Of a stretch of 64,000 nt of DNA, positions 1 through 64,000 are shown one piece after another. Both the position numbers and the translations under genes were made by a program. Under the pieces are notes generated by a model. It was not told where the DNA came from and ran no database searches. It saw only the letters and a program-made list of their open reading frames with translations. Each line of letters begins with the position of its first letter. Position 1 is the stretch's first letter. Source of the DNA: a virus (taxonomy: Duplodnaviria; Caudoviricetes); the IMG/VR virus record IMGVR_UViG_2568526092_000002, positions 1 through 64,000 of that record. One strand, 5' to 3'.

Positions 1-1295
1 TTATTTGACAAGAACTTTAATCTGGTTGGCTCCTGTTCTTGCTAATACTCGGAACCCTGCAGTAGCAGCAGTTGCAATTCCTTCTTCATTAGGTCGGCAG
101 TAACTATCCAACTGACAGGTTCCATCATCCCTCACAAGGAGCTTACCCATCATTCCTATGACTACCCATTCCATTCGATCTATACGGGAGACGTACTCGC
201 GTGAATGATCATAAGAGGTGCTAATGACAGCACTGTTGATTGTATAAGCTGGTACTATAACTTCTCCTCGCTCATCCTTTTGCTCCGGAACCACTCTGTC
301 TTCGTATTGGATCTTGCCCCATTCGTCTGTTTCATATTTGCCAATCCAATTTAGGTGGCTGGCTCCTCCTATAAATGACGGCCTCGCACTGACAATACCT
401 GCAACATAGTCATCTCTGTTTGTTGCTTTCCTAATTTTTTCACCAACCGTTGTTACGAAATATCCCGGTTCAATCGGCTGCCCATCTAGAGTTTCAAACA
501 TTTCGGCGTAATTCGCAGCAGGTGACATAACAGTTCCATCAATATACGGATTACCGGTTGAACCTTGGAGTACGGCGGCTAATCCTGGGCGAGAAGCCTC
601 TAAACCATTGGCCAGATGCCAAGAGATAAGATATAAAGTTTGACCGGCGTATCCCATAATATGTGAAAAAGGGTGGTCCGACTGAACAGTTGTAACGCCG
701 CCTTCTGCATGAGAACCAACACCACTCGCTCTTGCTCCGGATCCTTCTGAATGAGCAGCATACCCATCCGCTGTGTTATTTCCCTCGGCATGGGCATACT
801 GAGCACTTGCCATGATTGCCCCTCGGCATGAGAAATAAATCCAGATGCTTGTGATAAATACCCTTCCACGTGAGAAGGCTCACCCGTAGCAACACAAAGG
901 TAGCCTTCGGCATGGGAGTTCAAGCCGATAGCCTGTGTCATAGACCCTTCACTGTGAGCATTATTTCCGCTAGCTACAGTAAATTGACCTTCGGCATGGG
1001 CAGCGTGCCCTGAGGAAACGGTAAGGTAGCCTTCGGCGTGGGACCCATAACCGGATGCTGTTGTATAAGCTCCTTCAGCATGGGCCGCATCGATTGTAGC
1101 CAGCGTCATATACCCTTCTGCGTGAGATGCAGCTCCCGAGGCGAGTGTGTGGCTTCCTTCCGCATGTGCTGCTGATACACTTGCTGTCGTCTGGTATCCT
1201 TCCGCATGAGAAGAAAACCCGCTTGCGGTAGTCGTATTTCCTTCGGTCTCAGAGCAAAGTCCCGATGCATTTTGATTACACTCTGAATCTGCCAT
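1..1295 (-). pseudogene. Frameshifted peptidase G2 (intramolecular-chaperone autocleavage) domain protein with 14-aa HAEG repeats
   Basis: ORFs 600..1301 and 1..813 are the two halves of one gene. The (A/S)HAEG 14-aa repeats run across a frameshift near 810-820. The C-terminus has YAEMFE...GYFVT...GIVS...W.VIGMMGKLLVRDDG (peptidase G2-like). RBS AGGAGG 7 nt before ATG 1295. Confidence 0.75.
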
Positions 1296-1389
1296 TACCA
1301 TTCCTCCTAAATTTAGATATAATGTACTCTATTAAAATTTAGAAGGATTGGACACTGCATTATCCCCTTACACAAATTCCTGTTTTAGG

Positions 1390-2135
1390 AAAAATCAAAA
1401 CCACCTGTATAACGGGTGGTTTGTTCTGCGGCTGAAAGCCTTTGTTACTGGCCAGAACTAAAAGGGCGTTGAAAGTTCGCCAAACGCACTACTTTTTCGG
1501 CTACCCCTAAAGGGGTCCTCTATTTCTTCTTCTTTCGTTGTTCCTTTGTTTCTTCTCCTGTAAACGCATCAATATACTCCGCCATTGTTATTTGTTCCGC
1601 GACAATATCTTCCTGCAATTTGTTTTGGATATATTCTTGTATCACTTTCTTGTTCCTTCCAACGGTATCCACGTAAAATCCTTTACACCAGAACTTCCGA
1701 TTCCTGTATCGATACTTTAAATTTGCATGTCGGTCAAAGATCATCAAGCTGCTCTTTCCTTTTAAATATCCGATAAACGCTGATACACTAAGCTTCGGTG
1801 GGATGCTCACCAACATATGAATGTGGTCTTTGCATGCTCCCGCCTCAATAATCTCCACGTTTTTTCTCTCACATAGTTGTCTTCGTATTTCCCCAATATC
1901 CTGTTTTAATTTCCCGTAAATAACCTGGCGTCTGTACTTTGGCGCAAACACGATATGATACTTACAATTCCATTTTGTATGTGCTAAACTGTTCATATAA
2001 TATGATATCTGTATCCCTCCTATAGTCGCTAAATTCGGTTGGCGAACCAAATTTATTGTAACATTAGGAGGAATTTTTTTTCATACATCGCTGAAAGCTA
2101 TCCCGAACCATACGCATAGCGTATGGTTTTCTTTT
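1390..2135 (-). mobile_element. IS200/IS605-family element (tnpA only); ends approximate
   Basis: Y1 HUH transposase flanked by subterminal hairpins at 1398-1422 and 2106-2128 (AACCATACGC-ATA-GCGTATGGTT); no terminal IRs, as expected for this family. Confidence 0.85.
1520..1996 (-). CDS. tnpA: IS200-type Y1 transposase, possibly impaired
   Basis: NSLAHTKWNCKYHIVFAPKYRR, HUH motif DHIHML, FWCKGFYVDTVG, catalytic Y in EYIQNK (usual YxxxQ has K here). The RBS-proximal start appears mutated to ATA; ATG 1996 used. Confidence 0.9.
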   Translation of the reverse strand: MNSLAHTKWNCKYHIVFAPKYRRQVIYGKLKQDIGEIRRQLCERKNVEIIEAGACKDHIHMLVSIPPKLSVSAFIGYLKGKSSLMIFDRHANLKYRYRNRKFWCKGFYVDTVGRNKKVIQEYIQNKLQEDIVAEQITMAEYIDAFTGEETKEQRKKKK

Positions 2136-2283
2136 CAGAAAAAAGCCTTGAGTATCAAGACTTTTAATGCAAGCATTTTAAGTTCACCTTGCACTTAAGT
2201 GAATTTATTACATTACTTCTTATATTATATGGGGATTGATCTGGATGCCAACGCTAGTACCTTTTTCAGACAAACATGTATTA

Positions 2284-2553
2284 TTACCCTAAGTAAAATT
2301 TAATGTATTCTTCTAATTGGTCTAGCCAAGCGTCGATTGTCTTCTTTGCTAGAGCACTGCTGAAACGCCCTAGTTCTCTCTCTCCGTGGCTTACAACCAC
2401 TGTCGGGATGATCTTTACTTCCGTGTGAATGGAAGGATCATACTCAATCCTAGAAACGCTGACCTGCTGTCGTTCCTGAGCAATCTTGTCGAGAGTCTTC
2501 TGGAAGCGTCGGCAGTGACCGCAGTCGTTGCTGTAATAAAGAGTCAGGTTCAT
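2284..2553 (-). CDS. Thioredoxin/glutaredoxin-like protein
   Basis: CGHC redox motif near N-terminus; IPTVVV...GRFS cis-Pro segment; 89 aa. Confidence 0.75.
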   Translation of the reverse strand: MNLTLYYSNDCGHCRRFQKTLDKIAQERQQVSVSRIEYDPSIHTEVKIIPTVVVSHGERELGRFSSALAKKTIDAWLDQLEEYIKFYLG

Positions 2554-2738
2554 TCGTCACCGTAATCATTCGGGAACTTATAGAACTTTCCGATAGTTAC
2601 TGTCCATTTACCGAAGTACAAGCACACGTAGATATTTCTCTTGCCCATGTGGTCGTTAGTGTTGAAGTTAGCTCCTAAAAGGAAAGTTTGGTTGTCATAT
2701 ACCTCAATGTTCCAGCCGTGATAGTCTCGTTCTCTCAT
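2550..2738 (-). CDS. Hypothetical phage protein
   Basis: 62 aa, RBS GGGGA, 4-nt overlap with the downstream gene. Confidence 0.55.
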   Translation of the reverse strand: MRERDYHGWNIEVYDNQTFLLGANFNTNDHMGKRNIYVCLYFGKWTVTIGKFYKFPNDYGDE

Positions 2739-2755
2739 ATTCGTTCCCCTTTCTA

Positions 2756-3011
2756 TTAGGCGCGGATTGCTATTTCTACACAGGAAGTAATCACGTGCTC
2801 AGGCGCATTGCCAGTGAAACGCCCTACCTCTTTGCCTTCTTTTAAAGACCACCGTAGGAACGCTCATAACCCCGATTTTCGAAGCAGCCTCAGCACCGAT
2901 AGTAGAATCAACATCAATCCCACGCTCGACAGTAACCTTAGAGAGTGTTGGAGCAATTAATTTACATGGAACGCACCAAGGTGCATAAAATTTAATGATG
3001 TCATTTGACAA
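2756..3011 (-). pseudogene. Thioredoxin, frameshifted
   Basis: FYAPWCVPCK...GVMSVPTVVFK. One extra A in TTTAAAAGAAGG (~2850) shifts the frame; the other frame continues KEGKEVGRFTGNAPEHVITSCVEIAIRA to TAA at 2756. Confidence 0.8.
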
Positions 3012-3048
3012 TTCCTCCGAATATGGGTAAATAAATACGCCTCCTTAC

Positions 3049-3313
3049 TTAGTAGTTTGTGAATGCTTCAGTGAAGGCTTCGAGTAGTTGCAAGCCATCC
3101 TCCTTAACGTCCATTCGCATTTTCCGTGTTTGTTGGGGAGTAGACTTCAACCATGTATGTGATAATGTCGTTTCCAGCTTCATCATCATCCGGTACGATG
3201 TTCTTAATCGTCAGCACTTTCACGATGTATTAGACCATGTGGTTACTCGTCTCATTTCCGACGATAATCTTGTCACCTACAGCGTACTTCGCAGATACGA
3301 TAATGTCTGCCAT
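3049..3313 (-). pseudogene. Degraded hypothetical phage gene
   Basis: RBS GGAGG + ATG 3313: MADIIVSAKYAVGDKII..., with an internal TAA and a later frameshift to ...EAFTEAFTNY*. Confidence 0.5.
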
Positions 3314-3337
3314 GTGGTTCTCACCTCCCTTCAGGGA

Positions 3338-3677
3338 TTAGTTGAGACCCTCTTCGGGAGTCACCACAGCAGTCTTCAGACCGTCAACCAACTTAACTGC
3401 GGTCTCGACTTGGGCAACTTGTCCATGGAAGTCACTGCGGTGAGCTTTGGCTTTAGTAAGAAGCTCTTGGTGATGAGCAATGATTGCTTCCGCATCCTGA
3501 GCGATATGTTCCATACACCGTGTTGCAGTCGAAACTGAAGACCAAGTAAAGCATCCTTCGTGTCACTTCATGTTCAGCCCAAGCCAGTTGTTCAACCAGT
3601 TCCCTGTAAGTAGGTGCTTGCAGGGTTACCTTTTTACCGAAAATGCCTTTTACGATGTTTGCGATTGATTTAAGCAC
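3338..3677 (-). pseudogene. Degraded coiled-coil-like phage gene
   Basis: GTG overlapping the sigma stop (MLKSIANIVKGIFG...), continuing in another frame as QDAEAIIAHHQELL...EEGLN*. Confidence 0.4.
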
Positions 3678-4629
3678 CTTGTTGGCTGGCTTTCTGACGG
3701 ATATAATAGAGAACCCTTGTCGAGTAGGTGGAGGTGTCGTAACCACAGACCTCAAGCAGTTCCGTGATATCTTCGATGCAGAGGTTCTCATTACGCTCCT
3801 TGGTTTCCTGAGCGAGAACGGATATCTCCCGTTCATACTTGGAAGGAATCTTGGTTTTCTCTTCTTTTACGTCAGACTTACGGCTCTCGATTTTACTTCT
3901 AATTCGAGCCAAGGTACGGTTAATCGTCATCGGGTAAACGTTAAGACGTTCCGCAATCTGTGTATTGTTGTTGCTTGCGTCCTCCAAGACTAAACACATG
4001 ACCTTCTTCTCGAAATCCGTGAACATAGGGTCTTCTAGTAATTGCTTTACATAGAGACGATTGGTAACTTCTTCTTCAATACTTCTCTCGTCCTTGTTGG
4101 CGAACTCGAAGTTTTCCATACCGTCGTAGTGCTCAAGTTCATCACTGAACATCGCAATCTCTCGGTAGCGTTCGACAGTCACCTTAAGCAGTTCGGACAT
4201 TTCATCCTCGGCGGGGCGATACCCAAGGGATTCCTCAATCTGGGCCATCCTCTTAATGAGGTCAACTGCACCACGACTTAACCGGACAGACTGAGAGTCA
4301 CTATAAAGAAGTTGATTGATTTCCCAGAGAATGGGGCGCACGACAAAGGTCGTAAACTTAATGCCCCTATCAAAGTCAAAGTCTCTAATAGATGTGAGTA
4401 TTCCGATACACGCGTGTTGGTACAGTTCGTCCTCGGTGATACGAAACTTTGAAACAAGTTCCTCGACACTCCCTTTAAAATGCTTGATGATCGAGAAGAT
4501 AAAGTCTCTATTAGCTTTCAAGAACTCGCCCATGAGTTCTCTATCTTCTTTACATGCTTTCAGGAGTTCTATATTGTGCATATCCTTCAGGTTGTCTTGC
4601 CTAAGATGTAGGTAGTTGGGACTCAGCAC
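3670..4629 (-). CDS. Phage RNA polymerase sigma factor, SigB/F/G-like, with C-terminal extension
   Basis: Region 2 (EDELYQHACIGILTSIRDFDFDRGIKFTTFVVRPILWEI), region 3 (SVRLSR...LGYRPAEDEMSELL), region 4 HTH (NTQIAERLNVYPMTINRTLARIR), then ~70 extra aa. Confidence 0.88.
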   Translation of the reverse strand: MLSPNYLHLRQDNLKDMHNIELLKACKEDRELMGEFLKANRDFIFSIIKHFKGSVEELVSKFRITEDELYQHACIGILTSIRDFDFDRGIKFTTFVVRPILWEINQLLYSDSQSVRLSRGAVDLIKRMAQIEESLGYRPAEDEMSELLKVTVERYREIAMFSDELEHYDGMENFEFANKDERSIEEEVTNRLYVKQLLEDPMFTDFEKKVMCLVLEDASNNNTQIAERLNVYPMTINRTLARIRSKIESRKSDVKEEKTKIPSKYEREISVLAQETKERNENLCIEDITELLEVCGYDTSTYSTRVLYYIRQKASQQGA

Positions 4630-4631
4630 TA

Positions 4632-4919
4632 TTACTTCACCTCGAACTTTCTGTCTTCTTGTGCAGCTTTCAAAAAGTTCACTACCTCACCATCTGCAGT
4701 AACCACGACACTATCCTCGTTGACTGTAAGAGTTTTTTTGAAATCGCTCCACTTCAATTTCGGTCCTTGAGGTTTTGCGAAGCCGTTTCTCTCCATAAAT
4801 GCTTTGTACACAGTGTCATCCATCGTCTTGATTTTCTTGTGGTTGCCTGTGGCTCGGGCATCTGTTACCTCAATATCCAATTCGTTATCGGCTATCTCGG
4901 GGGTATTAACAACACTCAT
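4632..4919 (-). CDS. Hypothetical phage protein
   Basis: 95 aa, RBS AGGAG, directly upstream of the sigma gene in the same operon. Confidence 0.7.
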   Translation of the reverse strand: MSVVNTPEIADNELDIEVTDARATGNHKKIKTMDDTVYKAFMERNGFAKPQGPKLKWSDFKKTLTVNEDSVVVTADGEVVNFLKAAQEDRKFEVK

Positions 4920-4968
4920 TTATCCCATCTCCTTCCGGTATTAAACCGTGTTATTTGCTTCATACTCT

Positions 4969-5000
4969 AGTAGTCGCGCTATGTATGGTATGAGATGCGA
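4969..5000 (-). promoter_or_regulatory. Class I phage promoter motif
   Basis: TCGCATCT-N18-ACTACT. Confidence 0.7.
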
Positions 5001-5010
5001 ACAAAAAGAA

Positions 5011-5030
5011 AAGACCCCTTTCAGGGTCTT
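5011..5030. repeat. Left copy of 20-bp direct repeat (terminator hairpin; probable IS target duplication)
   Basis: AAGACCCCTTTCAGGGTCTT; 19/20 identical to 7760-7779. Confidence 0.7.
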
Positions 5031-5031
5031 C

Positions 5032-6590
5032 CAGGCTGTCGAGAAAGTCTCGACAGCTATCTTTATATCCAAACTATTTAAGACGACACCGCGTTAATGT
5101 TGTATAATATAGGTAACTATTTTTATAGAATGGATGGTGTTCTACATGCTACGCTCCAACCGAGAAAAACAGCAATCTTACGGATTTGTTTCCATAGAAG
5201 ATTTGGTCCCACAAGATCATTTACTCCGTAAAGTAGATAAATATATTGATTTTTCTTTTATCGATGAAATGGTTCGCCCCTTATACTGTGCGGATAACGG
5301 ACGTCGTGCGATAGATCCAATCGTATTGTTCAAAATGATTTTTCTTGGTTACTTTTACGGCATCCGTTCTGAACGACAACTGGAACGGGAGATTCAGATG
5401 AATCTAGCTTACCGCTGGTTTTTAGGACTCGGGTTGACCGACAAGGTCCCGGACCATACAACCATTAGCTGGAACCGGCGAACTCGCTTCAAAGATACAA
5501 ACATCTTTCAGGATATTTTCGATGAGATTGTCATGCAGGCCATTTCGCATCGGATGGTCGGCGGACGTGTTCTGGTGACCGATTCAACTCATGTTAAAGC
5601 GAATGCCAACAAGCACCAATACACCAAACAGAAAGAACTGCAAAATACCAAAGATTACGTGGACGAGCTTAACGCCGCTGTGGCGGAGGACCGGAAAGAG
5701 CACGGAAAAAAGCCCTAAAACCTAGAGAGGAAGTGACTGAGGATAAAGAAATTAAAGTGAGCAAGACCGATCAAGACAGCGGGTATATGATTCGAGACGG
5801 TAAGCCCGAGGGCTTCTTTTATCTGGACCACCGCACCGTGTTTATGCCAAGTACAATCTTATTACGGACGTGCATGTCACGCCGGGAAATGTTCAGGATT
5901 CTGTTCCCTATTTGTCGCGTCTGGATCGCCAGCGAGAACGTTTTGACTTTAAAATCGAAGCCGTTGCCCTAGATTCGGGTTATTTAACCACGCCCATTTG
6001 CCGAGGATTGCAAAGCCGAAAGATTTTTGCAGTGATTGCCCACCGAAGATTTCATTCCAAGCAAGGGTTGTTTTCGAAATGGAAGTTTACATTTGATGCG
6101 GAGCGAAATCGTTATGTCTGCCCTGCAAATCACGAACTGAATTACCGCACAACGGATCGAAAAGGCTACCGGCAGTACACGTCAAATCCAGAGCATTGCA
6201 AGAACTGCCCCTTGCTGGACCGATGTACGCAATCCCGAAACCACCGGAAGGTGGTGACCCGGCATGTCTGGGAAGACAGCAAGGATTGGGTACGGAATAA
6301 CCGACTCAGCAAGTCAGGCAAACAGTTGTACCGCAAACGAAAAGAAACAATTGAGCGAAGCTTCGCGGATGCTAAAGAGCTCCACGGGTTTCGCTATTGC
6401 CGTTTGCGAGGGCTACTAAACGTCAGGGAACAAGCACTGATGACGGCAGCCGTGCAGAACATGAAGAAGATGGCGATCCACCTGGATCGCCTGGAGAAAC
6501 GGGGATAACCCCCCTATTTCCCAATTTTACATCTGCCAAAACAAAAAGAGAAACCCGATGTCATGAAAATGACTGGGTTTCTCGACAGCT
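5032..6590 (+). mobile_element. IS1182-family element, copy A
   Basis: Left IR CAGGCTGTCGAGAAA, right end TTTCTCGACAGC, IS1182-type DDE transposase. Confidence 0.85.
5134..6508 (+). pseudogene. IS1182-family transposase (A6G slippery site plus one extra frameshift near 5840)
   Basis: PQDHLLRK...LYCADNGRRAIDP...IRSERQLERE...PDHTTIS...DSTHVKANAN...VALDSGY...RKETIERSFADAKE, split over ORFs 5134, 5733 and 5870. Confidence 0.88.
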
Positions 6591-7759
6591 ATTTTTTTAT
6601 ACATTTAATTCAACACGACACCGCGTTAATGTTGTATAATATTAGTAAATAAACGTGCGGAAGGGTGTACAAATATGTTGCGTTCGAATCGAGAAAAACA
6701 ACAGGCTTACGAATTTGTTTCCATTGAAGAACTGGTTCCTCAAGATCATCTGCTCCGTAAAGTGGATAAGTATATCGATTTTTCTTTCATCGACGAAAAG
6801 GTTCGTCAGGTTCTACAAAACACCCGTGATTATGTGAATGAACTTAATGCTGCCGTAGAGGCCGACCGGAATGCACATGGAAAAAAGCGCTAAAACCTAG
6901 AGAGGACGTGATAGAGGAAAAGGAAATTAAAGTGAGCACAACAGATCCTGGACAGCGGTTATATGATACGTGATGGGAAGCCGGAAGGATTTTTCTACTT
7001 AGACCAGCGTACTGTGGATCTGAAATACAACATGATTACGGATGTACATGTGACCGCTGGAAATGTCCATGATTCTATACCGTATTTGTCACGTTTGGAT
7101 CGTCAACAACAACGATTTGGTTTTAAAGTAGAAGCCGTTGCTCTGGACTCGGGGTACTTGACTTCACCCATCTGCAAAGGGCTGCAAAGCCGAAATATTT
7201 TTGCCGTTATTGCTCACCGAAGATTTCACCTGACCCAAGGTTTATTCCCCAAATGGAAGTTCATATATGATGCACAGCGCAATATTTATGTTTGTCCGGA
7301 AAAGCACGAATTACCGTATAGAACGACCAACCGCGAGGGATACCGACAGTACACCAGCATTGCAAGAACTGCCCGTTATTAAACGAATGCACACGATCTC
7401 GAAACCACCGAAAAGTGGTGACCCGTCATGTCTGGGAGGACAGTAAAGAGTGGGTGCGAGGCAACCGGCTCAGTCGATCCGGGAAGTATATCTACCGCAA
7501 ACGAAAAGAGACGATTGAGCGAAGCTTCGCGGATGCTAAAGAGCTCCATGGGTTTCGCTATTGCCGTTTGTTCGGACTGCAAAACGTCAGGGAACAGGCC
7601 CTGATGACGGCAGCTGTGCAGAACATGAAGAAGATGGCGATCCACCTGGATCGCCTGGAAAAACGGGGGGTAATCTCCCCTATTTCCTTTTTAAACCGAC
7701 CACTTAAAATATGAGAAACCCCGTACTTTGAAAAAAGTAGAGGGTTTCTCGACAATCTG
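6578..7759 (+). mobile_element. IS1182-family element, copy B (internally deleted)
   Basis: Shares junction TTTCTCGACAGCT with copy A; right IR TTTCTCGACAATCTG. Confidence 0.85.
6675..7673 (+). pseudogene. IS1182-family transposase remnant
   Basis: Paralogue of copy A missing ~110 aa (IDEKVR joined to QVLQNTRD), with several further frameshifts. Confidence 0.88.
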
Positions 7760-7779
7760 AAGACCCCTTTCGGGGTCTT
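7760..7779. terminator. Intrinsic terminator-like hairpin after HU pseudogene; right copy of the 20-bp direct repeat
   Basis: AAGACCCCTTTCGGGGTCTT. Confidence 0.65.
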
Positions 7780-7783
7780 TCTA

Positions 7784-8030
7784 TTACTTCAGCGGATAGG
7801 TTTTCTTGCCGACCTTGAGTCGCTTTTTGGCAGACTCAGACGGTTTGATAAGGATTGCTCGATATGGTTCAATGACCATCGGCTCTCCGGTCTGAGGATT
7901 CTTGACATGCTTTGCGTCTTAGTCCTTGGGTTCGAGATTAAAGGAATTGATAAGATAGATTCTGCTACCTTGAACCAAGTTTTCGAGAATAGTATGTAGG
8001 GCCAATCTCGATATTAACTGAAGGGTTTTT
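7784..8030 (-). pseudogene. HU/IHF-family histone-like DNA-binding protein, 5'-truncated with internal stop (absent from ORF track)
   Basis: Manual translation: ...LENLVQGSRIYLINSFNLEPKD*DAKHVKNPQTGEPMVIEPYRAILIKPSESAKKRLK... NPQTGE is the HU arm motif. Confidence 0.75.
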
Positions 8031-8040
8031 CAGGCTACCC

Positions 8041-8262
8041 TTAATCTTCATATATCTCTGTTGTGGCGGGGAGTACCTGAAGCAACCCTGTGTCGCCGTG
8101 AGTACAGGTAGTACCCGTCTCAACCTGAATCATCGCTAGAATAGTATAAGGACTGACCCCGTAGGTCTTGCTGTGTTTTACAATAAGTACAGCAAACTTG
8201 TTAACGTTAGACTCGCCGGAAGAATGTCTAATCCCATCAAGTAAGGCGTATACTGCTTGCAT
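8041..8262 (-). pseudogene. Lytic transglycosylase (SLT) remnant
   Basis: YGVSPYTILAMIQVETG...GDTGLLQVLPAT covers SLT motifs I-II only; motif III is absent. Confidence 0.65.
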
Positions 8263-8332
8263 GCGCTGTGTACAAGATTTTGATGGGCGGTCACGAACTC
8301 GTTGTTCGTCATGTCTCTTACGTTAGTTGTCA

Positions 8333-8575
8333 TTAGACAATGTTCCCTTCAGCTTCAAGAACTTCCAACAGGGTCTCGTAAGAAGGCAGGTTGATTACTG
8401 TCTCTTCAATCCAGTGTTGGAACATATCGAACTTATCTTCAGAGACCAATTTCTCTTCAGTGATGGAACTCAGGAAAATACTCTTCCCGTTCGCTTGGAA
8501 GTGAATCTCCTTCGTGTGCTTCTCAGGAACTTCTTTAAGTAGCAAACCTGAGGCTATTCTGTGGTCAATGTTCAT
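8333..8575 (-). CDS. Hypothetical phage protein
   Basis: RBS GGGAG + ATG 8575; class I promoter upstream. Confidence 0.7.
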   Translation of the reverse strand: MNIDHRIASGLLLKEVPEKHTKEIHFQANGKSIFLSSITEEKLVSEDKFDMFQHWIEETVINLPSYETLLEVLEAEGNIV

Positions 8576-8599
8576 CTGTATCACTCTCCCTTTACTCTC

Positions 8600-8631
8600 A
8601 GTAGTAGAGTTATGTAGGGAGAAAGATGCGA
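8600..8631 (-). promoter_or_regulatory. Class I phage promoter motif
   Basis: TCGCATCT-N18-ACTACT. Confidence 0.7.
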
Positions 8632-8639
8632 AAGAAAAA

Positions 8640-8655
8640 GAGACCCGAAGGTCTC
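8640..8655 (-). terminator. Intrinsic terminator
   Basis: GAGACC-TTCG-GGTCTC followed by a T-run on the minus strand. Confidence 0.65.
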
Positions 8656-8713
8656 GAATTTCTTACAATTCACCTCAATCATTGGAAGAGGATACTTTGG
8701 CGTAGTTGCGTAG

Positions 8714-8956
8714 CTAAATTAGGTCTAAACAGGCAAAACAGGAGTTAGCTTTTTTCCTGATAGCGTCGATATTTTCGTTCAATTTGATGTCCGAATTGTA
8801 CAGGTCTCCGTAGCTTTCTTTCAGGGCATCCAGTTCCGCAGAGATAAGGCACTTGCCCTCCCCTTCAAGCACATTGGTATAATCCAGTCCCATATCAGAA
8901 ACAGCCTTCCTGTTGTTCTGAAGAACTCCATAAACGTCCCTGAACTTAATTTTCAT
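8714..8956 (-). CDS. Hypothetical phage protein
   Basis: 80 aa, ATGA overlap with the upstream gene. Confidence 0.6.
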   Translation of the reverse strand: MKIKFRDVYGVLQNNRKAVSDMGLDYTNVLEGEGKCLISAELDALKESYGDLYNSDIKLNENIDAIRKKANSCFACLDLI

Positions 8957-9246
8957 CGTCTTGTCCTCCTAATCGTGCTGAGACGGTTTGTGTAGTCTGC
9001 TGAGAAGCAGTCCTGAAGACACTGCTTGTTACCTTCAATAGAAGCCTGAAGCCCAGGGGTGGAAGATACGTTAGCGTCCATGATGCGTTCTAGCAATGAT
9101 TCAAGCTGATTCTTGTTCCTGCGAATTACGTCTACCGTGGCGGGCGACACATGCCGCATGGCTTGCTCCATATTCCGGATAGCACTCTCAATCATCTCTA
9201 CTTGCTCTACTACAACTCCAAGAGTGTAAAAATAAGTCCTTTCCAT
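8953..9246 (-). CDS. Hypothetical phage protein (coiled-coil-like)
   Basis: 97 aa, RBS GGAGG. Confidence 0.65.
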   Translation of the reverse strand: MERTYFYTLGVVVEQVEMIESAIRNMEQAMRHVSPATVDVIRRNKNQLESLLERIMDANVSSTPGLQASIEGNKQCLQDCFSADYTNRLSTIRRTRR

Positions 9247-9411
9247 TTTATCCCTCCTAGTAATATGCGTTTAAAATGTCTTAGCATTTAAAGATTTACT
9301 CCACCGTTAATAGATGACTTCCATTTACCTTTTTGCCAAAACACGAAGTCATCTATAGAGTCAGTTTTTAAAACACCATTCATGGCGTACCTGCATTTTT
9401 TTCTTATAGAT

Positions 9412-9594
9412 CTAGTCCTTCGAGCGACGAATCATCTTCTTTGCTTGCTTCTGAGCGGTACGACGGGTGGCTCGGTTATAAGCCATAAAGGGGATAGACT
9501 TGTCCAACTCCCCTGCTTTAATCAAAGAAGCCACATCAGATATCAACAGTGGGCTATTTCCCAGAATCATTGCGTTTTCGTTTTTGTCCATCAT
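9412..9594 (-). CDS. Small basic hypothetical protein
   Basis: Probable start MMDKNE at 9594; Arg/Lys-rich C-terminus. Confidence 0.45.
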   Translation of the reverse strand: MMDKNENAMILGNSPLLISDVASLIKAGELDKSIPFMAYNRATRRTAQKQAKKMIRRSKD

Positions 9595-9704
9595 CAGTTT
9601 TACCTTCTTTCGCTTGAGAGTCTTTGTACCTTTACTTCTTGCCGCCCTTCTCACGATAGAACATGCCACCCTTCCATGCGGGGCTATCCTCACCACGGAG
9701 CACA

Positions 9705-9736
9705 ATAGGTACGAGTTTAATGACGTACAGGTGGAT
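9705..9736 (-). promoter_or_regulatory. Weak class I promoter match
   Basis: ATCCACCT-N18-ACCTAT. Confidence 0.35.
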
Positions 9737-9901
9737 CTACTTTTCGTACTTTTTGTTTCTTCTGTCCGTTCTCGTTCACTTCATCGGTAGTCGTTCTCAA
9801 CTTGTTTGTTGAGTCCTTCAACCTTGGTCTATCCTTTTGACAATGGAATCACTTCTTAATGTATGGTGTGCAAACTCCTTAATTAAGAGGGACAGTGTAA
9901 C

Positions 9902-10399
9902 CTAGATGGAAGGAGCGAACTTAAAAATTTGGCAGATACAGTCGGGGTCATCGCATCCGTTAGCATTAGTGTTCCGATCAGGAAGGATCTCTTGGTGCTC
10001 ATAGTACCCTTGAGCTACGACCGTGATGATACGGTCTTCATCGTGCATACGTATGATGGCTGAATCTCCTGCTCCGATGAAGTGGAACTTACCTGCTTCT
10101 AGTTCTGCCTGTGCGGCAGAAACCAGACCATCCTGAATCTCTCCGTCGGTAAGTTGTCCGGCATTTCCGAAGTATTCAAAACCCTGCGGGAACAAAGGGA
10201 CTGCGAAGGCTTCTTCTGACTTAAGCGTTTGTTGAGCTAAAGTGCTTTCTAATTCCTCGACACGTTTCGATAAGTCTTTATTTAACTTGACCGTCTCGTC
10301 ATAGCGCGCGGCTTTTTGGATGATGGCAAGAAAGTCACCACCGTTCATGCTAGGCACTACAGGGAAACCGAAAGGCTTAAAGGAAATCTGTTTTGTCAT
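9902..10399 (-). CDS. Hypothetical phage protein
   Basis: RBS GGAGGT + ATG 10399 (MTKQISFKPFG), downstream of a class I promoter. Confidence 0.7.
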   Translation of the reverse strand: MTKQISFKPFGFPVVPSMNGGDFLAIIQKAARYDETVKLNKDLSKRVEELESTLAQQTLKSEEAFAVPLFPQGFEYFGNAGQLTDGEIQDGLVSAAQAELEAGKFHFIGAGDSAIIRMHDEDRIITVVAQGYYEHQEILPDRNTNANGCDDPDCICQIFKFAPSI

Positions 10400-10431
10400 T
10401 GTTGTTACCTCCGTTGTTTGTTTTACTGTCC

Positions 10432-10731
10432 CTATAGTGGTCGCTCCATACCAGTTGTTAGTTGCGATTGATTCTGTAACTTCGTCGTGCTCCGTTCCCA
10501 TGACAACATTTTCGTACTATGTTCGGTCAAAAGTAAAGCTAGTTTAGTGTTGCGGCTAAAGCATTCGACTTCGCCGTTAGTAATACGTGTGAAGCTGGCA
10601 TTCGGACCCTCGGCTGCAGCTTTGTTCTTGTAAGAATCTCTCATTTCACCAAAGTATTTATCATTATATACTTTGTCACTTTCCCGTAGCTCAATATATT
10701 CGTCGCTCCTTAGCACTAAGCATGTCCACAT
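10432..10731 (-). CDS. Hypothetical protein (start uncertain)
   Basis: 99-aa ORF with no clear RBS. Confidence 0.35.
   Translation of the reverse strand: MWTCLVLRSDEYIELRESDKVYNDKYFGEMRDSYKNKAAAEGPNASFTRITNGEVECFSRNTKLALLLTEHSTKMLSWERSTTKLQNQSQLTTGMERPL
10436..10467 (-). promoter_or_regulatory. Class I phage promoter motif
   Basis: TCGCAACT-N18-ACCACT. Confidence 0.7.
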
Positions 10732-10880
10732 CCGTCTTAGCAGAAACCCGCCCGTCTACTTCTACTAGAGTAGCTTCTGCCAATCAGGTGTTTCTCCCTT
10801 GTCTATCGATGACATGTCCATCACAAACCAGACCTCCCAGATAGTTAACGAACAACTACTAGAAGGCCTGAATATTAGCT

Positions 10881-10908
10881 ATTATAGGCTTGGAACGTAG
10901 GTCATCAA
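10881..10908 (-). promoter_or_regulatory. Possible host SigA-type promoter
   Basis: TTGATG-N16-TATAAT in an intergenic region. Confidence 0.4.
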
Positions 10909-11025
10909 CGTGAGTAGCCGCAGAAAAGAGTAAGTCTCGATAGAAATTCGTGCGGGGGTAAAACTCAGCAAAGAAGTACATCAAAGAACCTTAGTGGGCA
11001 GGATTAGAACCTATCCAGGCTACTA

Positions 11026-11367
11026 TTAAATAGTTGTGTTATTGGTAGGCTCTGTTGCCTCCTCTTTCACTTCTTCCGCTTTTAATGTCCAGTATGCCAC
11101 CTTTGTAAAGTGAACCCCTGATACCTCACCCAAGATGTTTTCTACGGCGAATACTTCACCTTCCTTTTGATACTTACGGAATATTTTCTTGTATTCATCC
11201 TGTACGTCTTTAGCCGCCTTGAGGATTATTTCCACAGGCTTGTCTACGCCATCCTCGATAATCTTACCTTTAAGCTTAGGGTCAATCTCGAACCAATCGA
11301 CCCTCTTAACTTCACCATTGTCAAGGAAAAAATCAGCTGTTATCTGAACCCTCATTCTTAAAGTCAC
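11026..11367 (-). CDS. Hypothetical phage protein
   Basis: 113 aa, RBS GAGGGTG. Confidence 0.7.
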   Translation of the reverse strand: MTLRMRVQITADFFLDNGEVKRVDWFEIDPKLKGKIIEDGVDKPVEIILKAAKDVQDEYKKIFRKYQKEGEVFAVENILGEVSGVHFTKVAYWTLKAEEVKEEATEPTNNTTI

Positions 11368-11689
11368 CCTCTTCGTCTATATACTGGTAGTCTTTAAAGT
11401 CTTTAATGTGAATCTCAATGCCCTCCATCCATTCACCTTGCTCGTTAAGCATCTGTTCGATCTCCATGAGTTTCTGAAGGTTGTACTTGCTAACCGGAGG
11501 AACGATAGATTCCTCGCCCTCGTCGTACCGAACCCACCACCTGCGGACAGTCTCGATAGTAAATGTCTGATTGATGAAGTTTCCGCAGTGACTGCACCAC
11601 AGCACCAACGCCTTATCACATTCCATCTCTTCAGGTGTAAAAGAAGAACGTGCCCCACAGTGGGGGCACTTGTTTAAGAATCCTATCAT
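11333..11689 (-). CDS. Zinc-ribbon protein
   Basis: CPHC...CSHC pairs at the N-terminus; RBS GAGGTG. Confidence 0.7.
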   Translation of the reverse strand: MIGFLNKCPHCGARSSFTPEEMECDKALVLWCSHCGNFINQTFTIETVRRWWVRYDEGEESIVPPVSKYNLQKLMEIEQMLNEQGEWMEGIEIHIKDFKDYQYIDEEGDFKNEGSDNS

Positions 11690-11706
11690 TTATGTCACCT
11701 CTCTAT

Positions 11707-11738
11707 AATGGTCAGCGTATGATTAGCGGGAGTTACAA
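11707..11738 (-). promoter_or_regulatory. Class I phage promoter motif
   Basis: TTGTAACT-N18-ACCATT. Confidence 0.55.
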
Positions 11739-11777
11739 AGTCCTTTCTTCAGGTCTTCAAAACTAGTTTTAAACCTT

Positions 11778-12089
11778 TTACTTATTTGCGCTCTTGTCTG
11801 CTAAGCTGTGGGAAGGTTTAATGAAGGAAGCAAGCAATGCAATACCTGCAAAGATTTGCGGTAAAGCGGAAGCGGGAATTGTTGTGTGGAAAATAGCACT
11901 CAGCGTACCAGCCACGAATGAACCCGCAATGAGTTTTAACCCGAAGCCGATAACCCAACCTACCAAGAGAGCAAACAAAGTTTTAAGTAGAATAATACTA
12001 ATAATAATTGCTAACGCTCCTGCAACTCCGACTGCTCCTGCCGCACCAATACCCAAACCTGCCAATAACGCTCCGACTACTTTTTTCAT
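11778..12089 (-). CDS. Small multi-pass membrane protein
   Basis: Several Gly/Ala/Leu/Ile-rich hydrophobic stretches in 103 aa. Confidence 0.7.
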   Translation of the reverse strand: MKKVVGALLAGLGIGAAGAVGVAGALAIIISIILLKTLFALLVGWVIGFGLKLIAGSFVAGTLSAIFHTTIPASALPQIFAGIALLASFIKPSHSLADKSANK

Positions 12090-12304
12090 TGTCGAATCTC
12101 TCCCTTAAAGTATTTGAAGTAGTCATGCTCATCACTTAATGGCTCGTACTTGATTCCGTTATCGGCGGGATATGGCTCAGTGTGAATTACTTTTAATTCC
12201 TGAATCTCTTTAGGTATTCCATTAGGGTAAGCCGCACAGGTCATGTTCTCCCGTTCGTCCCTATTAAAGTGCTTGCAGAATATGCAAGGAATTGTAATAT
12301 CCAT
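12086..12304 (-). CDS. Small Cys/His protein, candidate immunity protein
   Basis: RBS GAGGGG + ATG 12304; CIFCKHF...CAAYPNGIPKEI...HTEPYPADNGIKYEP, a pattern I associate with small genes downstream of MuF-type toxin genes (from memory, not searched). Confidence 0.65.
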   Translation of the reverse strand: MDITIPCIFCKHFNRDERENMTCAAYPNGIPKEIQELKVIHTEPYPADNGIKYEPLSDEHDYFKYFKGEIRQ

Positions 12305-12501
12305 TATAAAAATCCCCTCTCCATTGCTGCCAATTCCATCTCTTTCGTATACGTGACTGATTGAGTTTCTTCTATATAAAGGAGCTTCACTCAGGACAGG
12401 CAAGGCAACGTAAGACGCTTTTAGGAAGTTTGCTCCCTCTTACAGAGATATAGTGCTCGTTATTAAAGAGATGATTTTATGAAACACATGTTGGCACATT
12501 G

Positions 12502-13620
12502 TTACCACCCCTCACATTTGAATCCACCGTACTGCTCGTACCACTCCCATATCTTCGCATCAATAGGCACTCCGGTTATCTTGGCGGTGAATGTTTCAGG
12601 CATCATTTCAATAGGAAACCACTTGGTCGCATAATTACAAAGGTGGTTCGCAATATACGTCGATTCCGCATTGGTGAGGATTGTCTTCGCTCCGTAGTTG
12701 TCAGGGTCAAGGGCAGAGTACGTATAGAACTGTTGTGCTCCAATGTTGTGATAATGAAGCCAGTGCCCAATCTCATGAATGACCGTCCTCAGTTTATTAG
12801 GAGAAGACTTCTGTCCAGTATCGTATTCCATCTGAGCGATGACATCCGCGTTGGCGTAGTCATACGTCTTACTTACAACAACCTTTCCAGAGGAAGGGTC
12901 AAAGTATCCATTCGCACCATTACCGTTCTCAATCTTAATTGTTAGCTTATGCTTCTGAATCATATCAGCGAAGCCGCCGCAGGTATTCAGGAGTAACGCC
13001 AATGCTTCGGTCACATAGTTAGCGGCATCAATCTTCTTAGCGAAGTTTACTGACACTCCTAAGTTACTTGCCCACTTCTCAGCTTCAACAACGGAAGTAA
13101 ACGGTTGCCACGTAACAGGAAGCTGTATGCCACTTTCCGGTGCGTCCGGTGGTTGTTGGTCTTCGGCTGGCTCTTCGGGCGGGTCAGGGTAGTTACCTAA
13201 GTCAGTTGTTCCGGTGAGTACAAGGTTAACGTCAGGCTCAGTAAGGAAGTGGAACATCAACTCAAGGTTCTTTCCGTCTCCGTGTGGTGTGTGGTACTCG
13301 AACAGGAACTCTTTACCTGCCACCACTGGATGCGCTACCTGTAAGTACAAGCCTTCCTCGTAGTTCTTGCAATGAATGTTCTTGGCGAGTACCTTTCCGT
13401 CCACAGTTAAATTCCAGTAGTCTTCGACGGTATTCATGTTCGTTCTGATGGATACCGCATAGAACTCAAGGTCATGGGACATTGTAAAGGTATCTTTGAT
13501 CATCCTATCCCCGTTCGCCTTAGCAGGAACCGTGATTGCCCTGCCCACAAAATGAGGGTGAGGTTTGGTAGGGTAGTAGGGTGGGTCTAGTCGCCCACCG
13601 ACAGCATAACGATCGAACAC
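12502..13620 (-). CDS. Fusion: tail-region GGRLDPP domain + Pro/acidic linker + HExxH zinc metallopeptidase
   Basis: aa 1-127 align with 56838..57224; linker DPPEEPAEDQQPPDAPE; C-terminus RTVIHEIGHWLH...E(MMPE). Confidence 0.8.
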   Translation of the reverse strand: MFDRYAVGGRLDPPYYPTKPHPHFVGRAITVPAKANGDRMIKDTFTMSHDLEFYAVSIRTNMNTVEDYWNLTVDGKVLAKNIHCKNYEEGLYLQVAHPVVAGKEFLFEYHTPHGDGKNLELMFHFLTEPDVNLVLTGTTDLGNYPDPPEEPAEDQQPPDAPESGIQLPVTWQPFTSVVEAEKWASNLGVSVNFAKKIDAANYVTEALALLLNTCGGFADMIQKHKLTIKIENGNGANGYFDPSSGKVVVSKTYDYANADVIAQMEYDTGQKSSPNKLRTVIHEIGHWLHYHNIGAQQFYTYSALDPDNYGAKTILTNAESTYIANHLCNYATKWFPIEMMPETFTAKITGVPIDAKIWEWYEQYGGFKCEGW

Positions 13621-14039
13621 TACTGACCCTCCTCAGTCTTGGAATCCATTATCTCTGTAATCACCCTAAGACGGAACCCACAGGTTGCTTTGAGGTCCTG
13701 GAACTCTTCCATAAATTTATCCTTGTGATGTTTTACAAGTGCCAAGCGCGTAAAAGCATCCTTGTTTTCACGGTATCTGGCCTTCTTTCCAGCAAGATGC
13801 TTACCCCTGTGTTCGTGGTATTGCTTAATCCCCCTTATTCTCTGGTCACAACAAGTGAATAGATGATTACTGCTACATATTTTTTGGAAGGTCTTACCGC
13901 TTTTCTTGCAAACAAAATCCTGTTTTACTCTGGGTTTGTAAGGCGCAACGAAGGTCATACCCCCTATTTTTTTAAAGTCAGTTGTCAAGTTAGACCAATT
14001 AATAGTTGAAATTTTGGGTATCACTTTATCTACTCCCAT
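13620..14039 (-). CDS. Cys-rich basic hypothetical protein
   Basis: C..KxFxKxC...CC; its stop overlaps the GTG start of the peptidase fusion. Confidence 0.55.
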   Translation of the reverse strand: MGVDKVIPKISTINWSNLTTDFKKIGGMTFVAPYKPRVKQDFVCKKSGKTFQKICSSNHLFTCCDQRIRGIKQYHEHRGKHLAGKKARYRENKDAFTRLALVKHHKDKFMEEFQDLKATCGFRLRVITEIMDSKTEEGQ

Positions 14040-14202
14040 CTGTCGGAGAAGTTTGTATAGCCAAGTACGGAGGGTGAAGATACCTTCTCTTTCCTATGGC
14101 TGGCTTTGTTCTCATATCTTTACGAATTCCTATGTAATCTCTGAGCATTCTCCAACCTTGACCAAGTTTCCTTAACCATAATACTTACTGAAGATGATGG
14201 AA

Positions 14203-14385
14203 CTAATCGTCTTCACTGACGCCCTTCTTCAGAAAAACACCGCCAACAGAGACGTATCTTAAACCAGCGTATTTTTCCTCAGCTACATCGTTCGAGTCAT
14301 CCCAAAGGGCATTCATCTTGTTTGCGTCCTTGATGGTGTTACCGCCCATGGTAAGCAGAATCTCTTGCAATGGCTCAGCACTCAT
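14203..14385 (-). CDS. Hypothetical phage protein
   Basis: 60 aa, RBS GGAGG. Confidence 0.6.
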   Translation of the reverse strand: MSAEPLQEILLTMGGNTIKDANKMNALWDDSNDVAEEKYAGLRYVSVGGVFLKKGVSEDD

Positions 14386-14395
14386 GTGTTTCCTC

Positions 14396-14599
14396 CTAGT
14401 GTAAAATAGTTGGTTCGCCGTTCATCTGCTCAACTTGATTCATGACTTGCATCATCTCTTGAGCGAAGGTGATAATCATTGCTGCGGCTATATCAGAATC
14501 GACTTCCTCTTGCCGACCGCCATTCTTAGCGATGTTCTTTGCCGTGTGAGCAACCTTACCTGCGATGATTTCTGCGTATTGTTCTGTTGTCATCTTCAA
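14396..14599 (-). CDS. Hypothetical phage protein
   Basis: 67 aa, RBS AGGGG, class I promoter upstream. Confidence 0.6.
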   Translation of the reverse strand: MKMTTEQYAEIIAGKVAHTAKNIAKNGGRQEEVDSDIAAAMIITFAQEMMQVMNQVEQMNGEPTILH

Positions 14600-14621
14600 A
14601 GCTTGTCGCCCCTTTCTCTAT

Positions 14622-14653
14622 AGTGGTCGCTACATAGTCTCGGATAGTTGCAA
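14622..14653 (-). promoter_or_regulatory. Class I phage promoter motif
   Basis: TTGCAACT-N18-ACCACT. Confidence 0.65.
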
Positions 14654-14819
14654 AATCAAATTTTCAAGGAAAGGAGTGCGAAAGCAGAAACGCCCATCTT
14701 CTTGCTCAGACCTAACTGCCCTTCATAATCAACTCAAGAGTGGATGGAAAATCCAAAGGACGAATACTCGACCGCTCCGTAGTGACGGTCTTCCTTGTTC
14801 CGTTCAATGTCTCCGGTTC

Positions 14820-15203
14820 TCATACGCTGAATGTCCCCGCTTTACGTCCAACCTGAAGCTTGTTAGATTGCAGGATGTAAAGGAGTTGAGCAGTTGTCAC
14901 AGAACCACCGAACTTACTTTCAATCTCACGAGTCAGAACATCTTGAGCACGTTCAGGTCTCGGCAGGATTGCGGCAGGTTCTTCGACCAAAGTGTAGCTG
15001 TGAATACCGTCACCCAAGTTGTCAACACGAATCTTGTAGCCTTGCTTGTACAGTTCTTGGAGACGTGCCGCCCAACGCTGGCTGATTTCGTACATTTCGT
15101 AGTTAGCCAATCCTTTAGAACCTGCGTTACGCAGTGCGTTCAGCACCATCGCTCGTTGAGAAGTACGCTTCTGCGTATTAGGGTTGAATTTTATTGTTGT
15201 CAT
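14820..15203 (-). CDS. Winged helix-turn-helix protein
   Basis: VLNALRNAGSKGLANYEMYEISQRWAARLQELYKQGYKI resembles a wHTH; start MTTIKF at 15203. Confidence 0.6.
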   Translation of the reverse strand: MTTIKFNPNTQKRTSQRAMVLNALRNAGSKGLANYEMYEISQRWAARLQELYKQGYKIRVDNLGDGIHSYTLVEEPAAILPRPERAQDVLTREIESKFGGSVTTAQLLYILQSNKLQVGRKAGTFSV

Positions 15204-15248
15204 GTGTCCCTGGCTCCGTTTCGATTGTTTGTTTTGCCTTACACTCAC

Positions 15249-15280
15249 AGTAGTCAAGCCATCGACGTAAAAAGGTGCGA
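15249..15280 (-). promoter_or_regulatory. Class I phage promoter motif
   Basis: TCGCACCT-N18-ACTACT. Confidence 0.7.
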
Positions 15281-15287
15281 TAAAATA

Positions 15288-15311
15288 AAAAGACCCCCGA
15301 AAGGATCTTTT
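15288..15311 (-). terminator. Intrinsic terminator
   Basis: AAAAGATCC-TTTC-GGGGGTCTTTT followed by a T-run. Confidence 0.6.
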
Positions 15312-15747
15312 AGGTCTTCTTGGCTTGGACTCTTGAGGTTAAGTTAACCATCGCCAGAGTAGGTACAGAAGCCGAAACGGGCGGCTGGACTTGGTATGGC
15401 TTGTCTCCTATAAAGGCAGTAGCGCCATTACCGGACACCGCTATTGTTACGTTTGCCTCCTTATCTACTGCCTCAATGACAAGCACCGTTCTTGGGTTAT
15501 CGTCGTGGATACCGCCCACCTTGGCGTAAACAGGGCATCCTGCCGCTGTTAATCTACTTGCGATATGCTGAACCAGTTCGGAGGTTACATGCGTATGGCT
15601 GGTCTTATACTCCCCTGCGTTTAATGTGATGGGGTAATCCGTTCCGTTGACAGTAACGACGATGTTGTCATTAGCTCCAGTTTTAATCTCTGTTTCTTGG
15701 GCAAGAGAAACGTTTCCCCACACCCTAATCCCTGAAGCTGTTGCCAT
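15310..15747 (-). CDS. Beta-rich probable structural/decoration protein
   Basis: T/V/G-rich (GANDNIVVTVNGTDYPITLNAGEY); RBS AAGGAG; class II promoter upstream. Confidence 0.55.
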   Translation of the reverse strand: MATASGIRVWGNVSLAQETEIKTGANDNIVVTVNGTDYPITLNAGEYKTSHTHVTSELVQHIASRLTAAGCPVYAKVGGIHDDNPRTVLVIEAVDKEANVTIAVSGNGATAFIGDKPYQVQPPVSASVPTLAMVNLTSRVQAKKT

Positions 15748-15776
15748 GTTATCACTCCTTTCAGACTAGTTATCTT

Positions 15777-15806
15777 CAATATAAGGTACTTACTTTAGTT
15801 AGTAAC
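15777..15806 (-). promoter_or_regulatory. Class II (putative late) promoter motif
   Basis: GTTACT-N17-TATATTG. Confidence 0.6.
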
Positions 15807-15826
15807 AAATAACAAAGAAGCCGTTA

Positions 15827-18412
15827 TTATGCGGCCTCCTCTTCTTCCTCTTCGTCAGCCTTCTCAGCAAACATACCGACTTCATACTCGATACCGAACT
15901 TGGAAAGCTTCTTCTTAACCTCTTCCTCGAAGATATCTCTCCAATCCAAAGCACCTTCGTTCATAAGACGGATTTGCTCTTGCGAGAAGTTGCCGCCCCA
16001 ATAAGGAGATACCTCAATATCCGATTTGAATTGGACTCCTGCATCGTTAGGGATAACATTAGCCATCGTATCTGTAATCGCCTTTAGTACGGCTAGATCA
16101 ACGGTCTCAGGGGCGTCGAAAATCAACTCGTCGTGTACCTGAAGGACAAGGTGGATATCATCCTTCTCAAGTTGAGAAACATAGCCGTTAATTACCCACT
16201 CACGACGGTTTAAGCACGTAGTTCCGTCTGGTCGTTTAGGGTAGAACAGTTCCACCATCGCCTTCTTGGATTGGTCAGCGCTTGAGCCCTGGATTTTGGC
16301 ATTACAACTCTGCCGCTTGCACTTTTCAATTTTCCAGTGCCAACCAGAACGCTTCCACAGATCCTCCTGTTTAGCTTCAGCAATGGTCTCACCGAATCTG
16401 CGTTTGCGTCCAAGAACAGTCTCAATGTAGCCCTTCTCCATAACCTCTTTGTGGGTTGTTCCTTCCCACCTAAGGTAGTTAGGCATGGAGGACTTAAAGC
16501 CGTCAATCAGTTCCTTTGCTTCCTCTTTACTGGATTCAATTTGGTCACTTAAGCCCAAGTCCGTAATACCGTAAATTACACCGAATACTACGGACTTGGT
16601 TTTCTTACGAAGTAACTCAAAAAATGTGGAAAGGCGTTCAATGGTCGGACGGACAATCTCCGTAGTAGAAGAGTTAGTGCCCTGTTCTTTACTGTTCATA
16701 TAAGTTATTGCATAGATAAGTTCATGAGAACCTGCATATTTCGTAATCGCTTCATCTACGTTAATGCTGGTCTCTTCTTCTGAATCCCCCTTGTAACCCC
16801 GAATCGTCTCGAACATATCATAGTCGAAGCTGTGAATCTGGCATGTTACCCGACTGTGCATATCAAGCCCTAGCTTGAAGATATCAATGAGGGTTTGTTC
16901 CTGAGTAAAGATAGCCAACCAGCGCAATTCCTGTTGCGAGAAGTCTCCGCTGACCAGTAGTCTCCCACTAGGGGCACGGAAGGCATAGCGAATCAGGTCA
17001 AATTTAGATGGAATTTGCTGAAGGTTTGGTGCTGAACAGGAAACACGTCCAGTCCTTACCAGTTGGTTGTAGGAACAGTGGATGATTCCTTCTACCGTAT
17101 CGTCAGGAAGCTTATTACAGAAGGCATCAATTAGCTTCGACAGCCCACGGTATTCTAGAATATAGTCGATAATTTTGTGAGTCTTATCACCAAGGGTCAC
17201 GGTTACCTTCTTATTCCTTGTAAGTACCTTCTTACTTGTAGACAGCTTAGGTACTTTACGCTTTAGGTCTTTGTCGTAAACCATTTCAGTCTCAAGAATC
17301 TTATGCTCTACATATAGTTTGCTGGCTAGTTGTGCGGGAGAGCCTAGGTTAAACTCTTCCACTACTTCGTACTCTTCCTTAAACTTAATCCCTTGTCGCT
17401 GTCGGGTTCGTGACTTAATAAGAGTAATCGTTCCGCCTAAGACGGCGAAAATATCAGCCTTAAGTTCGTCCAATTTCTCTTGTAGAACTTTACCAATAAT
17501 ATCTTTCAGAAACTTGGAGTCTAGCTCTACTCCCCGTCGTTCTGCTGTAGCAAAAACAGCCAGCAATGGCATCTCAACTTCTCGGAAAAGACGGTAAACT
17601 CCGTCAAGTCCAAAAGATGGATTTTCCACAATGCTTTTTTGATATCTGAACACCCAATGAGTCATGAATACGTCATGGCAAGCATAGTAGTTAGCAAGCC
17701 TGTGAGGTATACTATCAAATGGAATCTTGTCGAACATGTTACCGAACTTAAAAGTTGGGCGGCTAAGTTCATCATGGCTCAATTTACCTTGCTCGATTAG
17801 CCAAGGAAGAGCGTAAGAGTTGTACCATTCCTTCAGACCTTTTGGTTTATTTTCGTTTAATAAACCGCCCATAATCATCGTGTCCCAATAGATATTAAAC
17901 GTAATGTCAATATCTGCCCAATTCTTGAGTGCGTGAATGTCAAACTTTGCGTTTGCCATGACAATCATTTCCTCTTCTTCTAACAACGGTTTAAGAGCGG
18001 TTGATACCGTATCAAAAGACAAACATTCAACATTTATCGACATTTCATGTAAAAAAGGGCGCATGGGTATATTAAAATACTCTTCTGATTCAAAACCTAT
18101 GGAAATTGAGATTAAAGTGTCCCGCCAGTTGTTTAGTCCATAAGTCTCAGTGTCGAGATAGACATAGGCATCGCCTTGATACATCGTTTTATATGCTTTG
18201 TAGTAGTTGACTAATCGCTGAAGTAACTCAGGAGTATTGATGAGCGTGTAATTGTCAGGCATGACGATCGATGCTTCTACGTCTAAGATTTTCTGTTCTT
18301 TCTTAGTGAGTTTCTTCGCCTTTTTAACTATTTCTGTATTCCTAGTGCGTGTGGTTCGGGCAGACTTCTTTTCGCCCTTAGTTAAAATGTTGATGACTTC
18401 GTTATCTGACAT
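15827..18412 (-). CDS. polA: DNA polymerase family A with 3'-5' exonuclease
   Basis: Exo I DTET, Exo II NAKFD, Exo III YACHD; TGRVSCSAPNLQQIP; motif A DFSQQELR; motif B RKKTKSVVFGVIYG; motif C LQVHDELIF; no 5' nuclease. Confidence 0.96.
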   Translation of the reverse strand: MSDNEVINILTKGEKKSARTTRTRNTEIVKKAKKLTKKEQKILDVEASIVMPDNYTLINTPELLQRLVNYYKAYKTMYQGDAYVYLDTETYGLNNWRDTLISISIGFESEEYFNIPMRPFLHEMSINVECLSFDTVSTALKPLLEEEEMIVMANAKFDIHALKNWADIDITFNIYWDTMIMGGLLNENKPKGLKEWYNSYALPWLIEQGKLSHDELSRPTFKFGNMFDKIPFDSIPHRLANYYACHDVFMTHWVFRYQKSIVENPSFGLDGVYRLFREVEMPLLAVFATAERRGVELDSKFLKDIIGKVLQEKLDELKADIFAVLGGTITLIKSRTRQRQGIKFKEEYEVVEEFNLGSPAQLASKLYVEHKILETEMVYDKDLKRKVPKLSTSKKVLTRNKKVTVTLGDKTHKIIDYILEYRGLSKLIDAFCNKLPDDTVEGIIHCSYNQLVRTGRVSCSAPNLQQIPSKFDLIRYAFRAPSGRLLVSGDFSQQELRWLAIFTQEQTLIDIFKLGLDMHSRVTCQIHSFDYDMFETIRGYKGDSEEETSINVDEAITKYAGSHELIYAITYMNSKEQGTNSSTTEIVRPTIERLSTFFELLRKKTKSVVFGVIYGITDLGLSDQIESSKEEAKELIDGFKSSMPNYLRWEGTTHKEVMEKGYIETVLGRKRRFGETIAEAKQEDLWKRSGWHWKIEKCKRQSCNAKIQGSSADQSKKAMVELFYPKRPDGTTCLNRREWVINGYVSQLEKDDIHLVLQVHDELIFDAPETVDLAVLKAITDTMANVIPNDAGVQFKSDIEVSPYWGGNFSQEQIRLMNEGALDWRDIFEEEVKKKLSKFGIEYEVGMFAEKADEEEEEEAA

Positions 18413-18524
18413 ACTGGCCCTCCCTATCGATATGAAAATAACGTTGTAATGAATATTATTGACTGTCGTGTTTAAATAGGGTATTTAATAACGAGGGCCA
18501 TCTCAGCCCCTCACTCATTACAGA

Positions 18525-19181
18525 TTAGAATGGAAGTTTGCGTTGTGTTGCAGGTACTCCTTGTTGCTCATAGGCTGGCTGAACACCTTGTGGTGCATGA
18601 TTATAAACGTTAGATTGAGTCTGGGCACCTGCTACTAACGCTTGCATGAAATCTGCAATATCGTCTGGGCTATGTGGTGTAACTTGCGGTGTAATATCAG
18701 GCATCTGGTCGATTAATTCTTGCGTCGGGAAGTCCAGAACAGGTTTTCCAGCTTCAGGGTTTGTCACATAGCGGCGGGCACTATAGGCAGTGTCGGAAGC
18801 ACCTCTACCAGTGCGGTAAAGGGTTACGAAGTTCTTAGTAGGGTCGCACTCGTCAAGATTGAATTCTTGGTTCAACTTTTGAACATGAGACTTAGCCAAA
18901 GAGACGAATTTGACTCTCTTCTCTATAGGGTCATACACACGGAACTTAATCCGCAATGCAGGATATTTAAAAGGGTTTGCTTTGCAAAGTGGGCAAATGT
19001 CTTTGCCGGGGCAACGAATGTATTTAGGTGTCAGACCGGATTCATAGTGCTCACGGATACCGAACAGGTCTTCAAACCAGTCAATGAAGAGCATAGTCAT
19101 TGGCTTTCCTTCTTCAAAAGTAATGAATTCTGCACCGCCAGAGAGAATTGCTCCAAGACCACGAACGACTGTGTTAGACAT
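18525..19181 (-). CDS. Probable phage single-stranded DNA-binding protein
   Basis: Lies in the replication module next to polA; H..Y, CPG..CPLC zinc motif, low-complexity tail. Confidence 0.55.
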   Translation of the reverse strand: MSNTVVRGLGAILSGGAEFITFEEGKPMTMLFIDWFEDLFGIREHYESGLTPKYIRCPGKDICPLCKANPFKYPALRIKFRVYDPIEKRVKFVSLAKSHVQKLNQEFNLDECDPTKNFVTLYRTGRGASDTAYSARRYVTNPEAGKPVLDFPTQELIDQMPDITPQVTPHSPDDIADFMQALVAGAQTQSNVYNHAPQGVQPAYEQQGVPATQRKLPF

Positions 19182-19235
19182 AATGTGTTTCCTCCAATGT
19201 ATTTTGTATTTGAGGTTCGCTGACCTCTTACTATT

Positions 19236-19267
19236 AGTCGTCGTTCCATCTTTTCAAAAAGGAGCGA
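19236..19267 (-). promoter_or_regulatory. Class I phage promoter motif
   Basis: TCGCTCCT-N18-ACGACT. Confidence 0.6.
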
Positions 19268-19477
19268 ATGACTTTTCAAGAAATTGGATAGGATATATTA
19301 AAAAGCGATTTAATCTTCTTTTAATATTTCTTCCTTAATATCAGTAGTAGATGTATCTCTTTGGAAATCTGTGTCATTTGCTTCAACTACTAAAGGATTG
19401 GGTAATTAATATGATCTGTAAAATTATAGATTTGTTACAAAACCTATTTTAATTGCACTGTTTTACAACATAGTGTA

Positions 19478-19507
19478 TTGACACTACTCTAAGTGCAGTT
19501 GTAGAAT
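19478..19507 (+). promoter_or_regulatory. SigA-type promoter with palindrome over the -35, facing the ECF-like sigma gene
   Basis: TTGACA-N18-TAGAAT; palindrome TAGTGT-ATTG-ACACTA at 19471-19486. Confidence 0.45.
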
Positions 19508-19671
19508 GTTTCTATGAGATATTTGAAACATATATAGGAACAGTTAAAGGTTTTTTAGGCAAAGTATGTTATACTTTAAAAGAGAGAAATACTGAAGCTA
19601 AAAACTCCCAAGACACTCTTACTAATATCTATCTATGTATGTATATCTTCTAAGGTAGGTAAATTAGGGTG

Positions 19672-20202
19672 TTACCCCTGACATAATTTTTTTAACGTTT
19701 TCATCGCACGGGAAGCATGGGACTTGTTCAAGCCAAGTAAGTTAGAAATCTCTGTTGGCTTCATATCTATCCCTTCCTCTGTGAAGAGCATGAAATCAAT
19801 GATTCGACGTTGTTGCGGTGTAAACATACAGAGGTTGTTCAAGTAATCAGTTTTTACGTCAGACAGTCCATAGCCTATCTCTTCAGTTGCGTACGAGAAG
19901 TAATCGATAGTTGAACCATATTCTTCATCTGCCCCATCGCAAAAATTAACAGAGGTGCTGTTTTTGCTAATCATACGGTTGTTTTTGCGGTAGTAGTCAA
20001 ATACTGCACGTTGAACGACAGTATGAGAGAATGTGAAGATATCTTTCTTAACTTGTCCTTTGTCGATGGCTGTAAGAATACGAAGCACAGCTTCTGATTG
20101 AACTTCTTCACGGTCTTCACTTCTCACGCCTTTCAGTATAAATTTGAAGATAGGTGTTAAGGACTCGATATCGAAGTTCGATATCGTTGTTTGAGTTGTC
20201 AT
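19672..20202 (-). CDS. Phage sigma factor, ECF-like (regions 2 and 4 only)
   Basis: EDREEVQSEAVLRIL...FTFSHTVVQRAVFDYYRK; region 4 FTPQQRRII...KPTEISNLLGLNKSHASRAMKTL. Confidence 0.85.
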   Translation of the reverse strand: MTTQTTISNFDIESLTPIFKFILKGVRSEDREEVQSEAVLRILTAIDKGQVKKDIFTFSHTVVQRAVFDYYRKNNRMISKNSTSVNFCDGADEEYGSTIDYFSYATEEIGYGLSDVKTDYLNNLCMFTPQQRRIIDFMLFTEEGIDMKPTEISNLLGLNKSHASRAMKTLKKLCQG

Positions 20203-20252
20203 AGTTAATATTCCTCCAATGGTTTCATGTGTAATGTGTTGCCAGTAATATC

Positions 20253-20284
20253 AGAGGTCGTTGCTTCGTTTGAGTAAGATGCGA
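20253..20284 (-). promoter_or_regulatory. Class I phage promoter motif
   Basis: TCGCATCT-N18-ACCTCT. Confidence 0.65.
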
Positions 20285-20306
20285 CTAAATTTGAATAGAA
20301 TTTTGC

Positions 20307-21395
20307 TTACTGGAACATTGACCCGATTAGGTTCACGTTGTAGGTGTCGAGACGGTCTAGTAAACAAGCATTAAGCAGTTCATTGCTGTCTTTGAGCGCA
20401 GGAAAGCTAGGGTAGCGTACACGGTTCACAACGAACCCTGCCCTATCCAGTAAGATTGCGGCGTCTTGCATTCCCTTCTCGCCCGCTTTATCGTTGTCTA
20501 GCATCAAATCAATTTCCTCGATGCCAGCCAACTGCAACTCCCGAATTTGATTCCTGAAAAGAATACGTCCGTTAATCGAGATTGCGGGGATATCCACCTG
20601 ATAGTTGGACATACAGTCAATAGGTGATTCGACCATCCTGACTCGCCTAATTCGGTGTTTCGTGGTTCTAAGTGTGTTAATGAAATGGAGACCAAAAATA
20701 ATATCTTTCTTTATCGCGCTGCCTTCATTAATGAACTTAGTACCGTGATAGCTGTTGCCTATCTTTCTCTTCTGCACAAAACGGAGTTCTCCGGATCTCG
20801 TCCTCTGAGGGAATACAATTGTCGCAGTTGCAGTGTCAACACAGATTTCGTAGGTTTCGAGGGTTCTGTCGTTAAATCCCCTAGAACGCATGTAATTTAT
20901 GCCAGTCTGATAGAGTAGTTCATTACTAGCCCTCGAATCTTTCATGCTAGTAAGAACGCTCTCTTCAAGATGGGGAATAACGTACTTGTTCCTGCGATTA
21001 TCTATGAAGTCAACCATATCGAACGTTCTTCGTTTTTCTTCCTCGATGATATAGGTAGAAAGCAAAACTTTAATGCCCTCTCCTTCATTCAGGTCAAGAG
21101 CGTTCTCTATTAAAGTGTCTATTGTTCCTAAGTAGCCACAAAAAAAGCAGTTACAGTGATAGGGCGGTTCTTTAGAGATGCCAAAAGATGCCCTTGTTTC
21201 GGAATGTAATGGACAGCAACTCATGACCCATCCCCCCGTATCATTCAGTCCTGTGAATGCTTTAGGGTTACTTAGAACCTTCGAGAGATGCTGATACGAG
21301 AACCTGAGTTCATCTGTCAACTCTTCAGGATCAATGTACAAGGATTCAAGAATCTCAATATTGGGATCCTCTTGTTTGAGAGAGAGATTAATCAC
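20307..21395 (-). CDS. dnaG: DNA primase (zinc finger + TOPRIM)
   Basis: CCPLHSET...CNCFFC zinc finger; VESPID and LDNDKAGEKG TOPRIM motifs. Confidence 0.9.
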   Translation of the reverse strand: MINLSLKQEDPNIEILESLYIDPEELTDELRFSYQHLSKVLSNPKAFTGLNDTGGWVMSCCPLHSETRASFGISKEPPYHCNCFFCGYLGTIDTLIENALDLNEGEGIKVLLSTYIIEEEKRRTFDMVDFIDNRRNKYVIPHLEESVLTSMKDSRASNELLYQTGINYMRSRGFNDRTLETYEICVDTATATIVFPQRTRSGELRFVQKRKIGNSYHGTKFINEGSAIKKDIIFGLHFINTLRTTKHRIRRVRMVESPIDCMSNYQVDIPAISINGRILFRNQIRELQLAGIEEIDLMLDNDKAGEKGMQDAAILLDRAGFVVNRVRYPSFPALKDSNELLNACLLDRLDTYNVNLIGSMFQ

Positions 21396-21567
21396 TTCCC
21401 TTTCCCCCTATCTGGGCGAAACCGGGAGAGTGGATTTCTATCTCGTCCTCATGAACATCGACGTGAACGTTGAAAAAGTTAGGGAAGTATTGGCAGTGAG
21501 CCGTTAACTCCTTACTCTCCTTATACGCTTCTAAGCTGATAGAGTTAAGGTACAGTTGTACCCACAT
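21388..21567 (-). CDS. Small hypothetical protein (59 aa, missed by ORF track)
   Basis: RBS GGAGGG + ATG: MWVQLYLNSISLEAYKESKELTAHCQYFPNFFNVHVDVHEDEIEIHSPGFAQIGGKGSD*; fills the helicase-primase gap and overlaps the primase GTG. Confidence 0.6.
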   Translation of the reverse strand: MWVQLYLNSISLEAYKESKELTAHCQYFPNFFNVHVDVHEDEIEIHSPGFAQIGGKGSD

Positions 21568-21586
21568 GGGCTAGTCCCTCCCTCTC

Positions 21587-22870
21587 TTAGAAGTATTGTT
21601 CGTTAATGGAATCATCCAGGAGAGAGACGATACCAGAGTCGAAGTCGTAGCGCACAAGGAACGATTGTCCGCTTGCATTTTCACGATTTTTTATGACCAA
21701 GATTCTAAAGGTGTTGTCACTCACTTTTACGATAGAGATGCCCTTTGAAGCATCCTGTACGATGGCGAAGGTTTCCCCAATATCTCCAGCATCAACGTTC
21801 TCCGTAATGTCCTTCTTTACTTTCTTAAGGGCATCGCGGTTCGCTTGAGCGACAACTATTGCGGGCTTACCAGTATCGAGAATTAAGTCTCGAACTCCTG
21901 CCGAAACATCATACAGGCGCTGTCTAAGGTCGCCGCTCCCCCGTGAGGGAAGTCGTAACTTTGATAATTGGTCGAGTGTCCAACGATTGTGTCCTTCTCG
22001 TTCGAGTATCCGGTGGATTTCGTCGAGCGTGTAAGGTTTGCCTCCATTACTCTTAAGGTCGTAAATTACCATGTCTTTCTTCTTCTGCTTAAGGCGGTCA
22101 ATAAACTCCGCATAAGCATCTCTCTTTTCGTTAGAGAGCGTACCGCGTGTTAGAGCAAGCCGTGACACTTTGGCAAGTGTATTGTCCCAGTTATGGGCAA
22201 TTTCTGACGCTCTTTGCTCCAAGGCGAAGTAGGCTGGATAGTCATCATCTAATGTACTGTTCCATGCCGCTGACATCATAAAGGATGATATGAGGGTCTT
22301 CCCCATGTTTGTTGGCGCAAACACGAGAAAGTAATCGACCGCCCCATCTGTGTATTCAAGTCCGTTGGTCGCTAAATCTAGCGGCTTGAATCCAGTAGTC
22401 ATTCCTATGATTTCATCTTTTGCCCTACCGTGGATTTTGTCATAAGCATCGAGACGTTGTTGAGCATTTTCGATGTAGGAGTAGCCCTGACCCCTTAAGC
22501 CGATAGACTTCAGAAATCTTCCTGCTTCCATCTGAAGTTGCTGAATAGCCGCTGTCGTTTCCTTTTTGGCGAAAGTCTCCGAAGCAGATACCAGTATCGG
22601 TTTGAACTCCCTATAAAGAAAGTCCTCCCTCACCGCTCGCACAACGTGGTCGATGTTCTCCAATTCCACCAACTCAAACGTATCAAACTTGTTCATTACC
22701 GTTTCTATTGTTGGCAAGTATCCGTTTTTCTTTTTGAAGCCTTTGACGTACTCGAAGGTTTCTTTGTGTACCTGAAAGTAGTCCTCAGTAATACCTGCAT
22801 CCTCGACAACGCCCCACTCTTTAACGTTTAGGATGTGGTTGAGTAGCTGAAGTTCTTCGATTGCCGCCAT
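21587..22870 (-). CDS. dnaB: Replicative SF4 (DnaB-like) helicase
   Basis: MTTGFKPLD, Walker A APTNMGKT, LEQ, LDQL, VVAQANR, VIKNRE. Confidence 0.92.
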   Translation of the reverse strand: MAAIEELQLLNHILNVKEWGVVEDAGITEDYFQVHKETFEYVKGFKKKNGYLPTIETVMNKFDTFELVELENIDHVVRAVREDFLYREFKPILVSASETFAKKETTAAIQQLQMEAGRFLKSIGLRGQGYSYIENAQQRLDAYDKIHGRAKDEIIGMTTGFKPLDLATNGLEYTDGAVDYFLVFAPTNMGKTLISSFMMSAAWNSTLDDDYPAYFALEQRASEIAHNWDNTLAKVSRLALTRGTLSNEKRDAYAEFIDRLKQKKKDMVIYDLKSNGGKPYTLDEIHRILEREGHNRWTLDQLSKLRLPSRGSGDLRQRLYDVSAGVRDLILDTGKPAIVVAQANRDALKKVKKDITENVDAGDIGETFAIVQDASKGISIVKVSDNTFRILVIKNRENASGQSFLVRYDFDSGIVSLLDDSINEQYF

Positions 22871-22902
22871 TGTGTTCCCTCCCAATTTCCGATTACACTC
22901 TT

Positions 22903-22934
22903 AGTAGTCGAGTCATCTACGGAAAAAGGTGCGG
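22903..22934 (-). promoter_or_regulatory. Class I phage promoter motif
   Basis: CCGCACCT-N18-ACTACT. Confidence 0.7.
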
Positions 22935-23119
22935 CGTGATTCCAGCTAAGGCTCTATGTGACTTCATTTCCCTCATCGATTATGTACAAGTCAGACTTGT
23001 CCTCCTGACCAATTTTCAATAACAACACCCTTTATGGGGATTTTTACCCCCCCTAATTTCAGGATAAAACATAATATTTCTTCCGCCGGAAAATTTAATC
23101 CTATATTATGGAAATAGAA

Positions 23120-23169
23120 AAGGACTCACCGAATACAATTAGAAAAGTAATTGTATTCGGTGAATCCTT
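23120..23169 (-). terminator. Long-stem intrinsic terminator
   Basis: 22-bp near-perfect stem AAGGACTCACCGAATACAATTA / TAATTGTATTCGGTGAATCCTT with T-run on the minus strand. Confidence 0.7.
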
Positions 23170-23398
23170 ACGGGTTTTCATGTAGCGACAGTGCTTGAGG
23201 TAGGTCATGCGATCAGCGCAACTAAGTTGTCTGATAAATGCTCCTTTGGGCTGTTTTCGCTTGCCTCTCTAAGTTCGTATCGAGCTGTTATGAGCTGTAT
23301 CACAACATATATAGAGTCTCTTTCAACTATGTTGTTCACAAATAGCTCGACAATAGGTAAATCTTCACTAAACACGTCAACAAACGCTCCACTTAAAT

Positions 23399-24175
23399 TT
23401 AGTATTTGTAGGTATTATCTTCTCTTCTGTCTCTGCCGCCCAATGGAATGACCATCGTATTGTAAAGCATTCGAGATACAACCATGTCTCCAAGCATGTC
23501 ATCTTGACGTAATATTGAATCAGGGAAATTGCTTGTAAAGATTGTACTTTTCTGTGCTTCTTTACGGAAGTCAATAACATCATAGATAAGGTCTCGAATG
23601 ATTGGGGTGATTCGACCGCTCCCGATATCATCTAGTATTAGTAGCGGAACGTCATTCATGTGGTTGAGTTCTCGGTGGGCTTCGTAGGTAAACTTCTCGT
23701 CACTACGAGTGTAAATATCCCGCTGACGGTTAGCCCAAGCTCCAAATTTTACATACATTCCCACAGGGGTTTCATAATCAAACCATTGTGGGTCACGACA
23801 AACTTTGTAAATAAATTCATTAAGAACGGCATTGGCTGTCCATGATTTACCTGTACCTTTGCCCCTGTTAATCAAGGCAAGGTTCGTACCTGAAGTGACA
23901 AAGCCTACTGAATTAGATAGCAAGTCCTTCAGGATGGTTGCAAAGTCAGCGTTGTCCGCATCCTCAACGTAGTTGTGCAGGTTGGCAGTACGGTACTCCT
24001 TGGGGATTTTAGCCAAGCCGATAGCCTTTTCCAGTTTATCGTAGCCCACACAATAGGTGAGCGTATGCTCGGGCGGCAACTTCACTTCACCGCTACGAAG
24101 TTTGCACCAGTCCTTTACCACACAGGTTTCACATGTGCTAAACAGTTCTGTCTTTGTTTCAGTCAATATACTCAT
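23399..24175 (-). CDS. DnaC/IstB-like AAA+ helicase loader
   Basis: N-terminal Cys cluster; IPKEY..A; Walker A GKGTGKS; Walker B LLILDDIG; FTSN; VSRM. Confidence 0.88.
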   Translation of the reverse strand: MSILTETKTELFSTCETCVVKDWCKLRSGEVKLPPEHTLTYCVGYDKLEKAIGLAKIPKEYRTANLHNYVEDADNADFATILKDLLSNSVGFVTSGTNLALINRGKGTGKSWTANAVLNEFIYKVCRDPQWFDYETPVGMYVKFGAWANRQRDIYTRSDEKFTYEAHRELNHMNDVPLLILDDIGSGRITPIIRDLIYDVIDFRKEAQKSTIFTSNFPDSILRQDDMLGDMVVSRMLYNTMVIPLGGRDRREDNTYKY

Positions 24176-25257
24176 TAGTTACCTCCTTTAATCCTCTTCA
24201 GGAAGTCTTCAGCAGACATGCCGCTCTTTGTCTGTACGGTAGTCTCAACCATTTCCTTCTTCTCTTGCGCCGCGATATAGAACGGTTTCTTGCCTTTCTC
24301 GACGAACAAATCAATCTCTGCCGCCCGTCCTGAGGTACAGAACCACTCAAGGGATTGATTGTCGTATCCAATTTGGAAAAAGGCATTAATTCTTAGCTTA
24401 ATTAGCGCCTTGTTGCCGTCAACATTCTTGAGCAAGCGCCCAATCATTCCACGGTGTTTACTTCGGGCGGTTTCGTGTGTTCTGCCTGTAGCGTCAATAA
24501 ACTTCTCGTAGAAGTATTGAACGAAGTTGTCGTTCTTCCATCGATCAATGTCATCAGGCAGGGAGAACCTGCTTTTCCCTTCCCCAAAGTTGCCCGCTTT
24601 TTCAACATTGCCACCTAGAACGTTTCTCATTACTTCCTTTGTCGCAGGTTGGTCGGAGATATCAGGCTTCGCCTTTCCAGCGTACGGTGGGTTGAACATA
24701 TCGTCACCTTCCTTCTTCACCCTGCTTAAAAGGGTCTCACGTATATGTGATTCAGTCTCAGCATCGACAGGAATCTCCCGAAAGATGATTCCCTCTTTGT
24801 CAAGCTTCTCAAGCATCTTAATGAAGCATTCGTATACATCTTCGTATAGGCATACCTCAACTTCTTTGTACACGGAATTTACAGTCCGCCAGAACATTTC
24901 GGATACATGTAGATGGTCAATCTTGTCTATGTCCATCAGATAGTAGGAGTTCGTCTTCCGATTACCGTTACGTTCCTTCAGGATGAACCCCTTCTCGCAG
25001 AGTTCGTCAATGTACTTGATTGCCGTTTTCTTGGTGCAGTTGCAAGCCATAGCAATTCGTGATACGGCAGGAAATGCTTCTCTTCCGTTCTCAAAAACGT
25101 ACTTGGATATCACGCCGTAGGCTATCTTAGACGTGTCCGATAATTCCAAACAAGAAACCACCATGTTCGGCAGTTGCACATGCCCTCTGTTTTCAGAGTC
25201 ACGGTAAACGAATTGCTTTTCGCTAGATACTATCACTTGTCCTTTGTATTGCCCCAT
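24175..25257 (-). CDS. Replication initiator, N-terminal wHTH
   Basis: AFPAVSRIAMACNCTKKTAIKYIDELCEKGFI...N.Y (typical phage initiator wHTH), upstream of the loader; start MGQYKG at 25257. Confidence 0.8.
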   Translation of the reverse strand: MGQYKGQVIVSSEKQFVYRDSENRGHVQLPNMVVSCLELSDTSKIAYGVISKYVFENGREAFPAVSRIAMACNCTKKTAIKYIDELCEKGFILKERNGNRKTNSYYLMDIDKIDHLHVSEMFWRTVNSVYKEVEVCLYEDVYECFIKMLEKLDKEGIIFREIPVDAETESHIRETLLSRVKKEGDDMFNPPYAGKAKPDISDQPATKEVMRNVLGGNVEKAGNFGEGKSRFSLPDDIDRWKNDNFVQYFYEKFIDATGRTHETARSKHRGMIGRLLKNVDGNKALIKLRINAFFQIGYDNQSLEWFCTSGRAAEIDLFVEKGKKPFYIAAQEKKEMVETTVQTKSGMSAEDFLKRIKGGN

Positions 25258-25266
25258 TGTTAAATC

Positions 25267-25452
25267 ATCTCCCTGCTCTAAGTGGTCGGCGCAAGTATTA
25301 ACAAAGTTGCGGGAGATGTTACGTCCAGCCCCTTCCCTGAAGGACTTCGGCGGGCGACCCTTAGGCGTAAACTTGCTGATAATACTTGTGGTATTCAGTA
25401 ATAAGATTGGACATATTGACCGTCTCACCTGGCTTCCTTTAGAGCAGGGGAT
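25267..25452 (-). ncRNA. Candidate structured RNA (~185 nt) in the leader of the initiator gene
   Basis: 11-bp closing IR CCCTGCTCTAA/TTAGAGCAGGG, inner 9-bp CAAGTATTA/TAATACTTG and further stems; family unassigned. Confidence 0.45.
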
Positions 25453-25542
25453 GTCACGTTGTTCACGTGTATGACTCCGTTGATAGCACAGTGGATTAGG
25501 CATATAGCTGTATGTCGCATATGTCTCAACCCCTCTGTTATC

Positions 25543-25574
25543 AATAGTCGATCTATCTATGGAAAAAGATGTTC
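25543..25574 (-). promoter_or_regulatory. Class I phage promoter motif
   Basis: GAACATCT-N18-ACTATT. Confidence 0.55.
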
Positions 25575-25593
25575 GCTCGAAGGCGGGACTTTA

Positions 25594-25985
25594 TTAACCG
25601 ATTACGTGTACTCCTATTGCTCGAAGTTCTTTAATGAATTTGGAGTACGTTGTGTTAGTGAAGGTAAAGAGTTCGGTCGCCTTCTTGATTTCCTCGTTGG
25701 TCAGGTCTCGAAGGTTGCCTTCGCTGTCGCCCATGCTTACAAAGATCTGTCCAGCCAGGACTTCGACCTTTTGCCGTCTTCGTCGTACAGTGGGCGGTTG
25801 AGCATTAGCCCGTCCAGCTTTCCATTTTCATTGCAGAAGATATCGAAGTCGTGATAACGAACCAACTCGATGTACCCGCCGGGAATCGCTTGCAGTTCAC
25901 TTAGTTCGTTCTTGATCGTCTTCACGTATGAGTGAACCTTATCCGGTGCGACCACCACCATCCTGATTAAATGTTGCTTTGCCAT
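25594..25985 (-). pseudogene. DUF3846-like protein, frameshifted
   Basis: ELQAIPGGYIELV...CNENGKLDGLMLNR. A missing A in GGCAAAAGGTC (~25772); the -1 frame continues VEVLAGQIFVSMGDSEGNLRDLTNEEI...VIG*. Confidence 0.7.
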
Positions 25986-26062
25986 GTACCCATTTCTTTC
26001 GCAAGCTCTTTAACACTGGGTATACCGTTCTCCTCCAGACGATACAAAGAGATCTGCCAATC

Positions 26063-26365
26063 CTATTCCCTTTTAATTCCTAGTTTCTTCAGCCAATCAC
26101 TCAGATAGTTAGCCCCACGGGACGCTAGTAAGCCAGCGGCTACTGTAGATGAGTATGCGGCAATTCCGGTAAGTCCGAATGGATTAAGTCCGAATGCAAA
26201 TGCCAGTCCTACGCCTACTATAATAGAAACTGCATACGTGCCTGTATCCTTAATAGGCATTACTTTCTTGATGACTTCCGTGATTGCTTCTGTTAAGCCC
26301 GCCACAAGCATCCACAGACCGATTGCACCTACTGCTGTAGCCAATACTTCAGTTAAAGTTACCAT
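26063..26365 (-). CDS. Holin-like membrane protein
   Basis: 100 aa, about 3 hydrophobic segments, ends SRGANYLSDWLKKL; directly after the amidase. Confidence 0.75.
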   Translation of the reverse strand: MVTLTEVLATAVGAIGLWMLVAGLTEAITEVIKKVMPIKDTGTYAVSIIVGVGLAFAFGLNPFGLTGIAAYSSTVAAGLLASRGANYLSDWLKKLGIKRE

Positions 26366-27144
26366 TATTTCTTCACCGCCCTAGCAATTAGGATTGTGTT
26401 CAGGAACGCCAGTTCAGAAGCAGTCAGCGTACCATTCTTGGCTTTGGTAATCCAAGCTTCGTCCGTAAAGAACCCTTTATCCTTAAAGTCTGTCAGGTTC
26501 TTTACAAGCATGTCTAATGCCCACTTATCAAGCTTCATAGGTTCATCGTCCTCCGATACTTCAGTTTTAGTTGGTGATTCAGGCGTACTGCAATTCTTCA
26601 GTTCAGCCGCCACATCGTTTAGGAATTGAGCCTTACTGATTCCCATAATTTTCAAAGCGTTCTTGTACGGGTCGGACTTGCGGTTCGGATCAAGCTCATT
26701 GTGGCCTGAAATCCGCTTCAAGGGATTCAATCCGTACTTGTTACATAGATACGCCATATACCACACGTACCGTTTGTAAGCTTCTTGATTATTAATGCTC
26801 CCCTTCTTATTGGAGTAACACAGTTCTGCGCCGATTGCGTGGTCATTGGAGTCAAAGCCGTAAAGGTCATTGTCTGTAGTGACGTTATACAACACGTGCC
26901 AAGCCTTCTCAGTGAGTGGCACACACTCAATGATGACCTCATCATCAATAAAGGTATGCGCAGAAGCACTCTCGACGTTGGCAGAGTTCGTATAGTAGTT
27001 CACGTTACCCACCGCTGTACTGCCGTCATTGCCCGTGTCATGAGCCACGATAAATACAATTCCTCGGTTCTTTAGGCCGGAACGTCTCTTCGTATTGACT
27101 GGTATGTATTTCTGTACAATGGAATACTTCATCTTGAAAGCCAT
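26365..27144 (-). CDS. Endolysin, N-acetylmuramoyl-L-alanine amidase (Amidase_2)
   Basis: VAHDTGN, SAHTFID, EKAWH, GHNELDP..KSDP motifs plus a C-terminal putative binding domain. Confidence 0.92.
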   Translation of the reverse strand: MAFKMKYSIVQKYIPVNTKRRSGLKNRGIVFIVAHDTGNDGSTAVGNVNYYTNSANVESASAHTFIDDEVIIECVPLTEKAWHVLYNVTTDNDLYGFDSNDHAIGAELCYSNKKGSINNQEAYKRYVWYMAYLCNKYGLNPLKRISGHNELDPNRKSDPYKNALKIMGISKAQFLNDVAAELKNCSTPESPTKTEVSEDDEPMKLDKWALDMLVKNLTDFKDKGFFTDEAWITKAKNGTLTASELAFLNTILIARAVKK

Positions 27145-27161
27145 CTAGTTCACCCTTTCTA

Positions 27162-27503
27162 TTAAATCTTTGGGGTGCTATCCCCTACCTTTTCCTCCGC
27201 GATACTATAGACACTTTCTACTTGAGAATTACCAGGAACGGTCATGGTAGTTTCTGTATTGGTAGTTTTGAACTCCCTCACTGTCTGTACTGCGAATACC
27301 CCGCCCACGATGGTCATAACGACAGGGCTAAGGCTTCCTATCATCTCAATCGAGACGGAGCTGACCGCTACCCCGAAGAAAGGTGCAAAGAATATAATCA
27401 GCAGGAACAGTGCAAACAGACCGCCAAACAGTACCATTAGAAAATCCTTAGCGGAGAAGCCGTCATTGTCGTTCCAGAATGCGTTCTTCACAAACTTCAC
27501 CAT
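27162..27503 (-). CDS. Two-TM membrane protein in the lysis cassette
   Basis: Two hydrophobic helices, hydrophilic tail. Confidence 0.65.
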   Translation of the reverse strand: MVKFVKNAFWNDNDGFSAKDFLMVLFGGLFALFLLIIFFAPFFGVAVSSVSIEMIGSLSPVVMTIVGGVFAVQTVREFKTTNTETTMTVPGNSQVESVYSIAEEKVGDSTPKI

Positions 27504-27504
27504 C

Positions 27505-27825
27505 TTAGCGCACGTCTCCCCTCCGTCTTGAGAGTTGAGCCACTAATTGCTCTACCTTGATATTCAGCAGCCTGTTCTCACTAATCAGTTCCATGTTTTC
27601 CTGACGAAGCGTGATGACTTCGTTGCTTAGTCTCTCAATCTTTTCTTCCGAAGCTGTGAGACGTTCAATCAACCTTTCACGGAAGGCCTGCTCGTCCTTG
27701 GAGAGCAATTCTCTATCCGTTACCTTGTTATTGTTTTTGCCGCTGGCGTAGCCGATTACACCGGATACAGCAGTACCAACGAGGCCAACGATTGCTGTAA
27801 TTACACCTACGTCCATATCTATCAC
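27505..27825 (-). CDS. N-terminal TM + coiled-coil lysis accessory (holin/XhlA-like)
   Basis: VITAIVGLVGTAVSGVIGY followed by a heptad-rich segment. Confidence 0.6.
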   Translation of the reverse strand: MIDMDVGVITAIVGLVGTAVSGVIGYASGKNNNKVTDRELLSKDEQAFRERLIERLTASEEKIERLSNEVITLRQENMELISENRLLNIKVEQLVAQLSRRRGDVR

Positions 27826-28167
27826 CTGACCTTTTCATTCTGTTTGTGGCACGTTAATAAGTCACATAATAATCCGGTGTATATTGTGTGACTATAGACA
27901 ACGGGATGTGATGGAATAATGAATGATGTTGGGACGTTCCTACTCTACCTCCAAACAGATAAGAACTCGTCCGAATTGACCCTAGAAACCTCTGTTCCCA
28001 CATCTTCCTTCACAAATTTCGCCACCCACATGCATAACACTAGTTGTGACATGGCTCTTGTTCCGAATTATCTCGTTCACACAGAAATAGCCGCAACCAA
28101 GATTTATGCCAAAGTATCTCAGAAAAATGAGTAGGAAAAATAAGAAAGTTTCATCCTCTTGCAACTA

Positions 28168-28197
28168 CAATATAGGTAATTTCGGGCAAAAAATAAC
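28168..28197 (-). promoter_or_regulatory. Class II (putative late) promoter motif
   Basis: GTTATT-N17-TATATTG, upstream of the lysis cassette. Confidence 0.6.
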
Positions 28198-28219
28198 CCC
28201 TACCAAGTAAGGTAGGGGC
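28196..28219 (-). terminator. Intrinsic terminator
   Basis: GCCCCTACC-TTACTT-GGTAGGGGT followed by a T-run. Confidence 0.7.
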
Positions 28220-28226
28220 TTCATAA

Positions 28227-31200
28227 TTACATAATGAAGCAATATCCGTAGTCAGCAACTACATCAATTGTGGATACAAGGTCGTTACGGTACAGTACAT
28301 AAAGTTTCGATGGGACTGTACGGAATTGCCATGTCTCAATGAAGGAAGGGAGGTCTGATTTATCGCTCCGTCTTGCTACGATTCTACCGTTGAGGTCTTT
28401 GTCAGCACTTCTTCTGATAGTAATTGTAGCCTTCAGGTCAGCCTTTTCAGTTCTCCTTACGGTGATTGTACAATCTAGCAAGTCACTCTTTTCCAAGACT
28501 TCAAGACGCATAGGGGTTTCAGAGAAAGCACTTCTGCGTACAGTGATTTTGGAATTAAGGACTTTCCACTGGATGGTGTTGATCCTACCTCCAATGTCGC
28601 TGTTGTCTCTTCTCCGTACCGTAATCTTGCAGGTCTTTTCGGACATGCTCGAACGCCTTACGGCTAGTTGCGAGTTCAGGTCAGAACTGAAGAGAACGTA
28701 AATGCTGGAATCAAGGTCAGCATCAGCAACAGGAATAATGAATACCTTGCCTGTCATTTTATTTAATGCAGGTACACCTAACGTATTCGGCAGGTCTTCG
28801 TTCTTTCTGTAGACGATGCTTGCGTTCGCAGGAAGGTCGCTCTTCCCTTTAGCCCGCACTTTCAGGCTAGAAGGAATGTTGTACTCAGCGTTCAGTACAA
28901 CTTGGATGCTTCCCACGATATCAGATGCAGGTGAGATTTCAATACTTCCGTCAAGGTCGGTCTGTCCAACAGGGATGAAGTCAACGTGACCTGTCATCGT
29001 GTTGTCGAATCGTACACCGATTGTCGAAGGGATAGTATATCTCATTACAGGGACAATGACGGACACTAGGTCACTAACTCCGTGTCTAACGACCGTCAGG
29101 CTACCGCCCACATCGTGGTCTGCCCAATTCCTTACTCCGATAGTCCCGACGAACTGTGACCATTCTTGTACTTGCAGTGTAGTTGGAATCTCAGAGATGA
29201 AACGATTCTTTACTCCGATTGTACCTTTCAGGTCTTTGTTTCCGTAAGCAGGTACGGCGATTACCGAAGCCAAGTTACCCGATATTACTTGAATGCTCGA
29301 AGGAATCATGCTTGCCCCTACTACATCTAAGGTCGAAACGATTTCATTCATGTACTTAACGAATACCTTAGAACCTAAGTCTTTGCTATCCTTGAACATT
29401 ACGTTAATGGTTGACCGCAGGTCTTTGTTAAGCACTACGTTAACTACGCCCGCAAGTTCAGGTCTGCTTACAATCAAGCCGCCGCCAAGGGATTGCTCTG
29501 CATCGACTTTGACCTTAACAATAGAAGTAACGTCTGAGCGGTCAGTGACTTTAATGCTTGACTGAAGTATGTCCCTACTTACCGTAATACCCGCCGCTAG
29601 TTCACCTTGACCGAATGCGTTGACCGTAATAGAAGCGTCAATGTCGGCAGGGAGAGTAACTTCAAGGCTAGAAGGTAAATTAGGTCTGCTTACTTCGAGA
29701 GTCACAGGCAGGAACTCGAACCAAGTCGGATTGACCGTTAGTTTCGATGGCAGTACTTCCGCATTGGATACGTAAAGCGTACTGCCCAAGCTGTAACCTA
29801 CTACGACGAGCGCAGAAGGGATTTCAGCTTGCCCTATACCCATTACCATTACTTCAGAGTAAAGGTCTCTGTTGACCCCTACGTTGACCGTAACGCTTCC
29901 GTCTATGCCCTCTTCCACGTTGTGACGAACTGTGATGCTGGAAGGCAGGTCACCATTCTCAGAAGGTTTGGCTGTTATCGAGCCGCCCAAGTTCGGTCTG
30001 GAAACCGTTACCTGAGTGGTTAAGTCTTCAGCATTCTCCCCACGAACCGTAAAGCGCAATTCGATATCGTTGTGCGGGAGAACAGTCAGGGATGCAGGTC
30101 TCTCTTTTACATTGACTACCAGCCAAGAGAAGAAGTCTTGCTCCGTCCAAACTCTTACGCCGACCGTCGAAGGAAGGTCTACTCTGTTTTTAACGTAAAA
30201 GCTGATTGGGAGGTCAGGCTTGCTTACTGACATTCTGCCGTCAACCTTACTAAGAGACTTGTTAGATACTCCCAAGCTAGACGGGATATCAAGTTGGTCA
30301 CGGTACATGGCAGTGATACTCGAAAGCATATCAGGTCTGCTCACGTTAGCTACGCCTGTGAACTCATTGTTACGAGTTACCTCAAGGGATGCAGGAATGC
30401 CTAATTCCAACCAAGCTGGTTTTCTAACTCTAATCCTAGACGACAAGTTCTTACGGGAAGGTACTCGAACGCTAGAGTCGATATTAGAACGTCCAAAACT
30501 CCATACAGCAGGGTCAAAGTATGTGACCACTAACTGAGGGGCTAGGCTTGCTTCTTTGGAGAAGAAGTACTCGTAGTTAGGTTCGGATTCGTCAGCCGCC
30601 ATCAAGTAGAAGTCAACTAAGTTGTTTCCTACTGTGTACTGCTGTTCGATGAAGTCTGTCACATCGAATGTTACGTGTCCGTCTACAGTGTTTACCGTGT
30701 AGGAGTTGGAGATTTCAGTCCCAATGTTCGGACGGTTGTCCCATGTCACTCCTGTTTCCGACCAGCTTCCGTCTACTGCGAACAGCTTCAGATTCTTAGT
30801 CGGTACTTGACCGTAAACCATACGGAGTTCAACCTTGTCGATATCATAGCTTGATTTCAGGCTAGAGATATCAAATCCTAACAGGGAGCGAAGCACCTTG
30901 TCCTTGTAACTACCTACTGCGAAAGTTGTCTCTTCACCGTAGTTGAGAGTCGGAACGTCTTCCCTTACATAAGCGTCTTTGACAGTATCCAGAACAACCT
31001 CTTCACGGATTGGTAAAGTGATATCCACAATACCTGTCATTTTGTTCGTAGGCGTGACTCCCATGATACTAAGGAGGTCTCTAGCCCCGCCCTTCACTAC
31101 GTCGATTTCGGATTCGAGGTCGCTGTGAACACGAATCTTAGCAAGGATTTTAGAAGGGATTTCGCTTTGTGCAGGGTACATGACTTTGATTTTACTGTTC

Positions 31201-34200
31201 AGGTCTGTGCGACTTGGGACAATAACGCTACCCGCTAGGTCATCGTGCCACAAAATGAACATACTAGAATCAATATCGGACTGTGCTTCTCTACGGACGG
31301 AGATTCTACCGTTCAGGTTTCTTACAATCCAAACATTGACTTTACCTGTCAGGTCTTCGTTTTCGGTTCTCATTACCGTAATCTTAGATTCTATGGACTT
31401 TTCAAAGAACTGACGTACTGTAATACTTCCGTCAATCGTGTCGTATTGAACAACTTCGATGGCAGAGTCAAGGTCACTTGCCATACGCACCCTAACGGTA
31501 AACTCACCGTCAATATCGACGTTCCCGTAGGCAGGGACTTCAATCCTACTAAACAGGTATCCAGAGTTTACTTGGATGCTGGACGGCAACATGCTTGCCC
31601 CTACAATGTCCATCTCAGCCAAAATGTCTTTTCTGAACGGTACGATGATTTTGGATTTAAGGTCTTTATCAACGGTACGTCTGACTGTGATACTTCCTGT
31701 GATCTCACTGTGGATAATCGGGAAGATTAACCCTTTCAAGTCAGGTCTGGATACTGCCGCCTGTCCTGTTAGTTCACTTCTGTCAGCCCGTCTTGCTGTA
31801 ACCATGCCATCCAAATCACTGCGGAATCTGACGTAAACTGAAGAGTTAAGGTCAGGTCTGGATACCGTCAGGCTAGAATCCTTTGTGCTGTCGTTCGTGT
31901 GCCTTACAGAGATGCTACCCTTGTAGTCGATGTAAGGGTTGACCTCAATCGTGCCGAGTAACTGGTACTGGTTGGCAACGATGCTTGAAACAATGTCAGT
32001 GTCTTCGCCGCCCCTTGCAATCATCACAGAGTCTAGGTCACTACGATTCAGGACTTCAATCGTACCAAGTTTATTACGCTCACTTACAATGAACTGCGCT
32101 GTCAGGTCTTCGTCCACTGTACGCATTACCTTGATTGTACCAACTTTGTCGATGTACGGTCTTACGTAGACGGTGGCAGGACGCTCTTTAACGGTTACAA
32201 TTGCCCACCCGTAAAGGTTGTCGTCACCCCATACTCGAACACCTAGCTTCGACGGAGTGTCTTTTCTGTTGGCTACGTAAAGAGTCTGTTTCAGGTTTGG
32301 TCTGGATACCGTAATGCTACAGTTCTCAAGGTCGTTCAGGTCTGCTTCCCGTACCGCCACTTTGGAAGTCAGGTCGCTCCAAGTCCCTACTCTTACGATA
32401 CCTTTACCTTGCAGGTTTGGTCTGGAAAGCATCAAACGGGAAGGAAGGTTCTCGAACCGATTACCTGAAGGTGTGACCGTTATTTTCGAGGACATGTCGT
32501 TCTTATCGGATTTCTTGAATACATTAATCTTGGACGACCAATCTTTTGTACGTGGATACATTACCAAGATGCTAGTATCAATTCCAGAACGTCCGGTGCT
32601 TCGGATTACTTCATCAAAGTACGTGTATTCGATGGATGGTGCTAAAGATACCCCTGCATCCATTGAGAAGAACTGAGACGATTCGTCAGCTTCGTTTACC
32701 GCCCGAACGTAGAAGTCTACGATGTTCTTACCTTCAGCCTTAGCTTTCAGGATGTATTCGGTGATATCAAAGGTGATGAAGCCTTTCTCTACGTCTGCTG
32801 TAAAGTCTCCTTGGCTTACTACATCGCCAGCATTGGGTTGGTTGTTCCAAGTTACTCCGAACTCTGACCAATCGCCTGTTATGGCTCTTAGTTCGAGTGG
32901 GTATGTTGGGGTACGACCGATGGAATGCTTAAGCTTCATTGAGACTTTTTCAATCTTGTAATCGTCGGACATGCCCAAGATATTCGTGATATCGAAACCT
33001 ACAAGGCTTCGGAATATCTCTGTACGAGTGGCACTGTACCCTGCGACCAACGTCTGTTCCCCGCCATAGTTCAGCTTAGGGTACGCTTCACGAATGAAAG
33101 CGTCACGTTTCGCAGTTAGTGTGTCTGTTACTCTCGTAGGCTGTTGAATGTCTACGATTGCGGTCATCCTATTGGAAGGAGTTACACCCAAGGTCATCGG
33201 CAGGTCAGAGACTTGCTTTACGTTCACCTCAGAGGTTACGTCACTATCCCCCGTGCCCCAAATGTCAGTTCTACCTGTCATCGAGTTCCGTAAGCGGACA
33301 CCAATTCTACCACCAATAGCGGACTCACTAACACCCATTGTGAAGATACTGCCGCCTATTTCCTCTGTTCCCTGACCGAAGATATCGACCGTGCCTTCCA
33401 TTGTGTTCAACTCTCGAACGGCAATCTGAGATTTAAGGTAGCTGTCGCCCTTCCTCTTGACGCTCACTTTCGAGCCGAGGTCAGCTTCCCTCACGCCCCA
33501 TATAAACGATGTACCGTCCATTGTGTTCGTCTCAGTTACGGAAATCTTAGAGGGTAGATAGGAATGACTAGGTACTGCTAATGTACTCTCCAGGCTAGAG
33601 CTTACGACAGGCTGTATAACCCCTGCCATGTCACTGCTACCACTTTCACTGACTGTAAAGAAGGCACTAAATTCATTCCGGTAAGGCACATTAAGCGAAG
33701 AAGTAACGTCAGATACCTGCTTGACATTTATAGAACTTGCTAAATTACTTACGGGAATTATGCCTTCCCATGTGTAGCCACTTAAACCACTACTATCCAT
33801 TACATCAATAGTGATGGAATTGATAAGGGAAGTGTAATTACTCTCAGGCACAGTGTATGAAAAGTTGTAAGGCGTTGCTTGCAGTTTGCTCCAATCCATT
33901 ACTACCACGCCGTTGACAGAAATCCTGTATTTGGAGTTGCCGTTAGCGGGGTCTGTTACTGAGCCGCTTACGTTGCCTTCGTTGTCCACTGTTGATGACA
34001 CAACAGGCGGGAGTTTCAGGAATGTAAGGACTGCCTTACCACCACCTAAGTTACTACCTGTTGTTGATGTACTGCCAAAAAGCGTAAGGTCAATGTAGTT
34101 GTGACCACCTGCACCGCCACCACCTCCACCGCCCGATGCGGCGTACCAGTCTCCGGGAGTAGCAGAAGCACCGCCACCGCCACCTGCACCGCCACCGCCA

Positions 34201-34793
34201 TCATAATCAGTCGCACCGCTGTTTCCAACCGAACCTGTACTGCCCTTGCCGTTGTAGTAGGATTCAGAACCACCTACACCGCCAGAACCGCCACCATGTG
34301 GAAATACGCCACTTGCTCCACCTGCACCTGCTGAACCTCTATATGATATGCTACCGCCGACTCCGTTTGTCCCACCAGAGCCAGCGTTACCTCCCGTGCC
34401 GCCAGTACCACCTGCGGCAGTTCCTCCACTGTGCCCTGCCGCCCCTCCGTTACCTCCACGTCCACCGCCACCACCTGCGGCAATTATGACGGAACTACCT
34501 CTCTTGACATAAGTCCCACCTGCGCCGTTTGTGCCGCTACTACCGGGACTAGCAGTACCGCCACTAGCTTTACCTGAGCCGCCACTACCGCCGCTACCAC
34601 CATTAGATTGACTGCCTACTGTAATAGCTAAGACTTCACCTTTGGTGAGGTTTATTTCCCCTTTTACGCAGCCGCCACTACCGCCGTTCGTACTACCTGC
34701 TCCGCTTAACTCTATTAAATAACGTCCGCTATTGGGTACTGTCCAAGATGACGTAGTGGACGTAAAATTAAACTTATCACCGACGACTGCCAA
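28227..34793 (-). CDS. Giant fibre-like adhesin: Gly-rich head, Ig-like unit, two DNRLRE (CBM96-like) domains, many ~14-aa repeats
   Basis: GGGGG-rich N-terminus; DAFIRE..P.LNYG..RSLVGFDI and DAYVRE..PTLNYG..RSLLGFDI; repeats of type DL.S.I.V; 2188 aa. Confidence 0.75.
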   Translation of the reverse strand: MAVVGDKFNFTSTTSSWTVPNSGRYLIELSGAGSTNGGSGGCVKGEINLTKGEVLAITVGSQSNGGSGGSGGSGKASGGTASPGSSGTNGAGGTYVKRGSSVIIAAGGGGGRGGNGGAAGHSGGTAAGGTGGTGGNAGSGGTNGVGGSISYRGSAGAGGASGVFPHGGGSGGVGGSESYYNGKGSTGSVGNSGATDYDGGGGAGGGGGASATPGDWYAASGGGGGGGAGGHNYIDLTLFGSTSTTGSNLGGGKAVLTFLKLPPVVSSTVDNEGNVSGSVTDPANGNSKYRISVNGVVVMDWSKLQATPYNFSYTVPESNYTSLINSITIDVMDSSGLSGYTWEGIIPVSNLASSINVKQVSDVTSSLNVPYRNEFSAFFTVSESGSSDMAGVIQPVVSSSLESTLAVPSHSYLPSKISVTETNTMDGTSFIWGVREADLGSKVSVKRKGDSYLKSQIAVRELNTMEGTVDIFGQGTEEIGGSIFTMGVSESAIGGRIGVRLRNSMTGRTDIWGTGDSDVTSEVNVKQVSDLPMTLGVTPSNRMTAIVDIQQPTRVTDTLTAKRDAFIREAYPKLNYGGEQTLVAGYSATRTEIFRSLVGFDITNILGMSDDYKIEKVSMKLKHSIGRTPTYPLELRAITGDWSEFGVTWNNQPNAGDVVSQGDFTADVEKGFITFDITEYILKAKAEGKNIVDFYVRAVNEADESSQFFSMDAGVSLAPSIEYTYFDEVIRSTGRSGIDTSILVMYPRTKDWSSKINVFKKSDKNDMSSKITVTPSGNRFENLPSRLMLSRPNLQGKGIVRVGTWSDLTSKVAVREADLNDLENCSITVSRPNLKQTLYVANRKDTPSKLGVRVWGDDNLYGWAIVTVKERPATVYVRPYIDKVGTIKVMRTVDEDLTAQFIVSERNKLGTIEVLNRSDLDSVMIARGGEDTDIVSSIVANQYQLLGTIEVNPYIDYKGSISVRHTNDSTKDSSLTVSRPDLNSSVYVRFRSDLDGMVTARRADRSELTGQAAVSRPDLKGLIFPIIHSEITGSITVRRTVDKDLKSKIIVPFRKDILAEMDIVGASMLPSSIQVNSGYLFSRIEVPAYGNVDIDGEFTVRVRMASDLDSAIEVVQYDTIDGSITVRQFFEKSIESKITVMRTENEDLTGKVNVWIVRNLNGRISVRREAQSDIDSSMFILWHDDLAGSVIVPSRTDLNSKIKVMYPAQSEIPSKILAKIRVHSDLESEIDVVKGGARDLLSIMGVTPTNKMTGIVDITLPIREEVVLDTVKDAYVREDVPTLNYGEETTFAVGSYKDKVLRSLLGFDISSLKSSYDIDKVELRMVYGQVPTKNLKLFAVDGSWSETGVTWDNRPNIGTEISNSYTVNTVDGHVTFDVTDFIEQQYTVGNNLVDFYLMAADESEPNYEYFFSKEASLAPQLVVTYFDPAVWSFGRSNIDSSVRVPSRKNLSSRIRVRKPAWLELGIPASLEVTRNNEFTGVANVSRPDMLSSITAMYRDQLDIPSSLGVSNKSLSKVDGRMSVSKPDLPISFYVKNRVDLPSTVGVRVWTEQDFFSWLVVNVKERPASLTVLPHNDIELRFTVRGENAEDLTTQVTVSRPNLGGSITAKPSENGDLPSSITVRHNVEEGIDGSVTVNVGVNRDLYSEVMVMGIGQAEIPSALVVVGYSLGSTLYVSNAEVLPSKLTVNPTWFEFLPVTLEVSRPNLPSSLEVTLPADIDASITVNAFGQGELAAGITVSRDILQSSIKVTDRSDVTSIVKVKVDAEQSLGGGLIVSRPELAGVVNVVLNKDLRSTINVMFKDSKDLGSKVFVKYMNEIVSTLDVVGASMIPSSIQVISGNLASVIAVPAYGNKDLKGTIGVKNRFISEIPTTLQVQEWSQFVGTIGVRNWADHDVGGSLTVVRHGVSDLVSVIVPVMRYTIPSTIGVRFDNTMTGHVDFIPVGQTDLDGSIEISPASDIVGSIQVVLNAEYNIPSSLKVRAKGKSDLPANASIVYRKNEDLPNTLGVPALNKMTGKVFIIPVADADLDSSIYVLFSSDLNSQLAVRRSSMSEKTCKITVRRRDNSDIGGRINTIQWKVLNSKITVRRSAFSETPMRLEVLEKSDLLDCTITVRRTEKADLKATITIRRSADKDLNGRIVARRSDKSDLPSFIETWQFRTVPSKLYVLYRNDLVSTIDVVADYGYCFIM

Positions 34794-34810
34794 TTTTTAT
34801 CACATCCGTT

Positions 34811-34849
34811 CCCATTGTATTGAGAAGTTACCTGCCCATTGTATTGAGA
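34811..34849. repeat. 15-bp direct repeat in the leader of the giant adhesin
   Basis: CCCATTGTATTGAGA at 34811-34825 and 34835-34849. Confidence 0.8.
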
Positions 34850-34857
34850 CATAGAAA

Positions 34858-34890
34858 AGCCCTTACCACCATTATAAGATAGTAAGGGCT
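34858..34890. terminator. Hairpin (terminator-like) carrying a class II -10 in its loop
   Basis: AGCCCTTAC...GTAAGGGCT. Confidence 0.55.
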
Positions 34891-34899
34891 ATTCCTAGC
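34870..34899 (-). promoter_or_regulatory. Class II (putative late) promoter motif
   Basis: GCTAGG-N17-TATAATG. Confidence 0.55.
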
Positions 34900-37213
34900 T
34901 TTTTCTTGGGTCAGCTTTGACTAGTATATCGAACATCCCGCCCCACATTGCTTGACGATTAGTAGCTATACGAACATAGAAGCTAATCTTTGCATTGTGG
35001 TCTAACTGCTCTACATAGACAAGCTGAGGACGTGGCTCAAAGGGAGCGTCCAGCTTACTTACTTCAGCCTTGGCGTTGACCCCATCAAGTTCTCTTTGGT
35101 CAACCCAAAGCCTGACGTTCTCTACGGGGTATCCAAGGGTGTTCTTGACGTACACCCTCTCTGCCGCTGTCGTCTGCCCCGCCACCATTGTACCGAAGTC
35201 AAGGTACTTTAGCACATCTCCGAAGTCGTCTGAATAGAACGACTCTGCCGCATCACAGAACAACAACCCTGAGTACACGCCCATGAAGGTAATGTCCAGC
35301 GACTTCGAGCCGCCCAATTCATCCAACGTTTCAATACGGACAGTGTTGCTCTTGCCCTTATTTACTTTCGTTTTCGGAATGACATACTGGATTGTCAATG
35401 GTACTGGATTGTAGCCCGTGTACCCATTCTCAGGGTAAAGCTGTGTCCCGTTCAGGAGGATTCTGTATTGCACCTTATCTGTGTCGGGGTCTGTGACCTG
35501 AGCGTTGATAAAGTTACCAAGAACTGTGCCTGTGATTGTAGGTGCGGTGTTTGTCTTGATGATTACCTGCGTCCACGTGGTTAGTGTGCCCAAGTCATCC
35601 TGCACTTCAATCTTGAGAGTGTTCGCCCCCACGTTGAAGTCTGCGTTGTTGATTACTAGCCCAATGTCAACAGGTGGAGGGGTTAGTTCTGTGAATCCTG
35701 TAATCGGATACTTCTGTATGTTATTCAGTAGCACACGGTACTGTACTCTATCCCCTTCAGGGTCGGATACTGTACCGCCAATCATGACGTTATCTTTGTG
35801 AATCTGAGCCGCAGATAATTCAGGAGAAGCTACAGGGGCAACATTAGTCTTCGTTGTAGTCCAAGCAATGGAGTCTGTAAGCCCTTGTGAGTCCTGCACC
35901 TCTAACATTACCATGTTACTTCCGAGATTAAAGTACGTATGCGATAAATCCTTAGTAAGAATGAAGTCCGTCAACTGCGAAGAAGTCCATCCAGATGAAG
36001 GGAATCTCTGTGTACCGTTAACCAAAACCCGATACGACACCAGGTCATTGGCTATATGTCCGATGGTAGTGACAAGCTGACAGTCTTCCTTATGAAATGA
36101 CGGTGTGATACTTGAGTCTGAGAAAGTGAATGAAACCTCACCGCCGCCCATAAGCCTACGAACGTCACTAGCCACATTCTGCCAAGCAACTACACCTGTG
36201 CTACTGTTGTTGTTCGTAGCAGTTCCCAACATACCGTAATAGTTGTACCCTACGCCCCTTACTTTACCATCGTTGTCCAGTACAAGAGTATAGTAGTAAC
36301 CCATAGCTACTTGCCTAACGTTGGTTGTGGCAAGCCTTGGAGTGTAGTTTATACTTCCAGATACATACCCCATCCCTAACTGCGCATAGTCATCGTTTCC
36401 GAATGTGTACAGCTTTGAATCGTTTGTTATCACGCCTGAGAAGTAGCCGCCGCAGACGACAGAGCGGCAGTTATCCATAATCTTGTGCGGTACTCCATAG
36501 AAGTTGTTTGTACCATTTCCTAGACTTCTACCCGTCTGCCCGTGGTAGTTATACCCCGTACCCCACACAGAACCGTCAGTTTTCAGGAATAGCGAGTGGT
36601 ATATGCCGCCATCTACCTGTCGAACGTCATCCATTACAAATGTGAACGAAAGCTTATTGCTTGCGTTATTAATCCCTAAACCACCGTACCCATTGTACCC
36701 TGTTGCGTATAGCTTATTTTGTTGGTCTATGATAAACGAGTGAGTGTATCCTGCCCCTACCCTCCGAATACCCGTTGCGACCTTCTGAGGGGTGTATGTG
36801 TCTGAAGTCCCACCATTGCCTAACTCCCCGTGAGCGTTGTACCCGAACGTGTATACATCACCATTGTTCTTTAAGGCAACGGTTTGCAGGTAGCCGCAAG
36901 CTACTTCTTTAACATCTGACATGACCTTTACAGGCGAATAGTTAGAGTTACCGTTCCTCCAACCTCTAGCATCCCCTAACTGCCCATAGTACCCGTATCC
37001 GAACGTGTACAAGTCGCCGTTCATTAGAAGTACTGCTGTATGGTAGTACCCTTCAGCGACCATCTTCACGTTGGACAGTGAAGTTAATCTTGTCTGTATA
37101 GGGTAGACGGAAGCACTACTAAATCCTAACTGACCGTGGCTGTTATATCCGAAGGTATAAGCATCACCGTTGTTCTTGATATATGATGAATGGAAAGCCG
37201 ACTGTGTACTCAT
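34895..37213 (-). CDS. RCC1-repeat beta-propeller adhesin with Ig-like units and shared C-terminal domain
   Basis: About 7 repeats of type GDVYTFGYNxHGQLG...V..VA.GY.HT; YRVLxNG Ig-like units; C-terminal FGTMVAG domain. Confidence 0.85.
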   Translation of the reverse strand: MSTQSAFHSSYIKNNGDAYTFGYNSHGQLGFSSASVYPIQTRLTSLSNVKMVAEGYYHTAVLLMNGDLYTFGYGYYGQLGDARGWRNGNSNYSPVKVMSDVKEVACGYLQTVALKNNGDVYTFGYNAHGELGNGGTSDTYTPQKVATGIRRVGAGYTHSFIIDQQNKLYATGYNGYGGLGINNASNKLSFTFVMDDVRQVDGGIYHSLFLKTDGSVWGTGYNYHGQTGRSLGNGTNNFYGVPHKIMDNCRSVVCGGYFSGVITNDSKLYTFGNDDYAQLGMGYVSGSINYTPRLATTNVRQVAMGYYYTLVLDNDGKVRGVGYNYYGMLGTATNNNSSTGVVAWQNVASDVRRLMGGGEVSFTFSDSSITPSFHKEDCQLVTTIGHIANDLVSYRVLVNGTQRFPSSGWTSSQLTDFILTKDLSHTYFNLGSNMVMLEVQDSQGLTDSIAWTTTKTNVAPVASPELSAAQIHKDNVMIGGTVSDPEGDRVQYRVLLNNIQKYPITGFTELTPPPVDIGLVINNADFNVGANTLKIEVQDDLGTLTTWTQVIIKTNTAPTITGTVLGNFINAQVTDPDTDKVQYRILLNGTQLYPENGYTGYNPVPLTIQYVIPKTKVNKGKSNTVRIETLDELGGSKSLDITFMGVYSGLLFCDAAESFYSDDFGDVLKYLDFGTMVAGQTTAAERVYVKNTLGYPVENVRLWVDQRELDGVNAKAEVSKLDAPFEPRPQLVYVEQLDHNAKISFYVRIATNRQAMWGGMFDILVKADPRKS

Positions 37214-37238
37214 TATTTAACCTCCCAATGACCGCCTA

Positions 37239-40157
37239 TTAAGCGGGGTCTCCTACGACTCTGACATCGAAGAAGCCGCCGCCAATGGCTTTTCTTGAAG
37301 TGCTTATTCTTACGTAAAACGTAGCTTGTTCACCGTGCTCAAGAGAACTTAATTCCAGCATGTGCGTTGGTGTGAACGGTTTGTCTGTCAGGCTCAACTG
37401 CACTTCTTCGTCTACGGGGTCTAAGTCCTTCTGTGCCGTGGTTAGTATAATATTCTTGACCTTGTACCCTACCGTATTCTTTAGGAATACCTTGAAAGTA
37501 CCTGAGGTGTTACCCGCCACGACAGTACCGACTTCAAGATAACGAAGAACCTCTCCGATATCGGTAGAGTAGAATTGGTTACTTTCAGAGACGAACATCA
37601 GCCCTGCGTATTCAATCAGAGGATTAGTCACCCAACTAGATGTGACTCCCATGTCGTCTTCCATGACAATCTTTACCTCATGCACGTTACCCAAAATAAT
37701 TGATTCTTTTGGCAGTCTATACTGGACATTAATTGGTGTTGGGAGGTATTGAGTCATTGTCCCAAGTGTAGGAGGGTATACTTGATTCCCGTTCACTAGA
37801 ATCTTGTACCTTACAGCGTCTCCGTCACCGTCAGTAATATTGGCATATAACATCTGCCCCCTGACCGATGCTTCTTCAGCTTTGGCTTCTGCATTGAACT
37901 TCTTGATCGTAAAGGATTTTGTCACAGTAGAGCCGAACTCGTCCACAACATTGACCGTTACTAAGTTGTCACCAATGGAGAGTCTGCTGTTCCTAATGGT
38001 GTGAACGTATGTGTAAGGAGTCTTGAGGTTTTCCGTGAAACCTGACTCTGGATATTCCGCCTCCCCGTTTATCAAAATCCGGAACTTTGTCATATCCCTC
38101 TCAGCGTCAAACACAGCAACCTCCAGGGTCACATTTTCCTTGTGGCAAGTCAGAGTCGAAGCCGTCAGGTTAAGGTTAGTATCTGTGTTTATCTTGGCGA
38201 TGTTTAATACAAAAACAGAAATGCTCCCGCTAGAATCAAGTGCTTCCACGGTCACGGTGTTGATTCCGATTTCTAAATCTTTGTTCATTAGTAGATGATT
38301 TACTGCGATTGGAGAAGGCAGTGTAGTTACCGATACCTTCTCCACACCATTCACGAAGACTTTATAAGACATTGGCTTATTGTCGATATGGGATATACTA
38401 CCTGTAAGAGTATAGTCTTGCCTAGCCACAGTAGCAGGAGTTACCTTCATGTCGTTGAAATATGGCTTCCTGTTTCCAATTTTCAGTTGGGTCAGAGCGT
38501 ACTGGTAGCCGTTAGCCGTTACAAACGTTTCCCCGTCATAGTTATAACTTGAAGCGTTGAAGTAGCTGTTAACGTTATTTGCAATCGGGTAGGCATTAGC
38601 TAAATGCCCATCTCTAACACCAAACGCTCCTACGTGCGTCCCTGTTGAAGTAGGAAGAAACACATAGTCATCAGTCACCGCGAAGCTACAAAGGTTGTTT
38701 GGGAAATACCAAGGAATATCTGTAACGAACTCAGGTACAACGTTGTCCGTATCAAGCTTAATCCTGTAAAGCTTGGCGATACTTCCGGCCGATTGGTGGT
38801 TAGCTAATACGTAGGCGTACCCGTCATTTGTCTGCTTGTTGATTGCAAACTTTACGCCCGCCCAACTATTTAGCGTGTCTCCACTAGCCACGCTATTCAC
38901 GATACTGTAAGCCTTAACAAGAGAGACACTCCACGACATACCATTCTTAGTGATTAGGTATTTATGCATCGTAAACGGGTCTTCATTATGGACGGTGTAA
39001 AGGTGTCCGTTGAAGGGGTTGTAATCGTAGCAGTCAGGGTATGATGTGGTTTGTCGCCACCCTGTTATTTGGTAAGATCTTACGCCCTGAACAGCGCCAC
39101 GGATGTTGGTGGCCCTAGTCATGTGCCAGATATCATTACCGCCGTGACCCGTATCCCCGATAACGTCCAGCGTATTGTCAATCTGAACCAATTGCATATT
39201 GTACGTATACCAAGCAGGGATACTCCCCATATTTTTAATAGAGCTGTCAAACCCCTTGCTTAGAACGTCTCCGTAGAACTCCACTTGCTGAATCGTTTGG
39301 TCTTTACTTGCCCCCTTCCTGACAAGGGTTACACTCTTTCCGTACCAATTACCATTTAACGTAGTGTAGGTCCCTGTAATAGTTATGTTGTCCGCTACCT
39401 TGAGGTTATCTATATATATGGAAGTATTATACATAGGGAAGCTTACGTGAGACCTGAACTTCAGTTGAGTAAACCTAATTGGCGTGTCCCACTGGAACAT
39501 GAACCCTGCGTACAGGTCTCCGTTGTCGTCAAACGGGTAAGAAGTACTTCCGGTCATTAAGGCGGTAGGATTCCACCCACTGTACCCACTGGCAAATGCG
39601 TAGTCGTACTGAGGGGCAACATTCTCAATAGAATCTGTGTACCATTGCCCGATAAGTCCATTACCTGCGGGCAGCCCTTCTGGCGTGGTCATTGCTAACG
39701 AGACTTCTGCTGCAGATAACTTTCTGTTCCAAATACGAAAATTGCGTATATAGCCATTAAACAAGTAACTACCACTAGCCCCAAAGCCACCAATCCAAGC
39801 AACATTAGTGACTGAACGGTTAGCGTTGGATGCGTTTCGGTTGGATATGACTTGCTTCACTCCGTCGACGTATAGTTCCACGTTCGTTGCGTTGGGTATT
39901 CCATTGTAGAATACTCCCGCTACATGTACCCATCTGTTGGCCAGGGAAGCGCTAGGGATTCCTAATACATCGCTGTTGTTTGTGTTAAATCCAAAACCGC
40001 CACCAGAAAAATAGAGGTCATAGTTACTCCAACCAAACGGCATAACGCCTTCTACTCCACGCCAGTACATCCAAAATTCAACAGTGTTTTGCGCCCCCGA
40101 CGCAAGGTTAACCCCTGTCGCATCAATCTGAACACGTTGACCTTTTAGATTAGCCAT
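37239..40157 (-). CDS. LamG/concanavalin-like adhesin with Ig-like units and shared C-terminal domain
   Basis: TVEFWM...RWVHVAGV...LYVDG...FNGYIRNFRIWNRKLSAAEV is a LamG-like signature. Confidence 0.8.
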   Translation of the reverse strand: MANLKGQRVQIDATGVNLASGAQNTVEFWMYWRGVEGVMPFGWSNYDLYFSGGGFGFNTNNSDVLGIPSASLANRWVHVAGVFYNGIPNATNVELYVDGVKQVISNRNASNANRSVTNVAWIGGFGASGSYLFNGYIRNFRIWNRKLSAAEVSLAMTTPEGLPAGNGLIGQWYTDSIENVAPQYDYAFASGYSGWNPTALMTGSTSYPFDDNGDLYAGFMFQWDTPIRFTQLKFRSHVSFPMYNTSIYIDNLKVADNITITGTYTTLNGNWYGKSVTLVRKGASKDQTIQQVEFYGDVLSKGFDSSIKNMGSIPAWYTYNMQLVQIDNTLDVIGDTGHGGNDIWHMTRATNIRGAVQGVRSYQITGWRQTTSYPDCYDYNPFNGHLYTVHNEDPFTMHKYLITKNGMSWSVSLVKAYSIVNSVASGDTLNSWAGVKFAINKQTNDGYAYVLANHQSAGSIAKLYRIKLDTDNVVPEFVTDIPWYFPNNLCSFAVTDDYVFLPTSTGTHVGAFGVRDGHLANAYPIANNVNSYFNASSYNYDGETFVTANGYQYALTQLKIGNRKPYFNDMKVTPATVARQDYTLTGSISHIDNKPMSYKVFVNGVEKVSVTTLPSPIAVNHLLMNKDLEIGINTVTVEALDSSGSISVFVLNIAKINTDTNLNLTASTLTCHKENVTLEVAVFDAERDMTKFRILINGEAEYPESGFTENLKTPYTYVHTIRNSRLSIGDNLVTVNVVDEFGSTVTKSFTIKKFNAEAKAEEASVRGQMLYANITDGDGDAVRYKILVNGNQVYPPTLGTMTQYLPTPINVQYRLPKESIILGNVHEVKIVMEDDMGVTSSWVTNPLIEYAGLMFVSESNQFYSTDIGEVLRYLEVGTVVAGNTSGTFKVFLKNTVGYKVKNIILTTAQKDLDPVDEEVQLSLTDKPFTPTHMLELSSLEHGEQATFYVRISTSRKAIGGGFFDVRVVGDPA

Positions 40158-40174
40158 TATATTGACCTCTCTTC

Positions 40175-42214
40175 CTACAGGGCATTGCCTGTTACTTTAA
40201 TCTTGAAGTTTCCGCCGCCAACCGCATCATCGTTCATAGTCAATCGAACGTAAAACTTCAGTGTGTCTCCTGTGTCGTATAAGTCAGGGTAAAGAAGCTC
40301 ACTCTCAGGAGAAAACGGTGCATTACTTTGGCTTATTTCAACCTTCTCTGATACAGGATCAAGTTCTCCTTGAATGGGTGTCAGCTTAATGTTCTTCACC
40401 GGATACCCTAGGGTGTTCTCTACAGTAATTTCATAGATGCCTGACTGCTCTCTTGCGTAAAGGACTCCAACGTTTAGGTATTTAAGAAGAGTACCGAAGT
40501 CAGTCGTGTAAAAGTTACTTTCCGTATCTTTAAACATCAATCCGCTGTACCCTAGTGCTCCTGTACTTGTCCACATATCTGTATCGCCCGCCGAATCAAC
40601 CACCTCCACAACAACCGTGTTTGATTGGTTAGTGATTACTTCTTTCTTGGGTAACGTGTACATGATTGACGTTGGAGAAGGGAAGGGAATGGAGTAGCCT
40701 GATTCTGGAATAACCTGCTTCCCATTCAGTAACACTCTGAACCTTACTTGGTCTCCGTCAGGGTCATTAAAGTCCATGTAAAGCGTGTTACCTTTCATGA
40801 CTACACTGACCACTGGCTTCTTGTTAAGTTTTGTGATTGTGCTTTGACCGGACACTACGGTAGTGTTGGTCTTAAAGTTATCTTTCACTTCAATCTTAAC
40901 TTCGTTAGCACCCATATTTAATTGGTCAGACCTGAACGAACGTCTAACAATAAGCGGGGAGTTGTACCCCGATACTGTCCAATCGTCCAAAGGAACGTCG
41001 TTCAAGAGAATCCTGTAAGTCATTAAGTCTGTTGGTTCGTCCGTCACTATTGCTTCAAAAACAACGTTCTCTTTGTGGGTAGTGGCACTTGATACGGAAG
41101 TCACTATACTAGGTTGGTCATTGGTTACGGTGATAGTAAATACCTTTGTGCTTATGCCGCCATAGTTATCCTTTAACTCTAAGGTGAATGTGTTCGCCCC
41201 AATGTTCATAAGAGAGATAGGAACTATCACACTATTATTAGTCACTGGAAGTGGCAGTAAAGGTGCAAAGTTATTTAACTCAGTCCCGTTTATTAAGGCA
41301 CGGAACGTTGCAGAAACGGTGCTTCCCCTTGAGTCACCAGTAATATCGAACTTTATTGCAAGGTCGTTCGCGTGAGTCGTAGTAGGGATGGTTGTGTTAG
41401 CTACATCAAGAGTGGTGAGGAATAGTGTCTTGAGTGTAGGGCCGAAGGTAAAGTAGTAAGCTATGCCGGGTTGTGTAGGGTTAGGCTGAATACATCCAGC
41501 CGCCCCGTTGATTGCTGTTACTCCGAACGAGGGTAGGTTGGAGTTTGTCATCTTGCTTCCTACGAGTGCCCCTGTATTCACATCAAAGCAACCAAGGAGA
41601 CCATCGGTTTCGTTTGAGCCTGAACCCCAATAAGCCTTGTCTCCCGCAACGTACAGACCGCTCCCTGTGTAGCTTGAGTCTAACGAGTAACCACCACCTT
41701 CGATGGTGCATGTCTTTACCATAGCCGCTGTCTTATTATTTAAGTCCCACTTATAAAGACCGTTGCCAGATCTGTTCCAGAACCATACGTACTGCCCGCC
41801 ATCCCATCCACCACGACCATAGCTACTCATGGTACTAGGTGCGCTGTACTGGACACGGCTAACAACTGCTTGGTCACTCTGTCTAATAGTCCACATAAAC
41901 AAAAGGTTGTGGCTACTCGACCACCCAACAATGTAGTCCTGACCATTCTCTGTGAACACGGCGTATCCGTAAGGGACAGAACTTCCACTTCTACAGATGT
42001 ACGAAATATAACTGTCATCACTGACCCAATTTCGGCTTCTTACATATGAACCGAGAGTGCCGTCAGAGTTTTTATTGTAAACATATACATTGTTCAAGTT
42101 TTGGTATGCAACGTATATGTATTTATCTCCAACCATAACGTCAGCAATGTTCCCCGTAAGTGTTTGGGAAGTCGCCTGACCTGTAAAAACTAAGTCACCA
42201 ATTTGATATGGCAT
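40175..42214 (-). CDS. Putative beta-propeller adhesin with Ig-like units and shared C-terminal domain
   Basis: W/Y/G-rich beta N-terminus; the C-terminal ~330 aa are paralogous to the two neighbours. Confidence 0.7.
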   Translation of the reverse strand: MPYQIGDLVFTGQATSQTLTGNIADVMVGDKYIYVAYQNLNNVYVYNKNSDGTLGSYVRSRNWVSDDSYISYICRSGSSVPYGYAVFTENGQDYIVGWSSSHNLLFMWTIRQSDQAVVSRVQYSAPSTMSSYGRGGWDGGQYVWFWNRSGNGLYKWDLNNKTAAMVKTCTIEGGGYSLDSSYTGSGLYVAGDKAYWGSGSNETDGLLGCFDVNTGALVGSKMTNSNLPSFGVTAINGAAGCIQPNPTQPGIAYYFTFGPTLKTLFLTTLDVANTTIPTTTHANDLAIKFDITGDSRGSTVSATFRALINGTELNNFAPLLPLPVTNNSVIVPISLMNIGANTFTLELKDNYGGISTKVFTITVTNDQPSIVTSVSSATTHKENVVFEAIVTDEPTDLMTYRILLNDVPLDDWTVSGYNSPLIVRRSFRSDQLNMGANEVKIEVKDNFKTNTTVVSGQSTITKLNKKPVVSVVMKGNTLYMDFNDPDGDQVRFRVLLNGKQVIPESGYSIPFPSPTSIMYTLPKKEVITNQSNTVVVEVVDSAGDTDMWTSTGALGYSGLMFKDTESNFYTTDFGTLLKYLNVGVLYAREQSGIYEITVENTLGYPVKNIKLTPIQGELDPVSEKVEISQSNAPFSPESELLYPDLYDTGDTLKFYVRLTMNDDAVGGGNFKIKVTGNAL

Positions 42215-42247
42215 GAACGTTTCCTCCTTATATAGAAAAAGACTGTC

Positions 42248-42862
42248 TTAGGAAGACAGTCCGAAATTGACTTCGCCGCCCACGCCTTTTCTGAGTGGTG
42301 CTTTGAGTTCTGTAGCAATGCGATTATTCTTCTTAATCAGGAGCACACCGTCCATCTTTTGGTCTGCGACTAGCCAGAAGTTAATGTGTATCGGCTGACC
42401 GAATGGGATTTTACAAGTAGCCTTGAACTGGAATGTTATTCCGTCAATTTCAATAACGGACTTATACCCGAAGTTATATTGAGTTATAGTAGTGTCAGTG
42501 ATTGTGCCGCCCCGACCACTTGCAAAGTTTACAGTTGATTCAGCATCTTTGTAGGTGATGATATCATTAAACTTTCCGGAGTGACCCGTAAGGTTATACT
42601 CCTTGTCTCCGTCCTTGTAAATAACTTCTATGCCGATGCCGTCAAGGTTGAATACCCCGTCACTCTCGAAGAAAAACTTGCTACCGTGACCCATGACACC
42701 AAATCGAACCAGCCTGTCCCGTTGAATATCGTAGAAGCTGTTCTCTTTTAGTGTGTCAAAGTTAAATTCGGATAGGTAAGTACCGTCATCGTACTCACCC
42801 ACCCATATAAAGTCTTGTCCTACAGGAGAGACCCCGTTGTGCTCATTGAAAATCGAAAGCAT
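42248..42862 (-). CDS. Hypothetical tail-region protein
   Basis: 204 aa, RBS AAGGAGG. Confidence 0.7.
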   Translation of the reverse strand: MLSIFNEHNGVSPVGQDFIWVGEYDDGTYLSEFNFDTLKENSFYDIQRDRLVRFGVMGHGSKFFFESDGVFNLDGIGIEVIYKDGDKEYNLTGHSGKFNDIITYKDAESTVNFASGRGGTITDTTITQYNFGYKSVIEIDGITFQFKATCKIPFGQPIHINFWLVADQKMDGVLLIKKNNRIATELKAPLRKGVGGEVNFGLSS

Positions 42863-42900
42863 GATACAATTTCCTCCTTCATTGTATTGAAGTCAATTTC

Positions 42901-43374
42901 TTACACGTACTGGTAGGACACACGTGTCAAGAATGTTACCAAACCTGCTGTAGCCGTTGGTGGTACGTTTGCACGAAGAGTAACCTTCGAGAAGTTTGCG
43001 GTTGTGTTAGCTGTATTAACGTTACCGTCATTAGCTGGCCCTTTGATTGTTTTCGCAGGAGTGTCGGACTTCGTAGCACGGATATCTTTCGTAACCGTCC
43101 CACCTACAGCCGTAAACGAGGATTCGGATAGCGAGTCAACTTTAACCTCAATCCAAGTATTTGTTACAAGTTCGCCTGTGTTACCGCCCGAACTATCCTT
43201 AGTTGTAAGTGTGCAGTTCTGCATGTCGGAGACTGCTGTCGAACCGCCACGGTTATTCCAAATCAGTACCGTAAAGGTAGTGGACAACGAACCTGCGTCA
43301 ACTGTACCGATATCCCATTGCGTTACTTGCGAAGAGTTATCGGATGTATACCAAGAAACTATTGGTGCTGGCAT
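42901..43374 (-). CDS. Probable structural protein; stand-alone version of the adhesin C-terminal domain
   Basis: WDIGTVDAGSLSTTFTVLIWN aligns with LEVGTVVAGNTSGTFKVFLKN; strong RBS; tandem class I and II promoters upstream. Confidence 0.7.
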   Translation of the reverse strand: MPAPIVSWYTSDNSSQVTQWDIGTVDAGSLSTTFTVLIWNNRGGSTAVSDMQNCTLTTKDSSGGNTGELVTNTWIEVKVDSLSESSFTAVGGTVTKDIRATKSDTPAKTIKGPANDGNVNTANTTANFSKVTLRANVPPTATAGLVTFLTRVSYQYV

Positions 43375-43428
43375 TGTATTTCCTCCCTTAATTGCTTAGT
43401 TCTAGAATTGTTCTTATCAAGCTATAAA

Positions 43429-43458
43429 CAATATAAGTTGGGCAGGTGAAACCTTAAC
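43429..43458 (-). promoter_or_regulatory. Class II (putative late) promoter motif
   Basis: GTTAAG-N17-TATATTG. Confidence 0.6.
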
Positions 43459-43483
43459 AATTGCCGTGTAAAGAATCTAGTAG

Positions 43484-43515
43484 AGTAGTTGCTATGTTAT
43501 CTAGCAGCGTTGCAA
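43484..43515 (-). promoter_or_regulatory. Class I phage promoter motif
   Basis: TTGCAACG-N18-ACTACT. Confidence 0.55.
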
Positions 43516-43517
43516 AA

Positions 43518-43545
43518 TAAAAAGACCCTTAACGGGGTCTTTTTA
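43518..43545 (-). terminator. Intrinsic terminator
   Basis: AAAAAGACCC...GGGGTCTTTTT, with A/T runs on both sides. Confidence 0.7.
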
Positions 43546-44778
43546 TTACAGAATCTTCTTGTACTTGACGTACAGAACATCAGGGATTCCGTCAGTAACC
43601 TTGAGAGTTTCAGGTGCGAAGTTCACACCACGGATTCCTCCGTTTCCGTCCACAAGGTACTCGAAGTTAATAGCAGGTGTCTGTACTTGACCGTTGATGG
43701 ACAGAAGGACAGTCTTAGGTTTAGCCAAGCCGTTAAGGAACACGTACTCAGTTTCGCCGCCAGCCGCTTCAAACACTTCTTCTTCATCTTCAGTTTCAAG
43801 ATTCACTAAGCGGTCGTTCTGAGCCTTAAACTCAGCATCAGCGACAGTCTCAAGGTTAACAATACGCCCCTCAGCAGTGCCGAAGTCTCCTGCTTTAAAG
43901 TAACCATTAGCCGAGTCAGCGTCACGGTCAGCAATACCAGCAGTCAGTGATTCAACGTCAATCACACGCTGTGCAAGGTCAGCTAGGACAGCCTGTACAT
44001 TAGCACCATCGTAGTTAGGATCAACGACTACACCGACAAGGCTTGCTCCTTTAGTCGCCGCTGTGGATGCCAAGTCGTTACGGATAGCTGTATCAGCATC
44101 AGTACGTGCTTGAATCTCGTTGGCAATTTGTTGTACAATGTTAGTCGCAAGATTAGCATTACCATCATTGTCCAGTGTTCCAGAGCCGCCGTAAATATCC
44201 TTCATCAACTGGTTAAGGTTCATGTAGGCTTTAGCGTCAACAGCATCGGCTACAAGACCTGCCCCACCGCTAACAATAGCGTCAACAGGGATTACAGACA
44301 AGTTAGTACGAGTGATGTACTTGTAGTCGATTGTTACAGCGTCAACGAATGTGTAAGGAACTTCTGCTCCTGCAACCTCACTGAAGAAGTCGAGGTAGAA
44401 CTCTCCTGCATCCTCACGAACTTTAGCGTAAACTCGATCGCCGTCATCATCAATGAACGGGAAGTCTTGCGTCCCATTCTTACGTATTTCGAGTTCCTTA
44501 CCGATCACAGTTCCTTCGGTGTTGGAATCTACCGCTACGACAGTGTTCAGAATGTCAGACGTGATTGTGATGGTGTTGAGACCCTCACCTACTGCAACTG
44601 CATTCTTTTGAACGAACACGTCGATTTTGGTATCTTCAAGGGATTCACGATGAGCGTGGAAATCAATATCCAAGTACTTCTCATTGATTTTGTTAGCAAC
44701 GTCGAAGTGGTTGTTACGCATCAACTTGTTGTTCAACTGCTCACCACGGAATCTAGCAATACCTCTAGTTCCTGCCAT
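43546..44778 (-). CDS. Tail fibre/collar-like structural protein
   Basis: Start MAGTRG at 44778; coiled-coil centre, small beta C-terminal domain (V...NG..Q....EY). Confidence 0.55.
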   Translation of the reverse strand: MAGTRGIARFRGEQLNNKLMRNNHFDVANKINEKYLDIDFHAHRESLEDTKIDVFVQKNAVAVGEGLNTITITSDILNTVVAVDSNTEGTVIGKELEIRKNGTQDFPFIDDDGDRVYAKVREDAGEFYLDFFSEVAGAEVPYTFVDAVTIDYKYITRTNLSVIPVDAIVSGGAGLVADAVDAKAYMNLNQLMKDIYGGSGTLDNDGNANLATNIVQQIANEIQARTDADTAIRNDLASTAATKGASLVGVVVDPNYDGANVQAVLADLAQRVIDVESLTAGIADRDADSANGYFKAGDFGTAEGRIVNLETVADAEFKAQNDRLVNLETEDEEEVFEAAGGETEYVFLNGLAKPKTVLLSINGQVQTPAINFEYLVDGNGGIRGVNFAPETLKVTDGIPDVLYVKYKKIL

Positions 44779-44830
44779 ATTTTTCACCTCTCTTATTATC
44801 ATTTTGCGGTGTCTTCCTTTACCGCAGATA

Positions 44831-44860
44831 CATTATAAGCAAGAAATCAAATATTTTACC
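44831..44860 (-). promoter_or_regulatory. Class II (putative late) promoter motif
   Basis: GGTAAA-N17-TATAATG. Confidence 0.55.
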
Positions 44861-44882
44861 TGATAGGTGGTAGACTGAGGTA

Positions 44883-45722
44883 CTACCTCAGCCGAATCAC
44901 TAGTTCTATAGTGACACCTTCAATGCCTTCGCCCCGTTCGACCACGTTAACGCGGAAGTGGTCATCCTTGTTGATTCGAGGAACGGATACAGCGTAAGGT
45001 CTACTTGACGTTCTACTAGAACGCTCATCCCCATCCACGACAAGGTTGGTATGGAAGATTGTCTCCCACACAGGGGTTGCGCTGTCGTAGCTTTCCTGAG
45101 AACACTTTTCAATCTGGAATGCGGTGTCTGCTATCCCTTCACGGGAAGTGGAAGCATAAACCTCAGTGATATCTCCCTCATACGGGAATCTCATGACTAG
45201 CTTGGCTATACCATCAAATACCCGACTCAGGACGAACACTATTGTCTTTGATTCAGCCCGCCGCTCAATAGAATCGAGACGGTCGTCAAGGCTATTGAAG
45301 GGAGCATGTCCGTCCTTGTATTGCCTAGCCTTATGTACCTCTTCTTCCAGAGCCAAGAACCTGAGCCCATCAATGTTGTCATTTCCTTGGCGGTATTCCG
45401 GTTTCCAAGTCCTGATAAGGATTTCATCGCCAACCTGTAGCTGTACAGTCTGTCCAGCATACGGCGTGTCTCCTTGATACTTGCCCAGGTCCAGACGGAT
45501 AGTTGTAGGGTCAATCTCTTCGTAGCCACCGCCTTCCAGCAAGTGTGCTCCGTTAAAGTACACATCTAATTGCTTAGTGCCCTCCCGGTATTCATGGTCA
45601 AGGTGAAGAAACAGCCCACGCTCTAACGCAAGGTACTGCTCGTCTACAATGATTTCCTGCTCGTCCCAATATTGAAACACCCCTCCACCGTAGCGCCGAA
45701 GGGTCATCTTAGTTCCTGCCAT
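44883..45722 (-). CDS. Tail-region structural protein
   Basis: LDVYFNG..L....YEE..PT.IRL beta motif; SLDDRLDSIE segment. Confidence 0.6.
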   Translation of the reverse strand: MAGTKMTLRRYGGGVFQYWDEQEIIVDEQYLALERGLFLHLDHEYREGTKQLDVYFNGAHLLEGGGYEEIDPTTIRLDLGKYQGDTPYAGQTVQLQVGDEILIRTWKPEYRQGNDNIDGLRFLALEEEVHKARQYKDGHAPFNSLDDRLDSIERRAESKTIVFVLSRVFDGIAKLVMRFPYEGDITEVYASTSREGIADTAFQIEKCSQESYDSATPVWETIFHTNLVVDGDERSSRTSSRPYAVSVPRINKDDHFRVNVVERGEGIEGVTIELVIRLR

Positions 45723-45736
45723 TCACTCTCACCTCC

Positions 45737-46819
45737 TTACGTGTGGTTAATATCCAGAATAAAGTGCAGAGGTTTAATCTGGAAACGGTCTTCCATCTTC
45801 TCGACTTTCATCCAGAACTTTCGTTCCCCAAGAGGTGGCAAACTGTCCATGTCCAGAAGCTTTGAGAAATCCCCAGTCGGCATATCTGCTCCATCATCAT
45901 GGCAAATATCTGCCCACTCGTACCCAAACGTCTCCATATACTTTAGGATACCAAGGGATATAGTATTTGCAGGCTTCTCCTTGGAAGGGTTCTGTAGTAC
46001 CATCTGAACAAGAATCTGATTGTCGTACATAGTTCCAAGATACGTGTCGGTCTCCTTGTTAAGTTCTTTACCATTCCAGACGACCTTCAGTTCTGTACCG
46101 AACAGGTAAATGTCGCCACCATAGATATCGAAAGCACCAAGGCTGGACAGGAGCGTCCCTTGCGTATCATAGACTCTAATAATGCCGTTGTACGGGACAG
46201 CGGGTAGTTCAATCTCGCACCCCGTCCAGTTTGGTTCGACTACAGCCGAAGCCACCGAATTACCATCAGGGTCACAAAGGTAAACTGAGTACCCCATTGG
46301 TAGATTACCTACTGTAATCTTGTCACTCTTGCAGACTACGACTCTATCAAGATTGATCGTATCGAAGTTATCCTGCTCACGGTTCTTCAGGATGACTCCC
46401 ATCTTCTCAGCTACCATAGGAGCGGTGTCGAATATCTCCCATCCACTTCCGCGGTCTGCATAGAACGTCCACTTATTCCCTTTCTTCAAAGCCCGCCATT
46501 TGCTGTATTCTCTTGTGGTGGTGTCCTTACTCTCAAGAAACTCCAAGCGGTGGTATCCATCTTGCCAGATGATAATACCGCCTTCATCGAGAAGTTCCGT
46601 GGGCACATAGTCTGCTGTCACTTCCATTAAAACGGTCTGCTCTTCAGGAACGTCAAACATAATAGAAGTATCGTTGTCTGTGTGCGGCATAATGACCTGA
46701 CCCAAAGGATTGTCGATTGAAATAGCATCACTAGGTGAAAGGGCATAGCGGGAATGGATGCTCCCGCTATCGAACCTATCATCGAAGATTAAGCCACTCG
46801 ACTTTTTATAGACTCCCAA
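45737..46819 (-). CDS. Tail-region protein, lectin-like N-terminus, anchor-like C-terminus
   Basis: FDDRFDSG...GGIIIWQD...W(EIF) beta-sandwich; C-terminal YLGTM...LQNP...L...FWMKV resembles the shared anchor. Confidence 0.55.
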   Translation of the reverse strand: MGVYKKSSGLIFDDRFDSGSIHSRYALSPSDAISIDNPLGQVIMPHTDNDTSIMFDVPEEQTVLMEVTADYVPTELLDEGGIIIWQDGYHRLEFLESKDTTTREYSKWRALKKGNKWTFYADRGSGWEIFDTAPMVAEKMGVILKNREQDNFDTINLDRVVVCKSDKITVGNLPMGYSVYLCDPDGNSVASAVVEPNWTGCEIELPAVPYNGIIRVYDTQGTLLSSLGAFDIYGGDIYLFGTELKVVWNGKELNKETDTYLGTMYDNQILVQMVLQNPSKEKPANTISLGILKYMETFGYEWADICHDDGADMPTGDFSKLLDMDSLPPLGERKFWMKVEKMEDRFQIKPLHFILDINHT

Positions 46820-46829
46820 TTATTATCAC

Positions 46830-49800
46830 CTACCTTGTTTTCTTCCAGTTCCAGATACTCCAAGAAGCTATCTTACCAAGAATGAGCCAGATGCGAGGTT
46901 TCTTTGGTTCTTCAGGAGTCTTCAGGATGCCGCCCTCCGGTCTCTCAATCGTCGTCTCAATTTCACGTTTAGGTCGTGTTGCGCCTTCCGCTTTCTCAAT
47001 ATCGACTTCAAAGACACGCTTAGGTCTGTCGGCTTCTTCTGACTTCTCAATACCGACCTCTACTGCCCTGGCTGGTCTAGCGGCCTCTTCCGGTTCAGCG
47101 ATGTGCGTCTCGATAGGTTCACGGTTATTCACAGATTCAGTGTCATCATGGATATCGGTCACAAGCTGTTTTCTCTTCCGTGTGGCAGAATCCAGTTCCT
47201 CAATGACCGATTCGTTTTGATACGAACTGTAGTCAGCGAGTTCTTCTTCCTGAATAACTGCGTTCATCTCCTTGCCGCTCGTAGCTTGCTCAGATTTATG
47301 GACGATGGCTTCAGCATTGGTTGTCGATGTTGCTGTCTCCATTTCCGAGATAGTTCCGACTTTCCTGCTATCATCAAGATAAGCTGACTCAACCTCATGA
47401 ATAACGCCCTCTGTAGAACCGTCAGGGTAATCTGCGGATTCTAACCCGAGAACGCCAGCTTCCTCTGAAGTAAAGGATGTTGCCCCTTCAATCTCAGACA
47501 GCACTGCATCTGCAGACTTGTTCTGCGTTGCCCCTTCCAGTTTGGTCTCTTCCATCTCGTACTCTCTGTCACCGTAGGTTACTGATTCCAGTTCGTGTAA
47601 AACGGACTCTCTTGCCACATCGCTCTGCCAAGCACCTTCAATTTTATGGAGGATAGATGGAGAGTTTCCGTCACTAATTCGAGCGCCTTCGATTTCATGG
47701 GTCACGCCTTCTTTGTCCGCCCGCTGTTCAGCTAACTCAATGCCGAACCATACTCCGTCTCTGCCTGTTTCATTGACTGCGGTCTCCGGTTTGTGCTCAT
47801 AGCCGACCTGCTTGGCATCTGACTGCTCTGCTGTCACCGTCTCCTGCATGACACCTTCAGCACTGGTCATATGGTCAGCCGTTTCTGGTCTTTCCATCAC
47901 CCCGTCATACTCCATGCCCGCCGAACCTGTCTCAATCCCTGCGACCACGCCTTCAGCGGTTGGGTCGGATACTGCTGTCTCAGGGAAATGTACTACGCCG
48001 TCCTTGGTAATGTCGGACTCTGCGGCAGTCAACGTGTTCGGTCTCAGCCCTTCTCCGAATGTGGTCTGCTCTGCCGATTCAATCGTCTGCATAATGCCGA
48101 TGTGCTTGTTCGCTTCAGAGATAGCCCGACCAATCTCAGACACGTCTGCTGTCCGGTGGAAGTCGAATAAAGATGCTCCTGACATTTCCTGCGGCATCGT
48201 TCCTTCCGGTTCGTTGATGTACCGTCCAGTAGAAGGATTTTCTACAGCAAGTTCTGCCCCTTTGTTATGCTCTGCCTGTACTTCATCCTGATTGGTGGCG
48301 ACGACTGTCACACCTGCGCCCGCCTGTTTCATTCTTTCAATCACAGCTTGTGTGATGGCAGGGAAGTCGGCTTGAGTAAAGCCTTGAGTGATGCTGTCTT
48401 GGATGATGTGCTCCATGCCAGCTTCGATTAAATCGACAGCTTTCGAGCCATACATAATCTCCATGAGCCGCACAGCCTTAAGGATTTCAGGAGACTCCGC
48501 AATCACGCCTTGTATCTGCTCGAACGTAACCAAGGATTGGACTTCAGCTTGCATACGCTCCGTGACTTCTGCATCCGTCATCTCTTCTACCTCTGCGTCC
48601 GTCCGGTCGCTGACATTATCTGCGCTCATGAATCTATCTACCAGTGGGTCACCGCCCACATAAATCTCAGCGTTGGTCACAAGTTGGATATCACTACTAC
48701 TGCTTATGAGGTGTCCGGCATCTGTCGCCGTCTCCACGTCAGCGGCGTACGCCTGATTGACCACTGCCTGTGAAGAGAACTCTAGTCTACCTTCGGCTTC
48801 AGAGTCGCTAGAAGCTTTTGTAATGCTCTCATTTCCCCATGCGTCCGAAGTGTACTCTGCCGACTCAAGACGATTCTCAGCACCGTTTGCAATGCTCGAT
48901 GCGCCTGTAAAGAAGGAGATTTCACCGCCCTTATCGAAGTAGAACGATTGCTCTAATACATCTGTTCTTGCATCGTAGTCCATCTCTACCTTGCCACTCT
49001 CCAATGCAGGGATGACCCCGCCCTCCTGCAGAGTGTCAGCAGTGCTTATCCGGTCAATTTCCAGAAACGAACCCGACTGGCTGTCAGTTACTTCAATGGT
49101 CTCAAACTGCCCGTCCCGCCTTGTCTCATACGTAAAGAACTCCTGAAGTTCTGCTGTTGCCCTTTTGTCCACGGTCTGCGTGGTTTCGATTCTAGCATCC
49201 TTGACATGTTTGGTAGCTTGACTGGACGACTCAATGATGTAAACGTCCTCACGGGTTGTCGATTCGGTATACAAGTCAAGGTGTGCAGGCTCATGAACCA
49301 ACGTTTCGTAGGCAATGCTCTCATGTAAATTAGAATCGTGTACGGTCTCGCCTTGAGTGAGCACCCCATCAATACCCCCTTCATAGACGGGTTGAATGAG
49401 GTCACCTGTCATCGTATCCTGCTGGCTGGCTTGCATGACCGTATCTGTCTGCCCAAACTCCTGCACGTCAACATTCTGATAGGTGTACACTTGGGTAAAA
49501 GTCTCAAGGTGAGTATCCTTGTGCGTGTCTACCATGATAAATTCACTCAGCATCGTCGGGTCATGGTAAAGCGTCTCTGTTACAGTGCGCTCGTTTACCT
49601 CTGCATCCCCGCCGCCGTAAGTATCTGTCAGCGTAGTTAGCGTCAGGTCTGCTTCATTCTGCTTCTCTGCATGAATATACGCTACGTCTTGTGCATCAAA
49701 AGCCATGTCGGATACTGCGTTCTCTGTCTGTGACAGAAATGCGTCCTCCGTGACTTCCAGCCGCCGTGCTTCTTCGATATTTTCAAGAGGTCCCTCTTGC

Positions 49801-50699
49801 CTTGTATCAGCCAATTCGTACGCTTTAAGGGAAGAATCCTTGGTACTAATCTCAGCAAGTTCGTAACCGAACTCCTTACTTTCACTCACAATGATTGCAT
49901 ACTCAACCGGATAGGATTCTCTGTCTGCCCTGTACATACCAACCTCTGCTGACTTGAAACGGGCAGTTTCTCCTTGCATCGTGATGTTAGGGTCATGGGT
50001 AGCAGTGCTCAGTAAAGCAATCTCCCCGTCCAAGATGTTTCTTACAATGTTCGACAAAACCGCCCGACCTTTTTCCGCATTAAGGCGAACCCCATTCTCA
50101 GCCGTGTCGAAGCCTGACATTTGAGCGTCCGCTGATATTCCTGAGGTATTGGACTCCAAGGCATGAATAACACTCTGCTTGTTAGATAGTGAAATGGATA
50201 CTCTGTTCCCTTCCTCAATGGAGACCTTCACGTCATAAAGATCACCGGAGGATAATTCGTCAAGAAGTGCCAGATGGTCTGTTCGACTGCCTTCTCTCAC
50301 CGCCGCACCTTCAGCATCAAGTACCTGCTCTAGCCTGCGTACGCTCTGTTGCTCTCCAGTTGTTACGTCCGTGACTGTTTCGCCGTTAAAATACTTATGT
50401 ATGCCCGACAAATACGATACGATAGATGCGACTACAGTCTCCACCTCAAAACCGTCATACTGAGTGACGTACTCAGCACTCCCTAGCCGCCCGAATAATC
50501 CAGTAGCCGAGTGAGGCACTTTATTTGCGCCCTTCATGGTATCTTCAATCAGTGTTCGATAGGTACTGTTAACGGGAGCGGTCAGGTGATATTGATTGTT
50601 TGCATTGATAATCTGCTCAAACCCAATTGTCAGTTCATAGCCCTTTTTAGAAAAAAGGGCGGTGAAGCTGATCAGGTAAGATTTCTTACCGTTCATCAT
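46830..50699 (-). CDS. 1289-aa acidic repeat protein
   Basis: Very Glu/Asp/Thr-rich with ~15-aa quasi-repeats (e.g. EGVIHEVESA); basic Trp-rich C-terminal tail. Confidence 0.7.
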   Translation of the reverse strand: MMNGKKSYLISFTALFSKKGYELTIGFEQIINANNQYHLTAPVNSTYRTLIEDTMKGANKVPHSATGLFGRLGSAEYVTQYDGFEVETVVASIVSYLSGIHKYFNGETVTDVTTGEQQSVRRLEQVLDAEGAAVREGSRTDHLALLDELSSGDLYDVKVSIEEGNRVSISLSNKQSVIHALESNTSGISADAQMSGFDTAENGVRLNAEKGRAVLSNIVRNILDGEIALLSTATHDPNITMQGETARFKSAEVGMYRADRESYPVEYAIIVSESKEFGYELAEISTKDSSLKAYELADTRQEGPLENIEEARRLEVTEDAFLSQTENAVSDMAFDAQDVAYIHAEKQNEADLTLTTLTDTYGGGDAEVNERTVTETLYHDPTMLSEFIMVDTHKDTHLETFTQVYTYQNVDVQEFGQTDTVMQASQQDTMTGDLIQPVYEGGIDGVLTQGETVHDSNLHESIAYETLVHEPAHLDLYTESTTREDVYIIESSSQATKHVKDARIETTQTVDKRATAELQEFFTYETRRDGQFETIEVTDSQSGSFLEIDRISTADTLQEGGVIPALESGKVEMDYDARTDVLEQSFYFDKGGEISFFTGASSIANGAENRLESAEYTSDAWGNESITKASSDSEAEGRLEFSSQAVVNQAYAADVETATDAGHLISSSSDIQLVTNAEIYVGGDPLVDRFMSADNVSDRTDAEVEEMTDAEVTERMQAEVQSLVTFEQIQGVIAESPEILKAVRLMEIMYGSKAVDLIEAGMEHIIQDSITQGFTQADFPAITQAVIERMKQAGAGVTVVATNQDEVQAEHNKGAELAVENPSTGRYINEPEGTMPQEMSGASLFDFHRTADVSEIGRAISEANKHIGIMQTIESAEQTTFGEGLRPNTLTAAESDITKDGVVHFPETAVSDPTAEGVVAGIETGSAGMEYDGVMERPETADHMTSAEGVMQETVTAEQSDAKQVGYEHKPETAVNETGRDGVWFGIELAEQRADKEGVTHEIEGARISDGNSPSILHKIEGAWQSDVARESVLHELESVTYGDREYEMEETKLEGATQNKSADAVLSEIEGATSFTSEEAGVLGLESADYPDGSTEGVIHEVESAYLDDSRKVGTISEMETATSTTNAEAIVHKSEQATSGKEMNAVIQEEELADYSSYQNESVIEELDSATRKRKQLVTDIHDDTESVNNREPIETHIAEPEEAARPARAVEVGIEKSEEADRPKRVFEVDIEKAEGATRPKREIETTIERPEGGILKTPEEPKKPRIWLILGKIASWSIWNWKKTR

Positions 50700-50725
50700 T
50701 CACCGCCAACCTCCCTTGCTATTTA

Positions 50726-52546
50726 TTACGAGTTCTTCTTCAACGTTTCTTTCAGGATGCCGAGACCAATTGGGGCAAACGGCGACATGTTAGCCAATGT
50801 GAACGGACTGACAGGTGTGTCTGCCAACGTGTAGCGGTAAAGTTGCTTGTACTCGTAAGTAGCAAGGACTTCCGATTCAGCCACAGGTGCTTTTCCGTCA
50901 AGGAAGTTGATTGTCTTCGTCTCGATATCAACTGTGTAGTCTGTGCCGAGCACTTGGTCTACGCAATCCACCTGAACTTCCAACTTAAACGGAGTTCCGT
51001 CATCCTTCAGAGAAGGCGAGTGCGCCATATGGAAGACTTTGTTTACGCCTGTGCCCTTGCCCACTTCTTCATGGTCGGATGTCTCCACTACTTCAAGTTC
51101 ATCGAGTTGGGAAATGTTCTTAGGGTGTACGGCGTAACATTCATCCAGCTTACCTACAAAACCATCATTCGGGTGAACAATGTACATCGGGGAGATGTGA
51201 TACTTACCACTATAAACCGATGGATTAAATCGGGACTCACCCGCATCAACGTTCTTATCGTGCGTTATGAACGCGAGGTAATGCTGTTGGTAGTATGTAC
51301 CACCGATGGACTGTTGAAGCTGTACCCCGCGGTTTCCGTTGGATGTGTTGTTACCGTAGTCGACGTAAATCGCACCCAACTTCATGTCTTTCTTCCATAC
51401 AACTTCGTCTGCTTCCCGACAACCAGAGATAATGACATTGTTTTTGCGAGGGGACTTACCAAGAGTCGTTAGCCGCCCGATGTACAATGGAGCGAAGTAA
51501 GTATTCTCAGCGCCCGGAGTAGGATCTGGACGGAAAAACATTACGATTCGGTCTTTGGTCACATTCCCCCAATAGTACATCGTACTATCACGTTGCCATC
51601 CTCTATCAAAGTTCTGCAACGGAGTGAAGGACAGAGCCGTTGGCAGGGATGGATAGATGTAATAAATGGATGAGTAAACAGCATTCATTAGATCATTCGG
51701 TTTATCGGGGTCAAAGTTCTTGACTGTGATGTCACCGTAATTCAGCGTTTGGTTTCCAGTGGCATTCAGAATTCTGATGTAGGATGCGTGTAATTCTGCG
51801 CCTGCGTCTGGTGCTTTGCCAACGAACGTTACACTATTTTTAGTGTAGTCAACTGTGTATAACGTTGAATCCTGTTCAACCTGATTCACATAAACCCTTA
51901 CAGTGTCCGCTTTAATCGTCGCCACCGTTGGGATTTGGAACAACTTACGAGTTCCATCACCATCCGGTAAAATGGATTCAGGGTCACCAACGACTACAGA
52001 ACCGCTAACACCTTGTACGATTCGTTCGCCCCGCACATCATCGAATGTGAAGAAGTACATGCGCTTCACTGGCTGAGGTGCAATTGGAGATGGGGAGTAG
52101 TTTGCTGTAATTGCGTCAGTCGGCAATGGTGCAGACGTGAATGTGATGATACCGTTCGTTTCATCAAGAACGTAGTCTGTAGAAGCAACAGCGTTACCGT
52201 TCTTATAGACGATGACAGAATCTCTGAGTACAGGGAACACTTGGAAGTGGAACTTCGTGTTTAATGTCTCGTTTTCAATCAACGCACCAAGTACGGAGTT
52301 CTGAGAAATAAACTCTTGCTCGCCCAAGGTTGGATTGCTTTTCTTGCCGTATCCGTAAACCATGCCGAAGTTCCGCATTTGGTTGTCCGAGCCGAGAGAC
52401 CGGAACAAGCGGACATCTGCGAACTTCTGACCGTCTTGAGATACGGAGCGGTACTTTATGAATGTATCCCATCCCTTGGAGTTAAACAGTGCTTCAAGGT
52501 CTTTAGGGAATAGCTGAATCGTGGAATCTCCATCAAACCAACTCAC
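50726..52546 (-). CDS. Virion structural protein, paralogue 1 (with three small beta repeats)
   Basis: APLYIGRL...YYQQHYL...FNPSVYSGKYH...VHPNDG shared with the next two genes; repeats of V.VY.NG...Y..D...ITF..AP. Confidence 0.65.
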   Translation of the reverse strand: MSWFDGDSTIQLFPKDLEALFNSKGWDTFIKYRSVSQDGQKFADVRLFRSLGSDNQMRNFGMVYGYGKKSNPTLGEQEFISQNSVLGALIENETLNTKFHFQVFPVLRDSVIVYKNGNAVASTDYVLDETNGIITFTSAPLPTDAITANYSPSPIAPQPVKRMYFFTFDDVRGERIVQGVSGSVVVGDPESILPDGDGTRKLFQIPTVATIKADTVRVYVNQVEQDSTLYTVDYTKNSVTFVGKAPDAGAELHASYIRILNATGNQTLNYGDITVKNFDPDKPNDLMNAVYSSIYYIYPSLPTALSFTPLQNFDRGWQRDSTMYYWGNVTKDRIVMFFRPDPTPGAENTYFAPLYIGRLTTLGKSPRKNNVIISGCREADEVVWKKDMKLGAIYVDYGNNTSNGNRGVQLQQSIGGTYYQQHYLAFITHDKNVDAGESRFNPSVYSGKYHISPMYIVHPNDGFVGKLDECYAVHPKNISQLDELEVVETSDHEEVGKGTGVNKVFHMAHSPSLKDDGTPFKLEVQVDCVDQVLGTDYTVDIETKTINFLDGKAPVAESEVLATYEYKQLYRYTLADTPVSPFTLANMSPFAPIGLGILKETLKKNS

Positions 52547-52634
52547 GATAAATCACCTCTCGTTTGGAATTACCCTGCCGGTTATCCTGACTAAATATAC
52601 TTATTTAATAGGAATTTATGCCAGGGCTATATTG

Positions 52635-54113
52635 TTATGGGGTTGTAGGCTGTGTCGGTGTAGGTGTCGGAGTGACCTCCACGCCTTCATCATCTACAGT
52701 ATTTAAGTACAATCCAATACCCGCTGGACGGTACTGAGTTCCCGGCTTACTTGTCAGTGGGGATACACCCTCAACCAAGAAGTAACGGAATACATCGAAT
52801 TCATCTGGGCAGTGATCCTTCTTCACACGCAGTTTGTTTGCGTTAAAGGACAGCGCCGATAATGCGATGGTGTCTTTCAGTGCTCCCCGCACCCCTTCTT
52901 CTGGATGAACCACGTACAGCTTGGAAGTGTGAACCTTACCGCTGTATCGGGAAGGGTTAAAGGAATACTTGTAAAGAGGATTCTCAGCGTTGTTCCAAGC
53001 CCGCGGATAGTCTCGCTTGCCATCCTGCGAAGTACGCATTGGAGGGATGGCATTGGCTGGTGCGTTCCAAGACAGGTAGTACGCCTGATATCGAGCACCG
53101 AGTTTACCACGGCTGACCATAACGTTGTCCAATCCGTTCGCAGGATTCTTAGGGTAGGTTTTCATCAGCGGCATGATGTTCGGTTGTCTCTTCGTCGTAT
53201 CATCGAAGTCGTACTCAGCGATAGCAGTCAACCCCGCTGAACCTGTCTGTGTCACGATAGGTACACTACCTGCGAACATTGCGTAGGCATCATCACCTTC
53301 TTCAATGGCATCCAGCTTACCGAAGTAGAGAGGAATGATTGGAACAAGGTTTCCTTCCGGTGCAGGTACGTTGTCACATTGGATGATGAAAAACAGGCTA
53401 TCTCCGTTCAAGTGACCTTTAATAGAGATTTCTGAGTCAGCCCACCAGTTCGTATTTTGAATCGCATAGTTGATATCGTCGTCGTGGTATTTTTCCAAAA
53501 GGTTGGTGCGAAGACCAGCTTGCATGATTGGAGACTGCATCCGATTCCCTTCAGCTTTAGATACAGTGAAGGTAGCCGTCGAGCCTGTGCCTACCCAACC
53601 TGCCGCTTCTACTTCGATATCCAGAGCCGCCCGTTTAAGGTCGCCCGAGTTAATCCAAGGCAGTGTTACGTCAGAGTAGTTAGGCATAAGTCCCGCCAAA
53701 TTCTCGACCATATAGAAGTACAGAGTCTGAGGGGAACGATACTTACGGAACTCGTTTGTAGCCCATTCTGAGAACACCGCAAGTGTTGCAGGAGCCGGAG
53801 CTTTAGAATCAGGTGACTTGTTTAGCTTCCGAAGTTGACCAAGGTTCTGATTCCATGTACCAAGAACAGCAACGCCAAACATCTTGCCCGCAGTGTTCTT
53901 GTAAATGAAGTGCTCCGCCACGTAGATTGGAATGTCGGCCGAATCAAGACCGGTGTACGTGCTTCGCATAATACCTGCATCAAAAACCACTTTCTTAAAA
54001 TTAGCGACCGTATCCCATCCTTGAGTAGCAAGTAGGTCTCCTAACCGAGGTTGAATATCCTGTTCCGTTACTTTCGGGGTAAACGATGCAGGAGTTGTGT
54101 CGATAAATGGCAT
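52635..54113 (-). CDS. Virion structural protein, paralogue 2
   Basis: NWWADS...PLYFGKL...GARYQAYYLSW...FNPSRYSGKVH...VHPEEG. Confidence 0.65.
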   Translation of the reverse strand: MPFIDTTPASFTPKVTEQDIQPRLGDLLATQGWDTVANFKKVVFDAGIMRSTYTGLDSADIPIYVAEHFIYKNTAGKMFGVAVLGTWNQNLGQLRKLNKSPDSKAPAPATLAVFSEWATNEFRKYRSPQTLYFYMVENLAGLMPNYSDVTLPWINSGDLKRAALDIEVEAAGWVGTGSTATFTVSKAEGNRMQSPIMQAGLRTNLLEKYHDDDINYAIQNTNWWADSEISIKGHLNGDSLFFIIQCDNVPAPEGNLVPIIPLYFGKLDAIEEGDDAYAMFAGSVPIVTQTGSAGLTAIAEYDFDDTTKRQPNIMPLMKTYPKNPANGLDNVMVSRGKLGARYQAYYLSWNAPANAIPPMRTSQDGKRDYPRAWNNAENPLYKYSFNPSRYSGKVHTSKLYVVHPEEGVRGALKDTIALSALSFNANKLRVKKDHCPDEFDVFRYFLVEGVSPLTSKPGTQYRPAGIGLYLNTVDDEGVEVTPTPTPTQPTTP

Positions 54114-54161
54114 TTAAATAGCACCCCTTTACTTATTAGCTTTATATAGCAAGTCCTGCTG

Positions 54162-56822
54162 TTACACAGGACAGTTTACCAGGTATTCCCACGACGAACT
54201 TGACCCCGAACTGGAGGACATGACCACCTTTATTTGTGTTACGCCGCCAACAGGACTGTATTGAAATTGGAGTGAACCTCCGTTAGATACTTCCATGTTG
54301 GTGCTGGCAAGCAACTGGTTCTGATAGTAAACATCCATACGGTCAGCTACCCCATACATGTTGTAGGTGATAACGACTCGTCCAGATGAATTGCCCATCT
54401 CATGCAGTTTCTCCGTATAAGCACCGCCGCCAGAATCGTTCAGCTTACCGCACTGCAATGTATTAGCCGGTGGGGGTGGTGGAGGTGGTGGGGGCACGTA
54501 CTTGGCAGTTACCGTTATGGTTGCCGTAGCCGTTGCCTGCTGACCTATTTCATTCCACACCGTAAGCTTGACCGAATACGTGCCGACATTGCTGAACGTA
54601 AACGTTGCATTATCGACTGTATACAAGCCCTTTTTCACGTCACTCGTCACTTCCCACCTGTAATTCGTAATAGGGGAGTGCTTACTGTACAGCGATGTGA
54701 ACTTGATTGACGTGTCCTCTTCTATGCTTGAATAACCAGGGTCGATTGACAGAATCAGAGCTGGAGATTCAGGCGGTGCAGGAGGAATCTCAGGAAGAGT
54801 GTACCCCGCCTTTAGAATGCCGAGAGCGGCAGGTCTGTATGGCGTTGCAGGCCTCTTTGTCAGTGGCGAAATTCCTTCGACCAAGTAGTAAGAGTAAACC
54901 TCATACCTATTCTCGTCGTCACAGTAATCTCTCACAGCCTTTAACTCGTCACCATTCATTATAGTTAAGGGAGAGGTTAAAATAACGTTTCGCAGTGTTC
55001 CGAACGTACCATCTTCAGGATGAACCAGAAGTGCACGGGATGAATGGGCTTTCCCGCTGTACCTTGACGGACTGAACTGGTACTTGTATTGCTCGTTCAT
55101 GTAATCTTTCCAAGCCCTTGGGTGCTTACGGTTGTCAGCATTTTCCCTTAGCGGTGGCATAGAATTAGAAGGAACATTCCAAGACAGGTAATGCGCCTGA
55201 TACCTTGCACCGAACTTATTTCGCTTGACCATAATGGAGTCAATACCGTTACTTGGGAAGTGCGGATACTCCTTCATAACAGGAAGCAAAACCTCTTGCT
55301 TGATGCTTGCATCGTCATAATTAAATTTACCAGACTGCTTGAGAGCGTCTTCTACAGTAGCCCCGTCCTTGTTGTATGCCGTCCCTGAGAATAAGGCAGA
55401 AGGTGTGCCTTCAGCGTTTCGATTGGTCTCGATATGAATCTCAAGAAACATCCGACCGGATACCGGAGTGTAGCCACTCACTCCATCTCCACTCACTGCT
55501 TCAATGGTCACAGAGGACATGCCCTCGATTCCCGTGATATCGAATTGCCCCATCAACTGAGCATCGTTCCTGTTACTTGTCGGCTCTACCGCCCCGATGG
55601 TATTGAACTTCCCTATCTCCTGTCCTGCGATGGTCAGCGTGACAGCTTCGTCAGGCATGTCGCCGTCCGTGTCACCCATTAGCCATACTTTTACATATGA
55701 CCCCGCATTAACCATTGGCTTGCCTGAGATAATTGTGGAAGTCTTCGTCTGCTTCCGGTAGAAGTCGAACGTGATATCCCGATTAATAACCTCTTCTGTC
55801 AAGCCGTTAACATCGAAGTCTCCCATGTAGAGAGGAATCGCAGGTACGGCGTTGTCATCCCAAACGGGAGCAGTGTCCGCAACTATAATCAGCATGAGCG
55901 ACTTACCGTCCACGAACCCTTTGACGAACACCTTACTGTCGTCCCACCAGTTCGTAAATTTTACGTCAACGAAGGCAATCTTCTCTGTGTGCTCAAGCTG
56001 AGGGATTCTTGTATGGGACGTGACTATTGGCGACTGGTACATCTGAGGGAAGGAATCAGTAATTCGTGACTGAAGAGCGTTTGTATTATCGTCCAGCCCC
56101 CACATGCTTGTCTGCACTTCAACATCCAAAGCCACCCGTTTCAATTCATTGACGTTCTCCCACCCAACCAACATCTTCCCGTTTCCAATCCACTTCTCAA
56201 GCTGGTAGAAGTAAAGCGTATGCCGCTCAAAGAGGGCATCTTCGTTAGCCTTCTGAATCGCCCAAGAGAATACGCCGCTGTCCTGCGGTGTTAACTGAGT
56301 ACCGTAATCGGCATTTTTGTCATAGATTGCGAATGGTACTTTACAGTCCGTCCGTCCAATCTGCTCATTAATGTGAGCCAGCATTGCCATGCCAAACAGG
56401 TTTCCCGATATATTTTTGACGACGATGTGCTTGGTCACATAGAAGTCGAAGGTGTCTGCTGACCCGACCGTGCTGTAGTAAATTGCTACCTGACCGGATA
56501 CCCCTGCTTCAAAGGTAATCGTGATGGTTTCGTCAGTGTTCTTGACCGCTATGTAATAGGATGTTGGAGCAATCTCTCCATCAAGGAAGATGTAGTAATC
56601 ATCGTTCAGTACCTTAGGCAAGTCTATTTCAGGGTTAGCCATCGGAAGGTAGAAACGCTTGATTGTTGGCTTGGTCAGCTTGTTGGAGTAGGTTACCTTA
56701 GTAAACTCAGCTACCTTTGACCAGCCGTTGGTTGTCATGATACCAGCAAGCCCTTCTAGCAAAAACTCTTCATTTATGGTCGTGTCGAGCCAAGGCGTTG
56801 GCTGGTATGACGTATCTGCCAT
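54162..56822 (-). CDS. Virion structural protein, paralogue 3, with PKD domain and Pro-linked terminal domain
   Basis: Same core motifs; YRWEV...TFSNVGTYSVKLTVWN (PKD-like); PPPPPPPP linker. Confidence 0.7.
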   Translation of the reverse strand: MADTSYQPTPWLDTTINEEFLLEGLAGIMTTNGWSKVAEFTKVTYSNKLTKPTIKRFYLPMANPEIDLPKVLNDDYYIFLDGEIAPTSYYIAVKNTDETITITFEAGVSGQVAIYYSTVGSADTFDFYVTKHIVVKNISGNLFGMAMLAHINEQIGRTDCKVPFAIYDKNADYGTQLTPQDSGVFSWAIQKANEDALFERHTLYFYQLEKWIGNGKMLVGWENVNELKRVALDVEVQTSMWGLDDNTNALQSRITDSFPQMYQSPIVTSHTRIPQLEHTEKIAFVDVKFTNWWDDSKVFVKGFVDGKSLMLIIVADTAPVWDDNAVPAIPLYMGDFDVNGLTEEVINRDITFDFYRKQTKTSTIISGKPMVNAGSYVKVWLMGDTDGDMPDEAVTLTIAGQEIGKFNTIGAVEPTSNRNDAQLMGQFDITGIEGMSSVTIEAVSGDGVSGYTPVSGRMFLEIHIETNRNAEGTPSALFSGTAYNKDGATVEDALKQSGKFNYDDASIKQEVLLPVMKEYPHFPSNGIDSIMVKRNKFGARYQAHYLSWNVPSNSMPPLRENADNRKHPRAWKDYMNEQYKYQFSPSRYSGKAHSSRALLVHPEDGTFGTLRNVILTSPLTIMNGDELKAVRDYCDDENRYEVYSYYLVEGISPLTKRPATPYRPAALGILKAGYTLPEIPPAPPESPALILSIDPGYSSIEEDTSIKFTSLYSKHSPITNYRWEVTSDVKKGLYTVDNATFTFSNVGTYSVKLTVWNEIGQQATATATITVTAKYVPPPPPPPPPANTLQCGKLNDSGGGAYTEKLHEMGNSSGRVVITYNMYGVADRMDVYYQNQLLASTNMEVSNGGSLQFQYSPVGGVTQIKVVMSSSSGSSSSWEYLVNCPV

Positions 56823-56837
56823 TTAATCACCTCCTTT

Positions 56838-57224
56838 CTATTTGAGCGTTTGGTAGTTTGCCCATACTACCTTAGGCTTGCCGCCCTCATTAAAGAACTC
56901 AAAGTGAAGTTGTGTTCCCTGCTTACATGGGATAATCGCCGTCAGGTACATCCCCTCCGGTAAATCCTTCGTGTAAATGTTCTTACATACCAGCCGTTCC
57001 CCTACGTACAAGTTCCAATAGTCTCTTGCTTCATAGTTGGATACGCCGACTGCAACGGAAAGCAACTCACAATCCTCTTGAATGGTCAACTTGTGTTCGA
57101 CCTTGCCCGCCATTGGGGACTCTATCATAATCCCTTCAATGTACGGGTTCGTTTTGGTAGGCATAAAAGGAGGGTCGAGTCTACCGCCTACCAGATAACT
57201 CGCAAAATTTGCTCCGCTAGACAT
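56838..57224 (-). CDS. Tail-region protein (GGRLDPP domain)
   Basis: 128 aa within the tail operon; paralogous to the N-terminus of 12502..13620. Confidence 0.75.
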   Translation of the reverse strand: MSSGANFASYLVGGRLDPPFMPTKTNPYIEGIMIESPMAGKVEHKLTIQEDCELLSVAVGVSNYEARDYWNLYVGERLVCKNIYTKDLPEGMYLTAIIPCKQGTQLHFEFFNEGGKPKVVWANYQTLK

Positions 57225-57227
57225 TCA

Positions 57228-64000: not shown

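Follow-up and report, generated by a model that had tools for sequence, protein, structure and literature searches.

A predicted lethal-factor-like protease on a tail-tip protein paralogue, with a small Cys3His partner, in a head-less Jenst-like provirus

The window, a stretch of 64,000 nt of viral DNA, carries on its minus strand a 372-codon gene with a GTG start (12502..13620). The encoded protein is a member of PHROG 28013, which it matches end to end at 8e-209. It is composed of three parts: a beta-sandwich N-domain (residues 1-140; 13201..13620), recognized by BLASTP and a structure model as a paralogue of a 128-aa tail-tip protein; a Pro/Glu-rich linker (about residues 141-170; 13111..13200), delimited by the model and by conservation; and a HExxH zincin C-domain (residues 171-372; 12505..13110), by fold and motifs a lethal-factor/MPTase-like gluzincin. 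Downstream, behind a 197-nt spacer read directly from the sequence (12305..12501), lies the gene for a 72-aa Cys3His protein (12086..12304; PHROG 33375, match 1.3e-43), which has its own RBS. An ATGA overlap joins its stop to the ATG of a gene for a 103-aa hydrophobic, apparently membrane protein (11778..12089; PHROG 30257). The 103-aa protein has tblastn matches only in the closest relatives and in phage Jenst, not in loci L002, L004, L006, L011 and L015-L022. Upstream of the fusion lies a Cys/His-rich basic ORF (13620..14039), whose stop overlaps the fusion start in the sequence TAGTG. All these genes are encoded on the minus strand. No PHROG or Pfam family was found for the Cys/His-rich ORF. 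It is present in close strains and not homologous to the genes at the same position in L004 and Jenst. On this comparison, it is a lineage-specific insertion outside the conserved system. The first-pass annotation of this DNA had included it in the system as a coupled upstream gene: Its overlap with the fusion start holds, its membership does not.

The fusion has 24 homologue clusters, all full-length and with 51-99% identity, from Paenibacillus/Brevibacillus genomes and the phages Jenst and SecTim467. Across this 372-aa family the C-terminus is uniform, and polymorphic C-termini, which had been proposed as a mark of a toxin system, were not found among its homologue clusters. Neither Pfam nor NCBIfam assigns the fusion, the 72-aa or the 128-aa protein to a family with significance. 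The Jenst copy of the fusion, JENST_116, is annotated as 'putative low copy number virion structural protein'. The PHROG label 'virion structural protein' of the fusion is most likely an annotation carried over via the N-domain.

Residues 2-117 of the fusion align with residues 7-118 of the 128-aa protein (35% identity over 116 residues, E 2e-23, BLASTP), and PHROG 5955 matches both proteins, the fusion at 1.2e-25. The two genes are separated by 43 kb. The stand-alone 128-aa protein (56838..57224, minus strand) belongs to the family of ORF128 of another phage, 0305phi8-36. ORF128, likewise a stand-alone protein, is annotated in GenBank as 'low copy number virion structural protein', and 0305phi8-36 orfs 126-134 encode low-copy virion proteins (PMC2147016). 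The 128-aa protein is 80% identical to Jenst gp40. Its gene is flanked by a 154-aa gene and an 886-aa PHROG 9258 gene and is located downstream of the M23/3D tail protein gene. The order of tape-measure, distal-tail and M23-peptidase tail proteins followed by the 128-aa gene is the same in Jenst. Sequence and gene order assign the 128-aa protein to the tail tip.

The N-domain model contains nine strands (residues 21-140). An N-terminal peptide, GGRxDxPxxP...P...G, is conserved and holds many of the columns conserved across the whole N-domain family. A fold search with the N-domain yielded generic jelly-roll/GOLD-like matches only (Z 7-9) and no specific solved relative, and neither the full-family nor the N-domain profile had a significant sequence match in the PDB. 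No kinship with YomS and XepA is claimed, as the Z of 6.3 lies within the beta-sandwich background. A word-based search for longer relatives of the 128-aa protein found none, whereas an exhaustive profile search did find fusions. Besides about 35 stand-alone PHROG 5955 members, the N-domain was found joined to a second zincin type, to Big_2, to domains with weak fn3 and VWA-like matches and to uncharacterised domains. Such fusions lie inside tail operons in two of the three neighbourhoods examined. P0037 stands at the position of the 128-aa gene in its tail operon, and its C-terminal part is a distantly related zincin that shares the HExxH/Y/E..AE pattern; P0039 is located in tandem with a 127-aa orthologue of the 128-aa protein. 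This means, other C-termini, for which a search had been advised on first reading, do occur on the N-domain.

The linker is predicted to be disordered, with pLDDT <50 at residues 145-157 in the model of the fusion. Its YPDP motif is nearly invariant (Y144, P145, D146 and P147 each in at least 90% of sequences). In the C-domain, conservation and alignment place the HEIGH motif at residues 282-286 (12763..12777, minus strand, as for the following codons). Alignment to lethal factor assigns Y330 (12631..12633) as the predicted catalytic Tyr and E338 (12607..12609) as the predicted Glu zinc ligand; E342 (12595..12597) is invariant as well. All six residues, H282, E283, H286, Y330, E338 and E342, are unchanged in 20 homologues with 51-99% identity, and H282/E283/H286, Y330 and E338 align to the lethal-factor motifs HEFGH and Y...E. 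Over most residues the C-domain model has a pLDDT of 85-98. Its best fold match in VIA-align is lethal factor 1yqy (Z 11.0, 169 aa, rmsd 4.0), which scores above unrelated rows; PPEP-2 (Z 8.3) and PPEP-3 (Z 7.6) are further matches. Foldseek returned many lethal-factor entries with probabilities up to 0.99. The family profile of the C-domain matches lethal factor (E 0.005) and 4l7a (E 7.7e-6) with HExxH and Y...E..AE aligned. Searches with the C-domain against Pfam gave sub-threshold matches only (DUF4344 0.029, M48 0.053) and neither an M34/ATLF nor an NCBIfam match. According to the Pfam scan and the structure model, the fusion has one enzymatic domain only. By its motifs and modelled fold, the C-domain appears to be a lethal-factor/MPTase-type zinc protease with an intact catalytic site. 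The first-pass annotation had read the ORF at 12502..13620 as a tail-protein paralogue with roughly one-third identity, followed by a Pro/acidic linker and a HExxH zincin, and BLASTP, pLDDT and the invariant motif residues agree with it in each of these parts.

Relatives of the C-domain were found in a profile search as fusions to MuF or Phage_min_cap2 proteins. Others reside in giant polyvalent proteins bearing ADP-ribosyltransferase (ART) domains. On the evidence of these profile matches, the C-domain is homologous, not merely analogous, to MuF-borne metallopeptidase domains. A search for related loci with the close zincin clade returned the 372-aa family alone.

In the family of the 72-aa protein, C7, C10, C23 and H41 are invariant. 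Its predicted model has a pLDDT of 48, too low for use, and its Atlas entries are unnamed viral clusters only. A homologue of the 72-aa protein is encoded downstream of the fusion in all loci examined (L002, L004, L006 and Jenst). The gap between the fusion and the small gene amounts to 3-70 nt elsewhere, or the genes overlap. The 197-nt spacer of the window is lineage-specific, with a 97% match only in the closest relative L012. In Jenst, gene 115 occupies its position; no remnant of this gene was found in the spacer. One scan of viral contigs revealed 80 loci of the Cys3His family, and in most of them the small gene is located 0-80 nt downstream of effector-bearing carriers.

The same protease is also present on a second tail carrier. 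In locus L011, the PHROG 9258 tail protein P0027 bears it (E 6e-29), and the BLAST alignment between the fusion and this cassette starts at residue 144. Only 14 nt after P0027, a 68-aa Cys3His homologue is encoded (42% identity to the 72-aa protein, E 6e-17). The P0027 tail operon is syntenic with that of the window. Comparison of these loci shows that two unrelated tail-tip proteins bear the same predicted protease cassette and that protease and Cys3His gene move as a unit between MuF, the PHROG 9258 tail-tip protein and the PHROG 5955 paralogue. By its conservation, the 72-aa protein genuinely belongs with the protease cassette, and the Cys/His gene noticed earlier about 200 bp downstream is confirmed as a conserved companion, 197 nt away here and kept on the other tail carrier. 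So far, phage-borne effector domains have been linked to the MuF head protein and to large polyvalent proteins. The effector-on-MuF scheme appears to extend to tail proteins as carriers. Since the cassette resides on two tail carriers, a free C-terminus may be all that a particle protein needs to serve as a carrier.

Brevibacillus laterosporus is the host on which phage Jenst grows. In the window, TerL is reduced to a 20-aa remnant, and a search of the contig with the Jenst capsid gene gave no match. The whole stretch is present in contigs of close strains. By its gene content, the window is a provirus from a Jenst-like phage of Paenibacillus/Brevibacillus with a deleted head module. Therefore, any particle made would be a tail alone, and a full virion, at first envisaged as the carrier, does not apply to this window. 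The pair of fusion and 72-aa gene is kept with intact motifs in Jenst and in head-less proviruses. In reduced proviruses it adjoins a tail-fibre gene. Delivery by the tail tip would be possible even for elements that no longer make heads.

The pair may be a protease effector cassette that uses a tail-tip protein as its carrier, with the small protein as a generic accessory factor. This is the reading that we prefer, with the chances for and against it about equal. The 372-aa protein would take the tail-tip site of the 128-aa protein in low copy, which is plausible because the fold and the N-terminal docking peptide of the 128-aa protein are retained. The flexible Pro/Glu linker would hold the protease outward from the tail tip. 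The protease would most likely cut host proteins upon adsorption or immediately afterwards, with surface proteins or early intracellular ones as candidate targets, and it might release itself by cutting its own linker. The 72-aa protein could act, e.g., as a zinc-dependent chaperone, holdase or loading factor for virion-borne C-terminal effectors; its distribution speaks against an inhibitor made for this protease in particular. Features that count against the proposal are the replication-gene setting headed by a class I motif (see below), the uniform C-terminus of the 372-aa family and the N-domain being a common beta-sandwich.

Rather unlikely is that the fusion is an intracellular, non-virion enzyme, i.e. 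an early or middle protein in which the tail-like domain serves only as a binding module and which either processes a tail-tip component during assembly or cleaves host proteins. This would fit the location of the gene outside the tail operon among DNA polymerase, primase and sigma-factor genes, as well as its transcription signals. The gene string containing the fusion is headed by a phage-specific 'class I' promoter-like motif at 14622..14655 on the minus strand (TTGCAACT, a spacer of about 17 nt and CGACCACTATAG), defined from aligned copies; the next copy is found at about 11707-11740. Eleven copies were aligned by direct reading, and the motif is common to the replication genes. Class I timing is probably early or middle. 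No late-type CTTATAWTG motif was found directly upstream of the fusion. In addition, MPTase domains are able to serve as processing enzymes (PMC5512222). However, late read-through might reach the fusion, as a late promoter motif is present at 15777 and no terminator was found in between. A generic scan for sigma-70 promoters and terminators gave nothing above chance. A single minus-strand 'terminator' was rejected, as it sits within a CPHCG zinc-ribbon codon run. Against a non-virion enzyme also speak the equivalent fusions within tail operons of other phages, the domain relatives on MuF head proteins and the pair adjoining a tail-fibre gene in reduced proviruses.

A classic polymorphic toxin with its cognate immunity protein, as put forward by the first-pass annotation, is unlikely. 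According to this explanation, an antibacterial protease is displayed on or delivered by the tail, and the 72-aa protein shields the producer or new lysogen by binding the active site. The small gene is the immediate downstream neighbour and accompanies the protease domain from carrier to carrier, tandem small genes in L033, L054 and L076 resemble immunity arrays, and lethal-factor-like peptidases are counted among the domains of polymorphic toxins (Zhang et al., 2012; PMC3482391). However, the same small family (about 47% identity) is also found behind MuF fusions that end in an ART domain, without HExxH anywhere in the upstream ORF, and behind MuF fusions with a third, uncharacterised domain class. 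Identity between small proteins from ART-zincin pairs (47.3%) equals that within zincin-zincin pairs (46.3%), i.e. there is no divergence by enzyme class. The 72-aa protein of the window itself shares 47.1% identity with ART-linked members and only 41.6% with the remaining zincin-linked ones. On the small-protein tree, which is poorly resolved, the ART label does not form a cluster. Furthermore, family-wide motifs take up much of the length of the small protein and, therefore, leave little variable surface. No C-terminal tail motif common to zincin, ART and uncharacterised carriers, as a possible recognition site for the small protein, was found. Since ART- and other-domain carriers share the small family without class divergence, these comparisons argue for a generic accessory factor and not for a classic cognate immunity protein. 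Promiscuous immunity superfamilies, SUKH and SuFu, appear in the Imm-SUKH and Imm-SuFu rows of the same source (PMC3482391) and, by analogy, leave room for an immunity role of the small protein. A widespread unnamed Cys3His protein that accompanies protease, ART and uncharacterised cargo alike calls into question the routine label 'immunity gene' for each small ORF behind a MuF toxin.

A further idea, for which the chances are slim, is that the head-less Jenst-derived proviruses are domesticated flexible-tail tailocins tipped with the protease. The lethal-factor-like protease would be a delivered or displayed weapon or a penetration factor and the Cys3His protein a universal loading or safety factor for virion-borne effectors whatever their enzymatic class, which, if true, would represent a new functional class beside toxin and immunity. 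That the fusion is a functionless relic, a duplicated tail gene with a captured protease domain drifting in a defective prophage, would fit the lack of head genes in the window's element but is very improbable, given a full-length ORF, catalytic residues invariant in 20 homologues down to 51% identity, one homologue from the viable phage SecTim467, a copy in Jenst and a likewise conserved partner gene.

The preferred tail-tip cassette resembles the MuF polymorphic toxins of temperate phages (Zhang et al., 2012, PMC3482391; Jamet et al., 2017, PMC5576092) in its N-terminal virion structural carrier, swappable C-terminal enzymatic domain and small downstream ORF. Its protease domain has homologues on Phage_min_cap2 and MuF proteins, and the small genes downstream are of one family. 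Unlike these toxins, the fusion has no MuF domain (no PF04233/PF06152 superfamily match, Pfam E up to 1), its carrier is a tail-tip protein paralogue, and its gene is not beside the portal gene but has replication genes as neighbours. The MuF route loads the cargo inside the capsid, whereas a tail-tip fusion would sit on the tail. For zincin-like MPTase domains in polyvalent proteins of phages and plasmids, packaging into the particle and injection have been predicted, with an early action as effectors or a role in self-processing (Iyer et al., 2017; PMC5512222). The fusion shares with them a HExxH zincin with a downstream Glu, related to lethal factor only by profile and fold, and relatives of its C-domain in giant ART proteins. 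It differs in that only one effector domain is joined to its small structural carrier, so that the fusion is not polyvalent. A search of PMC5512222 found no mention of tail-tip carriers or of a small partner rich in Cys. A carrier of the PHROG 5955 type, regarded as new in the initial reading, is likewise not mentioned in PMC3482391, PMC5576092 and PMC5512222, which treat virion-borne toxins.

With anthrax lethal factor and the Pro-Pro endopeptidases PPEP-2 and PPEP-3 (peptidase family M34), the C-domain shares the fold, HExxH, the catalytic Tyr and the Glu ligand, at a sequence identity of only about 10-15%. The fusion has neither the substrate-binding domains of lethal factor nor a secretion signal, and the modelled fold and motifs shared with lethal factor are no proof of a shared substrate or toxicity. 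In type VI secretion, 'evolved' VgrG/PAAR spikes are paralogues of a tip component that carry a C-terminal effector beside a plain copy. VgrG/PAAR adaptor and chaperone genes illustrate that a small adjacent gene may serve loading and not immunity, a functional analogy with the 72-aa gene. The proteins and the machine are unrelated; the likeness is functional, and homology is not claimed. Finally, the fusion may be compared with tail-associated lysins, exemplified in the window by the M23/3D tail protein (57730..61218): By analogy, it would be an enzyme on the tail tip directed at the host envelope at infection. Tail-associated lysins, however, cut peptidoglycan within a core tail protein, whereas the fusion is a predicted protein-cleaving zincin on an accessory paralogue.

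All genes considered here lie on the minus strand of the window. The fusion gene (12502..13620) encodes 372 aa; its GTG start codon and the stop codon of the preceding ORF overlap. In BLASTP, the fusion is 35% identical over 116 residues (E 2e-23) to the 128-aa protein encoded at 56838..57224. Both match PHROG 5955, and the fusion matches PHROG 28013 along its full length. This bears out the first-pass annotation, which had placed a tail-protein paralogue at the N-terminus of the fusion. Gene order marks the 128-aa gene as a tail-tip gene: it is preceded by a tape-measure gene, two distal-tail genes, the gene for a 1162-aa M23/3D peptidase tail protein and a 154-aa gene, and followed by two PHROG 9258 paralogues and a PHROG 11431 protein. 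The same order is found in Jenst, a siphovirus (PMC4909266). The annotation of a distant homologue of the 128-aa protein, ORF128 of Bacillus phage 0305phi8-36, reads 'low copy number virion structural protein', and low-copy virion proteins are encoded by orfs 126-134 of this phage (PMC2147016). At the amino-acid level, the fusion is 76% and the 128-aa protein 80% identical to the counterparts in phages Jenst and SecTim467, to which the window is close.

Equivalent fusions inside tail operons were found in three informative loci, all metagenomic. In L008, the 673-aa protein P0037 takes the position of the 128-aa gene, flanked by a 135-aa gene and a PHROG 9258 homologue. Its N-domain shares 46% identity with the 128-aa protein, and its C-terminus is a distant zincin (HExxH metallopeptidase) in which the HExxH...Y..P.E..AE arrangement recurs (hhalign E 1.7e-4). 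L009 encodes a 473-aa N-domain fusion in tandem with a 127-aa orthologue. The most telling locus is L011, whose tail operon comprises, in this order, a 154-aa-like gene, a 128-aa orthologue, P0027 and a small gene. P0027 is a PHROG 9258 tail protein with a C-terminal protease that, of all outside relatives, is closest to the protease in the window (E 6e-29, PHROG 28013 positions 171-368). Only 14 nt past P0027 follows a 68-aa protein that is 42% identical (E 6e-17) to the 72-aa protein encoded behind the fusion. From this arrangement it follows that protease domain and small gene travel together between carriers. Two different tail-tip proteins serve as carriers of the protease domain, which supports the earlier proposal of a tail-associated carrier.

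The fusion was modelled with AlphaFold2 on 20 homologues (mean pLDDT 82.8). Residues 21-140 form a nine-strand beta-sandwich, the Pro/Glu linker is disordered (pLDDT < 50 at 145-157), and residues 172-368 fold into an alpha/beta domain. In an exhaustive structural comparison, the best match of this C-domain was the catalytic domain of anthrax lethal factor (Z 11.0, 169 residues, rmsd 4.0), followed by the Pro-Pro endopeptidases PPEP-2 (Z 8.3) and PPEP-3 (Z 7.6). Foldseek agreed on a lethal-factor-like fold, and matches in a viral library include proteins named 'Metalloprotease', 'Minor capsid protein' and 'Lethal factor' from uncultured siphoviruses. With a profile built from 90 diverse relatives, HExxH and the Y...E..AE motif behind it could be aligned to lethal factor (E 0.005) and to 4l7a, a zinc peptidase of Bacteroides (E 7.7e-6). 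Because H282, E283, H286, Y330, E338 and E342 are invariant in the family and in distant relatives, the C-domain looks like a catalytically competent predicted protease. Thus, a linker and a zincin domain do follow the tail-like N-domain, as had been claimed. For the N-domain, structural comparison yielded generic beta-sandwich matches only, and a PDB search with its profile found no solved sequence relative.

When 1.84 billion representative proteins were searched with a profile, 257 matched, and domains were mapped on the 150 matches listed. Among these, the N-domain stands alone in ~35 representatives (120-150 aa) and carries other C-termini in 12, namely another HExxH domain, Big_2, weak fn3 and VWA-like matches and unclassified domains; the suggested survey of its C-terminal partners thus yielded varied ones. 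In addition, a giant protein of 4799 aa, P0034, contains 23 separate matches to fusion profile positions 62-155 (N-domain end and linker), which may be beta-sandwich repeats or merely a match in Pro-rich composition. The C-domain is found on MuF or Phage_min_cap2 proteins in 9-10 of 90 proteins scanned, in giant proteins with ADP-ribosyltransferase (ART) domains, and alone. Stand-alone relatives P0057, P0075, P0156, P0162 and P0171 start with a hydrophobic, membrane-anchor-like stretch, so some family members may act at the membrane. These settings agree with those of the MPTase domains of MuF toxins, 20% of which have a metallopeptidase (Jamet et al., PMC5576092), and of polyvalent proteins. 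HHpred relates the latter domains to lethal factor, and packaging and injection are predicted for them, with a role as effector or in self-processing (Iyer et al., PMC5512222).

Many family-wide conserved columns of the N-domain fall in an N-terminal peptide, GGRxDxPxxP...P...G, which lacks structure in the monomer model and is kept in the fusion. As a putative docking peptide, it would allow the fusion to occupy the site of the 128-aa protein.

The element, integrated beside host glnA, derives from a Jenst-like siphovirus and has lost the head. In L092, an NCBI assembly with an identical tail-tube protein, glnA and other host genes lie only ~4 kb upstream of the tube gene. Compared with Jenst over window 57000-64000 and the sequence beyond it, the contig retains a 20-aa TerL scrap and C-terminal fragments of gp16, gp27 and gp30, and lacks gp22-26 (including a capsid-related protein), gp28 and gp29. 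It is intact from gp31 through the tail, as are the replication, sigma-factor and fibre genes. Four fusion-bearing proviral records gave no match to Jenst TerL or capsid, with Jenst itself as positive control. Since the head genes are lost, the description 'virion-displayed' can apply to Jenst, but the particle of the window, if made, would be a tail alone.

A non-virion role of the fusion is argued mainly by its placement among replication genes. Its neighbours encode DNA polymerase, primase and a sigma factor, and a bipartite motif specific to the phage (T[CT]GCAnCT, spacer, CGAC[CT]ACTATAG-like) stands at the head of its gene string, at ~14622-14655. The next of the 11 minus-strand copies lies at ~11707, and nine more (~4969, 8600, 10436, 15249, 19236, 20253, 22903, 25543 and 43484) precede other genes, several in the replication region. 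Jenst and SecTim467 contain a conserved motif in 19-20 copies (Berg et al.). The downstream half of the bipartite motif resembles single-subunit RNA polymerase promoters. No late-type motif was found directly upstream of the fusion; read-through from the late motif at 15777 is conceivable. Against a non-virion role, the fusion and its small downstream gene in reduced Brevibacillus proviruses come directly behind the gene for the large tail fibre and one for a sigma factor, with host DNA ~5 kb away.

In the 72-aa protein (12086..12304), C7, C10, C23 and H41 are invariant, and the core, A[FY]P[ND]GIP..I...H..P..GD.GI.[FY]E, is conserved. Such a Cys3His gene lies downstream of the fusion in every related locus examined, after 3 nt (L002), 70 nt (L004) or 197 nt (window) or overlapping it (L006); in Jenst, one gene intervenes. 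A word-based search found homologues in the fusion's own lineage only. A pattern scan of viral contigs identified 80 loci, including 11 from the family of the fusion. In most of the remaining loci, a long ORF for a MuF, Phage_min_cap2 or portal-MuF protein ends 0-80 nt before the small gene, and the C-termini of these proteins are of at least three unrelated classes: zincin (~26 loci), ART without HExxH anywhere in the ORF (16 loci, 8 distinct) and an unassigned domain (10 loci). No common C-terminal motif that could explain the link was found among the carriers. Small-protein identity between classes equals that within them (ART-zincin 47.3%, zincin-zincin 46.3%, ART-ART 48.9%). The small protein of the window's family is 47.1% identical to ART-linked and 41.6% to other zincin-linked members, and the ART label does not cluster on the poorly resolved tree. 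The small protein does not track the enzyme, as a cognate inhibitor should, which favours a generic accessory factor, presumably one that folds, loads or keeps safe the C-terminal cargo of particle proteins. An immunity protein, as proposed originally, is less likely, since the family is shared with ART and third-class carriers, but it is conceivable: The small gene does adjoin and follow the protease across carriers, and promiscuous immunity scaffolds exist (Imm-SUKH, Imm-SuFu; PMC3482391).

Individual loci show further arrangements. A single 1096-aa ORF (L030:1688-4975) combines Mu-type portal, MuF and C-terminal HExxH, with the small gene following it, and another small gene is preceded by a MuF protein that contains an intein-like insert and ends in an ART (L034:2437-4923). 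Small genes are in tandem in L033, L054 and L076. In L048/L049 (1384-1503), a weak match to the small gene inside a 1015-aa ORF directly after a zincin gene may be a fused form.

As a structural paralogue carrying cargo, the fusion resembles MuF toxins and 'evolved' spike proteins. It differs from the former in lacking a MuF domain and a packaging-module position, and from polyvalent proteins in not being polyvalent. Tail carriers and a small protein without class specificity are the additions to the MuF/lethal-factor-like cassette picture.

The Cys/His-rich ORF translationally coupled upstream (13620..14039) had been pointed out earlier. It is not part of the system: It has no counterpart in L004 or Jenst, and no gene directly precedes the fusion in L002 and L006. 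Judged from translations, the L004 gene at this position corresponds to window ORF 14396..14599. Between a 67-aa gene and the fusion, 13620-14385 holds two ORFs (60 aa; 112-139 aa, basic, Cys/His-rich), which lack family matches and are absent from L004 and Jenst. Two features on the other side also fall outside the system. The gene for a hydrophobic 103-aa protein, apparently of the membrane, overlaps the 72-aa gene at its stop and is confined to the closest relatives and Jenst, and the 197-nt spacer is likewise lineage-specific.
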